IMG/VR virus record: IMGVR_UViG_3300007790_000263 | Span: 1 to 6,658 of that record | Length of the DNA: 6,658 nt | Origin: a virus | Taxonomy: Duplodnaviria > Heunggongvirae > Uroviricota > Caudoviricetes | Strand: one strand, 5' to 3' | Part shown: positions 1 to 6,658 of the stretch, one piece after another | Layout: each line of letters starts with the position of its first letter | Numbering within the stretch: position 1 is the stretch's first letter | The notes under the pieces: generated by a model | Databases searched by the model: none | What the model saw: only the letters and a program-made list of their open reading frames with translations | Told to the model about the DNA's origin: nothing | Translations under genes and position numbers: made by a program

Positions 1-314
1 CTACTCCCTGCTCAATATTTACTACAAATTTAACAATAAATTAAAACATATCAAACTAAACAATGGGGGGTAAGATTCACTCATGAAATGTATTAAAAAT
101 GATTCATCAGCTAGCCACAGTACTTTCTTACATACGACGTGCCTTCACTTTCAACTCCCGCCAACTCACCAATCAGGACAGGAAAGCAGGCAGAAATCCC
201 TCAAAAACCAAAAAAACAATTTTTATACTGAAAATCAACAAGTTAAACAATGAAAATTATCCTCCCCATCGATTTTCACCTCATCAAAAAGAGTTTTTTC
301 TAATATAGAATCCT

Positions 315-341
315 TTGTTTCATCAGTTTTTTTGTTATAAA
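315..341 (+). promoter_or_regulatory. Putative sigma70-type promoter for the membrane-protein/TIR operon (extended -10 TGtTATAAA at 333-341, weak -35 TTGTTT at 315-320)
   Basis: TGnTATAAA-like extended -10 about 30 nt upstream of the ATG at 373, followed by a GAGGA Shine-Dalgarno at 363-367. The -35/-10 spacing is short (~15 bp) and the region is AT-rich, so hexamer matches are easy to find by chance. Confidence 0.3.
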
Positions 342-372
342 GTATACTTTTGATCAAAGTCTGAGGATATTC

Positions 373-831
373 ATGAGTACAGAAAACTTACAACCAGAAC
401 ATCGTGATGACGGATTACCCGCTAAAATAGCAGCATTAGCAAGTCTGCAAGCCATAATTGCAAGGATGGCTTCAAATTCACAATTAATGAAAACGTGGGC
501 CATCACTATCGTTACTGGATTCATAGCTATCAAGTCGACTTTTGGTGGACTTGGGTATCTATCTTATCTAGTGCCGATTCTTATTTGCATTTCATTCTCC
601 TTTCTTGACTCTTATTATCTTTCTCAAGAAAAGATATTTAGAGATGTTTATAATAAATTAGCGGCCATTCCCGTTGGGAACGAAATGATGTACCTAGATT
701 TCAAAGGCGAAATATATAAAACTTCACAAGAAGAAAATAATTCATTAATGATTTGTTTCAAGTCCCCATCAATTAGTTTATTTTATATCCCAATGGCAAT
801 CATTTCTACAGTGATATTAATCATAGGATAA
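373..831 (+). CDS. Small membrane protein (152 aa, about three predicted TM helices); candidate effector or partner of the downstream TIR-like protein
   Basis: ORF from the track; GAGGA at 363-367 sits 5 nt before the ATG. Hydrophobic helix-length stretches at about aa 41-57, 59-78 and 133-152 (C-terminal ISLFYIPMAIISTVILIIG). Only 4 nt separate its stop from the next start, implying an operon. AT-rich codon usage matches the neighbouring gene. No family recognised by eye. Confidence 0.65.
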   Translation: MSTENLQPEHRDDGLPAKIAALASLQAIIARMASNSQLMKTWAITIVTGFIAIKSTFGGLGYLSYLVPILICISFSFLDSYYLSQEKIFRDVYNKLAAIPVGNEMMYLDFKGEIYKTSQEENNSLMICFKSPSISLFYIPMAIISTVILIIG

Positions 832-835
832 TATT

Positions 836-1654
836 ATGCTTGTTAAATTCAGAATAGATCGAAATACAATTACAAATAACAGCACAATTTTAAACGCTAA
901 TGACAACCATTTAATTTACTCAAACCTAAATGACACAGATATAAACTCAAAAATATTTGACGCTGTAAATGGTGAAATATCAGCAAAGAAACTAGCCGAC
1001 GAACTATTTCCTGAAAACGAACCACACATTTTTATATCTCATAGTAGCAAAGACGTAAATGTAGCAATAAGTCTAGCAAACACTCTTTATGCAAAATATA
1101 AGATAACATCTTTCATTGACTCCCAACTTTGGGGACATATTGACCACGCACTAAAGGAAATGCATAATCGATACTGCAAGATCCCCGGCTCATCTTATTA
1201 CCACTATGATAAATCTAATAACCTACTATCTCATATGCACGCCATACTAAGTATGGCTTTAATGAGAGTAATGGATAACGCTGACAGCGTTATATTTATC
1301 GAATCCGGCAACTCAATTTACCAATATATGGGAGATACTACCATTGCTCCCCAAGAAGCAATTGAAAAAACATCTGAAACATTATCTCCATGGATATCCT
1401 CTGAGGTGAATTTTGCAAATACCTTAAGATTGAAAGGCCATAAAGATAGAGAACAACCATTAATGGAAAGCACAGATTCATACTCTTTAAACAAGAGTAA
1501 TATTAAAGCAGACTCCTTACCCAAAATAATACATGAAGTCAACTTAAGTAAATTCATAGAGATAGACAACAAAAAATTCAAAGAGTCTTTATCATTAAAT
1601 GAAACAAATCCAATAAAAACTTTAGATATGATTTACCAAATATATGCTCAATAG
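836..1654 (+). CDS. TIR-like domain protein (ThsB-like / DUF1863-type), 272 aa, with N- and C-terminal extensions
   Basis: ORF from the track; AGGA at 823-826 upstream. Residues 64-72 (IFISHSSKD) match the first beta-strand signature of bacterial TIR/ThsB-like domains (compare vFfSfhyqD). TSFIDSQ forms a plausible second strand. SPWISSE (aa 184-190, Glu codon at 1403-1405) resembles the S-x-W-C-x-x-E-l motif that carries the catalytic Glu of TIR NADases. About 60 aa N-terminal and 70 aa C-terminal to the domain have no recognisable family. Confidence 0.7.
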   Translation: MLVKFRIDRNTITNNSTILNANDNHLIYSNLNDTDINSKIFDAVNGEISAKKLADELFPENEPHIFISHSSKDVNVAISLANTLYAKYKITSFIDSQLWGHIDHALKEMHNRYCKIPGSSYYHYDKSNNLLSHMHAILSMALMRVMDNADSVIFIESGNSIYQYMGDTTIAPQEAIEKTSETLSPWISSEVNFANTLRLKGHKDREQPLMESTDSYSLNKSNIKADSLPKIIHEVNLSKFIEIDNKKFKESLSLNETNPIKTLDMIYQIYAQ

Positions 1655-1682
1655 GTAGTTTTTATTTTTAGCATCTAATAAA

Positions 1683-1714
1683 CCGTTGGCACATCATATA
1701 CAACGTGCCAACGG
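1683..1714. terminator. Stem-loop at the island boundary: perfect 10-bp inverted repeat CCGTTGGCAC / GTGCCAACGG with a 12-nt loop; possible bidirectional intrinsic terminator
   Basis: Inverted repeat read directly (1683-1692 and 1705-1714), 28 nt after the TIR gene stop. The T-rich run lies on the left side, so it gives a U-tract (UUUAUU) for minus-strand transcripts; the plus-strand side has a poor U-tract. Confidence 0.45.
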
Positions 1715-1861
1715 AACGAGTCAATTACAATTATTTTATGGCAGGAAAAACTGACGAATCAATATCTGGTTCGGTTGCTGTATCAATACGGTTCAGCAAC
1801 ACCTAATATTTCTTCCATGCCGCCAGCAATGAGGTCTCCTCTGCCGCCACAATACCCAAAT

Positions 1862-2002
1862 CTACGGCATCCTGAAGCGGTGCAATATGCTCACCCTGAT
1901 TTTATCTTCAAAAATCCGGTCGCATCCTGCACAGTTCAACGCATTACGTTGTAGATCGGTATTCTGGTCATTTGTTGATACGCGTACATAGCCAATAAGC
2001 AT
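1862..2002 (-). pseudogene. Truncated serine DNA invertase (Gin/Hin/Pin/Cin family), N-terminal ~35 codons only
   Basis: Minus-strand ATG at 2002-2000 preceded by GGGAG. Codons 1-35 translate to [35 protein letters not shown], which matches the invertase N-terminus including the catalytic-Ser motif YVRVST, as recalled. After codon 35 the frame reads [11 protein letters not shown] and stops at 1862-1864; none of the three frames downstream resembles the rest of an invertase. Intact invertases are about 180-190 aa. Confidence 0.75.
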
Positions 2003-2028
2003 GGTAGATCTCCCTGACAAAAGCAGGA

Positions 2029-2421
2029 ATGATGCCATTTGCTCGTTATTTCTGCATTTTCATAAACGTTGGTTTGGGAGAAGCGGCTAAAAGGAATGTA
2101 GGGACAGGGGCGAATCAGATACCTGATATGGGTAGCTTCACGCTTTCTGTTTCAGGTACTGGATATCAAAAATTACCATCAGGTTTTATTCTTCAGTGGG
2201 GTTCAATCGGCGCACCAGGCATTGCACAGGATGTGGTAACCCATTTTCCGATTGCATTTCCAAACCGATGTCTGCGTGTTTTGGTCTCACAAGACTACAC
2301 ACCAGATAGCGGGGCTGTTGGTTATATTGCCTGCGCAGGTTTTAGTTCCGACCCGGTTAAATTTATATCCAGAGCCGGTACTCCAGGTCTCGGCGCTTCA
2401 TTTTTAGCGTTAGGCTGTTAA
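2029..2421 (+). CDS. Alternative tail-fibre C-terminal variable cassette (promoterless; in frame with the fibre constant region after inversion)
   Basis: ORF from the track. Its ATG at 2029 lies outside the invertible segment and has no proper RBS (AGGA abuts the ATG). From the crossover site at 2057-2082 the frame reads [10 protein letters not shown], with the same frame and GLGE junction as ENLGLGEG in the expressed fibre gene. TAA stop at 2419-2421 is followed by a good RBS and the tfa' start. Confidence 0.6.
2057..2082. other. Left invertase crossover site (hix/gix/pix-like 26-bp site, TTTTCATAAACG-TT-GGTTTGGGAGAA)
   Basis: Inverted relative to the site at 3925-3950: its right half GGTTTGGGAGAA is the exact reverse complement of the left half TTCTCCCAAACC of the other site. 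Has the AAACC-NN-GGTTT core architecture of hixL (TTCTTGAAAACCAAGGTTTTTGATAA, from memory). Lies 55 bp from the invertase start. Confidence 0.75.
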
Positions 2422-2442
2422 TTTAGCTATATGGAGTGAAAA

Positions 2443-2883
2443 ATGAATTACATATATTCCGCGACTACAAACTCTTTCTATCCACTGGAAATGAAAGAGG
2501 ATTACACTCAAGCTGACTCATGGCCAGATGATGCTGTTGAAGTTGATGAGCAGGTGTATATTGAGTTTTCCGGATTACCGCCGGAAGGAAAAATCCGTAT
2601 CGCTGGAGAAAATGGTTTTCCTGCATGGTCTGAAATTCCACCACCAACACCTGAGGAACAGATTGCTGCAGCCGAACTGGAAAAGCAGCAACTGATTAAT
2701 CAGGCCAACGATTATATGAACAGTAAACAATGGCCTGGTAAAGCGGCTATTGGTCGTCTGAAAGGTGAGGAACTGGCGCAATATAATCTGTGGCTGGATT
2801 ATCTGGACGCACTGGAGCTGGTCGATACTTCCAGTGCGCCAGATATTGAATGGCCTACGCCTCCGGCAGTTCAGGCCAGATGA
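2443..2883 (+). CDS. Tail fibre assembly protein, alternative-orientation copy (Tfa' / U'-like), 146 aa
   Basis: ORF from the track; GGAGTG RBS at 2432-2437. C-terminus DIEWPTPPAVQ carries the W-P-x-x-P ending typical of Tfa chaperones and parallels DVIWPELPEA in the convergent tfa. Lies directly downstream of the alternative fibre cassette. Confidence 0.75.
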   Translation: MNYIYSATTNSFYPLEMKEDYTQADSWPDDAVEVDEQVYIEFSGLPPEGKIRIAGENGFPAWSEIPPPTPEEQIAAAELEKQQLINQANDYMNSKQWPGKAAIGRLKGEELAQYNLWLDYLDALELVDTSSAPDIEWPTPPAVQAR

Positions 2884-3457
2884 CATCCGGCGCGGTGCTG
2901 GTATCTGTTGCCGTCACCGCGTCAATGTAATCCAGCACAGCGTTAAGCCGGGTTGTTTCTGCCTGCGTCAGTTTCCGCCCGGCCTGTAATTTCAGCTGAA
3001 TCAGACTAATGGAAGCCATTGCTGCATCAATCAGTGACTGGCGCTGTGCTTCTGCCGCTTCTACTGCGGCACCGTGTTGTGCCTCAGAATCTGTCACCCA
3101 TTTCTCACCATCCCATTTATCATATGTCGTTAACGGGACGATAGTGGTTGTATTTTCAGGGTAATCACCCGGAGCTGTGATTTCTTTTGCTTCTCCTGTT
3201 TCGGTGCTATAGATAATTTCACCGCGATGGTCTGGCATATATTCCCATGAGTTTAAATCTACTGAACGGCAGATTGCATAACCAGCCTTATATGTGCCAG
3301 GAGCATCTAAACAGGAATATGCCGGGATACCGACACCAACGGCAAGATATTCATTTGAAGTGGAAATATATTCCCGTGTTTCACCATCATAGTTATAGAC
3401 GGTAATATTCCCCGCCTTCGTGGCAATAAGTTCGCTATTTAATACGGCTTTATCCAT
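2855..3457 (-). CDS. Tail fibre assembly protein (Tfa / U-like chaperone), 200 aa
   Basis: ORF from the track. Its start overlaps the fibre stop (TAATG at 3455-3459). C-terminal DVIWPELPEA motif. Sits immediately downstream of the tail fibre, in the position of Mu U / P2 G. Confidence 0.8.
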   Translation of the reverse strand: MDKAVLNSELIATKAGNITVYNYDGETREYISTSNEYLAVGVGIPAYSCLDAPGTYKAGYAICRSVDLNSWEYMPDHRGEIIYSTETGEAKEITAPGDYPENTTTIVPLTTYDKWDGEKWVTDSEAQHGAAVEAAEAQRQSLIDAAMASISLIQLKLQAGRKLTQAETTRLNAVLDYIDAVTATDTSTAPDVIWPELPEA

Positions 3458-4275
3458 TATGCAGCTCTCACGATATAGTTAAATGCAATATTTCGTGGAC
3501 GGGTTTCGCTCCCACCTGTGTTACCAATACTCCCTCGTGTATGTAGCGTTGGTGATGGAATCAGAGTTCCTCCGGCATCGGCAGCATCAAGCCCCCGGCC
3601 TTGCGTATATGCTCTTCTGAAGATTGTCGCCAGTTCCCATTCCTCTTTTGAATCATACCCATCGTTGGCAACAACAATATGGCGGTGTTTTTCCAGCATC
3701 CCAGTCTGAATGCTCAATAAAGCACGTCCTGCATCAATACCACGCCCGTCATCCCATCCACGAATAAACTCACCACGGAGATCAGGTAGTTTCCCTGATG
3801 GATATGCTGTAGCAAGATGGGGATATTTCACCTTATCAAAGGCAGCGCCGTTGCATTTCAGCCAGCCCGTTGGCGGGGTTGCGGAGGGCCACGGAACAGG
3901 CACACCAACAGGTAATGCAGAGCCTTCTCCCAAACCAAGGTTTTCGAGAGCCGTTTTCACCGTGCCATCCGATTTGATATCACCAAACGGATTCTTGCGG
4001 CTCAGGTATTCAACAGCAAACCCCGATCCCAGCAATTCAACAAAACCGGGCAGATCACCATTATCAAGCACATCCCGTTGCGTTTTATCACTTACAAACT
4101 GGGCCAGAGCTGCAGCAATAAAGCTGGCCTGCCGAATAACCTTATTGACTTGCGCACTGGAGGCTTTCCCTGCTGTAAATCCGGATAAAAGCGCGGGCAA
4201 CGCTTCCCATTCCTCCTGCGATATAACATTGGCATTTCGATCCGTTGCAAACGCTTTAAAGTCATTTTTCGCCAT
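3457..4275 (-). CDS. Tail fibre protein (constant N-terminal part outside the invertible segment, variable C-terminal tip inside it)
   Basis: ORF from the track (longest form 3457-4293). I prefer the ATG at 4275-4273 (MAKNDFKAF...) because it overlaps the upstream stop as ATGA and has GGGGAG about 10 nt upstream, whereas the 4293 start has AGGAG only 1 nt from the ATG. C-terminus ...[19 protein letters not shown] matches the conserved ending of Tfa-dependent fibres (lambda Stf / T4 gp37 / Mu S type, from memory). The crossover site lies in-frame at ENLGLGEG. Confidence 0.8.
3925..3950. other. Right invertase crossover site (TTCTCCCAAACC-AA-GGTTTTCGAGAG) inside the tail-fibre gene
   Basis: 26-bp site with the AAACC-AA-GGTTT core, close to the hixL consensus. 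Inverted partner of 2057-2082. Falls at about codon 112-118 of the fibre gene, at the constant/variable boundary. Confidence 0.75.
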
Positions 4276-4955
4276 CAGAGTAATACTCCCCATGCTCCTA
4301 CATCAAAACCACTGATGAATTCGTTATCCATATCAAAACCAAAAAATTTTGAGCCTTCCGATGGGGTTTCCACCGAAGGTGTTTCAATGCCACCCGCCCA
4401 TACCCCGGCGGCTTTTACTGTGAGATACCCCTGTTTAATTGCCGCAATTAACTCACGCGATACATCTGAAATATCAGTATCAGGAAAGACCCAGACCGAT
4501 ATCGTCATGTCCTGGTTATCGACTATCTGCATTCGCAGCCCGGATCCTGCTGTTGCAGCGTCAAGAATTGCCGGAAGCGAATCATTCCGTCCATCCCAGT
4601 TATTAATCGCAATCTTCGCTTTAAGAATGACACGATAAGTTTCATCGCTGAGGTACATGTATCCGGAATCAGGATCGTATGGTCCCTGCCATACCCCCTG
4701 ATCATATCCAAGCCCGTCGGTATCCCAGCTGAAATAGACACCTGAGATAGGCTGGCTGACAACACGGCTACGTCCGATCCACAATCCCAGAATGTCAAGT
4801 TGCACACCAACCGCAGAGTCAATATCAAATGCAGTAATCAGCCCTCTGGTGGCAGCCGCAACATCAATAAGCGGCCGGGTCATCAGATCAACATGCGCAA
4901 GAAATTTAGGTTTGGTGGCGTGGTAGTTCGTGATTAGTTCGGTGTATTTGCTCAT
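4275..4955 (-). CDS. Phage baseplate/tail protein at the gpI position (226 aa)
   Basis: ORF from the track; GGTGGAG RBS upstream. ATGA overlap with the J-like gene upstream and with the fibre gene downstream. Function is assigned from its position in the V-W-J-I-H-G order; I do not recognise the sequence confidently. Confidence 0.65.
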
Positions 4956-6151
4956 GACTCCACCGTTATAACGATATTTTCCGGGGTACAGGACGCAGAT
5001 TCGTTGTATCTGATATCAATGTTTGATGACGACAAAACCCCCGGGGATTTCCCAATCGTCAGTTCCTGAATATCGTAATAGCGTGCATTCCCGCCACTCA
5101 CCACGCCAAGATTCGCCGGTGAGTAAATGCGACTTAAAAGGACCGAATCACCAATCGTCAGACTATTGATATAGTCGGAAATAGCCTGCTGGATCTGCTG
5201 CCCTATCTGTGAGGTATAACCCGTAAAAACTTTTAATTTAATCAGGGCATAAACAGGCACATCACTGGAACGCGAGAATTTGATTACATGGGGATTGCCG
5301 TATTTATCCGGAACCGTAACGGATGTTGTACCGTGAGTGGCTGTCCCCTGGCCTTTATTCCCTCTGATAGCCTGAGCAATATCCGTCACATCACCGCCAT
5401 CCACAATTACAGCAACAGAGTGTGGCGGTAACCCGTTACCGTCCTCCGAACCAGTATCGTTTTCATAGAGTTTGTGGCGGGTTACACCGGTAACATTAGA
5501 AACAGCACCATCCAGTGCTTCAAATGGGGTTATTGATGGCAACGCAACACTTTGCGACTGGCGGATACGTAACTCAGCGTCAGTTTCTGCCGGAGTGCCC
5601 ACAGTAGCCGCAGCAGGATTAGTTACCGAAACCCAGCCACGGGTTGGCGTATTAATTTCAGTGATAGTTCCAGCCAGCGCCGCCACTGCACCACTGACGG
5701 AACATGTTGCGGTCACCATCACTGTACCATCCACGCCGACCACCACTGAAGCAGGCAAACGCCATATCACATTATTACTGTCTTTCACGCTGCCATTAAT
5801 GATGGTTGTTCCGGCAGTTCCTGTAAGAAGCAAATCAACCGTAGAATTCGTCGCGCCTTTACGTGAAATACCATTTATTTTCACGTTACTGGTCAGTGCG
5901 GCTCCATAGCCGGTTGCTGGTGAAAAACAGTTGTAGACAGTTATCGCCATATTATTGGCATCATGAATCGCCAGCGCCATCAGAGCCACCATCTGGCCGT
6001 CTTTGCTGTCCGGTTCGAGGTAGGCATCACTGCCATAAATCTGCTGAAAATAGCTAATCAGGGTGCTGAGTATCGTCTGATAATCAGGCGCACTGATCCC
6101 CTCTGCGGTTACCTTTGCAGATAAACCGAGAGAATCAAGGTTCAGAGCCAT
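4952..6151 (-). CDS. Baseplate J-like protein (399 aa)
   Basis: ORF from the track; GGAGG RBS 4 nt before the ATG. TAATG overlap with the upstream gene. Internal PAETDAELRIRQ resembles the E-[ST]-D-x-x-L-R motif I associate with Baseplate_J proteins. Size and position fit P2 gpJ / Mu gp47-like proteins. Confidence 0.7.
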   Translation of the reverse strand: MALNLDSLGLSAKVTAEGISAPDYQTILSTLISYFQQIYGSDAYLEPDSKDGQMVALMALAIHDANNMAITVYNCFSPATGYGAALTSNVKINGISRKGATNSTVDLLLTGTAGTTIINGSVKDSNNVIWRLPASVVVGVDGTVMVTATCSVSGAVAALAGTITEINTPTRGWVSVTNPAAATVGTPAETDAELRIRQSQSVALPSITPFEALDGAVSNVTGVTRHKLYENDTGSEDGNGLPPHSVAVIVDGGDVTDIAQAIRGNKGQGTATHGTTSVTVPDKYGNPHVIKFSRSSDVPVYALIKLKVFTGYTSQIGQQIQQAISDYINSLTIGDSVLLSRIYSPANLGVVSGGNARYYDIQELTIGKSPGVLSSSNIDIRYNESASCTPENIVITVES

Positions 6152-6504
6152 TACGCCTCCGATGTAACAGTCGTTATTCCATAGAGAGTGTCGATTTCAG
6201 TGGAAAACCTGACACGTCGGGTCGTGGTATCCACCGTAGTATTGAAAGAGAGGATTGATTTAACGCCCCGCGTTTCGAGGATGCGCTTACGGATCGCCAG
6301 GTTGTAGGTTTCCGGCTTCTGCTTACCGAGTACGGACTGGATCCACGGAGTCCCCTCGGTGGTGTCGAGAAACCATTGCCCATACCACAATTCGAATCGC
6401 GTTTTTACCGCCTGCGCCACGGCCTCCGGTGAGTTAATCAGCCAGGTGTCATCACCGCTGCCAAAGGTGTAATCGCCATCGGCGTCTTCACGTCTGTATC
6501 GCAT
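6151..6504 (-). CDS. Small baseplate protein at the gpW / gp25 position (117 aa)
   Basis: ORF from the track. ATGA overlap with the upstream spike gene and TAATG overlap with the J-like gene. Size matches the small wedge subunit class (P2 gpW is ~115 aa). Family assigned by position and size only. Confidence 0.6.
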   Translation of the reverse strand: MRYRREDADGDYTFGSGDDTWLINSPEAVAQAVKTRFELWYGQWFLDTTEGTPWIQSVLGKQKPETYNLAIRKRILETRGVKSILSFNTTVDTTTRRVRFSTEIDTLYGITTVTSEA

Positions 6505-6658
6505 CAGTTTACCCCATCGGTATTGCTTCCACCGCGCTGAACACCGCCATGAGTGTGCGTATCATCGATTGGCTTGCCGTTAGCCTTAACGCTCCCCAAG
6601 AACTCAACAGCACCAGTGATTTTTGAAGCCACACCAGAAACAACAGACCCCACCATGC
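6504..6658 (-). CDS. Partial CDS (C-terminal 50 codons; N-terminus beyond the window): candidate baseplate central spike, gpV-like
   Basis: My manual minus-strand translation of 6656-6507 gives an open frame ...MVGSVVSGVASKITGAVEFLGSVKANGKPIDDTHTHGGVQRGGSNTDGVN, ending at TGA 6506-6504, which overlaps the next start as ATGA. The HxH motif (THTH) near the C-terminus is consistent with the His-coordinated metal site at the tip of P2 gpV-type spikes. Not in the supplied ORF track because it runs off the window edge. Confidence 0.5.
   Translation of the reverse strand, partial: MVGSVVSGVASKITGAVEFLGSVKANGKPIDDTHTHGGVQRGGSNTDGVN

Follow-up and report, generated by a model that had tools for sequence, protein, structure and literature searches.

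The closest described relative of the locus studied here is type V Thoeris, an anti-phage system in which a ThsB protein accompanies ThsF, a DUF2270 protein with three membrane-spanning helices (Yirmiya et al. 2025, bioRxiv 10.64898/2025.12.03.692087). [quoted passage not shown] 2025). Infection-triggered 3'cADPR has been demonstrated for Bacillus systems only, and one validated type V system, as well as the type IX system, whose TIR belongs to the same cluster, was not triggered by added 3'cADPR (Yirmiya et al. 2025). The signal used by the clade of the TIR protein described below is therefore uncertain. The sole proteobacterial type V system tried in E. coli comes from V. cholerae, has a TIR belonging to another cluster, and did not defend the cells (Yirmiya et al. 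2025).

Type I Thoeris of Bacillus cereus MSX-D12 (ThsA, a SIR2-SLOG protein, with ThsB) is likewise built on a TIR protein that produces a signal and an effector that the signal activates, and by analogy its signal, 3'cADPR, is probably also used by the system studied here. The type I effector is an NADase that kills by NAD+ depletion, whereas the effector at the present locus is a small predicted membrane protein and killing would occur through membrane damage. PADLOC also holds a computational candidate system, PDC-M50, in which PDC-M50A accompanies a ThsB-type TIR. A literature search on "PDC-M50" found no paper; the candidate appears to be the same entity that was later named type V Thoeris. 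With regard to genomic setting, anti-phage systems are held in defence hotspots, which are variable loci between conserved phage genes; that of P2 adjoins cos and is flanked by gpA and gpQ (Rousset et al. 2022, PMC9122126).

We conclude that the AT-rich block at the left of the 6,658-nt stretch of DNA analysed here (the window) is very probably a mobile cassette of two anti-phage genes, a type V Thoeris system, which a temperate myovirus integrated beside yfhH carries as cargo at its tail-fibre end (Table 1). As in the described systems, a two-gene operon encodes a TIR protein together with a small protein that has three membrane helices, predicted in our case. In Bacillus the TIR gene precedes the effector gene, whereas the order in the window is effector and then TIR; the family has both arrangements. 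Type V Thoeris has been validated in Bacillus, whereas the host here is E. coli and the ThsF-like protein, of 152 aa, falls below the Pfam threshold for DUF2270.

Table 1. Features of the cassette and its right flank, in window coordinates
Feature	Position	Strand	Evidence
Acquired cassette	36..1895		Comparison with sister prophage of E. coli O103:H2 12009 (L089)
Cassette core	256..1834		83.6% identity to lambdoid prophage UMB200201_11 at icd site (L002; blastn)
thsF-like putative effector gene (ORF1), 152 aa	373..831	+	PADLOC PDC-M50A, E = 3.7e-26
thsB (ORF2), 272-aa TIR-like putative signal-producing protein	836..1654	+	PADLOC ThsB PDLC00430, E = 7.7e-43
G+C-rich hairpin between convergent thsB and Tfa remnant	1683..1714		Terminator scan and fold
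Tfa C-terminal pseudogene fragment with in-frame stop	1731..1892	-	Translation; PGAP in L001; GC 0.457
Pin-family DNA invertase N-terminal remnant, 35 codons	1898..2002	-	Pfam Resolvase N-terminal domain, E = 1.1e-6 (overlapping ORF)
Invertible tail-fibre segment, conserved right flank of slot	2064..3943		20-nt inverted repeats

Composition, insertion borders and slot

Across the window, mean GC is 0.329 at positions 1-1740 and 0.484 at 1741-6658, and sliding values lie between 0.28 and 0.38 in the left part and between 0.42 and 0.56 in the right part. A single change-point likelihood scan places the best break at ~1765, with near-equal optima over 1764-1814 and a gain of ~64 nats over a model with no break. 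The two island genes have a third-codon-position GC of 0.29-0.30, as against 0.34-0.63 for the phage structural genes. These values bear out an earlier, sequence-only reading of this DNA, which had described a sharp shift from AT-rich to about half GC with a stem-loop at the transition; the profile is far from flat. When the comparison is extended to the left of the window, the AT-rich DNA continues for ~1.3 kb, up to chromosomal yfhH (L001 10705-12000, GC 0.32-0.38).

The same reading had put the break at about 1715-1740, which does not hold for the border of the acquired DNA. Homology with the sister prophage of O103:H2 12009 stops at window position 35 on the left and restarts at 1896 on the right, so that the cassette replaces 487 bp of that prophage, including the 3' part of pinE. 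The right junction (1895/1896) is identical against three further relatives (L003, L087, and L088). It is this junction, and not 1715-1740, that marks the border, because the acquired segment ends in the Tfa pseudogene fragment, which is normal in GC. The cassette core shared with UMB200201_11 extends from the region ahead of thsF, through thsF, thsB, and the hairpin, and includes most of the Tfa remnant. Two small ORFs (83-253 and 99-308) were rejected as spurious, as their Pfam match is at noise level only and they lie outside the stretch common to this diverged copy. No RNA family was found in the window with Rfam.

The hairpin has a perfect 10-bp stem, which the terminator scan extends to 14 pairs (7 of them G-C, with G-T pairs counted), and the surrounding 91 nt fold at -19.1 kcal/mol (z = -2.9). 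The 84%-identity copy of UMB200201_11 has the same two stem arms, and its loop differs by a 3-nt indel. The T-run is present on the minus strand only. Formally, the hairpin is the terminator of the tail-fibre operon; possibly, it also stops thsB transcription. A homologous Tfa remnant occurs in UMB200201_11, and the fragment thus travels with the cassette. The slot had been placed just past the tail fibre/Tfa genes and an invertase. This "invertase" is a short remnant truncated by the insertion, which PGAP labels "recombinase, missing C-terminus." In O103:H2 12009, pinE is of about full length but frameshifted. The adjoining tail-fibre segment is bounded by inverted repeats at 2064-2083 and 3924-3943 and lies in the opposite orientation in KOr019. 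The cassette's neighbouring genes are pseudogenes, and the region is therefore decaying.

Five different contents were found between the chromosomal flank and the invertase/tail-fibre module of related prophages, in which the baseplate genes are 97-98% identical. The slot is empty in L088, a prophage with an intact pinE that occupies a different attachment site. It holds only a 215-aa gene in O103:H2 12009 (L089), this gene and an acyltransferase in A37 (L090), a 281-aa gene in ECSC054 (L087) and phage vB_EcoM-611R5 (L003), and the 215-aa gene with the two-gene cassette in KOr019 (L001), the island DNA of which is also present in P4 and FP4. Neighbouring phage genes are of the DUF2612, baseplate J, DUF3383, and DUF3277 types, and in KOr019 the slot lies at the prophage end by yfhH. 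Most slot occupants have no recognisable defence function. The 215-aa gene, which lies to the left of the window and has no Pfam or PADLOC match, was rejected as a member of the system, as it occurs without the cassette in O103:H2 12009 and A37 and is absent from UMB200201_11.

The cassette occupies this slot in only 3 of the 322 E. coli genomes that carry the baseplate module, and is therefore not universal among related prophages. The variant with 83.6% identity occurs in 9 E. coli genomes; the cassette is present in 12 of 5426 genomes. The copy in UMB200201_11 is part of an unrelated lambdoid prophage next to a partial copy of icd and has a Septu system as its neighbour, and further copies occupy other prophage slots beside Septu or DarT/DarG. 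The proposal that the block is horizontally acquired prophage cargo is thus supported, because of its composition, its insertion borders, the variable content of the slot between conserved flanks, and the copies in other slots beside defence systems.

Like the published hotspots, the slot is a variable accessory locus; its own position is between the prophage end and the invertase/tail-fibre module. The phage is not P2-like, as P2 matches the window only at 2577-3949 (tail fibre and Tfa), and the slot does not have the placement of fun(Z) in P2-like phages, between gene G and the sheath gene FI. Two points recall e14: the invertase gene that is truncated here carries the annotation pinE in sister prophages, and the 84% cassette variant is in a prophage by a partial copy of icd, the e14 attachment site. 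However, e14 mcrA is absent here and the cargo genes are unrelated in sequence. The parallels drawn earlier with P2 fun(Z) and e14 mcrA consequently survive as analogies of position and fail as homologies.

The TIR protein and its predicted membrane partner

The content of the island had been left unnamed in the sequence-only reading; we read it as a type V Thoeris system. The match of ORF2 to the PADLOC ThsB profile spans residues 36-269, and residues 1-269 are identical to IMG 2649505888, which is listed as "DUF2270 - Type V" in cluster 2734579397, as an instance unmarked for experimental verification (Table S1, Yirmiya et al. 2025). ORF2 shares 30% identity (E = 3e-29) with the validated ThsB of B. 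thuringiensis DAR 81934. The latter is in turn 48% identical to a Neobacillus ThsB (L034), the neighbouring gene of which is a member of the ORF1 family.

Among 31 aligned sequences (alignment A1), the residues F66, S68, H69, S70, D95, W99, S184, W186, and E190 are invariant, as are the TIR motifs FISHS, FxDS, and SPWxxxE. E190 is the putative catalytic Glu, presumably corresponding to that of the (S/T)xWxxxE motif of other TIR enzymes. PF13676 is present in ORF2 family members, and the Pfam TIR_2 match of the window's ORF2 alone is below threshold (E = 0.02). The best solved-structure matches of the ORF2 profile are all TIRs (AbTir, E = 0.014). When the ORF2 model was compared with the PDB using Foldseek, BcThsB and EcThsB2 ranked first at non-significant values (E about 0.2, TM-score <0.3), a ranking that is not independent proof and lends weak structural support to the predicted TIR fold.

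Each of the four PDC-M50A profiles in PADLOC recognises ORF1 and its relatives (E = 3.7e-26 to 6e-50). The AlphaFold2 model of ORF1 (pLDDT 80.8) contains a long helical hairpin (residues 14-57 and 62-98) and a C-terminal helix (132-151), and the alignment shows hydrophobic stretches around residues 42-57, 62-78, and 133-151. Based on the model, we read the three helices as predicted membrane helices. The motifs RMAxNSxxxKxW and LDxYYLxQER are conserved (alignments A2 and A3). R31 and K40 are invariant and R90 is conserved, making these three residues candidates for the basic pockets that, in the published model, sit between the protomers of a homo-oligomeric ThsF ring or channel.

Neither ORF1 nor 25 close homologues match DUF2270 (PF10028) in Pfam. 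Among 20 diverse members of the ORF1 family, 7 match it weakly (E = 0.015-0.26), always over the same stretch (profile positions 23 to about 66 or 89) and with scores no higher than 15.3 bits, where the cut-off is 25. Because the Pfam threshold is never reached, the label "DUF2270" for ORF1 rests on the annotation of Yirmiya et al. and on these weak matches. SLATT (type VII Thoeris) and DUF6650 (type VI Thoeris, known in E. coli) were considered for ORF1 and rejected, as neither matched ORF1 or the 25 close homologues in Pfam.

In 80 genome loci that span many phyla, 60 of the 88 TIR copies are adjoined within 300 bp by an ORF1-family gene of the same strand, which may come first or second. 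Elsewhere, a SIR2-type ThsA adjoins the ORF2-family TIR (L043 and L059), and other neighbours, which are longer and have N-terminal hydrophobic segments, are apparently TM-Macro type II effectors. This swapping of partners matches the published behaviour of signal-producing TIRs and would not be expected of an effector. The closest Bacillus plasmid locus was set aside as a counterpart: it is a type I-like multi-TIR/SIR2 locus and has no ORF1-family gene.

Proposed mechanism and alternatives

By analogy with the Bacillus systems, ThsB would be a TIR enzyme that stays inactive until an infecting phage is sensed. It would then turn NAD+ into a cyclic ADP-ribose isomer, of which 3'cADPR is the likeliest. 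ThsF would bind this signal and may assemble into a membrane-breaching ring or channel. Growth of the E. coli cell would stop before the phage cycle is completed, protecting the lysogen population and, with it, the prophage. The cassette probably arrived by recombination with another phage, an event that would have brought in the Tfa 3' fragment and removed most of the resident pin invertase gene.

A more far-reaching idea, which we regard as speculative and rather unlikely, is that the enterobacterial ThsF-ThsB clade differs from Bacillus type V in its signal or trigger and that defence cassettes in general hitch-hike via Tfa-gene recombination at the cost of the recipient's invertase. The first part is raised because E. 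coli is not known as a host in which any type V system works, and the second because the cassette has passed, with a Tfa 3' fragment, between a myovirus and a lambdoid siphovirus.

We consider it improbable that the TIR protein is itself an NAD+-depleting effector, causing abortive infection without signalling, with the membrane protein as a sensor, an anchor, or an antitoxin-like partner. TIR domains do deplete NAD+ as effectors in several systems (CBASS, Pycsar, and SPARTA may be cited), no recognisable ligand-binding domain was found in ORF1 with Pfam, and one validated type V system did not respond to added 3'cADPR. However, the exchange of SIR2-type ThsA, apparent TM-Macro effectors, and the ORF1 family beside the same TIR family fits a signal producer. 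In addition, a TIR of the same cluster makes 3'cADPR on infection, and the B. thuringiensis system responds to that signal and is blocked by Tad1.

There is still less reason to regard the cassette as a decaying, non-functional remnant, that is, AT-rich junk with two fortuitous frames in a defective prophage. Such an origin would agree with its flanks (a Tfa pseudogene with an in-frame stop and a truncated invertase), with its rarity, and with the promoter search, which found no consensus sigma-70 promoter upstream of thsF, although positions 256-372 are still conserved with the diverged copy. Against it, both frames are intact in two lineages that are 16% apart in DNA and are under purifying selection, with dN/dS between the two E. 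coli variants of 0.23 for thsF and 0.21 for thsB. Both genes have ribosome-binding sites (GAGGA lies 7 nt ahead of the thsF ATG) and are separated by 4 nt, a spacing also seen in Enterobacter, Morganella, and Pectobacterium. The families are also large and conserved (>5000 clusters at 90% identity and 3531 representatives at 50% identity).

We give equally little credence to a lysogenic-conversion or superinfection-exclusion module that acts without Thoeris-type signalling (e.g., a membrane protein that blocks DNA injection and a partner that regulates it): a prophage-end site beside tail-fibre genes is typical of such genes and an acyltransferase fills the same slot in a sister prophage, but the specific profile matches to ThsB and to a defence-candidate family, the conserved catalytic TIR motif, and the cataloguing of the protein as Thoeris argue against it.

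Read as a type V Thoeris system, the cassette raises no new question: the type of system, this exact TIR protein, and prophage defence slots are already described, and it is a tidy but ordinary example. It is, at the same time, a clean, well-delimited natural instance of TIR-signalling defence in a temperate coliphage: its insertion borders are exact, and a phage of another type carries a diverged second copy. The cassette is therefore a convenient candidate for trying type V Thoeris in its native Gram-negative host, where no such system is yet known to work.

Slot variability and the borders of the insert

The sequence-only reading had taken the AT-rich DNA beside the tail-fibre module for horizontally acquired cargo in an accessory-gene slot, and this interpretation is right. 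The baseplate module occurs in 322 genomes (coverage at least 80%), and comparison of the slot, which lies between the flank and the invertase/tail-fibre module, in sampled relatives revealed five different contents, the variation among related prophages that a cargo slot implies. It is empty in a sister prophage that has an intact pinE and a different attachment site (L088). It holds a 215-aa gene without the cassette in the prophages of O103:H2 12009 (the gene only) and A37 (together with an acyltransferase family gene), a 281-aa gene in ECSC054 and phage vB_EcoM-611R5, and the 215-aa gene with the Thoeris cassette in KOr019, whose island DNA is the same as that of P4 and FP4. The parallels drawn with P2 fun(Z) and e14 mcrA stand as analogies. 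P2 shares only tail-fibre/Tfa DNA with the window, and the P2 hotspot as published also lies elsewhere in the phage than the slot described here (PMC9122126).

The 215-aa gene (GC 0.33), located shortly before window position 1 and flanked by yfhH and the cassette, has no Pfam or PADLOC match and appears to be an older cargo gene. The 281-aa protein likewise has no Pfam or PADLOC match, and the acyltransferase is possibly for surface modification. Phage vB_EcoM-611R5 has a 'complete genome' record (ON470588.1) with host tadA, yfhB, and yfhH at one end, and this record therefore runs into the bacterial chromosome.

The sharp change in base composition was confirmed. GC is 0.329 in 1-1740 and 0.484 in 1741-6658. 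The optimum of a likelihood scan for a single change point lies at about 1765, where the log-likelihood exceeds that of a model without a break by about 64 units, and the sliding GC profile is consistent with this. At third codon positions the two genes on the left have a GC of 0.29-0.30, against 0.34-0.63 for the phage structural genes. The stem-loop proposed at the transition is real; the last AT-rich gene lies on one side of it and the first sequence of normal GC on the other. Leftwards, AT-rich DNA continues through the 215-aa gene as far as yfhH. The extent of the insert is defined by homology with the O103:H2 12009 sister prophage, which ends at window position 35 and restarts at 1896; the insert replaces 487 bp of that prophage, including the 3' part of pinE. 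Because the insert ends on the right with a Tfa pseudogene of normal GC, the true junction (1895/1896) does not coincide with the border in composition (about 1750).

Features of the window and of related loci
Feature	Locus	Position	Strand	Description
Insert	window	36-1895
Small ORFs	window	83-308	+	56 and 69 aa, overlapping
ORF1 (thsF-like)	window	373-831	+	152 aa; preceded by ribosome-binding sequence
ORF2 (thsB)	window	836-1654	+	272 aa; start 4 nt past ORF1 stop, preceded by ribosome-binding sequence
Hairpin	window	1683-1714
Tfa C-terminal pseudogene	window	1731-1892	-	in-frame stop; right end of insert
Invertase remnant	window	1898-2002		N-terminal
Tail-fibre segment	window	2064-3943		inverted repeats 2064-2083 / 3924-3943
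215-aa gene	L001 (KOr019)	11346-11993
Septu	L002 (lambdoid prophage at icd)	9245-11234		PtuA/PtuB
Tfa fragment	L002	13470-13616
Host genes	L003 (phage vB_EcoM-611R5)	1-2254
281-aa gene	L003	3133-3978
281-aa gene	L087 (ECSC054)	5941-6786
Acyltransferase family gene	L090 (A37)	6428-7495
Related pair	L086 (Vibrio phage)	1347-2635
Two-gene unit	L092/L093 (Morganella)	7319-8635
Two-gene unit	L094 (Pectobacterium)	7082-7748
thsF homologue	L085 (Klebsiella plasmid)	3770-5797		ORF1-family match 3770-4039; second fragment 5513-5797

The tail-fibre segment, which carries a choice of two fibre tips together with two Tfa genes, lies in the opposite orientation in KOr019 at 99.9% identity. As only a 35-codon remnant of the invertase is left, the inversion was either catalyzed in trans by another Pin-family invertase or is older than the truncation. 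The small ORFs in the A-rich leader upstream of thsF gave only a noise-level Pfam match and fall largely outside the part kept in the diverged copy, and are probably not genes. No promoter was identified upstream of thsF.

Identification of the cassette as type V Thoeris

Two plus-strand ORFs occupy the island. In a search of defence islands for TIR signalling systems, Yirmiya et al. gave the name type V Thoeris to the combination of ThsB with ThsF, an effector of the DUF2270 family that spans the membrane with three helices. The type was validated in Bacillus, and the system of B. thuringiensis DAR 81934 was shown to signal through 3'cADPR (bioRxiv 10.64898/2025.12.03.692087). Their Table S1 lists the TIR gene IMG 2649505888, whose sequence is identical to ORF2 residues 1-269, as 'DUF2270 - Type V' in cluster 2734579397. 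The validated B. thuringiensis ThsB belongs to the same cluster; it has 30% identity to ORF2 (E = 3e-29) and 48% to a Neobacillus ThsB whose downstream neighbour is an ORF1-family gene. What the cassette contains is a defence system of known kind; the TIR protein itself is already catalogued.

ORF2 matches the PADLOC ThsB (TIR-like) profile PDLC00430 over nearly its full length (E = 7.7e-43), with Pfam giving only a sub-threshold TIR_2 match. The best matches of its family profile among solved structures are all TIR proteins (AbTir, E = 0.014), and an AlphaFold2 model (pLDDT 77.7) placed BcThsB, EcThsB2, and TLR TIR domains at the top of the Foldseek ranking, none of them significantly. Across an alignment of 31 homologues, the invariant residues are F66, S68, H69, and S70 (within a FISHS motif), D95 (FxDS), W99, and S184, W186, and E190 (SPWxxxE). 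E190 is the putative catalytic glutamate, as judged from other TIR enzymes.

ORF1 matches the PADLOC candidate family PDC-M50A (E = 3.7e-26), and its AlphaFold2 model (pLDDT 80.8) consists of a long helical hairpin and a C-terminal helix, which we read as three membrane helices. The family is large, clustering at 90% identity into more than 5000 groups and at 50% into 3531 representatives; it keeps the motifs RMAxNSxxxKxW and LDxYYLxQER and lacks Pfam annotation. We accept ORF1 as the protein that Yirmiya et al. call ThsF, although their DUF2270 label was not reproduced at Pfam thresholds, ORF1 and its close homologues giving no match to it at all; weak DUF2270 matches, recurring on the same part of the profile, were found in 7 of 20 diverse relatives.

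A scan of a genome collection with the TIR alignment yielded 80 loci in Proteobacteria, Bacteroidota, Bacillota, Spirochaetes, Cyanobacteria, and other phyla. An ORF1-family gene lies within 300 bp on the same strand, upstream or downstream, of most TIR copies at these loci (60 of 88), and copies without such a neighbour often adjoin another Thoeris effector. A SIR2-type ThsA stands beside the TIR gene at L043 and L059, and the neighbours at L042, L069, L077, L081, and L083 are longer proteins with N-terminal hydrophobic segments, which we read from their sequences as putative Macro-type type II effectors. Such partner swapping has been described for signal-producing TIRs (bioRxiv 10.64898/2025.12.03.692087). 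A comparison of the window with the 84%-identical E. coli variant gives dN/dS values of 0.23 (thsF) and 0.21 (thsB), and thus both genes are under purifying selection.

Mobility of the cassette

Of 5426 complete E. coli genomes, 12 contain the island DNA, three (KOr019, P4, and FP4) at 99.9% identity and nine at about 85%. In KOr019 the cassette is at the extreme end of a myovirus-type prophage, adjoining chromosomal yfhH and tadA. The 84% variant is carried by a lambdoid prophage at the icd site and has a Septu system (PtuA, E = 3e-197; PtuB, E = 1e-103) for a neighbour, so that this prophage end constitutes a small defence island; RefSeq names its PtuB a 'retron system putative HNH endonuclease'. 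A Tfa C-terminal fragment accompanies the cassette in both prophage types, and the two copies share a P(A/T)IK* end, the window copy having the in-frame stop. Since the segment common to the window and the variant (256-1834) includes the hairpin and this fragment, the cassette moved between unrelated E. coli phages together with a piece of tfa, which most simply suggests transfer by recombination in tail-fibre assembly genes.

Other Enterobacterales have the two-gene unit at different accessory positions. In Enterobacter soli, it lies in a lambdoid early/nin-type region; in Morganella prophages it adjoins DarT/DarG, and in Pectobacterium it occupies a small islet adjoining a RelE/MqsA-like pair. 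The neighbours of the enterobacterial cassette thus tend to be other modules of defence or toxin-antitoxin type. A tectivirus-like temperate element of 14 kb, Vibrio phage 10N.286.55.A5_PE002 (Vinavirales), has genes for a ThsB homologue and for a member of the ORF1 family directly past its integrase, and therefore this Thoeris type is also carried by non-tailed phages. A further copy of the pair is found on a Klebsiella conjugative plasmid, where the thsF homologue downstream of thsB is apparently interrupted by an IS3 transposase.

Proposed function and significance

Our analysis establishes what the two genes are, that the catalytic motif and the pairing of the genes are conserved, that selection on them is purifying, and that the cassette is mobile. 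By extension from the validated Bacillus systems, ThsB would sense infection and make a cyclic ADPR isomer, probably 3'cADPR; ThsF would bind this signal, oligomerise, and damage the membrane, which would abort infection. In E. coli, a type V system from V. cholerae failed and none has so far been validated; added 3'cADPR did not trigger one type V system, nor a type IX system whose TIR is from the ORF2 cluster (bioRxiv 10.64898/2025.12.03.692087). The value of the cassette lies mainly in its being a well-delimited natural coliphage example, usable to test type V Thoeris in a Gram-negative host.

Follow-up and report, generated by a model that had tools for sequence, protein, structure and literature searches.

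What are two small genes, both called 'hypothetical protein' in RefSeq and each assigned to a PHROG family of unknown function, doing beside the tail-fibre module of a prophage, and does such a pair belong to a system that has already been described? The question is raised by a stretch of viral DNA of 6,658 nucleotides, which was analysed at its full length and is termed here the window. A previous sequence-only reading had seen in the pair, a small membrane protein followed by a TIR-like protein, a candidate undescribed anti-phage system. The features on which the discussion bears are the following:

264 to 1747, plus strand: mobile cassette, the DNA common to two unrelated E. coli prophage contexts (genome matches)
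363 to 367, plus strand: Shine-Dalgarno sequence GAGGA of gene A, 5 nt ahead of the ATG at 373 (sequence reading)
373 to 831, plus strand: gene A, a thsF-like putative effector gene, 152 aa, three predicted membrane helices, PDC-M50A (PADLOC, homology, AlphaFold2)
824 to 827, plus strand: Shine-Dalgarno sequence AGGA of gene B, 8 nt ahead of the ATG at 836 (sequence reading)
836 to 1654, plus strand: gene B, thsB, 272 aa, predicted TIR-domain sensor and signal synthase with candidate catalytic Glu190
1683 to 1714, no strand assigned: hairpin with a 14-bp stem, just 3' of the thsB stop (terminator scan and RNA fold)

The general layout is as it had been read from the letters. The two open reading frames lie on the same strand, each with its own ribosome-binding site, and are separated by the four nucleotides TATT. 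They sit on an AT-rich island next to a tail-fibre module, with a GC fraction of 0.33 between positions 1 and 1760 of the window, versus 0.48 between 1900 and 6658, and with prophage genes as neighbours. A consensus scan upstream of gene A gave no convincing sigma-70 promoter, and no Rfam family was found anywhere in the window. The hairpin that follows gene B is a stable one (RNA fold of -19.1 kcal/mol; z = -3.9 against shuffled sequences). In the terminator scan its T-rich tail appears on the minus strand, and the plus strand has no T-run. It is probably a transcription stop that separates the cassette from the prophage remnants converging towards it, its role on the plus strand being putative. 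Are these frames translated into something useful to the cell or to the phage? Two variants of the cassette, about 85% identical in nucleotide sequence, exist in E. coli, and their comparison gives dN/dS ratios of 0.23 (gene A) and 0.21 (gene B). Because the ratio is about 0.2 in both, these are genuine coding sequences, under purifying selection.

We may begin with the second gene, as it is the more telling of the two. Its product displays the motif HIFISHSSKD at residues 64-73 and SPWISSE at residues 184-190, residue 190 being a glutamate. In alignments of 26 and of 15 sequences, reaching down to 25-30% identity, this glutamate is invariant, together with the FISHS motif and W186. The PADLOC model for ThsB, PDLC00430, matches the protein over nearly its whole length (7.7e-43). 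That the protein is TIR-like, with Glu190 as a candidate catalytic residue, is therefore well founded, and the two features required of a ThsB, a TIR fold and a catalytic glutamate motif, are both found in it. General-purpose libraries see far less. The Pfam family TIR_2 matches below threshold (E 0.02) and over the first strand only, NCBIfam gives nothing usable, and a sequence search of the PDB yields a marginal TIR match, again for the first strand only. The profile search that had been put forward as a check gave a divided answer: PADLOC recognizes both proteins, as ThsB and PDC-M50A respectively, and Pfam offers this single weak TIR_2 match for gene B and none for gene A. The Pfam-based detection of types TIR-I to TIR-IX in E. 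coli (Wang et al., 2024) would probably have missed gene B.

The product of gene A is less talkative. Pfam has no match for it at E<=1, NCBIfam is also empty, and searching the PDB by sequence returned only noise. Its AlphaFold2 model (pLDDT 79) comprises three long helices, at residues 15-57, 62-98 and 132-151. Hydropathy agrees with this picture, its second and third segments being strong and that at 41-57 moderate, so that the description of a 152-residue protein with about three transmembrane helices holds. So does the remark that it has neither a SIR2/SLOG nor a Macro domain: Pfam, NCBIfam and PADLOC gave no ThsA match of either sort. A patch of conserved polar and basic residues (R31, N35, S36, K40, D79, Y82, E86, R90 and Y93) flanks the first two membrane helices. 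Several Thoeris types were considered for this protein and set aside. Type I, with its SIR2-SLOG ThsA, has no counterpart in gene A or in the relatives scanned. Type II would ask for a Macro domain, with no ThsA_Macro match found and 152 residues being too short for one. As for types VI (DUF6650) and VII (SLATT), neither domain was matched in gene A, nor in 79 or in 10 of its relatives.

Which known system, then, combines a ThsB with a small three-helix membrane protein? A preprint by Yirmiya et al. (bioRxiv, 3 Dec 2025; doi 10.64898/2025.12.03.692087) has widened Thoeris to types I-XI. Type V associates ThsB with ThsF, a protein with three membrane helices which the authors label DUF2270 (Yirmiya et al., 2025). 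Entry 2649505888 of their Table S1, listed as 'DUF2270 - Type V', is a protein of 269 residues, all of them shared with gene B (its residues 1-269) without a difference. It is placed in TIR cluster 2734579397, and its 'selected for verification' column is blank. The validated member to which we can compare our pair is that of B. thuringiensis DAR 81934, the ThsB of which is 30% identical to gene B (E 3e-29). For its partner we used a gene for a protein of 141 residues, located, on a contig from the B. cereus group, directly 3' of a ThsB that is 100% identical to the published one. This position, and the consecutive IMG identifiers of the published pair (the effector being the TIR identifier plus one), point to this gene as ThsF. 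Gene A is 34% identical to its product over 133 residues (BLASTP, E 4e-20), and a profile made of the enterobacterial gene A proteins aligns with it with an hhalign probability of 99.1% (E 1.8e-18). Furthermore, the Bacillus pair matches the same PADLOC models as ours, at 1.8e-48 for PDC-M50A and 2.8e-82 for PDLC00430. BLASTP, hhalign and the common PADLOC models thus make genes A and B homologous to the validated type V pair. As judged from its sequence, the cassette is a member of the TIR-based anti-phage type V Thoeris family, an already known family in which this very TIR protein is catalogued.

This settles what becomes of the initial proposal. The idea of a Thoeris-like pair in which the membrane protein is the effector-like partner finds its support in homology with a validated ThsF. 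The word 'undescribed' has to go: the cassette corresponds component by component to ThsB and ThsF, and its strong identity to a characterized system is found at the level of family membership and of the catalogue. The effector family itself is no newcomer, having been present in PADLOC since 2023 as the candidate PDC-M50A. PADLOC PDC systems are experimentally untested candidates predicted by guilt-by-embedding (Payne et al., bioRxiv 2024). Gene A resembles PDC-M50 in that it matches all four PDC-M50A HMMs (best 3.7e-26). The likeness stops with gene B, the best match of which is ThsB, with no PDC-M50 partner model matched. Two-gene systems of this type being already described, the discovery value of the cassette is small.

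A word must be said about the label DUF2270, as it might seem to argue against this assignment. The corresponding Pfam family, PF10028, does not match gene A at E<=1. Among its relatives it was matched below threshold in 1 of 79 sequences, then in 4 of 10, with E values of 0.004-0.11 and scores of 12-17 bits versus a cut-off of 25. Yet the validated B. thuringiensis ThsF (L090:3273-3698) also fails the gathering threshold of DUF2270, its best weak match being to 8xMP (PF24838), at E 0.012. DUF2270 is a loose label, one that does not discriminate, and we do not take failing PF10028 as excluding membership in type V. Weak matches nevertheless recur in the gene A family: 9 of 79 sequences show one to DUF3278, and 7 of 79 show one, spanning the full length, to the 'octameric membrane protein' 8xMP. 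Such similarities hint that the family belongs to a broader superfamily of small membrane proteins that form oligomers. A search of the literature on PDC-M50 and 8xMP found nothing relevant.

How close is the cassette to its best-known relatives? With the DAR 81934 system it shares the architecture of a two-gene operon, a long TIR protein of ThsB type (cluster 2734579397) and a three-helix membrane protein of about 140-150 residues. It differs from it in gene order, the effector coming first in the window and the TIR first in Bacillus, both orders being met among relatives. It also differs in its setting: the window carries a prophage moron from a Gram-negative host, whereas the Bacillus copy belongs to a chromosomal defence island, near Gabija-like genes. 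Type II (ThsB with a TM-Macro protein, His-ADPR as the signal) follows the same logic of a TIR signal producer and a membrane-spanning effector that cause abortive infection, but its TIR cluster is different and gene A is devoid of Macro; some members of the TIR clade do, however, adjoin ThsA_Macro genes. Types VII (SLATT, canonical cADPR) and VI (DUF6650 with or without TM, 2'cADPR) also combine a TIR protein with an effector that is small, oligomeric and associated with the membrane, and type VI is also known in E. coli (the S1 and ACN001 systems), but their TIR sequences in Table S1 are unrelated to gene B. Finally, type IX of B. cereus VD021 has a ThsB of the same TIR cluster, 2734579397, that makes 3'cADPR, but a TIR-SLOG protein serves as its effector in place of ThsF.

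Do the two genes keep company in distant organisms? Species-representative genomes were scanned with the TIR-clade alignment, and this yielded 80 loci from Pseudomonadota, Bacillota, Bacteroidota, Cyanobacteria, Planctomycetota, Spirochaetota and others. At 43 of the 80 a gene of the gene A family is the direct neighbour on the same strand (14 upstream, 29 downstream); at 2 it is adjacent on the opposite strand, and at 7 it lies further off within the ±3 kb flank; there is none in that flank at the remaining 28 loci. An HMM made from enterobacterial sequences alone is sufficient to find the partner at 52 of the 80. The pairing of effector and TIR is conserved across phyla. Other members of the TIR clade adjoin ThsA_Macro or SLOG-type genes, or lie in multi-TIR arrays. 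Such interchange of effectors (ThsF, Macro, SLOG/LD_cluster3, TIR-SLOG) is what one would expect of a clade whose TIR proteins produce a signal.

Some individual loci have features of their own. Two metagenomic ones (L007:130-4293 and L008) interleave two ThsF-like genes with three TIR genes, one TIR being fused to a domain that resembles a nucleoside deoxyribosyltransferase. Both arrays give the impression of a compound type V system or of a duplicated one. In Erwinia tracheiphila (L009, 956-3717), the closest species-representative locus outside E. coli, the ThsF-like and ThsB genes are about 1.5 kb apart, and the gap may reflect an insertion that disrupts the operon. Mobile elements of other kinds also carry the pair. 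In 14-kb tectivirus-like elements of Vibrio (Vinavirales), it comes directly after an integrase-like gene. Vibrio phage 10N.286.55.A5_PE002 (L089, PQ189363.1; 1347-2635) has a TIR protein 35% identical to gene B, with a partner recognized at an hhalign probability of 97.8% and at 1.4e-33 by PDC-M50A; its depositors annotated only ThsB. A 5.1-kb Logan contig (L004, from SRR21279719) has overlapping ThsF-like and ThsB frames, with a TIR 34% identical to gene B, and is apparently a small mobilizable plasmid, with MobC/NikA, replicase and RelB/ParE genes.

What would the pair do in the cell? We consider it very probable that the cassette is a type V Thoeris defence which a prophage bears as a moron at its tail-fibre end, and in which a 3'cADPR signal made by ThsB would cause membrane damage by ThsF. 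To this view the present analysis brings the homology of both proteins, their system's listing in the catalogue, the fold and motifs of a TIR protein, the pairing of the genes and purifying selection. In such a scenario ThsB would stay inactive until infection by a phage is sensed. It would then use Glu190, within the conserved W-x3-E motif, to turn NAD+ into a signal of the cyclic ADP-ribose kind, most probably 3'cADPR. ThsF would be an inner-membrane protein of about 150 residues, its three helices predicted to assemble into a ring-shaped homo-oligomer. The signal would bind this oligomer at the conserved juxtamembrane patch contributed by the first two membrane helices, and the bound oligomer would shift to a membrane-disrupting state, stopping the infected cell before the release of progeny, that is, by abortive infection. 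For the E. coli copy we infer the defence itself, 3'cADPR as its signal, the site where this signal binds and the damage to the membrane. They are modelled on DAR 81934, where ThsB makes 3'cADPR in a phage-dependent manner, where exogenous 3'cADPR, and no other isomer, arrests cells carrying the system, and where the Tad1 sponge lowers or abolishes defence (Yirmiya et al., 2025). In the AlphaFold3 prediction, seven protomers of this ThsF form a ring that resembles a channel, with pockets of positive charge where protomers adjoin (Yirmiya et al., 2025).

The same observations bear on a quite different division of labour, close to one envisaged in the sequence-only reading, where the TIR protein would itself kill by depleting NAD+ and the membrane protein would merely serve as a sensor, an anchor or a regulator. 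It is hard to see why a killer of this kind should accumulate a signal when the homologous TIR is left alone, without its effector, why exogenous 3'cADPR should be toxic only to cells that bear the system, or why a sponge for the signal should abolish defence. The association of the same TIR clade with unrelated effectors, noted above, speaks in the same direction, and we regard this explanation as highly improbable.

It is more delicate to decide on the nature of the signal. The identity to the validated proteins being only 30-34%, the signal used in E. coli could differ, the ThsB/ThsF logic being otherwise the same. In that case the enterobacterial clade would use 2'cADPR, canonical cADPR or some other ADPR derivative as yet unknown. 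The identity between gene B and the Bacillus ThsB that makes 3'cADPR is no more than 30%, and at least five signals are used across Thoeris types (Yirmiya et al., 2025). Moreover, a second type V system from Bacillus (Bacillus sp. 1NLA3E) makes 3'cADPR, yet its cells are not intoxicated by it (Yirmiya et al., 2025). This type V system and type IX make the molecule and are not activated by it, for which the authors suggest another molecule or an additional signal. Against this, both tested members of TIR cluster 2734579397 produced 3'cADPR, and the cognate effector family is the one that responds to 3'cADPR. A change of signal is in our view unlikely, even if it is the only rival that retains an appreciable probability. 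We hold equally unlikely a broader proposal, in which the enterobacterial ThsB/ThsF clade departs from the Bacillus prototype through another signal or a second input, the latter being what Bacillus sp. 1NLA3E seems to need, and in which ThsF, given its weak similarity over the full length to 8xMP and DUF3278, belongs to a wider superfamily with a pore or gating mechanism still to be solved. If true, this compact E. coli system would become a native-host model for the way a protein of 150 residues reads a nucleotide signal and breaches a membrane.

With 3'cADPR-driven type V defence still the favoured reading, we come to the setting of the cassette. Of 5426 complete E. coli genomes, 12 carry it. 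Three copies are identical to the window and terminate a myovirus-like prophage, with yfhH as their neighbour. The other nine are the variant form, located at the end of a lambdoid prophage, on the icd side, beside a pair made of an AAA ATPase and a 'retron system putative HNH endonuclease'. With window positions 250-1760 as a query, the matches in these nine genomes are about 85% identical and run over query positions 15-1498, the equivalent of 264-1747 of the window. A direct comparison of one copy of each kind (L001:12001-13511 with L002:8001-9486) gives 85% nucleotide identity at the tail-fibre ends of two unrelated prophages. In both settings the cassette is flanked by a fragment of a tail-fibre assembly gene, and this points to recombination inside tfa genes as the probable route of transfer. 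Since 264-1747 is common to two prophage settings, both with that flanking fragment, the cassette is a mobile moron.

Could it be a moron with some other function than defence, a toxin-antitoxin module for example, as had also been proposed, or a copy on its way to decay? Its surroundings do lend some colour to the idea, with pseudogenized prophage genes (a truncated invertase and a tail-fibre assembly fragment) adjoining a cassette that only 12 of the 5426 genomes possess. To this may be added that a type V system from V. cholerae, with a TIR of a different cluster and the sole proteobacterial one tried in E. coli, gave no defence (Yirmiya et al., 2025). Against it, both frames are intact, with dN/dS of about 0.2 over 15% of nucleotide divergence, the catalytic motifs are invariant and the pairing is kept across phyla. 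Homologues, moreover, reside in defence islands, for instance by Gabija-like genes in Bacillus, and some have been validated as defensive. There is very little to recommend this reading, and the results obtained with the homologous system disfavour the two alternatives of the sequence-only reading alike, the NAD-depleting TIR effector as well as the toxin-antitoxin-like module.

There remains a practical interest. A type V Thoeris native to E. coli, encoded by a prophage, and of only about 1.3 kb, would be convenient to handle. Because the only proteobacterial type V system tried in this host gave no defence, a working native copy would be useful, as a model for the unsolved mechanism of ThsF and for superinfection immunity mediated by prophages. 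The case is also a lesson for annotation: Pfam and NCBIfam annotation misses both proteins, and the name given to ThsF, 'DUF2270', fails the threshold of the very Pfam family from which it comes.

The borders of the cassette call for some further observations. In strain KOr019, a protein of 215 residues (WP_071290391.1, L001:11097-11744) is encoded between yfhH and the cassette, just upstream of what is position 1 of the window. It was considered as a third component and rejected, as it matches no Pfam or PADLOC family and is absent from the second prophage context; it is probably outside the system. On the other side, downstream, the neighbours comprise the remnant of a tail-fibre assembly gene and a truncated invertase, as well as baseplate genes and an invertible segment of tail-fibre sequence. 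The invertase remnant, on the minus strand at about 1898-2038, retains the first 34 codons or so and is joined to the tail-fibre assembly fragment. The segment is of the Gin/Cin/Pin type. It extends over 1,880 bp (2064-3943) and is bounded by 20-bp inverted repeats at 2064-2083 and 3924-3943 that are 95% complementary. Its orientation in the window is opposite to that in strain KOr019, with flanks 99.9% identical. Because the orientation differs, the tail-fibre switch has been flipped despite a dead invertase in cis, presumably by an invertase acting in trans or before the truncation took place.

Follow-up and report, generated by a model that had tools for sequence, protein, structure and literature searches.

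The 152-aa protein encoded at positions 373-831 of the window, i.e., the whole 6,658-nucleotide stretch of viral DNA analyzed herein (IMG/VR record IMGVR_UViG_3300007790_000263), is very probably ThsF, the effector that a type V Thoeris system deploys at the membrane to abort infection. This system lies at the tail-fibre end of a prophage of E. coli, as a moron of two genes (thsF-thsB), and both of its proteins were homologous to those of the validated pair from Bacillus thuringiensis, indicating that the window cassette is a true type V Thoeris homologue. The first-pass annotation of this DNA had described the product as a minimal membrane effector triggered by its partner, and this reading was well supported by the published type V listing of the operon, by the homologous validated pair, and by the adjacency of a TIR gene in 63 of 79 family loci.

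Organization of the thsF-thsB cassette

The window represents the terminal part of an E. coli prophage, and its positions 1-2083 showed 99.95-100% identity to strain KOr019 and two canine isolates. A low-GC island at approximately 264-1750 (GC 0.31-0.35, compared with 0.44-0.52 in the rest of the prophage) contains 373-831 (152 aa) and 836-1654 (272 aa), two genes in the same orientation, and is followed from approximately 1730 onward by tail-fibre assembly and pin-type invertase remnants, an invertible tail-fibre segment, and baseplate genes. The features of the cassette and its border were assigned as follows.

264-372, plus strand: 5' leader of the cassette with the presumed promoter region and ribosome-binding site, conserved with the 84%-identical lambdoid-prophage copy
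373-831, plus strand: thsF, the three-TM type V Thoeris effector (very probable), 152 aa, assigned from the ORF, hydropathy, AF2, PADLOC, and homology to B. thuringiensis ThsF; product WP_052431252, PADLOC PDC-M50A, PHROG 19896
836-1654, plus strand: thsB, putative TIR signal synthase of 272 aa, assigned from PADLOC ThsB1 and homology to ThsB P0291; product WP_042108952
1683-1714, no strand assigned: perfect, terminator-like hairpin with a 14-bp stem, 29 nt past the thsB stop codon and within the conserved cassette
1731-2038, minus strand: tail-fibre assembly gene and pin-type invertase, both as remnants, from the RefSeq annotation of the 100%-identical KOr019 locus

The 84%-identical copy resides in a different (lambdoid) prophage, and its alignment starts at window position 256-264; the block conserved with that locus (L002) spans window positions 256-1834 and takes in the hairpin at 1683-1714, which was scored on the minus strand by the scan and has a palindromic stem. 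A GAGGA Shine-Dalgarno sequence was found at 363-367, 5 nt ahead of the thsF ATG, and the gap between the end of thsF and the start of the thsB ORF was 4 nt. Since a consensus scan of positions 1-372 gave no convincing sigma-70 promoter, the cassette promoter is presumed to lie in the leader. The remnants at 1731-2038 show where the cassette was inserted, at the end of the tail-fibre module of the prophage, and the 58-aa ORF at 1862-2038 matched the Resolvase N-terminus only. The small ORFs at 83-253 (plus), 99-308 (plus), and 354-533 (minus) were unsupported and were treated as spurious. A 215-aa hypothetical gene located just upstream of the window in KOr019 was also rejected as a part of the system, because it has no Pfam match and is missing from the lambdoid-prophage copy.

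The 1,880-bp tail-fibre segment at 2064-3943 runs opposite to its counterpart in the KOr019 locus, which is otherwise 99.9% identical. Aligned blocks overlapped by 20 bp at both junctions (repeats 2064-2083 and 3924-3943), and short inverted repeats are thus implied. The pin-type invertase persists as a 58-aa N-terminal remnant, apparently cut off at the Thoeris cassette; given this truncation, the inversion would either have been carried out by another Pin/Gin-type recombinase in trans or be older than the truncation.

Distribution and mobility of the cassette

The cassette was present in 12 of the 5,426 complete E. coli genomes, always on the chromosome, three of them carrying the window allele and nine an 85% allele, and both genes are designated as 'hypothetical protein' by RefSeq in all 12 genomes (H46-H57). 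It was found in two unrelated prophage backgrounds, the 84-85% allele (L002, NZ_CP049343.1, 5245-9391) being situated at the tail-fibre end of a lambdoid prophage, and the latter locus is a small defence cluster in a prophage moron position. There the cassette adjoins an AAA_15/AAA_21 ATPase and HNH endonuclease pair, which is retron-associated per RefSeq. The dN/dS values between the two E. coli alleles were 0.22 for thsF and 0.21 for thsB; both genes are under purifying selection.

Close homologues (55-83% identity) occurred in Enterobacter, Morganella, Pectobacterium, Xenorhabdus, Cronobacter, and Erwinia. In Vibrio phage 10N.286.55.A5_PE002 (L089, PQ189363.1, 1347-2635), an element of 14 kb from Vibrio cyclitrophicus that belongs to the Vinavirales (tectivirus-like), a gene designated 'Thoeris__ThsB_Global' comes right after the integrase, with a gene for a distant homologue of ThsF (147 aa, 26% identity, E 3e-5) next to it, and two sister elements have the same arrangement. 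Insertion sequences were observed at two further loci: thsF and thsB are separated by an IS91-family transposase (Y2_Tnp, E 4e-44) in Erwinia tracheiphila (L003, 1722-4483), and an IS3 transposase splits thsF in two on a conjugative Klebsiella plasmid (L086, NZ_AP021974.1, 3270-5297). These disruptions may represent the inactivation of a toxic effector.

Homology to the validated type V Thoeris pair

Thoeris types V-XI were defined in December 2025 by Yirmiya et al. (bioRxiv 10.64898/2025.12.03.692087), with type V consisting of ThsB and a three-TM effector, annotated as DUF2270 and renamed ThsF therein. Phage defence was demonstrated for the type V system of B. thuringiensis DAR 81934, whose ThsB alone, without the effector, made 3'cADPR on infection; the addition of 3'cADPR, not of 2'cADPR or cADPR, arrested growth only in system-bearing cells, and the Tad1 sponge abolished the defence (Yirmiya et al., 2025). 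Of proteobacterial type V systems, only the Vibrio cholerae one was tried therein, and it did not protect E. coli MG1655. Table S1 of the preprint lists IMG gene 2649505888 as 'DUF2270 - Type V' with the TIR cluster 2734579397, a cluster that also holds the B. thuringiensis ThsB and the type IX ThsB, both 3'cADPR makers by LC-MS. The window ThsB matched this IMG gene residue for residue over the 268 residues compared; ThsF and the type V system are accordingly already known, and the window operon itself is catalogued in the preprint. The survey of E. coli TIR systems by Wang et al. (2024) includes one system with a TM partner.

Because the authors of the preprint warned that the effector labels in Table S1 are noisy, we compared the window pair directly with the validated B. 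thuringiensis pair. The validated ThsB was found in the protein collection as P0291 (100% identity), and the gene directly downstream of it encodes a 141-aa ThsF. The window ThsF was 34% identical to the latter over 133 residues (E 4e-20), and the window ThsB was 30% identical to P0291 over 207 residues (E 3e-29). The window ThsB also matched PADLOC ThsB1 (E 7.7e-43). Its alignment with P0291 takes in the FISHS strand (residues 66-70 of the window protein) and a putative catalytic Glu, E190 in SPWISSE, which is paired with the glutamate of SPWIYHE in P0291; the catalytic glutamate of TIR NADases/cyclases thus appears to be retained. In the family databases, ThsB had no NCBIfam model, and its Pfam result was a sub-threshold TIR_2 match alone (E 0.02).

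The validated Bacillus locus (L087, FNYB01000013.1, 1-6759) is flanked on one side by a gene with a diadenylate-cyclase domain and an unannotated 271-aa gene, and on the other by a UvrD-helicase and OLD-TOPRIM/AAA_15 (Gabija-like) pair, a defence-island context. A Bacillus luti family member (L083) was considered as a link to the validated system and was rejected, because it adjoins a different ThsB type of 193 aa.

Architecture of ThsF

A 19-residue Kyte-Doolittle scan of ThsF gave hydropathy peaks at approximately 42-60 (1.4), 57-79 (2.0), and 133-152 (2.3), the first of which is weak and includes K54. The AF2 model, a monomer built on an 18-sequence alignment (mean pLDDT 81.8, pTM 0.72), placed helices at residues 8-57, 62-98, 111-118, 125-129, and 132-151. 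Across 57 homologues of approximately 30% identity, residues 42-53, 65-78, and 136-148 were hydrophobic with essentially no K/R/D/E, and the hydrophobic pattern kept at such divergence is thus not due to chance. Hydropathy, the AF2 model, and the family-wide charge-free segments all identified three conserved, charge-free hydrophobic helices (approximately 41-57, 62-79, and 133-152) that span the membrane, and no other domain, soluble or otherwise. As for the remaining segments, residues 1-40 contain 4 K/R and 4 D/E, and residues 79-130 contain 6 K/R and 8 D/E.

These results were in good agreement with the earlier description of the 373-831 product as a 152-aa membrane protein without a soluble domain, in that the ORF is real and the helices proposed from sequence inspection were recovered as three peaks kept charge-free in the homologues, the C-terminal one (133-152) reaching the last residue. 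Two elements of that description required revision. The N-terminal segment of approximately 40 aa is present, but as an amphipathic helix continuous with TM1 rather than as a separate segment, and the proposed charged loop of approximately 50 aa is confined to the variable loop at 99-130, whereas residues 79-98 form a helical extension of TM2 that carries invariant residues.

No Pfam or NCBIfam model matched ThsF, with no Pfam match even at E<=10, so that the protein showed no affinity to a housekeeping membrane family; a confident match to such a family would, by the first-pass annotation, have counted against an effector. A profile search of PDB sequences with ThsF found nothing, and no solved structures resembled the ThsF model beyond generic helical hairpins.

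The ThsF family and its association with TIR genes

Comparison of ThsF with the four PADLOC PDC-M50A models gave E values of 3.7e-26, 1e-19, 1.5e-13, and 2.5e-12, the best match covering residues 18-151. At a cut-off of E<=1e-3 and with clustering at 50% identity, the ThsF family comprised 3547 clusters, almost all of them stand-alone proteins of 130-180 aa, with no Pfam annotation among the matches listed. The 80 family loci from other species gathered with a 14-sequence alignment, 79 of which had a called family member, spanned Clostridia, Bacilli, Bacteroidota, Proteobacteria, CPR bacteria, and archaea. In 63 of the 79 loci, no more than 150 nt separated the family member from a TIR-type gene of the same orientation, and 2 more had such a gene nearby; several of the remaining 14 were at contig ends or, in one case, broken by an IS element. 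By Pfam, the 92 tight neighbours matched ThsB_TIR (52), TIR_2 (30), and TIR (11). At least three unrelated TIR architectures pair with the ThsF family, in both gene orders and in two-TIR arrangements, and such pairing with several unrelated TIR architectures is the signature of a shared downstream effector.

Many family loci had more elaborate arrangements. A three-gene form consisting of a TIR gene (~196 aa), a ThsB_TIR-like gene (~163 aa), and thsF recurred in L005, L016, L034, L055, and L067, and thsF was flanked by TIR genes on both sides in L006, L018, L029, L047, L050, and L065. Two ThsF loci were situated approximately 6 kb apart on JAEDJD010000001.1 (L016 and L045) and likewise on JAFRXL010000038.1 (L055 and L075). 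From these multi-TIR loci, several sensors may feed one effector type. Large partners were also observed, namely an 874-aa upstream gene in L013 and L044 and a 1170-aa upstream gene in L039; in one large partner, beta-propeller/WD-like repeats (Pfam WDR55, IFT140 propeller) are joined to a TIR at the N-terminus, and another is helicase-like with a C-terminal FISY-type TIR-like stretch, recognized by eye only. Their composition suggests that the large partners are sensor-fused ThsB variants.

Concerning the published DUF2270 label, ThsF matched none of PF10028 (DUF2270), PF11683 (DUF3278), and PF24838 (8xMP), even at E<=10. These small multi-TM families received repeated weak matches from ThsF relatives: among 71 relatives, 25 matched DUF2270 (E<=0.1), 30 DUF3278, and 5 8xMP, with best E values of 1.2e-3, 2.9e-4, and 7.9e-6, respectively, and 8xMP was matched by 5 of 57 in the other set of relatives (best E 7.9e-6). 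The scores listed for the relatives were all below the curated cut-offs, those for DUF2270 being 12-15 bits over approximately 40 residues against a gathering threshold of 25 bits. The validated B. thuringiensis ThsF had 8xMP as its sole match, almost full length, at 15.9 bits (E 0.012) against a threshold of 30 bits. The DUF2270 label for ThsF therefore fails the direct Pfam test. Remote homology of ThsF to DUF2270 is possible, and DUF2270, DUF3278, 8xMP, and the ThsF family may form one superfamily. The SLATT Pfam models matched neither ThsF nor the sets of 57 and 71 relatives.

Conserved residues and the putative signal pocket

Two independent alignments identified R31, S36, K40, D79, and E86 as invariant in the ThsF family, and Q26, M32, N35, L83, R90, Y93, F137, and Y138 as near-invariant. 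The conserved polar residues were located in the helix just before TM1 (26-40) and in that just after TM2 (79-93). In the latter, D79, L83, E86, R90, and Y93 are spaced at i, i+4, i+7, i+11, and i+14, and thus they lie on one helical face. The loop at 99-130, which varied in sequence and length across the homologues, probably does not serve as the receptor. In the first-pass annotation, the N-terminal segment and the loop had been proposed as the only candidate sensing surfaces; conservation of 26-40 and 79-93 agreed with a part of this proposal, whereas the 99-130 portion is disfavoured and the published AF3 models place the pocket between protomers.

In the published AF3 model, Bacillus ThsF forms a homo-heptamer having positively charged pockets between the protomers (Yirmiya et al., 2025). 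From this conservation, a ThsF pocket formed by the pre-TM1 and post-TM2 helices is predicted at the membrane interface, probably between protomers as in the published model, and R31, K40, and R90 at the cytoplasmic interface would be compatible with the positive inter-protomer pockets of such a ring. R31, S36, K40, D79, E86, R90, and Y93 are direct targets for mutagenesis. A more speculative proposal, which we regard as rather unlikely as a whole, is that ThsF is among the smallest ligand-gated membrane effectors (~140-150 aa, three helices), with a receptor that is not a domain but an inter-protomer membrane-interface pocket formed by R31/K40/R90 and the D79/E86 helices, and that the proteobacterial prophage-borne branch answers a TIR product other than 3'cADPR or requires an additional input, which seems to be the case for one of the Bacillus type V systems. 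The E. coli cassette would then provide a native-host model for a gating mechanism without a solved structure.

Proposed mechanism and alternative explanations

For the window locus, we infer which signal is used, how ThsF oligomerizes, which residues line the pocket, and that the membrane is permeabilized; in the preprint, membrane disruption by ThsF is likewise an inference, with the oligomer and pore coming from AF3 models (Yirmiya et al., 2025). In the proposed mechanism, ThsB (836-1654) would detect phage infection and use NAD+ to make an isomer of cyclic ADP-ribose, 3'cADPR being the most likely one. ThsF would form a ring-shaped homo-oligomer in the inner membrane, with its N-terminus cytoplasmic and its C-terminus outside, an orientation that would place both polar stretches in the cytoplasm. 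The signal would bind basic pockets at the cytoplasmic membrane interface between neighbouring protomers, lined by the pre-TM1 (Q26, R31, N35, S36, K40) and post-TM2 (D79, L83, E86, R90, Y93) helices, and ligand binding would open or rearrange the ring, such that membrane integrity is lost and the cell stops growing or dies before phage release.

By analogy with the Bacillus system, 3'cADPR is somewhat favoured as the signal at the window locus. The window ThsB belongs to the cluster (2734579397) that holds the two 3'cADPR makers shown by LC-MS, and ThsF shares its motif residues with the 3'cADPR-responsive B. thuringiensis protein. Against these points, the same architecture might work with another signal (2'cADPR, canonical cADPR, His-ADPR, or an unknown one) or with a second, infection-derived input, an explanation that we consider possible though clearly less probable. 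It draws on the second validated type V system, that of Bacillus sp. 1NLA3E, and on the type IX system, neither of which was triggered by added 3'cADPR although their TIR proteins make it (Yirmiya et al., 2025), on the modest 30% identity of the window ThsB to the validated 3'cADPR producer, and on the pairing of the ThsF family with at least three different TIR types. Furthermore, in a tblastn search of plasmids with the validated ThsB, relatives of approximately 50% identity adjoined SIR2 (type I) or macro-domain (type II) genes, with the sole exception of one Klebsiella plasmid carrying thsF split by an IS3 element. Since the same ThsB clade pairs with SIR2 and macro-domain effectors as well, clade membership does not fix the signal.

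A reversal of the roles, in which the membrane protein is the sensor or anchor (e.g., for membrane perturbation at phage entry) and the TIR protein is an NAD+-depleting effector, would have precedent in CBASS, Pycsar, pAgo, and Avs, where TIR domains serve as NADase effectors, and is raised as a caveat for unverified configurations in the preprint itself (Yirmiya et al., 2025). This explanation is highly improbable in view of the Bacillus TIR protein making 3'cADPR on infection without the effector, the toxicity of exogenous 3'cADPR only to system-bearing Bacillus cells, and the loss of the Bacillus defence with the Tad1 sponge; the combination of the ThsF family with many unrelated TIR architectures also points to a shared downstream effector. 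A further alternative is that ThsF has no connection with the TIR gene and is instead a holin-like or superinfection-exclusion protein of the prophage, or a housekeeping membrane protein; its small size with three TM helices like some holins and its site at the prophage end by the tail-fibre genes, a place of many kinds of morons, might suggest as much. This alternative can be dismissed for practical purposes: a TIR gene adjoins the family member in 63 of 79 loci, which come from Firmicutes, Bacteroidota, Proteobacteria, CPR bacteria, and archaea; no holin or housekeeping family was matched in Pfam, NCBIfam, or PDB; and the pair, with thsF 4 nt from thsB, moves between different prophages as a unit.

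With ThsF as the signal-gated effector, the reading made from the sequence alone had correctly anticipated the logic of a defence system whose experimental description appeared only in late 2025. Little new knowledge comes from the locus itself, and the remaining interest lies in the gating of ThsF, which lacks a structural explanation. As the genes are still annotated as 'hypothetical', the effector has no Pfam or NCBIfam model, and ThsF has no solved structure, the native E. coli prophage allele is a convenient candidate for studying how a small protein reads a cyclic ADP-ribose signal.

Comparison with known systems

The logic proposed for ThsF is the same as that of type VII ThsH/SLATT, type II ThsC (TM + Macro), the type X ion channel, and the TM effectors of CBASS and Pycsar, in which the nucleotide second messenger of a sensor enzyme activates an oligomeric membrane protein, leading to cell death or arrest. 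Unlike those effectors, ThsF has no separate ligand-binding domain, the whole protein being ~140-150 aa, and it had no sequence match to the SLATT or Macro families. PADLOC PDC-M50 is a computational candidate without an assigned mechanism; its gene A matches the window ThsF nearly end to end, and the window TIR protein matches the ThsB1 models and not a PDC-M50 partner model. Literature searches for 8xMP and PDC-M50 returned nothing relevant.

The closest counterpart is the type V system of B. thuringiensis DAR 81934, for which defence, signal, and toxicity have been demonstrated; those of the window allele are predicted by homology. The window cassette differs from it in belonging to a Gram-negative host as a prophage moron, in its gene order (thsF-thsB versus thsB-thsF), and in approximately 11 extra, poorly conserved N-terminal residues of ThsF. 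Both systems are two-gene operons that combine a TIR protein of approximately 250-270 aa having an N-terminal extension with a three-TM protein of approximately 140-150 aa, and their ThsF proteins share the motifs RMASNS..K.W, LD..(Y/F)L.QE..FR..Y, and S...FYIP.

Follow-up and report, generated by a model that had tools for sequence, protein, structure and literature searches.

A probable Thoeris-type ThsB with a putative catalytic glutamate, encoded in a mobile two-gene cassette of an Escherichia coli prophage

The window analysed here, a stretch of 6,658 nucleotides from a Caudoviricetes record (IMG/VR IMGVR_UViG_3300007790_000263), is part of the tail and baseplate region of an E. coli prophage, and its composition profile shows an island of low GC content at bases 1–1800. 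Within this island lies thsB (836–1654, plus strand), which encodes a TIR-domain protein of 272 amino acids. Whether this protein has kept the catalytic centre of an NAD+-consuming TIR, whether its long termini are additions to the TIR fold, and what it does beside a small membrane protein in a prophage are the questions that this locus raises. The protein is already known, as Yirmiya et al. (2025, bioRxiv 10.64898/2025.12.03.692087), who surveyed TIR defence systems, include its exact sequence in their Table S1; it appears there as IMG 2649505888 with the label ‘DUF2270 - Type V’ in TIR cluster 2734579397; its family is a known defence family. The finding is therefore correct but ordinary. 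The effector labels of that table are cluster-based and, by the authors’ own account, noisy (Yirmiya et al. 2025). An exhaustive profile search with the family returned 1,961 clusters at 50% identity, 1,223 of which had E ≤ 1e-30. We consider it probable that the 836–1654 protein is the ThsB of a Thoeris-type anti-phage signalling system, encoded in a 1.5-kb cassette of an E. coli prophage.

Fold and active site of the TIR protein

The ThsB model of PADLOC (PDLC00430) matches residues 36–269 of the protein with E = 7.7e-43. The Pfam profile TIR_2 (PF13676) covers residues 65–97 only and scores 15.8 bits, short of its gathering cut-off of 28. A phmmer search of the protein against PDB sequences gave nothing beyond one chance match, an NCBIfam search gave no useful match, and none of its Foldseek matches was significant. 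The protein has a flavodoxin-like TIR fold, as seen in the AF2 model (pLDDT 76, with 24 homologues as input). The N-terminal half of the model consists of strand A (residues 65–68), helix A (71–88) and strand B (92–94); the middle of the protein contains helices at 96–114 and 124–148 and strand C at 151–156, followed by a loop of poor order; and helix C (185–196) leads through a disordered loop (207–229) to strands at 233–235 and 241–243 and helices at 245–252 and 259–271. The canonical N-terminal half (1028–1132, plus strand), with strand A (IFISHS), helix A, strand B (SFID) and Trp99, is the only stretch with a significant profile alignment to solved TIRs. To AbTir, only residues 61–113 align significantly (hmmsearch E = 0.005; hhalign with the family profile, 1.7e-5). 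The AbTir alignments stop at residue 113, and the TIR_2 match is cut short, because a family-wide insertion follows in the BB-loop and helix-B region (residues ~100–130; 1133–1225, plus strand); both kinds of alignment are interrupted at this insertion in every family member tested. The insertion is family-specific and conserved (mean conservation 0.59), and its residues C114, Y122, Y124 and N128 occupy nearly invariant columns. A further peculiarity is the loop between strand C and helix C (residues ~166–181; 1331–1378), which has 27 amino acids in the enterobacterial clade, 10 more than the median of 17, is modelled with low confidence and directly precedes the active-site motif.

The putative active-site motif itself, S184-P-W186-I-S-S-E190, stands at the start of helix C (1385–1405, plus strand). 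An earlier note, made from the sequence alone, had singled out Glu190 of this motif as the candidate catalytic residue; its codon is indeed GAG at 1403–1405, inside the open reading frame of 836–1654 on the plus strand. In better-studied TIR proteins the established catalytic glutamates are E208 of AbTir and E85 of BcThsB (Manik et al. 2022; Ofir et al. 2021). The check that the note had proposed, a multiple alignment with characterised ThsB and TIR NADases, places Glu190 within the active-site column, the one that also holds AbTir E208 and BcThsB E85, and the residue is invariant in 146 representatives. The E-INS-i and L-INS-i modes of MAFFT agree on this column, and on W186 as the conserved Trp column (AbTir W204), when the family is aligned to 11 reference TIR domains, those of AbTir, BcThsB and nine further ThsBs, taken from PDB output and from Table S1 of Yirmiya et al. 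The arrangement of a catalytic Glu on helix C with a Trp four residues upstream is thus found as E190 and W186. Across the 146 representatives, which come from the best of the family and are ~25–68% identical to the 836–1654 protein, only eight columns are invariant: F66, S68, F93, D95, W99, S184, W186 and E190. That S184, W186 and E190 are among these eight means that the motif is more than a chance resemblance. T182, S184, W186, E190 and the FISHS strand are also invariant in the 24 homologues, at identities down to 27%. When the C-terminal half was aligned alone or with the insertions excised, hhalign paired W186 and E190 with AbTir W204 and E208 at a non-significant E = 0.82, and for this reason we relied on the MAFFT alignments with many reference TIRs. 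E190 further aligns with the Glu of the SPWI(Y/F)HEI motif in type V and type IX ThsBs. Judged by alignment and by a model of medium confidence (pLDDT 76), Glu190 occupies the predicted position of the catalytic glutamate.

The termini of the protein had been described in the earlier note as unexplained extensions, a description that does not survive comparison with the family, since neither end is peculiar to this protein; both are family-wide, with shared median lengths, and the C-terminal part belongs to the TIR fold. The 64 amino acids before strand A compare with a family median of 65 (range 54–86 in the 146 representatives), and the 76 amino acids after helix C with a median of 75. Among the 150 best representatives, almost every protein has a profile match that begins at position 1 and extends to ~250, and nearly all family proteins are 245–290 amino acids long. 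These end-to-end profile matches, which hold for about 2,000 family clusters, and the family-typical lengths indicate that the terminal regions are integral to the TIR subfamily and are not add-ons. The last 70 amino acids are not a tail; the second half of the TIR fold is predicted there, and a greedy hhalign path aligns ‘KIIHEV’ to ‘ILPIWHKI’, a strand of AbTir, and sets the final helices of the two proteins against each other. The supposed richness of this region in K, N and S is non-significant (33% in the last 70 amino acids vs 25%, p ~0.2). An N-terminus rich in N, T and D had also been proposed, and residues 1–60 are enriched (33% vs 17% in the core; permutation p ~0.01), but because the family median is only 19.5%, the enrichment is a trait of the AT-rich enterobacterial variant and not of the family.

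The N-terminal element (residues 1–64; 836–1027, plus strand) is a variable, family-wide region with a mean top-residue frequency of 0.36 vs 0.66–0.72 in the core; it is modelled with a strand at residues 3–8 and helices at 33–43 and 50–57 (pLDDT 58–89), and ends in a conserved (W/L)FP motif that precedes strand A. The loop from helix C to the predicted strand D (residues 207–229; 1454–1522, plus strand) has a pLDDT below 50 and a conservation of 0.28, the lowest in the protein. Overall, the mean top-residue frequency is 0.28–0.39 in the most variable parts and 0.59–0.72 in the core. On account of this sequence variability, the N-terminal 64 amino acids, the C-terminal 76 amino acids and the two variable loops are the best candidates for recognition of a trigger, a role with which the variability is compatible and of which it is not proof.

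The membrane partner and the mobile cassette

The gene directly upstream (373–831, plus strand), whose stop codon lies 4 nt before the start codon of thsB, encodes a helical membrane protein of 152 amino acids that matches PDC-M50A of PADLOC (E = 3.7e-26). Its AF2 model (pLDDT 81) has long helices at residues 14–57, 62–98 and 132–151. Together with hydrophobic segments conserved in 48 homologues, these helices give the protein the three membrane helices of a type V effector; a crude hydropathy scan counts 2–4 segments per homologue. We presume that it is a signal-activated membrane effector. R31, S36 and K40, on the N-terminal amphipathic helix, are invariant in the 48 diverse homologues, and a conserved LDxYYLxQER motif follows TM2 in the partner family; these are candidate ligand-binding residues. 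PDC-M50A also stands next to a ThsB-like TIR in four further loci of our set (L002, L005, L008 and L009), and a literature search for ‘PDC-M50’ found no paper mentioning it.

Yirmiya et al. (2025) label the partner as a DUF2270/ThsF-type effector. When it was compared with Pfam DUF2270 (PF10028), no Pfam match was obtained even at E ≤ 10, and NCBIfam gave no match. PF10028 does match 6 of the 48 relatives; these matches all stay under the 25-bit cut-off (best E = 0.004) and cover the TM1–TM2 hairpin only. The partner family is very large: a profile search returned no fewer than 4,150 clusters (90% identity), and the top 120 of these matches carry no Pfam annotation. As the family goes unrecognised by Pfam DUF2270, we keep ‘type V’ for this cassette as the published label and the best functional analogy, one that the DUF2270 profile does not bear out at the Pfam level. 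A Macro (type II) or SLATT (type VII) identity of the partner was ruled out, there being no such Pfam match.

The pairing of the two genes extends far beyond this prophage. An M50A-like gene is directly adjacent to the TIR gene, on the same strand, in 56 of the 79 species-representative loci (16 upstream and 40 downstream of the TIR), which span at least eight phyla, and lies within 3 kb in a further six. It accompanies every TIR that is 48–54% identical to the validated ThsB of Bacillus thuringiensis, and the pairing persists in metagenomic loci at 27–34% TIR identity, among them one in which the genes stand in tandem (L005) and one on a small plasmid (L009). The family of the 836–1654 TIR is therefore one with a conserved operon and a dedicated effector gene, and the pair is found outside prophages on plasmids and chromosomes of many phyla.

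Some family members occur in more elaborate settings. In the Pseudomonas genome locus L003 (2004–5696) and the metagenomic locus L004 (3620–5741), a family TIR is an additional ThsB in a multi-TIR locus, with a SLOG cluster 3 effector in the former and a ThsA-Macro effector (type II-like) in the latter. One TIR subfamily thus serves several effector types, and its position beside ThsA-Macro or SLOG effectors marks the TIR as the signal-producing component. The tandem on the metagenomic contig L005 (130–3790; also in L006) reads M50A-like protein (137 amino acids), a TIR of 383 amino acids, family TIR (255), M50A-like protein (168) and family TIR (255); the 383-residue protein is a different TIR, with a nucleoside deoxyribosyltransferase-like signal, and the module is duplicated there. 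The plasmid pair (L009, 1113–2430) adjoins MobC/NikA, a replicase and a RelB/ParE toxin-antitoxin pair.

In the window, the two genes form a mobile, presumed defence cassette (264–1834, plus strand) whose GC content of ~0.29–0.36 contrasts with 0.45–0.55 in the flanking tail genes. Strains KOr019, P4 and FP4 share the first 2,083 bases of the window at 100% identity. The cassette (window 264–1747/1834) recurs at 84–85% identity in another prophage, a lambdoid one that occupies the icd site, again at the tail-fibre end, and at 71% identity on a mobilizable Pectobacterium plasmid of 5.2 kb (NZ_CP034278.1); a DNA search of GenBank phage records found no copy. At the icd/e14 site of E. coli UMB200201_11 (L002, 3245–7391), the copy (85%) adjoins an AAA-family ATPase and a ‘retron system putative HNH endonuclease’, and the end of this prophage may thus be a small defence hotspot.

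Downstream of thsB, a hairpin with a 14-bp stem (1683–1714) lies 29 nt past the stop codon, before the remnant of a tail-fibre-assembly pseudogene, and is probably the transcription stop of the cassette. The terminator-like site was called and scored on the minus strand and has its A-run upstream on the plus strand, and the hairpin may therefore act in both directions. Beside the cassette stands the truncated 5' remnant of a Pin/Gin-type DNA invertase gene (1898–2002, minus strand), recognised by the Pfam Resolvase N-terminal domain on the open reading frame 1865–2038 (E = 1.1e-6) and annotated in KOr019 as ‘recombinase family protein, incomplete, missing C-terminus’. The adjoining segment at 2064–3943 is an invertible tail-fibre segment of the Mu G / P1 C / e14 P type, bounded by 20-nt inverted repeats at 2064–2083 (AAACGTTGGTTTGGGAGAAG) and 3924–3943 (CTTCTCCCAAACCAAGGTTT); it contains alternative fibre C-termini and two tail-fibre assembly genes, and has the opposite orientation in KOr019 at 99.9% identity. 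As the invertase gene is cut to its first 35–58 codons, inversion either needs an invertase in trans or is older than the truncation.

Proposed mechanism and competing readings

We propose a signalling mechanism that starts from the observed fold, the position and invariance of Glu190, the family membership, the conserved gene pairing and the mobility of the cassette, and that infers enzymatic activity, the nature of the signal, how the effector works and the defence itself. Phage infection would switch on ThsB through some trigger, for which there is a precedent in another ThsB that directly senses phage capsid (PMC12578639). Glu190, assisted by Trp186 four residues upstream on helix C, would then cleave NAD+ and cyclise ADP-ribose. 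The resulting small signal would bind the co-transcribed 152-residue membrane protein (373–831), which would oligomerise or open, damage the membrane and so abort the infection. Two ThsBs of TIR cluster 2734579397, one of type V and one of type IX, make 3'cADPR, and only upon phage infection (Yirmiya et al. 2025). The 836–1654 protein is 30% identical to the former (E = 3e-29) and 31% to the latter (E = 2e-31), and homology makes 3'cADPR its most likely product, a call that we would put at about even. The signal is uncertain at 30% identity because 3'cADPR failed to activate the type IX system and one variant of type V (Yirmiya et al. 2025).

That uncertainty bears on the alternative that survives best, although we hold it to be somewhat unlikely: a Thoeris-like pair in which the signal of the enterobacterial clade is not 3'cADPR, and could be 2'cADPR, canonical cADPR, His-ADPR or a new molecule, and in which the partner is no true DUF2270. 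The 30–31% identity to the 3'cADPR-making ThsBs leaves room for such a change of product, the partner fails the Pfam DUF2270 test, and the enterobacterial loop near the active site is 10 amino acids longer than usual (27 vs a median of 17). Type II Macro effectors, which use His-ADPR, are among the partners of this TIR family, and some type V and type IX effectors are unresponsive to 3'cADPR. Both tested members of the TIR cluster nevertheless made 3'cADPR although their effectors differ, and the partners share homology throughout the clade in which close relatives (48–54% identical) of the validated ThsB are found.

More speculatively, the enterobacterial clade may not be a true type V at all and may instead represent a portable ‘sensor-TIR’, an idea to which we give a low probability. 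Here phages would be recognised by the variable N-terminal 56 amino acids, the strand C–helix C loop and the C-terminal surface, the helix-B insertion (C114, Y122, Y124, N128) would tune the chemistry of the product, and a Pfam-unclassified family of three-TM effectors (135–150 amino acids, at least 4,150 clusters) might answer a signal other than 3'cADPR.

It is improbable, in our view, that the TIR protein is itself a toxic effector that depletes NAD+, with the membrane protein as its sensor, anchor or regulator. Many bacterial TIRs behave in this way, for instance those of CBASS, Pycsar and SPARTA, the partner has no recognisable nucleotide-binding domain, and Yirmiya et al. (2025) caution that untested configurations may use the TIR as an NAD+-depleting effector, leaving that role open. 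The tested members of the TIR cluster, however, accumulate signal alone, with no toxicity reported for them alone; the same family is elsewhere paired with the dedicated receptors ThsA Macro and SLOG; and in the tested type V system, added 3'cADPR was toxic only to cells that carried the system. Very improbable is a prophage moron without signalling, such as a superinfection-excluding membrane protein with a non-enzymatic TIR-like adaptor or scaffold, since the typical moron site at the tail-fibre end and the sub-threshold TIR_2 score (15.8 vs 28 bits) are outweighed by the invariance of S184, W186, E190, strand A and D95 at ~25% identity, which would be unexpected of a scaffold, and by the occurrence of the pair on plasmids and non-prophage chromosomes of many phyla.

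If the Thoeris-type signalling pair is the right reading, two ‘hypothetical proteins’ of an E. coli prophage become a compact defence cassette with a catalytic centre that is intact by sequence, which is of use for annotation and for the prediction of host range in phage therapy. In E. coli, the single type V system tried so far, that of Vibrio cholerae, did not protect the cells, and no type V is yet known to work in this host. As a short piece of DNA (1.5 kb) that occurs naturally in E. coli and is easily cloned, the cassette would be a convenient model of type V-like Thoeris. It raises the questions of what triggers this ThsB subfamily, what roles the N-terminal element and the helix-B insertion play, and whether PDC-M50A is DUF2270/ThsF.

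Comparison with known Thoeris systems

The PADLOC models PDC-M50 and PDLC00430 match the window genes over essentially their full length, PDC-M50 being a bioinformatic candidate only. The type I ThsB of B. cereus MSX-D12 (PDB 6LHY, 8BTN) and AbTir (7UWG, 7UXU) have 135–190 amino acids, whereas the window protein has 272; to their architecture it adds the 64-residue N-terminal element, the helix-B insertion of ~30 amino acids and the strand C–helix C loop of 27. Type II, with its TM-Macro ThsA, and type VII, with SLATT, resemble the window pair in combining a TIR sensor with a membrane-targeting effector, and some family TIRs reside in type II-like loci, but the window partner itself has neither a Macro nor a SLATT domain. 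The type IX ThsB of B. cereus VD021 belongs to the same TIR cluster, shares 31% identity across 227 residues and produces 3'cADPR in an infection-dependent manner; its effector, in contrast, is a TIR-SLOG protein in place of a small membrane protein, and 3'cADPR alone does not trigger its toxicity.

The closest parallel is the type V system of B. thuringiensis DAR 81934 (ThsB with ThsF/DUF2270; Yirmiya et al. 2025). The window TIR differs from its ThsB in being only 30% identical, in having a longer strand C–helix C loop and in residing in an E. coli prophage, and the window partner falls below the Pfam DUF2270 threshold. In the window the effector gene precedes the TIR gene, whereas the TIR comes first in the majority of family loci. 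Both ThsBs nevertheless belong to TIR cluster 2734579397, with the same length and architecture, and share the N-terminal element, both insertions and the SPWIxxE motif; and both are encoded in a two-gene operon with a small three-helix membrane protein.

Follow-up and report, generated by a model that had tools for sequence, protein, structure and literature searches.

Can a switchable tail fibre still be inverted when the invertase gene beside it has been reduced to a stub? The question is raised by the window, the whole 6,658-nt stretch of virus record IMGVR_UViG_3300007790_000263 analysed here, which is the tail end of an E. coli prophage with its baseplate genes (gp45-, gp46- and gp47-like, and DUF2612) on the minus strand. 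In KOr019, the corresponding element spans ~42 kb between yfhL and yfhH, carries a tyrosine integrase along with replication, lysis, head and tail genes, and has only two genes flagged as pseudogenes: the invertase stub and the fragment of a tail-fibre-assembly (tfa) gene next to it. The host element is apparently a complete myovirus-type prophage, and a search of the ~42 kb in KOr019 found no second invertase.

What survives of the invertase can be delimited closely. A pinE-type serine invertase gene remnant occupies 1893..2002 on the minus strand, corresponding to pin nt 1 to ~110, and keeps ~35 intact codons that include the YVRVS catalytic-serine motif. Translation continues out of frame through 1862..1892 on the same strand, where tfa fragment sequence encodes 11 residues and a stop; the stub ORF (2002..1862) would therefore specify a 46-aa product, 35 residues of invertase followed by 11 that are unrelated. 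The initial annotation had described just such an intact N-terminus with its serine motif, followed by divergence and a stop, and the ORF, Pfam and alignment with pinE all agree. The Pfam Resolvase match joins stub residues 3-34 to model positions 2-40 of 145 only (E 5.9e-7), and the alignment suggested at that time, of the stub with pinE, cin and gin, proved gap-free, the first 35 residues being ~85% identical to Gin and Cin. As the intact reference we used the 555-nt pinE of OkiPb01695, which lies in a prophage of the stub prophage's type, integrated at the same chromosomal position: nt 1-83 are identical, and recognisable homology extends to ~nt 107-110 (window 1893). Another candidate reference, vB_EcoM-606R2, was rejected as a predicted prophage region with host genes and an invertase that is itself truncated.

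No full-length serine invertase gene lies adjacent to the segment, where ~110 of 555 nt remain. Neither a complete serine recombinase catalytic domain (~100 aa plus the E helix) nor a C-terminal helix-turn-helix is present, the Pfam match covering only model positions 2-40 of 145. On its coding content the stub is a non-functional invertase remnant, and RefSeq labels the same stretch in KOr019 'recombinase family protein, incomplete, missing C-terminus'. In hundreds of genomes, and in related prophage records of a phage collection, the matches to pinE all end at window 1893-1896. Because the junction at 1731-2002 is identical at every base in 11 independent assemblies, a sequencing error that hides a full-length frame, which the initial annotation had allowed for, is ruled out.

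That annotation also held that the cargo island had replaced the 3' ~80% of the invertase gene, and here it has to be corrected. The stub directly abuts a tfa pseudogene fragment of 162 nt (1731..1892, minus strand), comprising the last ~54 codons with an internal stop and lying in a different reading frame from the stub. RefSeq describes the KOr019 copy as 'missing N-terminus, internal stop', and its translation is that of a typical Tfa C-terminus. Strain A34 has the same stub/tfa junction, gap-free, in a prophage that matches ours in type and location, with a cargo of ferritin-like proteins and a manganese catalase; strain 2012C-4221 has it in a different prophage, one with P2/e14-like baseplate genes, beside ompT/appY. 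As the junction occurs with other cargo and in another prophage, the truncation is older than the present cargo. Its distribution indicates that the truncation is one old rearrangement, in which pin nt ~110 was fused to the 3' end of tfa. The idea that the missing 3' part of the invertase lies just past the cargo was rejected, since the match stops at the cargo, and neither microhomology nor a secondary crossover site at the junction was evident in the stub alignments.

The rest of the switch is in good order. The left 26-bp crossover site lies at 2057..2082 (reverse complement TTCTCCCAAACC AA CGTTTATGAAAA; core dinucleotide 2069-2070) and contains the e14 P-segment repeat TTGGTTTGGGAGAAG, as that repeat is given in PMC12529663. 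The right 26-bp site lies at 3925..3950 (TTCTCCCAAACC AA GGTTTTCGAGAG; core 3937-3938). Both are intact and inverted, with identical inner half-sites and matching AA cores, and they have in common a 20-bp perfect inverted repeat (2064-2083 and 3924-3943). The sites bound an invertible segment of ~1.87 kb (2071..3936), which, with both sites, is as intact as the initial annotation had stated.

Inside the segment are two alternative fibre ends, each with its own tfa gene. The expressed tail-fibre gene (3457..4275, minus strand; 272 aa; Pfam Collar; gene calls in L007 and others) has a constant N-terminal part outside the segment and a variable C-terminal part, with the Collar domain, within it, and is accompanied by a tfa gene of 200 aa (2855..3457, minus strand; Pfam Caudo_TAP). 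Facing them on the plus strand are a silent alternative fibre C-terminus of the Gp53-like_C type (2071..2421; Pfam, and gene calls in L008, L011, L012 and L013) and a silent tfa gene of 146 aa (2443..2883; Pfam Caudo_TAP). In the opposite orientation the Gp53-like_C end yields a 229-aa fibre, so that inversion swaps the 272-aa Collar fibre and its 200-aa Tfa for the 229-aa fibre and the 146-aa Tfa, with all frames intact both ways. The 3' ends of the convergent tfa genes, which lie on opposite strands, share 29 nt (2855-2883). One further carrier assembly (L022 4393-5228, OZ040473.1) combines the same expressed fibre with another silent cassette, made up of a tfa gene for 147 aa and a fibre C-terminus of 130 aa that matches Gp53-like_C only faintly, from which it appears that cassettes within the segment are exchanged by recombination.

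With the invertase body absent, the simplest expectation would be that the fibre is frozen in its present orientation, the more so if the enhancer were gone as well, and the initial annotation had judged the switch to be probably locked. A Keio deletion of pinE in K-12 was likewise reported as locked (PMC12529663). Comparison among relatives speaks strongly against this expectation. Our comparison set consisted of KOr019 and ten further NCBI assemblies, retrieved by the exact ThsB-like cargo protein, and all of them have the exact 1731-2002 junction. Six of the 11 carry the segment as in the window (L007, L009, L010, L014, L015 and L016) and five carry it in the opposite orientation (KOr019, L008, L011, L012 and L013), so both orientations occur beside an identical stub and cargo. 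A neighbour-joining tree of the ~12.8-kb loci, which are ~99.9% identical and mostly differ by only tens of sites, requires at least three changes of orientation. In the larger assembly collection, the fibre protein of the window orientation was found in 414 index blocks, about half of the 812 in which the ThsB-like cargo protein is indexed, blocks being a rough proxy for assemblies. Together with the retention of an enhancer-homologous stretch, described below, these observations make a frozen fibre very improbable as a general account of this prophage, and such a state could still arise in a particular host without any compatible invertase. As judged across assemblies rather than within a culture, the segment inverts and the switch is not locked.

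The window itself is collinear with KOr019 at 1-2083 and 3924-6658 and inverted at 2064-3943, with five substitutions that include a private SNP at position 239. There the window has C and all 11 related assemblies have T, which makes the window's genome distinct from every assembly compared; L007 and L016 come nearest to it, at 2 differences over the 6658 nt. From relatives this near to identical we infer that the segment also flips in the window's own strain.

A second way of dispensing with a site-specific invertase would be to accept the flips as real and attribute them to RecA-dependent homologous recombination at short inverted repeats, or to replacement of the segment from another prophage. 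The 20-bp perfect inverted repeat could serve the former, and the mosaicism exemplified by the silent cassette of L022 shows that segments do exchange material. Yet 20 bp is a very poor substrate for RecA, several flips have taken place among loci that are ~99.9% identical, and the inverted segments themselves remain 99.8-99.9% identical among assemblies. In every case, moreover, the outer half-sites stay with their flanks and the interior is swapped exactly within the 20-bp repeat, inside the canonical 26-bp invertase sites. A clean exchange of this kind is the outcome expected of site-specific recombination at the core dinucleotide, and we give recombination of any other sort very little credence. 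Site-specific inversion of a segment that has lost its own invertase is the reading we develop here.

Measured against switches of the Gin/Cin/Pin/Hin type, the locus has the pair of sites, the inversion and the exchange of fibre and chaperone, and lacks an invertase of its own. Its closest counterpart is the P segment of e14 with PinE in E. coli K-12, which has the same crossover-site sequence, TTGGTTTGGGAGAAG, and the same layout: a fibre N-terminus that stays constant, two variable fibre C-termini each paired with a tfa gene, the pairs being convergent, and pin transcribed away from the segment. Across many pinE genes the 5' end of pin is 92-94% identical. Cargo follows pin here, as it does in e14, where the cargo gene is mcrA. 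Unlike in e14, pin here is reduced to nt 1 to ~110 and fused to a tfa fragment, and the host is another prophage, the ~42-kb element at yfhL/yfhH. The distance from the segment boundary to the invertase start is 67 bp in the G segment/Gin system of Mu and ~67 bp here. The C segment/Cin system of P1 is alike in that its annotated enhancer lies within the 5' end of the invertase gene. Mu and P1 differ in that each encodes its own full-length invertase, and in P1 cin is also oriented oppositely relative to the segment. The Hin/hix/Fis system of Salmonella shares the 26-bp sites and the AA core, and its two-Fis-site enhancer, ~100 bp from the nearer site and inside the recombinase coding sequence (PMC3798978), has a putative counterpart here. 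In contrast to the present locus, where fibre C-termini are switched, Hin acts on a promoter that serves flagellin genes, and the recombinase coding sequence here no longer yields a protein.

These parallels direct attention to what the first ~110 nt of pin contain. In the P1 record (NC_005856), cin nt 19-90 are annotated as 'enhancer of Cin-mediated C-segment inversion'; in that of Mu no enhancer is annotated. Stub, pinE, cin and gin align gap-free across this stretch, which places its homologue at stub nt 19-90 (window 1913..1984) and leaves 20 nt before the breakpoint. The initial annotation had cautioned that the enhancer may be damaged; on the contrary, the homologue of cin nt 19-90 lies wholly within the retained 110 nt and differs from that of intact pinE at nt 84 and 86 only. 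Two Fis-type G-N13-C cores, at 1967-1981 (nt 22-36) and 1918-1932 (nt 71-85), have their centres 49 bp apart, against the ~48 bp that separates the two Fis sites of such enhancers, and keep their G and C ends. The proximal core departs from the strictest Fis consensus, is identical to that of gin and is one base from that of cin. Its centre is ~95 bp from the crossover core, in agreement with the 99 bp of Hin, whose 65-bp enhancer has Fis sites at both ends and is located ~99-100 bp from hixL (PMC3798978). By homology only, the stub would bind Fis, act as an enhancer and be required for inversion.

Is the stub kept because it has this function, or has it simply escaped loss? In the Hin family, wild-type invertases depend on the Fis/enhancer element for activity (PMC3798978); given that flipping occurs, an enhancer in cis is to be expected. 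The most diverged stub lineage, 2012C-4221, offers a comparison of substitution patterns: its enhancer and crossover site have 4 mismatches in 98 positions, versus 61 in 229 in neighbouring DNA, taken as the tfa fragment, stub nt 91-110 and the intergenic stretch (Fisher 6e-7). When the tfa fragment is left out, 12 of 74 positions outside the cis elements differ (p = 0.008), so that the cis elements differ by 4% against 16-27% for the adjoining non-coding DNA. This pattern fits constraint on the cis elements, and gene conversion from an intact pin could give the same result. One can thus suppose that the segment is flipped in trans while the stub is neutral debris, the breakpoint having fallen past the enhancer by chance and conservation being due to gene conversion rather than selection. 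A single junction event underlies all three stub lineages, so the breakpoint at nt ~110 counts only once as independent evidence; the family as a whole conserves the 5' end of pin in any case, and in A34 the contrast between cis and non-cis positions is not significant (p = 0.08).

Just one more breakpoint is at hand. In strain BCE049 (L005 5845-6111) pin was truncated independently, at ~nt 267, beside a different cargo gene (846 nt, hypothetical), and vB_EcoM-606R2 (L019 3983-4297), in which a 315-nt 'DNA invertase' coding sequence likewise lies beside an 846-nt hypothetical cargo gene, may represent the same truncation. Against neutrality stand the low divergence of the cis elements in 2012C-4221 and the dependence of the family on Fis and its enhancer. 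We consider neutral debris rather unlikely, a serious alternative nonetheless, and favour a stub that serves as the enhancer of an invertase supplied from outside.

Where such an invertase might come from was approached with a chimeric query made up of the cargo and pinE nt 121-555, the part absent from the stub, with the cargo alone as the control. In each of the three complete stub genomes, KOr019, P4 and FP4, the chimeric query matched two chromosomal places and the cargo alone one, so each appears to hold one other candidate, a match to the body of a pinE-like invertase. Among complete E. coli genomes the chimeric query matched 4650 of 5426 and the cargo alone 12; essentially all of the 4650 matches are therefore due to the invertase body. 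The initial annotation had reserved the possibility that another invertase in the genome acts in trans, and this caveat now describes the most likely case. The search for other invertases that it proposed succeeded in part, giving one further chromosomal body match per complete stub genome and none inside the prophage.

Precedents for one element's invertase flipping another's segment exist: the e14 P segment is inverted by PinQ and PinR, the Salmonella H segment by Fin of Fels-2 and the Mu G segment by PinE (PMC12529663). Those cases differ from the present one in that the target locus has, or in the wild type had, an invertase of its own, whereas here dependence on a foreign enzyme is the natural state, in 812 index blocks. 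The same study, in which the Fis enhancer goes unmentioned, describes the P segment of the K-12 Keio pinE deletion as 'locked' despite the presence of pinQ and pinR (PMC12529663). Since both of those genes were intact in the deletion strain, trans-inversion is not automatic. Keio deletions remove nearly the entire coding sequence, so pinE nt 19-90 would have been lost along with the rest, and we infer that the 'locked' phenotype reported in 2025 may reflect loss of the enhancer and not of the PinE protein.

The truncation, the intact sites, the retained enhancer-homologous DNA and the repeated clean inversions beside an identical stub are direct observations. Joined with the homologies described above, they make it likely that the locus is a fibre switch of the Pin/Gin type which no longer has an invertase of its own, retains its cis elements and is inverted by an enzyme acting in trans. 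In outline, the old fusion of pin to tfa would have destroyed the invertase gene of a Pin/Gin/Cin/Hin-type switch at the end of a prophage, and the remnant would retain all of the cis elements needed, namely the two 26-bp sites with their AA cores and the enhancer-equivalent stretch (nt 19-90); with these in place the segment could still invert. A Pin-family invertase from elsewhere in the genome, presumably the acting enzyme, would bind both sites, the Fis-bound enhancer in the stub would activate it, and inversion would exchange the fibre C-terminus together with its chaperone.

The cargo beyond the tfa fragment has a history of its own. It consists of two genes on the plus strand (373..1654, identified by PADLOC): the first (373-831) encodes a 152-aa protein that matches PDC-M50A (E 3.7e-26) and, from hydrophobic stretches judged by eye, is likely to span the membrane; the second (836-1654) encodes the TIR-like, ThsB-type protein of 272 aa (ThsB1, E 7.7e-43). 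A Pfam search with both proteins gave no match. Thoeris systems combine ThsB with ThsA; here the 272-aa protein matches ThsB1 and its neighbour matches PDC-M50A rather than ThsA. The cargo probably represents a pair of anti-phage defence genes at the end of the prophage. Directly after the ThsB-like gene is a hairpin with a perfect 10-bp stem (1684-1711, the GTTGGCACAT-catatac-AACGTGCCAAC region), likely a terminator between the convergent cargo and tfa fragment.

Fragments of the tfa 3' end, 130-160 nt long, recur beside differing cargo in different prophages (window 1731-1892; L003 6470-6601; L002 5976-6137; L004 5953-6105), the cargo being ThsB-like, catalase/ferritin, or a ThsB-like pair in a lambdoid prophage. 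In strain STK77-E the cargo pair, at 85% identity, lies beside a tfa 3' fragment in a lambdoid prophage, as if the handle travelled with the cargo; a retron is also present in that neighbourhood. The tfa 3' end looks like a recombination handle for the exchange of cargo downstream of fibre genes, to judge from this recurrence. Where it borders on the cargo, pin has also been eroded repeatedly from the 3' side, and so far the 5' enhancer region has been kept every time.

Pin-family invertases have been known to complement one another in trans since the 1980s, which leaves the novelty here modest, and the locus is best regarded as a modest variant of a known system. What is new is that a prophage lineage appears to depend on an outside invertase as its natural and widespread state, and that what is left of the gene corresponds to the putative enhancer. 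An invertible segment with no invertase gene beside it need not be a frozen switch, as the ability to flip is decided by cis elements, one of which, the putative enhancer, is hidden here in the first 90 nt of a 'pseudogene'. For annotation, this means that short pseudogenes labelled as recombinases missing their C-terminus, where they lie beside fibre genes, may be functional DNA elements. The locus also suggests another account of a published knockout phenotype, that of the 'locked' pinE deletion.

We offer a broader proposal tentatively, and would put its chances at somewhat below even. The 110-nt stub may persist because it is the recombinational enhancer, in a lineage that outsources its invertase to the other prophages of its host, and the segment, the enhancer stub and the tfa handle may form a module that moves between unrelated prophages, such as those at yfhH and at ompT/appY. 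As a corollary of this proposal, the 'locked' P segment of the Keio pinE strain may be read as a lost enhancer rather than a lost PinE. Host-range switching would then be set by the resident prophages, and for the prophage described here it would hinge on invertases encoded by other elements in the cell.

Follow-up and report, generated by a model that had tools for sequence, protein, structure and literature searches.

The 6658-bp stretch of DNA analysed here (the window) carries a tail-fibre switch next to the remnant of an invertase gene, and raises the question of whether such a switch can still be turned after its own enzyme has been lost. The carrier was found to be a temperate Escherichia coli myovirus prophage beside yfhH and not e14, and the neighbouring baseplate genes indicate that the fibre gene belongs to the tail module. 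The e14 P region itself was considered as an identity for the locus and rejected, since the locus lies at yfhH and not at icd among e14 genes (ymfQ, mcrA). The switch and its upstream neighbours comprise the following features:

2070-3937, invertible segment of 1868 bp, holding both tip cassettes and their chaperone genes
2057-2082, invertase-proximal 26-bp recombination site of the pix type, TTTTCATAAACG TT GGTTTGGGAGAA, central TT at 2069-2070
3925-3950, fibre-proximal 26-bp recombination site within the fibre gene, TTCTCCCAAACC AA GGTTTTCGAGAG, central AA at 3937-3938
3938-4275, minus strand, constant N-terminal part of the fibre (residues 1-113), outside the segment
3457-3937, minus strand, tip A, currently joined (272-aa fibre), with a phage tail Collar domain
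2855-3457, minus strand, tfaA, chaperone gene of tip A (200 aa; Pfam Caudo_TAP, E=4e-32)
2443-2883, plus strand, tfaB, chaperone gene of tip B (146 aa; Pfam Caudo_TAP, E=6e-38)
2029-2421, plus strand, tip B cassette, currently unjoined, a 130-aa ORF whose 18-residue leader begins outside the segment
4275-6658, minus strand, upstream baseplate genes for a DUF2612 wedge protein, a Baseplate_J protein and a 117-aa protein, and the end of a spike gene

According to the original prediction, two inverted 26-bp sites of the hix/gix type surround a segment of approx. 1.87 kb, and comparison with the sites of e14 and Salmonella bore this out. A repeat finder returned inverted arms at 2064-2083 and 3924-3943 (20 nt, 95% complementary), and the exact 15-mer TTGGTTTGGGAGAAG was found once on each strand, at 2069-2083 (plus) and 3924-3938 (minus); 0.01 matches to it are expected by chance, and two copies were seen in none of 200 shuffles. 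Both sites are inverted and imperfectly palindromic, with matching central dinucleotides (TT/AA). The reverse complement of the site at 2057-2082, TTCTCCCAAACCAACGTTTATGAAAA, is identical to the pinE-proximal site of e14 from E. coli K-12 (26/26 bases), as is the site at 3925-3950 to the stfP-internal site of the same element (26/26), and published work places the crossover of the e14 P segment at these same inverted repeats (PMC12529663). With hixL, read from a Salmonella genome, the fibre-proximal site has 20 of 26 bases in common by manual count. No third crossover site was detected in the window, even at three mismatches; shufflons and other multiple-inversion systems (Rci or Min type), which need more than two sites, are therefore ruled out.

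When 2070-3937 was inverted in silico, the fibre frame stayed open. Read from the ATG at 4275, the current fibre is 272 aa long and the inverted one 229 aa; with the upstream ATG at 4293 the lengths are 278 and 235 aa, respectively. The placing of the crossover inside the fibre gene, with both joints in frame, was thus confirmed, also by the occurrence of both joints in natural genomes. The Gly-Leu-Gly-Glu hinge proposed to be common to both fibres was found as predicted (residues 114-117, encoded by the inner half-site of 3925-3950), and the constant part, given earlier as approx. 115 residues, was corrected to 113. The junction expected after inversion, ...NVGLGE..., was wrong, as the Asn-Val codons lie in the invertase-side outer half-site and remain there.

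By Pfam, the two tips have unrelated folds. Tip A matches Collar (PF07484, E=2.4e-14) and shares 58% identity with StfE of e14; a public assembly collection has 414 indexed blocks with exactly this protein. Tip B, once joined by inversion to give the 229-aa fibre, matches Gp53-like_C (E=1.6e-15). The ORF coordinates and the Caudo_TAP domain in both chaperones agree with the proposal that each tip has its own tfa gene and that the two genes converge with a 29-bp overlap (2855-2883); the e14 genes tfaP and tfaE likewise overlap by 29 bp, and tfaA is approximately 89% identical to e14 tfaE at the nucleotide level. The locus has the features of the Mu S/U-S'/U' cassette switch, namely a crossover within an ORF, in-frame joints and a Tfa chaperone gene behind each C-terminus, and by analogy with Mu and P1 inversion of the segment may act as a host-range switch.

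The description of the switch as complete failed for the enzyme. The window encodes no invertase, and no intact small serine recombinase gene adjoins the segment; the cognate invertase left of the site is reduced to 35 codons fused to foreign DNA, as the features of this side show:

1898-2002, minus strand, remnant of a Pin-type serine invertase, a truncated gene of 35 codons
1918-1980, minus strand, predicted recombinational enhancer with the Fis-site homologues TATCAACAAATGACC and GTGCAGGATGCGACC
36-1895, low-GC cargo block of 1.86 kb in place of invertase codons 36-184
373-831, plus strand, PDC-M50A-like gene (match to the PDC-M50A defence model)
836-1654, plus strand, ThsB-like TIR gene (match to the ThsB defence model)
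1683-1714, hairpin terminator in the cargo
1731-1892, minus strand, tfa 3' fragment in the cargo

In RefSeq the remnant is labelled 'recombinase family protein, incomplete, missing C-terminus'. Its homology to intact 184-aa pinE genes ends at approximately 1896, and the sequence beyond codon 35 is a C-terminal fragment of tfa. At the same chromosomal site, Rb-50 has an intact 184-aa pinE (Resolvase and HTH_7) at the corresponding position, and two independent truncations of the invertase were found, at codon 35 and at codon 104. The DNA substrate is complete, with two sites, an enhancer-homologous stretch and two cassettes. The enhancer stretch, which lies wholly within the remnant, aligns gap-free with hin, gin and two intact pin genes. 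Its coordinates were taken from this kind of alignment, to hin of the Salmonella genome, together with the published dimensions of the hin enhancer, which is 65 bp long and located approximately 100 bp from hixL (PMC3798978). The centres of the two Fis-site homologues are 48 bp apart (the hin register) and approximately 97 bp from the centre of the recombination site, and from the alignment 1918-1980 is predicted to act as a Fis-dependent enhancer. It should be noted that conservation of this stretch is not independent evidence, because it also encodes a conserved catalytic motif.

A lambdoid prophage at the icd site of a different strain has a copy of the cargo block, 84% identical, behind its tail fibre. 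The switch stands beside defence cargo because the prophage end is a cargo hotspot, and the locus shows how defence-gene cargo at such an end can erode the adjoining phage functions.

That the segment exists in either orientation and breaks at the two sites is known from the comparison of the window with E. coli P4 and from the joints in complete E. coli genomes, 51 of which have the constant part joined to tip A and 17 to tip B. In P4 (RefSeq GCF_029962445.1), 2070-3937 is exactly inverted relative to the window without a single mismatch, and the truncation junction is identical to that of the window; with its segment re-inverted, P4 has no differences from GCA_021295535.1 over 6658 bp. Two assemblies with the same truncation are thus identical at all 6658 bases except for the orientation, and the segment was therefore inverted after the loss of the invertase. 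Orientation differences of this kind are a record of past inversion and say nothing on its rate. For annotation, the orientation in any single assembly is arbitrary, and the recombinase fragment of 35 codons should be treated as belonging with the unjoined tip to one invertible unit.

The flip after the loss most likely took place via a Pin-type enzyme supplied in trans. Altogether, we consider it highly probable that the locus is a fibre switch of the Pin type (Hin/Gin/Cin/Pin, the 'Din' family) whose own invertase was destroyed, and that the orphan substrate was flipped by a Pin-family invertase encoded elsewhere. In this mechanism a serine invertase would pair both pix sites, cut at the central dinucleotides and rotate the 1868-bp segment, so that the constant residues 1-113 would continue into tip A (Collar, with tfaA) in one orientation and into tip B (gp53-like, with tfaB) in the other; the late tail operon would contain just the tip in use and the tfa gene downstream of it. 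The cargo replaced codons 36-184 of the invertase and left the sites, the cassettes and the enhancer-homologous DNA in codons 1-35 untouched, and the orphan segment would then depend for its inversion on a Pin-family enzyme from another locus of the genome. The identity of this enzyme, the function of the enhancer and the effect on host range are what we infer. In this locus we see a naturally occurring fibre switch that lost its own enzyme and was nevertheless flipped later, which fits recent evidence for Pin-type invertases acting across prophages. For sites of exactly this type, action in trans is established: the e14 P segment is turned by PinQ and PinR, which are encoded in different prophages (Kirigo et al. 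2025, PMC12529663), and PinE also acts on the G segment of Mu and the H segment of Salmonella (PMC12529663).

As for the possible source of the enzyme, a chimeric query (unique cargo plus the 3' part of pin) matched two places in P4 and FP4 and one in KOr019, and a pinR control query one place in each of the three. P4 and FP4 have one extra C-terminal homologue of pinE type elsewhere on the chromosome, a figure that is a count of homologues and carries no statement on gene integrity; this homologue may be the source of the enzyme. A location of the second pinE-type gene of P4 in an e14 element at icd was rejected, as a lambdoid prophage with sitABCD/iss was found there, with no invertase. The search with pinR detected no pinR/Q-like gene in P4, FP4 or KOr019. 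In KOr019, which has the same truncated locus, no pinE- or pinR/Q-type gene was detectable on the chromosome by megablast, and not every member of the lineage therefore has a trans enzyme.

The closest known system is the P segment of e14 with PinE, in which both sites are the same and the layout matches: a short fibre with a constant N-terminus, a convergent tfa pair with its 29-bp overlap, and an unjoined tip with an MMPF... leader, followed by an invertase gene that reads away from the segment (the remnant in our case). The segment is 1868 bp long here and 1797 bp in e14. However, e14 is carried at icd and the present prophage, with its DUF2612/Baseplate_J baseplate, at yfhH; the last ~30 residues of the constant fibre part are 90% identical to StfP of e14, whereas the first ~85 are unrelated, and the gp53-like tip shares just 27% identity with that of StfP. 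In addition, K-12 keeps PinE in cis, whereas here 35 codons and cargo take its place. In e14, the product StfE2 consists of the leader and the gp53-like tip and is reported to block T2 adsorption following trans inversion by PinQ (PMC12529663). The locus resembles the system of Kirigo et al. in having the same sites and, in one orientation, an ORF of leader and gp53-like tip; it differs in the loss of the cis enzyme and in the absence of a pinR/Q-like gene from the three genomes searched.

A further reading, to which we assign a rather low probability, is that the locus is a maintained 'orphan' substrate: cargo swaps at the prophage end would repeatedly kill the invertase, the sites, the cassettes and the first 35 codons would be kept for control by invertases of other prophages, and the present orientation could also express a host-protecting free tip similar to StfE2.

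Alternatively, the segment may have been locked when the invertase was lost, both orientations being inherited from enzyme-bearing ancestors or gained by recombination with relatives. The dead invertase gene and the chromosome of KOr019 with no detectable pinE- or pinR-type gene are in favour of such a frozen state, as is the fact that each of the three complete RefSeq genomes carrying the truncation has the segment in one and the same orientation. However, a single cargo/invertase junction is found with the segment in either orientation, in two assemblies that differ in nothing else. For this, the truncation would have had to arise twice, independently and in identical form, or the stretch from site to site, and nothing more, would have had to be exchanged without leaving any scar; furthermore, even the truncated copy that has diverged furthest (58 SNPs) still has all four segment ORFs intact. 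We therefore regard this explanation as unlikely.

Co-option for host defence, as an additional or alternative role, appears to us improbable as well. The unjoined cassette would, in one orientation, be produced as a short free tip protein that starts with the invertase-side leader and masks surface receptors against other phages, an analogue of StfE2 serving the host beside the Thoeris-like cargo. The ORF at 2029-2421 is indeed built like StfE2, with an 18-residue leader and then the gp53-like tip, the reported block of T2 adsorption upon trans inversion by PinQ (PMC12529663) provides a precedent, and the neighbouring genes match the ThsB and PDC-M50A defence models. Nevertheless, the low identity of the tip to that of StfP argues against it, and no promoter-like site was found for this ORF, the scan around the site being no better than expected from shuffled sequence. 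The prophage also retains an apparently full tail and head module, which fits ordinary phage use, and the adjacency to defence cargo is explained by the hotspot at the prophage end.

Homologous recombination is inefficient at 15–20 bp, which is well below the length that it needs. A RecA-dependent flip between the short inverted repeats, or an assembly artefact, in place of site-specific recombination is therefore very improbable: the 15 identical bp around the crossover do hide the exact exchange point, which is unreadable from the sequence, but the segment is broken precisely at sites that match the experimentally used pix sites base for base, an 18-nt inverted repeat within the tfa 3' ends is without any corresponding rearrangement, and independent assemblies agree within each orientation.

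The type of switch is ordinary and well known, and what is known of its mechanism is unchanged by the locus. Among switches of the Mu type, which include the C segment of P1 with Cin, the comparison was made on Mu. The G segment of Mu with Gin is alike in that a constant fibre N-terminus is joined to alternative C-termini with an assembly gene after each, in the position of the invertase gene beside one site (start approximately 67 bp from the site centre), and in the 5' coding region of gin, which aligns without gaps over the enhancer stretch. It differs in its 3-kb segment, much longer fibres, the TC/GA core dinucleotide in gix and an intact Gin. The Salmonella H segment with Hin likewise has 26-bp sites with an AA/TT core and an enhancer whose position, inside the first ~30 invertase codons, is homologous to that of the enhancer predicted here (PMC3798978; our alignment), but it flips a promoter for flagellin genes and not a coding-sequence cassette, and its enhancer lies 10 bp further from the site.

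The window holds a tail-fibre cassette switch of the Pin type, which has recombination sites identical to those of e14 (the cryptic prophage of E. coli K-12) but lies in a different prophage. A repeat finder run on the window returned an inverted repeat with 20-nt arms (2064-2083 and 3924-3943, 95% complementary), and the exact 15-mer TTGGTTTGGGAGAAG was found once on each strand (2069-2083 and 3924-3938); in shuffled sequence it gave 0.01 matches on average and never two copies in 200 shuffles. The two inverted 26-bp sites of the original prediction, which flank an invertible segment of 1868 bp (2070-3937), are thus borne out.

Recombination sites and cassettes
2057-2082, invertase-proximal 26-bp site, TTTTCATAAACG-TT-GGTTTGGGAGAA
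2083-2421, tip B, Pfam Gp53-like_C (PF21882, E=2e-15)
2443-2883, plus strand, tfaB, the chaperone gene of tip B, Pfam Caudo_TAP
2855-3457, minus strand, tfaA, the chaperone gene of tip A, Pfam Caudo_TAP
3457-3937, tip A, Pfam Collar (PF07484, E=2e-14)
3925-3950, fibre-internal 26-bp site, TTCTCCCAAACC-AA-GGTTTTCGAGAG

After reverse-complementing one of them, the two sites match at 21 of 26 positions, with identical inner half-sites, and no third site was found in the window with up to three mismatches allowed. For comparison with authentic sites, sequence was fetched for three regions: that of e14 in K-12, the Mu G region, and hin in a Salmonella genome, where a scan for the hixL sequence located the locus. 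The fibre-internal site is identical to the stfP-internal site of e14 and the invertase-proximal site to the pinE-proximal one (26/26 each), while the former shares 20 of 26 bases with hixL by manual count, in agreement with the predicted hix/gix type. The same repeats, TTGGTTTGGGAGAAGG and CCTTCTCCCAAACCAA, have been named as the sites of crossover for the P segment of e14, which measures 1797 bp (2025 paper, PMC12529663). Secondary inverted repeats of the window (2793-2810/2919-2936 and 1759-1784/2824-2849) stem from a conserved C-terminal coding motif of tfa (LDY(L/I)DA..., TS(S/T)APDIEWP); the former pair also occurs in e14, CS6L and Rb-50, and none of these repeats showed a rearrangement.

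In-silico inversion of the segment left the minus-strand fibre gene open, with a product of 272 aa in the present orientation (counted from the RefSeq start codon, the ATG at 4275) and of 229 aa after inversion. The crossover dinucleotide provides bases 2 and 3 of codon 113, and both joints take their Gly-Leu-Gly-Glu from the inner half-site; the continuous frame and the hinge hold as predicted. The post-inversion joint given as '...NVGLGE...' was in error: Asn-Val lies in the invertase-side outer half-site, which stays put on inversion. The convergence of the tfa genes with a 29-bp overlap was also correct. Upstream, the same strand encodes a DUF2612 wedge protein, a Baseplate_J protein and other tail components, which makes the fibre gene the final one in a baseplate operon of myovirus type. 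The DNA of the window is from E. coli; the prophage adjoins yfhH, and tail and head genes follow it for approximately 17 kb.

The tfa genes of the e14 P segment overlap by the same 29 bp, e14 tfaE has approximately 89% nucleotide identity with tfaA of the window, StfE is 58% identical to tip A, StfP shares 90% identity with the last 30 constant fibre residues, and the unjoined cassette opens with a nearly identical short leader. In contrast, the first ~85 fibre residues are unrelated to StfP, the gp53-like tip is just 27% identical to its e14 counterpart, and the prophage is another one, integrated at another site. The switch is an addition to a kind long known; the initial observation was correct and its interpretation right in kind.

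The switch had also been called complete, which does not hold in the sense of self-sufficiency, since its own invertase is reduced to a 35-codon stump and the remainder displaced by defence-type cargo. Left of the site, an ATG at 2002 on the minus strand opens the N-terminus of a Pin-type serine invertase, of which 35 residues with the catalytic serine motif remain before the frame runs into unrelated sequence. An intact 184-aa pinE (Resolvase and HTH_7) is present in the relative Rb-50, whose copy of this prophage occupies the identical chromosomal site, and alignment with that copy places window 36-1895 (1.86 kb, 28-36% GC) in the position of 488 bp with codons 36-184.

Invertase remnant and cargo block
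within 373-1654, plus strand, 152-aa membrane protein, PADLOC candidate PDC-M50A (E=4e-26)
within 373-1654, plus strand, 272-aa TIR-like protein, ThsB match (E=8e-43)
1731-1892, minus strand, tfa fragment without N-terminus (RefSeq annotation)
1898-2002, minus strand, recombinase fragment without C-terminus (RefSeq annotation)

Neither cargo protein had a Pfam hit. As a ThsA-type partner is absent from the two-gene cargo, the pair may form a variant of Thoeris type whose effector is the small membrane protein. The block also carries a strong hairpin terminator, and its tfa 3' fragment is fused directly to invertase codon 35. It probably came by recombination from a place like the tail-fibre end of a lambdoid prophage. 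In strain UMB200201_11, a lambdoid prophage at icd has a counterpart at 84% identity behind its tail-fibre gene (L019:4357-5938). This counterpart comprises the cargo genes and most of the tfa fragment and adjoins genes of retron type and for an AAA ATPase, which suggests movement of the block between prophage-end cargo hotspots. In a second lineage of the same prophage (L015:8274-9438; L020:1947-3111) a different gene, of 281 aa and with neither Pfam nor PADLOC hit, has independently cut the invertase at codon 104; cargo exchange has therefore removed the cis invertase repeatedly. It should be noted that the L020 record (ON470588.1, 'Escherichia phage vB_EcoM-611R5') has yfhH and yfhb, both genes of the host, at one of its ends and looks like a predicted prophage region, not a packaged genome, so it is evidence of phage viability only with caution.

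The RefSeq chromosome of P4, an E. coli strain with the same truncated-invertase locus, matches the window at all bases except two flank SNPs, with 2070-3937 reversed at 0 mismatches. Further assemblies that share this cargo/invertase junction and have the window orientation came up in a look-up of the exact 272-aa fibre; one of them, GCA_021295535.1, equals re-inverted P4 at 6658 of 6658 positions. Two independent truncations, or scarless replacement of the segment, could also leave such a difference in orientation, but inversion in place after truncation is much the likelier course. The most diverged truncated copy (58 SNPs) retains all four segment ORFs intact, and of the complete E. coli genomes 51 have the constant part joined to tip A and 17 have it joined to tip B. 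At 239 and 5387 the window has C where P4, GCA_021295535.1 and two further fetched sequences (L008, L009) all have T; these two private differences separate it from all the close relatives that were fetched.

As this flip took place since truncation of the own invertase, it points to an enzyme supplied in trans. Cross-action is established in the enzyme family: the G segment of Mu and the H segment of Salmonella are both inverted by PinE, and the P segment of e14 is inverted in trans by PinQ (Qin prophage) and PinR (Rac prophage) (PMC12529663). A pinE-type gene is detectable by megablast in approximately 45% of complete E. coli genomes. A chimeric query of unique cargo and the 3' 434 bp of pin gave one extra place each in P4 and FP4 and none in KOr019 (the latter two also strains with the truncated locus), whereas a control query in which K-12 pinR was substituted for pin gave a single place in each of the three. 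The extra place is therefore pinE-type sequence and not a cargo duplicate, and no pinR/Q-like gene was found in the three strains by the control. On sequence grounds this extra place is a candidate trans enzyme source, and the KOr019 segment may be locked. In P4 it is not at icd (L021:14060-50000, the fetched icd region); that e14 attachment site holds a lambdoid prophage with sitABCD and iss, and no Pin-type gene.

The hin enhancer spans 65 bp with a Fis site at either end and starts approximately 100 bp from hixL (PMC3798978). When the regions from site to gene were aligned for hin, gin, e14 pinE, Rb-50 pin and the window, no gap fell within the first 35 codons, and by homology the hin register places two predicted Fis-site homologues:

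1966-1980, site-proximal, TATCAACAAATGACC
1918-1932, distal, GTGCAGGATGCGACC

They are 48 bp apart centre-to-centre, the first ~97 bp from the recombination site centre; the ~107 bp of hin reflect a 10-bp insertion between site and gene. Foreign DNA starts at ~1896, ~20 bp past the distal homologue, and the predicted enhancer-homologous DNA thus survives within the stump. Its conservation is not independent evidence, because the stretch also codes for the catalytic motif.

In the present orientation the unjoined cassette forms a 130-aa ORF (2029-2421) of an 18-residue leader and the gp53-like tip, an architecture shared with StfE2 of e14, a protein reported to prevent the adsorption of T2 (PMC12529663). 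A similar role is conceivable as a possibility, not a finding, from this likeness in build, although the tips share a mere 27% identity and no promoter for the ORF stood out in a promoter scan. An assembly with the same cargo/invertase junction (L007) has a different tip B/tfaB cassette (L007:7572-8168 versus window 2092-2704), with the remainder of the locus >99.5% identical to the window, and cassettes are therefore also exchanged by recombination.

Follow-up and report, generated by a model that had tools for sequence, protein, structure and literature searches.

Two unrelated fiber tips share one invertible segment

We found that the two alternative tips encoded at this tail-fiber locus belong to unrelated protein families and, by homology, have different receptor-binding folds. 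The locus lies in the window (the whole 6,658-nucleotide stretch of viral DNA analyzed here), and the region is very likely an e14-type invertible tail-fiber segment, of the P- or G-segment type, in an E. coli prophage whose baseplate module is of the contractile-tail kind. Pfam assigned the tip now in the expressed position to Collar (PF07484) and the tip now in the silent position to Gp53-like_C (PF21882), and their C-terminal motifs differ, with an 11-residue ending on the Collar tip and W/F-x-A-I/L-G-x on the other. BLASTP of one tip against the other gave nothing significant (best E=0.016 over 16 residues), and hhalign of the two tip family alignments aligned only NLGLGE in the crossover region. 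A link between the tips through the weak BLASTP match was considered and rejected on this profile-profile comparison. Together with Pfam, PDB relatives, and Foldseek, these findings bear out a proposal in the first-pass annotation that the silent cassette has a different receptor-binding fold. Pairing of unrelated tips is already known, both from e14 of E. coli K-12 and from RefSeq annotation.

Organization of the window and the crossover sites

The invertible segment is bounded by two inverted 26-bp hix/gix-like sites (Table 1). An inverted repeat at 2064-2083 and 3924-3943, matching at 19 of 20 positions, forms part of both sites, and each site has the inner half-site TTCTCCCAAACC and a 2-bp AA/TT core, as expected for the Pin/Gin/Cin/Hin type. 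The right site sits within the fiber reading frame (...ENLGLGE...), leaving the constant part of the fiber outside the segment, where it is joined to either tip. Columns 1 to 196 of the fiber alignment are almost invariant. The fiber reading frame (3457-4293, minus strand) encodes 278 amino acids if an upstream ATG at 4293 is used, and the likely real start is at 4275 (272 amino acids), which matches the RefSeq start in a sister strain and creates an ATGA overlap with a DUF2612 gene. The baseplate genes upstream are intact. Because the crossover site bounds the segment, the silent cassette truly starts at about 2071 rather than at the ATG at 2029, and a short fixed leader supplies this ATG. 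The two chaperone genes, tfa' and tfa, overlap at their 3' ends.

Table 1. Features of the invertible tail-fiber segment and its borders in the window
Feature	Positions	Strand	Description	Basis
pin invertase remnant	1898..2002	-	First 35 codons only	Resolvase N-terminal Pfam match, translation, RefSeq pseudogene in sister strain
Short fixed leader	2029..2070	+	14 residues; supplies ATG to silent cassette	ORF list
Left crossover site	2057..2082		Reverse complement TTCTCCCAAACC-AA-CGTTTATGAAAA; core TT at 2069-2070	
Alternative tip cassette, now in silent position	2071..2421	+	Gp53-like_C foot	PF21882, PDB relatives, AF2/Foldseek
tfa'	2443..2883	+	146 aa; assembly chaperone for gp53-like tip, TfaP-like	Caudo_TAP, K-12 TfaP
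tfa	2855..3457	-	200 aa; assembly chaperone for Collar-type tip, TfaE orthologue	Caudo_TAP, K-12 TfaE
Variable tip, now in expressed position	3457..3936	-	Collar-type	Pfam, PDB relatives, K-12 StfE
Right crossover site	3925..3950		TTCTCCCAAACC-AA-GGTTTTCGAGAG; core AA at 3937-3938	Inverted repeat, site sequence
Constant N-terminal part of tail-fiber gene	3951..4275	-	About 116-122 aa	ORF list, RefSeq start, fiber alignment

Both orientations of the segment occur in nature

Inversion of the segment in silico produced an in-frame fiber of 235/229 amino acids identical to the gp53-like protein that RefSeq annotates in E. coli strain P4 (WP_112045469). In both orientations, a full-length in-frame fiber is followed by its own tfa gene, again as expected for a segment of the Pin/Gin/Cin/Hin type. 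A base-by-base comparison of P4 with the window revealed two SNPs, both outside the segment, with the segment flipped and the cassette forming the annotated 229-amino-acid fiber. Strains P4, FP4, and KOr019 all have flanks 99.6-100% identical to those of the window, a flipped segment, and the gp53-like tip in the expressed fiber. In flipped P4, the flank keeps the sole mismatched repeat position (2068/3939), which is what strand exchange at the core dinucleotide would predict. Both orientations were also present in a set of 80 IMG/VR loci that carry a related gp53-like cassette: 15 have the gp53 tip in the expressed position and 18 have it in the silent one. The tip pairing is not unusual: the same Collar/gp53-like pair is present in K-12 e14 and in 41 of these 80 loci. 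Another 14 loci pair gp53 with gp53, and gp53-like fused proteins of about 206 amino acids occur on many contigs.

We did not find an intact serine invertase gene beside the segment. Homology to intact pinE ends at about 1897, whereas relatives have an intact 184-amino-acid pinE at the same place. Because the adjoining invertase gene is a 35-codon stump, the locus cannot flip alone. Since the segment has flipped nonetheless, another invertase, encoded elsewhere, probably acted in trans in the lineage of the window. The locus is thus a Pin/Gin/Cin/Hin-type invertible segment by descent that depends on an invertase in trans. The e14 P segment is inverted by PinE, PinQ, and PinR alike (PMC12529663). 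The Fis-dependent recombinational enhancer of the hin system spans 65 bp and is located at a distance of about 100 bp from one hix site (PMC3798978). Because pin-derived DNA is retained in the window to ~172 bp from the core, an equivalent of this enhancer could just be retained.

The silent cassette encodes an intact gp53/R-pyocin-foot domain

The silent cassette encodes a complete, intact lectin-type domain of the gp53/R-pyocin-foot kind. Gp53-like_C was matched with E=9.5e-16 and 58.5 bits (cutoff, 24.9) over profile positions 1 to 84 of 84, and the PDB relatives found by sequence were 9zd7, 4mtm, 6ct8, 6cl6, and 6cxb. Structure prediction, which the first-pass annotation had suggested for both tips, gave for this one a single-chain AF2 model of moderate quality (pLDDT 64). 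The top five Foldseek matches to the model were 6cxb, 6cl5, 4mtm, 6cl6, and 6ct8, which are R1/R2 pyocin fibers and AP22 gp53 (probability 1.0; TM 0.44-0.54). Snail agglutinin lectins ranked next, as published for the gp53/pyocin-foot fold. The solved relatives have an 8-stranded lectin jellyroll foot, and in R-pyocins this jellyroll is the proposed sugar-binding part of the fiber (PMC6363177).

The reading frames confirmed that the two tips end differently, the expressed one with the 19-residue ending reported in the first-pass annotation and the silent one without that motif, ending in FLALGC and containing three Cys. However, neither feature of the silent tip is an oddity. FLALGC is the normal C-terminal motif of its family in the family alignment. 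The Cys are residues 70, 91, and 119 of the 119-amino-acid translation of 2062-2421; 20 of 27 family members have a Cys at the position of Cys70, the R2 pyocin fiber also has a Cys in the neighboring FPxxFP..C stretch, and half of the AP22 gp53 homologues have a Cys at one pocket position.

We compared related sequences by dN/dS, as had been proposed, and for stop codons, and observed purifying selection with no stops in either tip or either tfa gene. For the silent cassette, 0 of 33 DNA variants contained a stop codon, and dN/dS ranged from 0.03 to 0.33, being about 0.15 (about 0.16 at dS of about 0.85). These values are as low as those in the Collar tip (0.11-0.14) and are accompanied by values of 0.15-0.27 for tfa and 0.04-0.37 for tfa'.

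The expressed tip and the two Tfa chaperones

By homology to proteins of solved structure, the expressed tip is assigned as a Collar/gp37-type fiber tip. It matched the Collar profile (E=2.5e-14), the T4 gp37 tip 2xgf (E=7e-21, with the C-terminal motif covered), and the short tail fiber 9cuy (E=2e-15). Residues 112-209 and 255-278 of the fiber align to 2xgf. In the tip, a Collar domain is followed by a variable middle, where an HxH motif (H203 and H205) occurs, and by the closing C-terminal strand NIAFNYIVR; the Collar domain and this strand together mark the Collar/gp37 type. Its fold rests on these homologies because an AF2 monomer model of the whole expressed fiber was unusable (pLDDT 37). 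The first-pass annotation had described the ending of this tip as the conserved ending of Tfa-dependent fibers. Our analysis instead identifies it as the closing strand of a Collar/gp37-type tip, and Mu S, the structurally studied Tfa-dependent fiber, ends otherwise. R-pyocin foot fibers, which are relatives of the silent tip, also need and copurify with their chaperone (PMC6363177).

Both Tfa proteins match Caudo_TAP (PF02413), tfa with E=4e-32 and tfa' with E=6e-38 over profile positions 2 to 130 of 131. The tfa' gene is intact, as had been suggested. Identity to K-12 TfaE is 90% for tfa, and identity to K-12 TfaP is 60% over amino acids 51-146 for tfa'. Only the C-terminal 68 amino acids are common to the two proteins (38% identity), and their N-terminal domains are unrelated. 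This pattern agrees with the published modular model of Tfa, in which a variable N-terminal domain binds the fiber and a conserved C-terminal domain trimerizes (as summarized in PMC9608196). Tip subtype and Tfa type change together across loci, and we infer that each Tfa serves only its neighboring tip.

Comparison with known systems

The closest system is the P segment of the K-12 cryptic prophage e14 (stfP-tfaP / tfaE-stfE, pinE), in which the gene order and the crossover core TTGGTTTGGGAGAAG are identical to those of the window. As in the window, one e14 tip is of the Gp53-like_C family (StfP) and the other of the Collar family (StfE), and a short leader lies next to pin; StfE carries the same type of leader. 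The Collar tip of the window is 58% identical to StfE, whereas identity between the gp53-like tip and its counterpart in StfP is only 27%. The constant part and baseplate genes also differ (DUF2612 in the window; DUF2313 YmfQ in e14), pin is truncated in the window, unlike in e14, and the orientation of the window is opposite to that of the K-12 reference.

The G segment of Mu (S/U, S'/U', and gin) and its homologue in P1, the C segment, share their mechanism with the window, with a serine invertase and crossover sites within the fiber gene. In these systems too, the N-terminal part of the fiber is constant, and either of two tips, each with a Caudo_TAP chaperone of its own, follows it. In Mu, however, the C-terminal domains of S and S' are homologous (E=1e-8 by phmmer) and both proteins end in INGTWYN, upholding the first-pass statement that the Mu tips are of one family. 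The contrast with the unrelated tips of the window is therefore real. The Mu tips are neither Collar nor gp53-like but belong to a third family. A reading in which the Mu tips are unrelated too, based on BLASTP of S against S' that matched the crossover region only, was dropped when phmmer against PDB chains detected the shared C-terminal domain.

Relatives of the silent tip in both sequence and fold are the C-terminal domain of AP22 gp53 and the R1/R2 pyocin foot (4mtm, 6cl5, 6cl6, 6ct8, and 6cxb), with the common motifs LPxGxIxQWG and FPxxFPxxC and identity of only about 24%. In these relatives, a lectin-type jellyroll stands at the very end of a trimeric fiber, to which we liken the silent tip, and the chaperone coexpressed with pyocin fibers has its counterpart in Tfa'. 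Unlike in AP22 and the pyocins, the gp53-like domain of the window is on a very short fiber (about 230 amino acids) and makes up one of the two alternatives in an inversion switch. T4 gp37 (2xgf) and gp12 resemble the expressed tip in building the collar out of two stretches, a segment that precedes the distal part and a C-terminal strand, with HxH following the collar. The distal part of the expressed tip has only about 65 residues, in contrast to the long iron-binding needle of gp37, and its chaperone is a Caudo_TAP Tfa, whereas T4 uses gp38/gp57A.

Proposed mechanism and significance

We propose that a serine invertase of the Pin/Gin/Hin group would exchange strands at the 2-bp cores (2069-70 and 3937-38) of the inverted 26-bp sites. 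With each flip, one of the two C-terminal tips would be fused to the fixed N-terminal part of the fiber (about 120 amino acids, for attachment to the baseplate), and the tfa gene of that tip would come to lie downstream of it. The orientation in the window would produce a fiber with the Collar/gp37-type tip and the 200-amino-acid Tfa, and the flipped orientation would produce a fiber with the lectin-fold gp53-like foot, as at the ends of R-pyocin fibers, and the 146-amino-acid Tfa'. The common C-terminal domain of the two Tfa proteins would trimerize, with their unrelated N-terminal domains fitting the unrelated tips. The two tips probably bind different receptors, and the putative target of the lectin-type foot is LPS or other surface sugars.

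These findings indicate that inversion switches of this type swap whole receptor-binding modules (a tip and its matched chaperone) from unrelated families, beyond diverged copies of one tip, and that an inversion segment can remain active after losing its own invertase gene. Such a module swap is useful background for predicting the host range of prophages and tailocins and for fiber engineering, with little import beyond correct annotation. Reading frames such as 2029-2421 should be annotated as switch cassettes and not as free-standing genes or pseudogenes.

Alternative explanations

The tips could instead be very distant members of one family, as are Mu S and S', that have diverged past easy recognition. 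Both are trimeric fiber tips with Caudo_TAP chaperones, a weak 16-residue match was obtained, and the kinship of the Mu C termini was missed by plain BLASTP and found by phmmer. Yet the hhalign comparison aligned only the crossover region, the C-terminal motifs differ, and the solved relatives have distinct architectures, with a collar to which the chain returns at the C terminus in gp37 and a jellyroll in the pyocin foot. Common descent of the tips therefore seems very improbable. A second alternative, raised in the first-pass annotation, is that the silent cassette is a decaying pseudogene remnant without a working tip product. It lacks the Collar-tip ending, occupies a nonexpressed position next to a truncated invertase gene, and has a frameshifted copy in one related locus. 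Against decay, the cassette retains a complete Pfam domain and the end motif of its family, is free of stops with dN/dS as low as in the expressed tip, and forms the expressed fiber in P4, FP4, KOr019, and the 15 IMG/VR loci noted above, in addition to the fused proteins of about 206 amino acids. We consider a degraded cassette highly unlikely and an intact alternative tip the better account.

A third explanation, which is compatible with an invertible pair of unrelated tips, is that the prophage is a domesticated remnant in which the 130-amino-acid reading frame formed by the leader and cassette is made alone. In RefSeq, this product bears the name gp53-like domain-containing protein. It corresponds to StfE2 in K-12 e14, and its exact sequence occurs on 58 contigs. 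According to a published report, StfE2 blocks T2 phage adsorption once PinQ has inverted the segment (PMC12529663), and the orientation of the window is the one that gives StfE2 and StfP2 in e14. The reading frame has its own ATG, the segment still flips with pin dead, and a ThsB-like/PDC-M50A defense cargo adjoins. However, we scanned upstream of the reading frame for a sigma-70-like promoter and found none, and the overlap of the leader with the crossover site and the 5' region of pin could account for its conservation without any protein function. In addition, the intact upstream baseplate genes match what a working tail module would have, the StfE2 result came from plasmid overexpression in another strain, and dN/dS cannot distinguish a free protein from use as a fiber tip. 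Overall, independent production of the reading frame appears unlikely. It is similarly doubtful, although conceivable, that the product would act as a free gp53-like lectin masking surface receptors against other phages, with the dead-pin locus kept by the host as a switch driven by the invertases of other prophages beside the ThsB-like/PDC-M50A cassette.

As a separate observation, the two low-GC genes to the left of pin contained no Pfam domain and were matched by PADLOC.

A Collar tip and a gp53-like tip share one fibre switch

Both tip endings quoted in the first-pass annotation are present in the sequence, and its view that the two tips are unrelated was borne out, as they belong to different Pfam families (Collar and Gp53-like_C) with no detectable mutual similarity. 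BLASTP between the two variable parts returned only a 16-residue match (E=0.016), and a profile-profile comparison of the two tip-family alignments aligned only the crossover-encoded NLGLGE region. The expressed tip, joined to the constant fibre part in the window orientation, contains a Collar domain (PF07484, E=2.5e-14) and matched the solved T4 gp37 tip (2xgf, E=7e-21) both in the collar (residues 112-209) and, separately, over the final 24 residues including NIAFNYIVR. Further matches were to the short tail fibre 9cuy (E=2e-15) and T4 gp12. Since an AF2 monomer model of the expressed fibre was unusable (pLDDT 37), its fold rests on homology. When 25 relatives were aligned, this fibre was nearly invariant over residues 1-196 and 263-278, and the stretch between residues 196 and 263 was variable except for an HxH motif, a pattern that would be expected for a receptor-contacting part.

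The contrast drawn earlier with phage Mu was fair: the middle parts of S and S' fall into different Pfam families, but the two proteins have a common C-terminal domain (phmmer E=1e-8). Because they also share the ending INGTWYN, the ending of the expressed tip is not the general mark of Tfa-dependent fibres that it had been taken for; it is a feature of the Collar/gp37-type tip.

The second cassette encodes a gp53-like tip

We placed the true start of the second, silent cassette at the crossover site rather than at the ATG at 2029, from which the first 14 codons form a fixed leader. The cassette proper, with three Cys, matched the whole Gp53-like_C profile (PF21882, positions 1-84 of 84, E=9.5e-16). 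Sequence matches to structure chains (E=2e-4 to 8e-3) were the short tail fibre 9zd7, AP22 gp53 (4mtm), and R1/R2 pyocin fibres (6ct8, 6cl6, 6cxb, and 6cl5). The AF2 model was of moderate quality (pLDDT 64); its top five Foldseek matches were again AP22 gp53 and R1/R2 pyocin fibres (probability 1.0, TM 0.44-0.54), with snail agglutinins next. In the literature, the AP22 gp53/R-pyocin domain is the distal "foot" of the trimeric fibre, an eight-stranded jellyroll of the lectin type that is the proposed sugar/LPS-binding part and structurally resembles Helix pomatia agglutinin; pyocin fibre fragments required co-expressed chaperones, with which they co-purified (PMC6363177; bioRxiv 10.1101/518761).

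These matches support the earlier suggestion of a different receptor-binding fold over its alternative, a degraded cassette. The C-terminus is a normal family motif (FLALGC in the window, WIAIGY in K-12 StfP). Cys, which had been noted as an oddity, is the majority residue after FPxAFPNR (20/27 in the family alignment), occurs in the FPxxFP..C stretch of the R2 pyocin fibre, and occupies one pocket position in half of the AP22 gp53 homologues. Ungapped cassette copies at least 70% identical occurred at 38 IMG/VR loci and comprised 33 distinct DNA sequences, none of which contained a stop codon (0/33). The dN/dS of the cassette relative to the window was 0.03-0.33 overall, and among its most diverged copies (six, with dS ~0.85) it was 0.15-0.17, in comparison with 0.11-0.14 for the Collar tip, 0.04-0.37 for tfa', and 0.15-0.27 for tfa. 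With an intact motif, no stops, low dN/dS, and an annotated fibre in the flipped strain P4, the degraded-cassette reading was dropped.

On 58 contigs, annotation treats the 130-aa ORF comprising the leader and gp53-like cassette as a stand-alone protein. This ORF is the counterpart of StfE2 of the K-12 prophage e14, which, when produced, was reported to block T2 adsorption (PMC12529663). The window orientation corresponds to the e14 state yielding StfE2. Because a promoter scan of the window found no sigma-70-like site upstream of this ORF, an StfE2-like stand-alone role would have a low probability.

Switches of this family commonly pair unrelated tips

The implied unusualness of the pairing did not hold. 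The nearest known system, the P segment of cryptic prophage e14 of E. coli K-12, has the same pairing (Gp53-like_C in StfP and Collar in StfE) and the same crossover sequence. Identity between e14 and the window was 90% for TfaE and Tfa, 58% for the Collar tips, 60% over the C-terminal two thirds for TfaP and Tfa', and 27% for the gp53-like tips. In 80 IMG/VR loci carrying a related gp53-like cassette, the inverted partner was a Collar tip in 41, with the gp53-like tip adjoining the constant part in 15 and pin in 18; 14 of the 80 carried two gp53-like tips. Unrelated tips are therefore the common state, and the window holds a switch of an already known type in a frequent configuration, with parts already named in RefSeq. 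A 2025 paper (PMC12529663) had already noted that the StfP-derived tip contains a gp53-like domain related to pyocins.

Several loci (L044, L046, L048-L053, L055, L076, and others) contain two or three gp53-like cassettes without a Collar/gp53 pair, and the P1-like Cronobacter phage JK004 matches at five places, which suggests that multi-cassette, shufflon-like versions exist.

Inversion in a lineage with a truncated pin

The ORF list and Pfam matches identified a contractile-tail baseplate block on the minus strand.

Features of the window and its invertible segment
Feature	Position	Strand	Remark
Two genes in low-GC (28-37%) DNA	373-1654	+	left of tfa remnant, adjoining truncated pin
tfa C-terminal remnant with internal stop	1731-1892	-	adjoins pin stump
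Serine invertase (pin) stump	1898-2002	-	35 codons; left of segment
Leader and gp53-like ORF	2029-2421	+	convergent with minus-strand block
Left crossover site	2057-2082		as reverse complement: TTCTCCCAAACC-AA-CGTTTATGAAAA
Second tfa (tfa')	2443-2883	+	convergent with minus-strand block
tfa	2855-3457	-	
Short tail-fibre gene	3457-4293	-	likely start 4275
Right crossover site	3925-3950		TTCTCCCAAACC-AA-GGTTTTCGAGAG
DUF2612 protein	4275-4955	-	
Baseplate J	4952-6151	-	
gpW-like gene	6151-6504	-	
Spike fragment	6504-6656	-	

An inverted repeat with 19/20 matching positions (2064-2083 / 3924-3943) belongs to a pair of 26-bp hix/gix/pix-type sites. The complete genome of E. coli P4 differs from the window by 2 SNPs and the flipped segment and is otherwise identical, and flipping the window in silico produced an in-frame fibre equal to the annotated 229-aa "gp53-like domain-containing protein" of P4. 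The sole mismatch between the repeat arms (2068/3939) remains with the flank in P4; strand exchange therefore occurred inward of it, in keeping with cleavage at the central dinucleotide. Every flip joins the ~120-aa constant part to one tip and places the tfa of that tip behind it.

The pin gene is cut after codon 35, with homology to intact pinE stopping at about 1897. The segment nevertheless lies in another orientation in the near-identical strains P4, FP4, and KOr019 than in the window, which implies that an invertase supplied in trans probably catalysed inversion after pin was truncated. Inversion in trans is documented in e14 for PinQ and PinR (PMC12529663). About 172 bp of pin-side DNA is retained beside the left crossover site. 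In hin, the distance between a hix site and the 65-bp Fis-dependent enhancer is about 100 bp (PMC3798978), so the retained span would roughly equal that housing the enhancer, and the deletion may have stopped just short of a cis-required element (candidate stretch, 1898-1970).

Within the low-GC cassette, a 272-aa protein (836-1654) matched PADLOC ThsB-type TIR-like models (E=7.7e-43), with a weak Pfam TIR_2 match (E=0.02), and a 152-aa protein (373-831) matched the PADLOC candidate family PDC-M50A (E=3.7e-26); ThsA was absent from the window. Another strain (L002) carries an FRG-domain protein, an AAA ATPase, and an HNH endonuclease at the same position, beside an intact pinE, so this prophage end looks like a variable defence-cargo spot.

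Each tip is paired with its own chaperone type

Both Tfa proteins matched Caudo_TAP. The alignment between them was confined to the last 68 residues (38% identity), and their N-terminal parts (about 130 aa in Tfa and 75 aa in Tfa') are unrelated. This arrangement fits the published modular model (North et al. 2019, summarised in PMC9608196), in which fibre-tip binding falls to a variable N-terminal domain and trimerisation is driven by a conserved helical domain at the C-terminus. Tip subtype and adjoining Tfa type covary across related loci, and Caudo_TAP chaperones serve at least three tip families: Mu-type, Collar-type, and gp53-like. The 3' ends of the convergent tfa genes overlap by 29 bp (2855-2883), and the stretches coding for their conserved C-termini make up imperfect inverted repeats (e.g., 2793-2810 / 2919-2936) that could be a substrate for recombination between cassettes.
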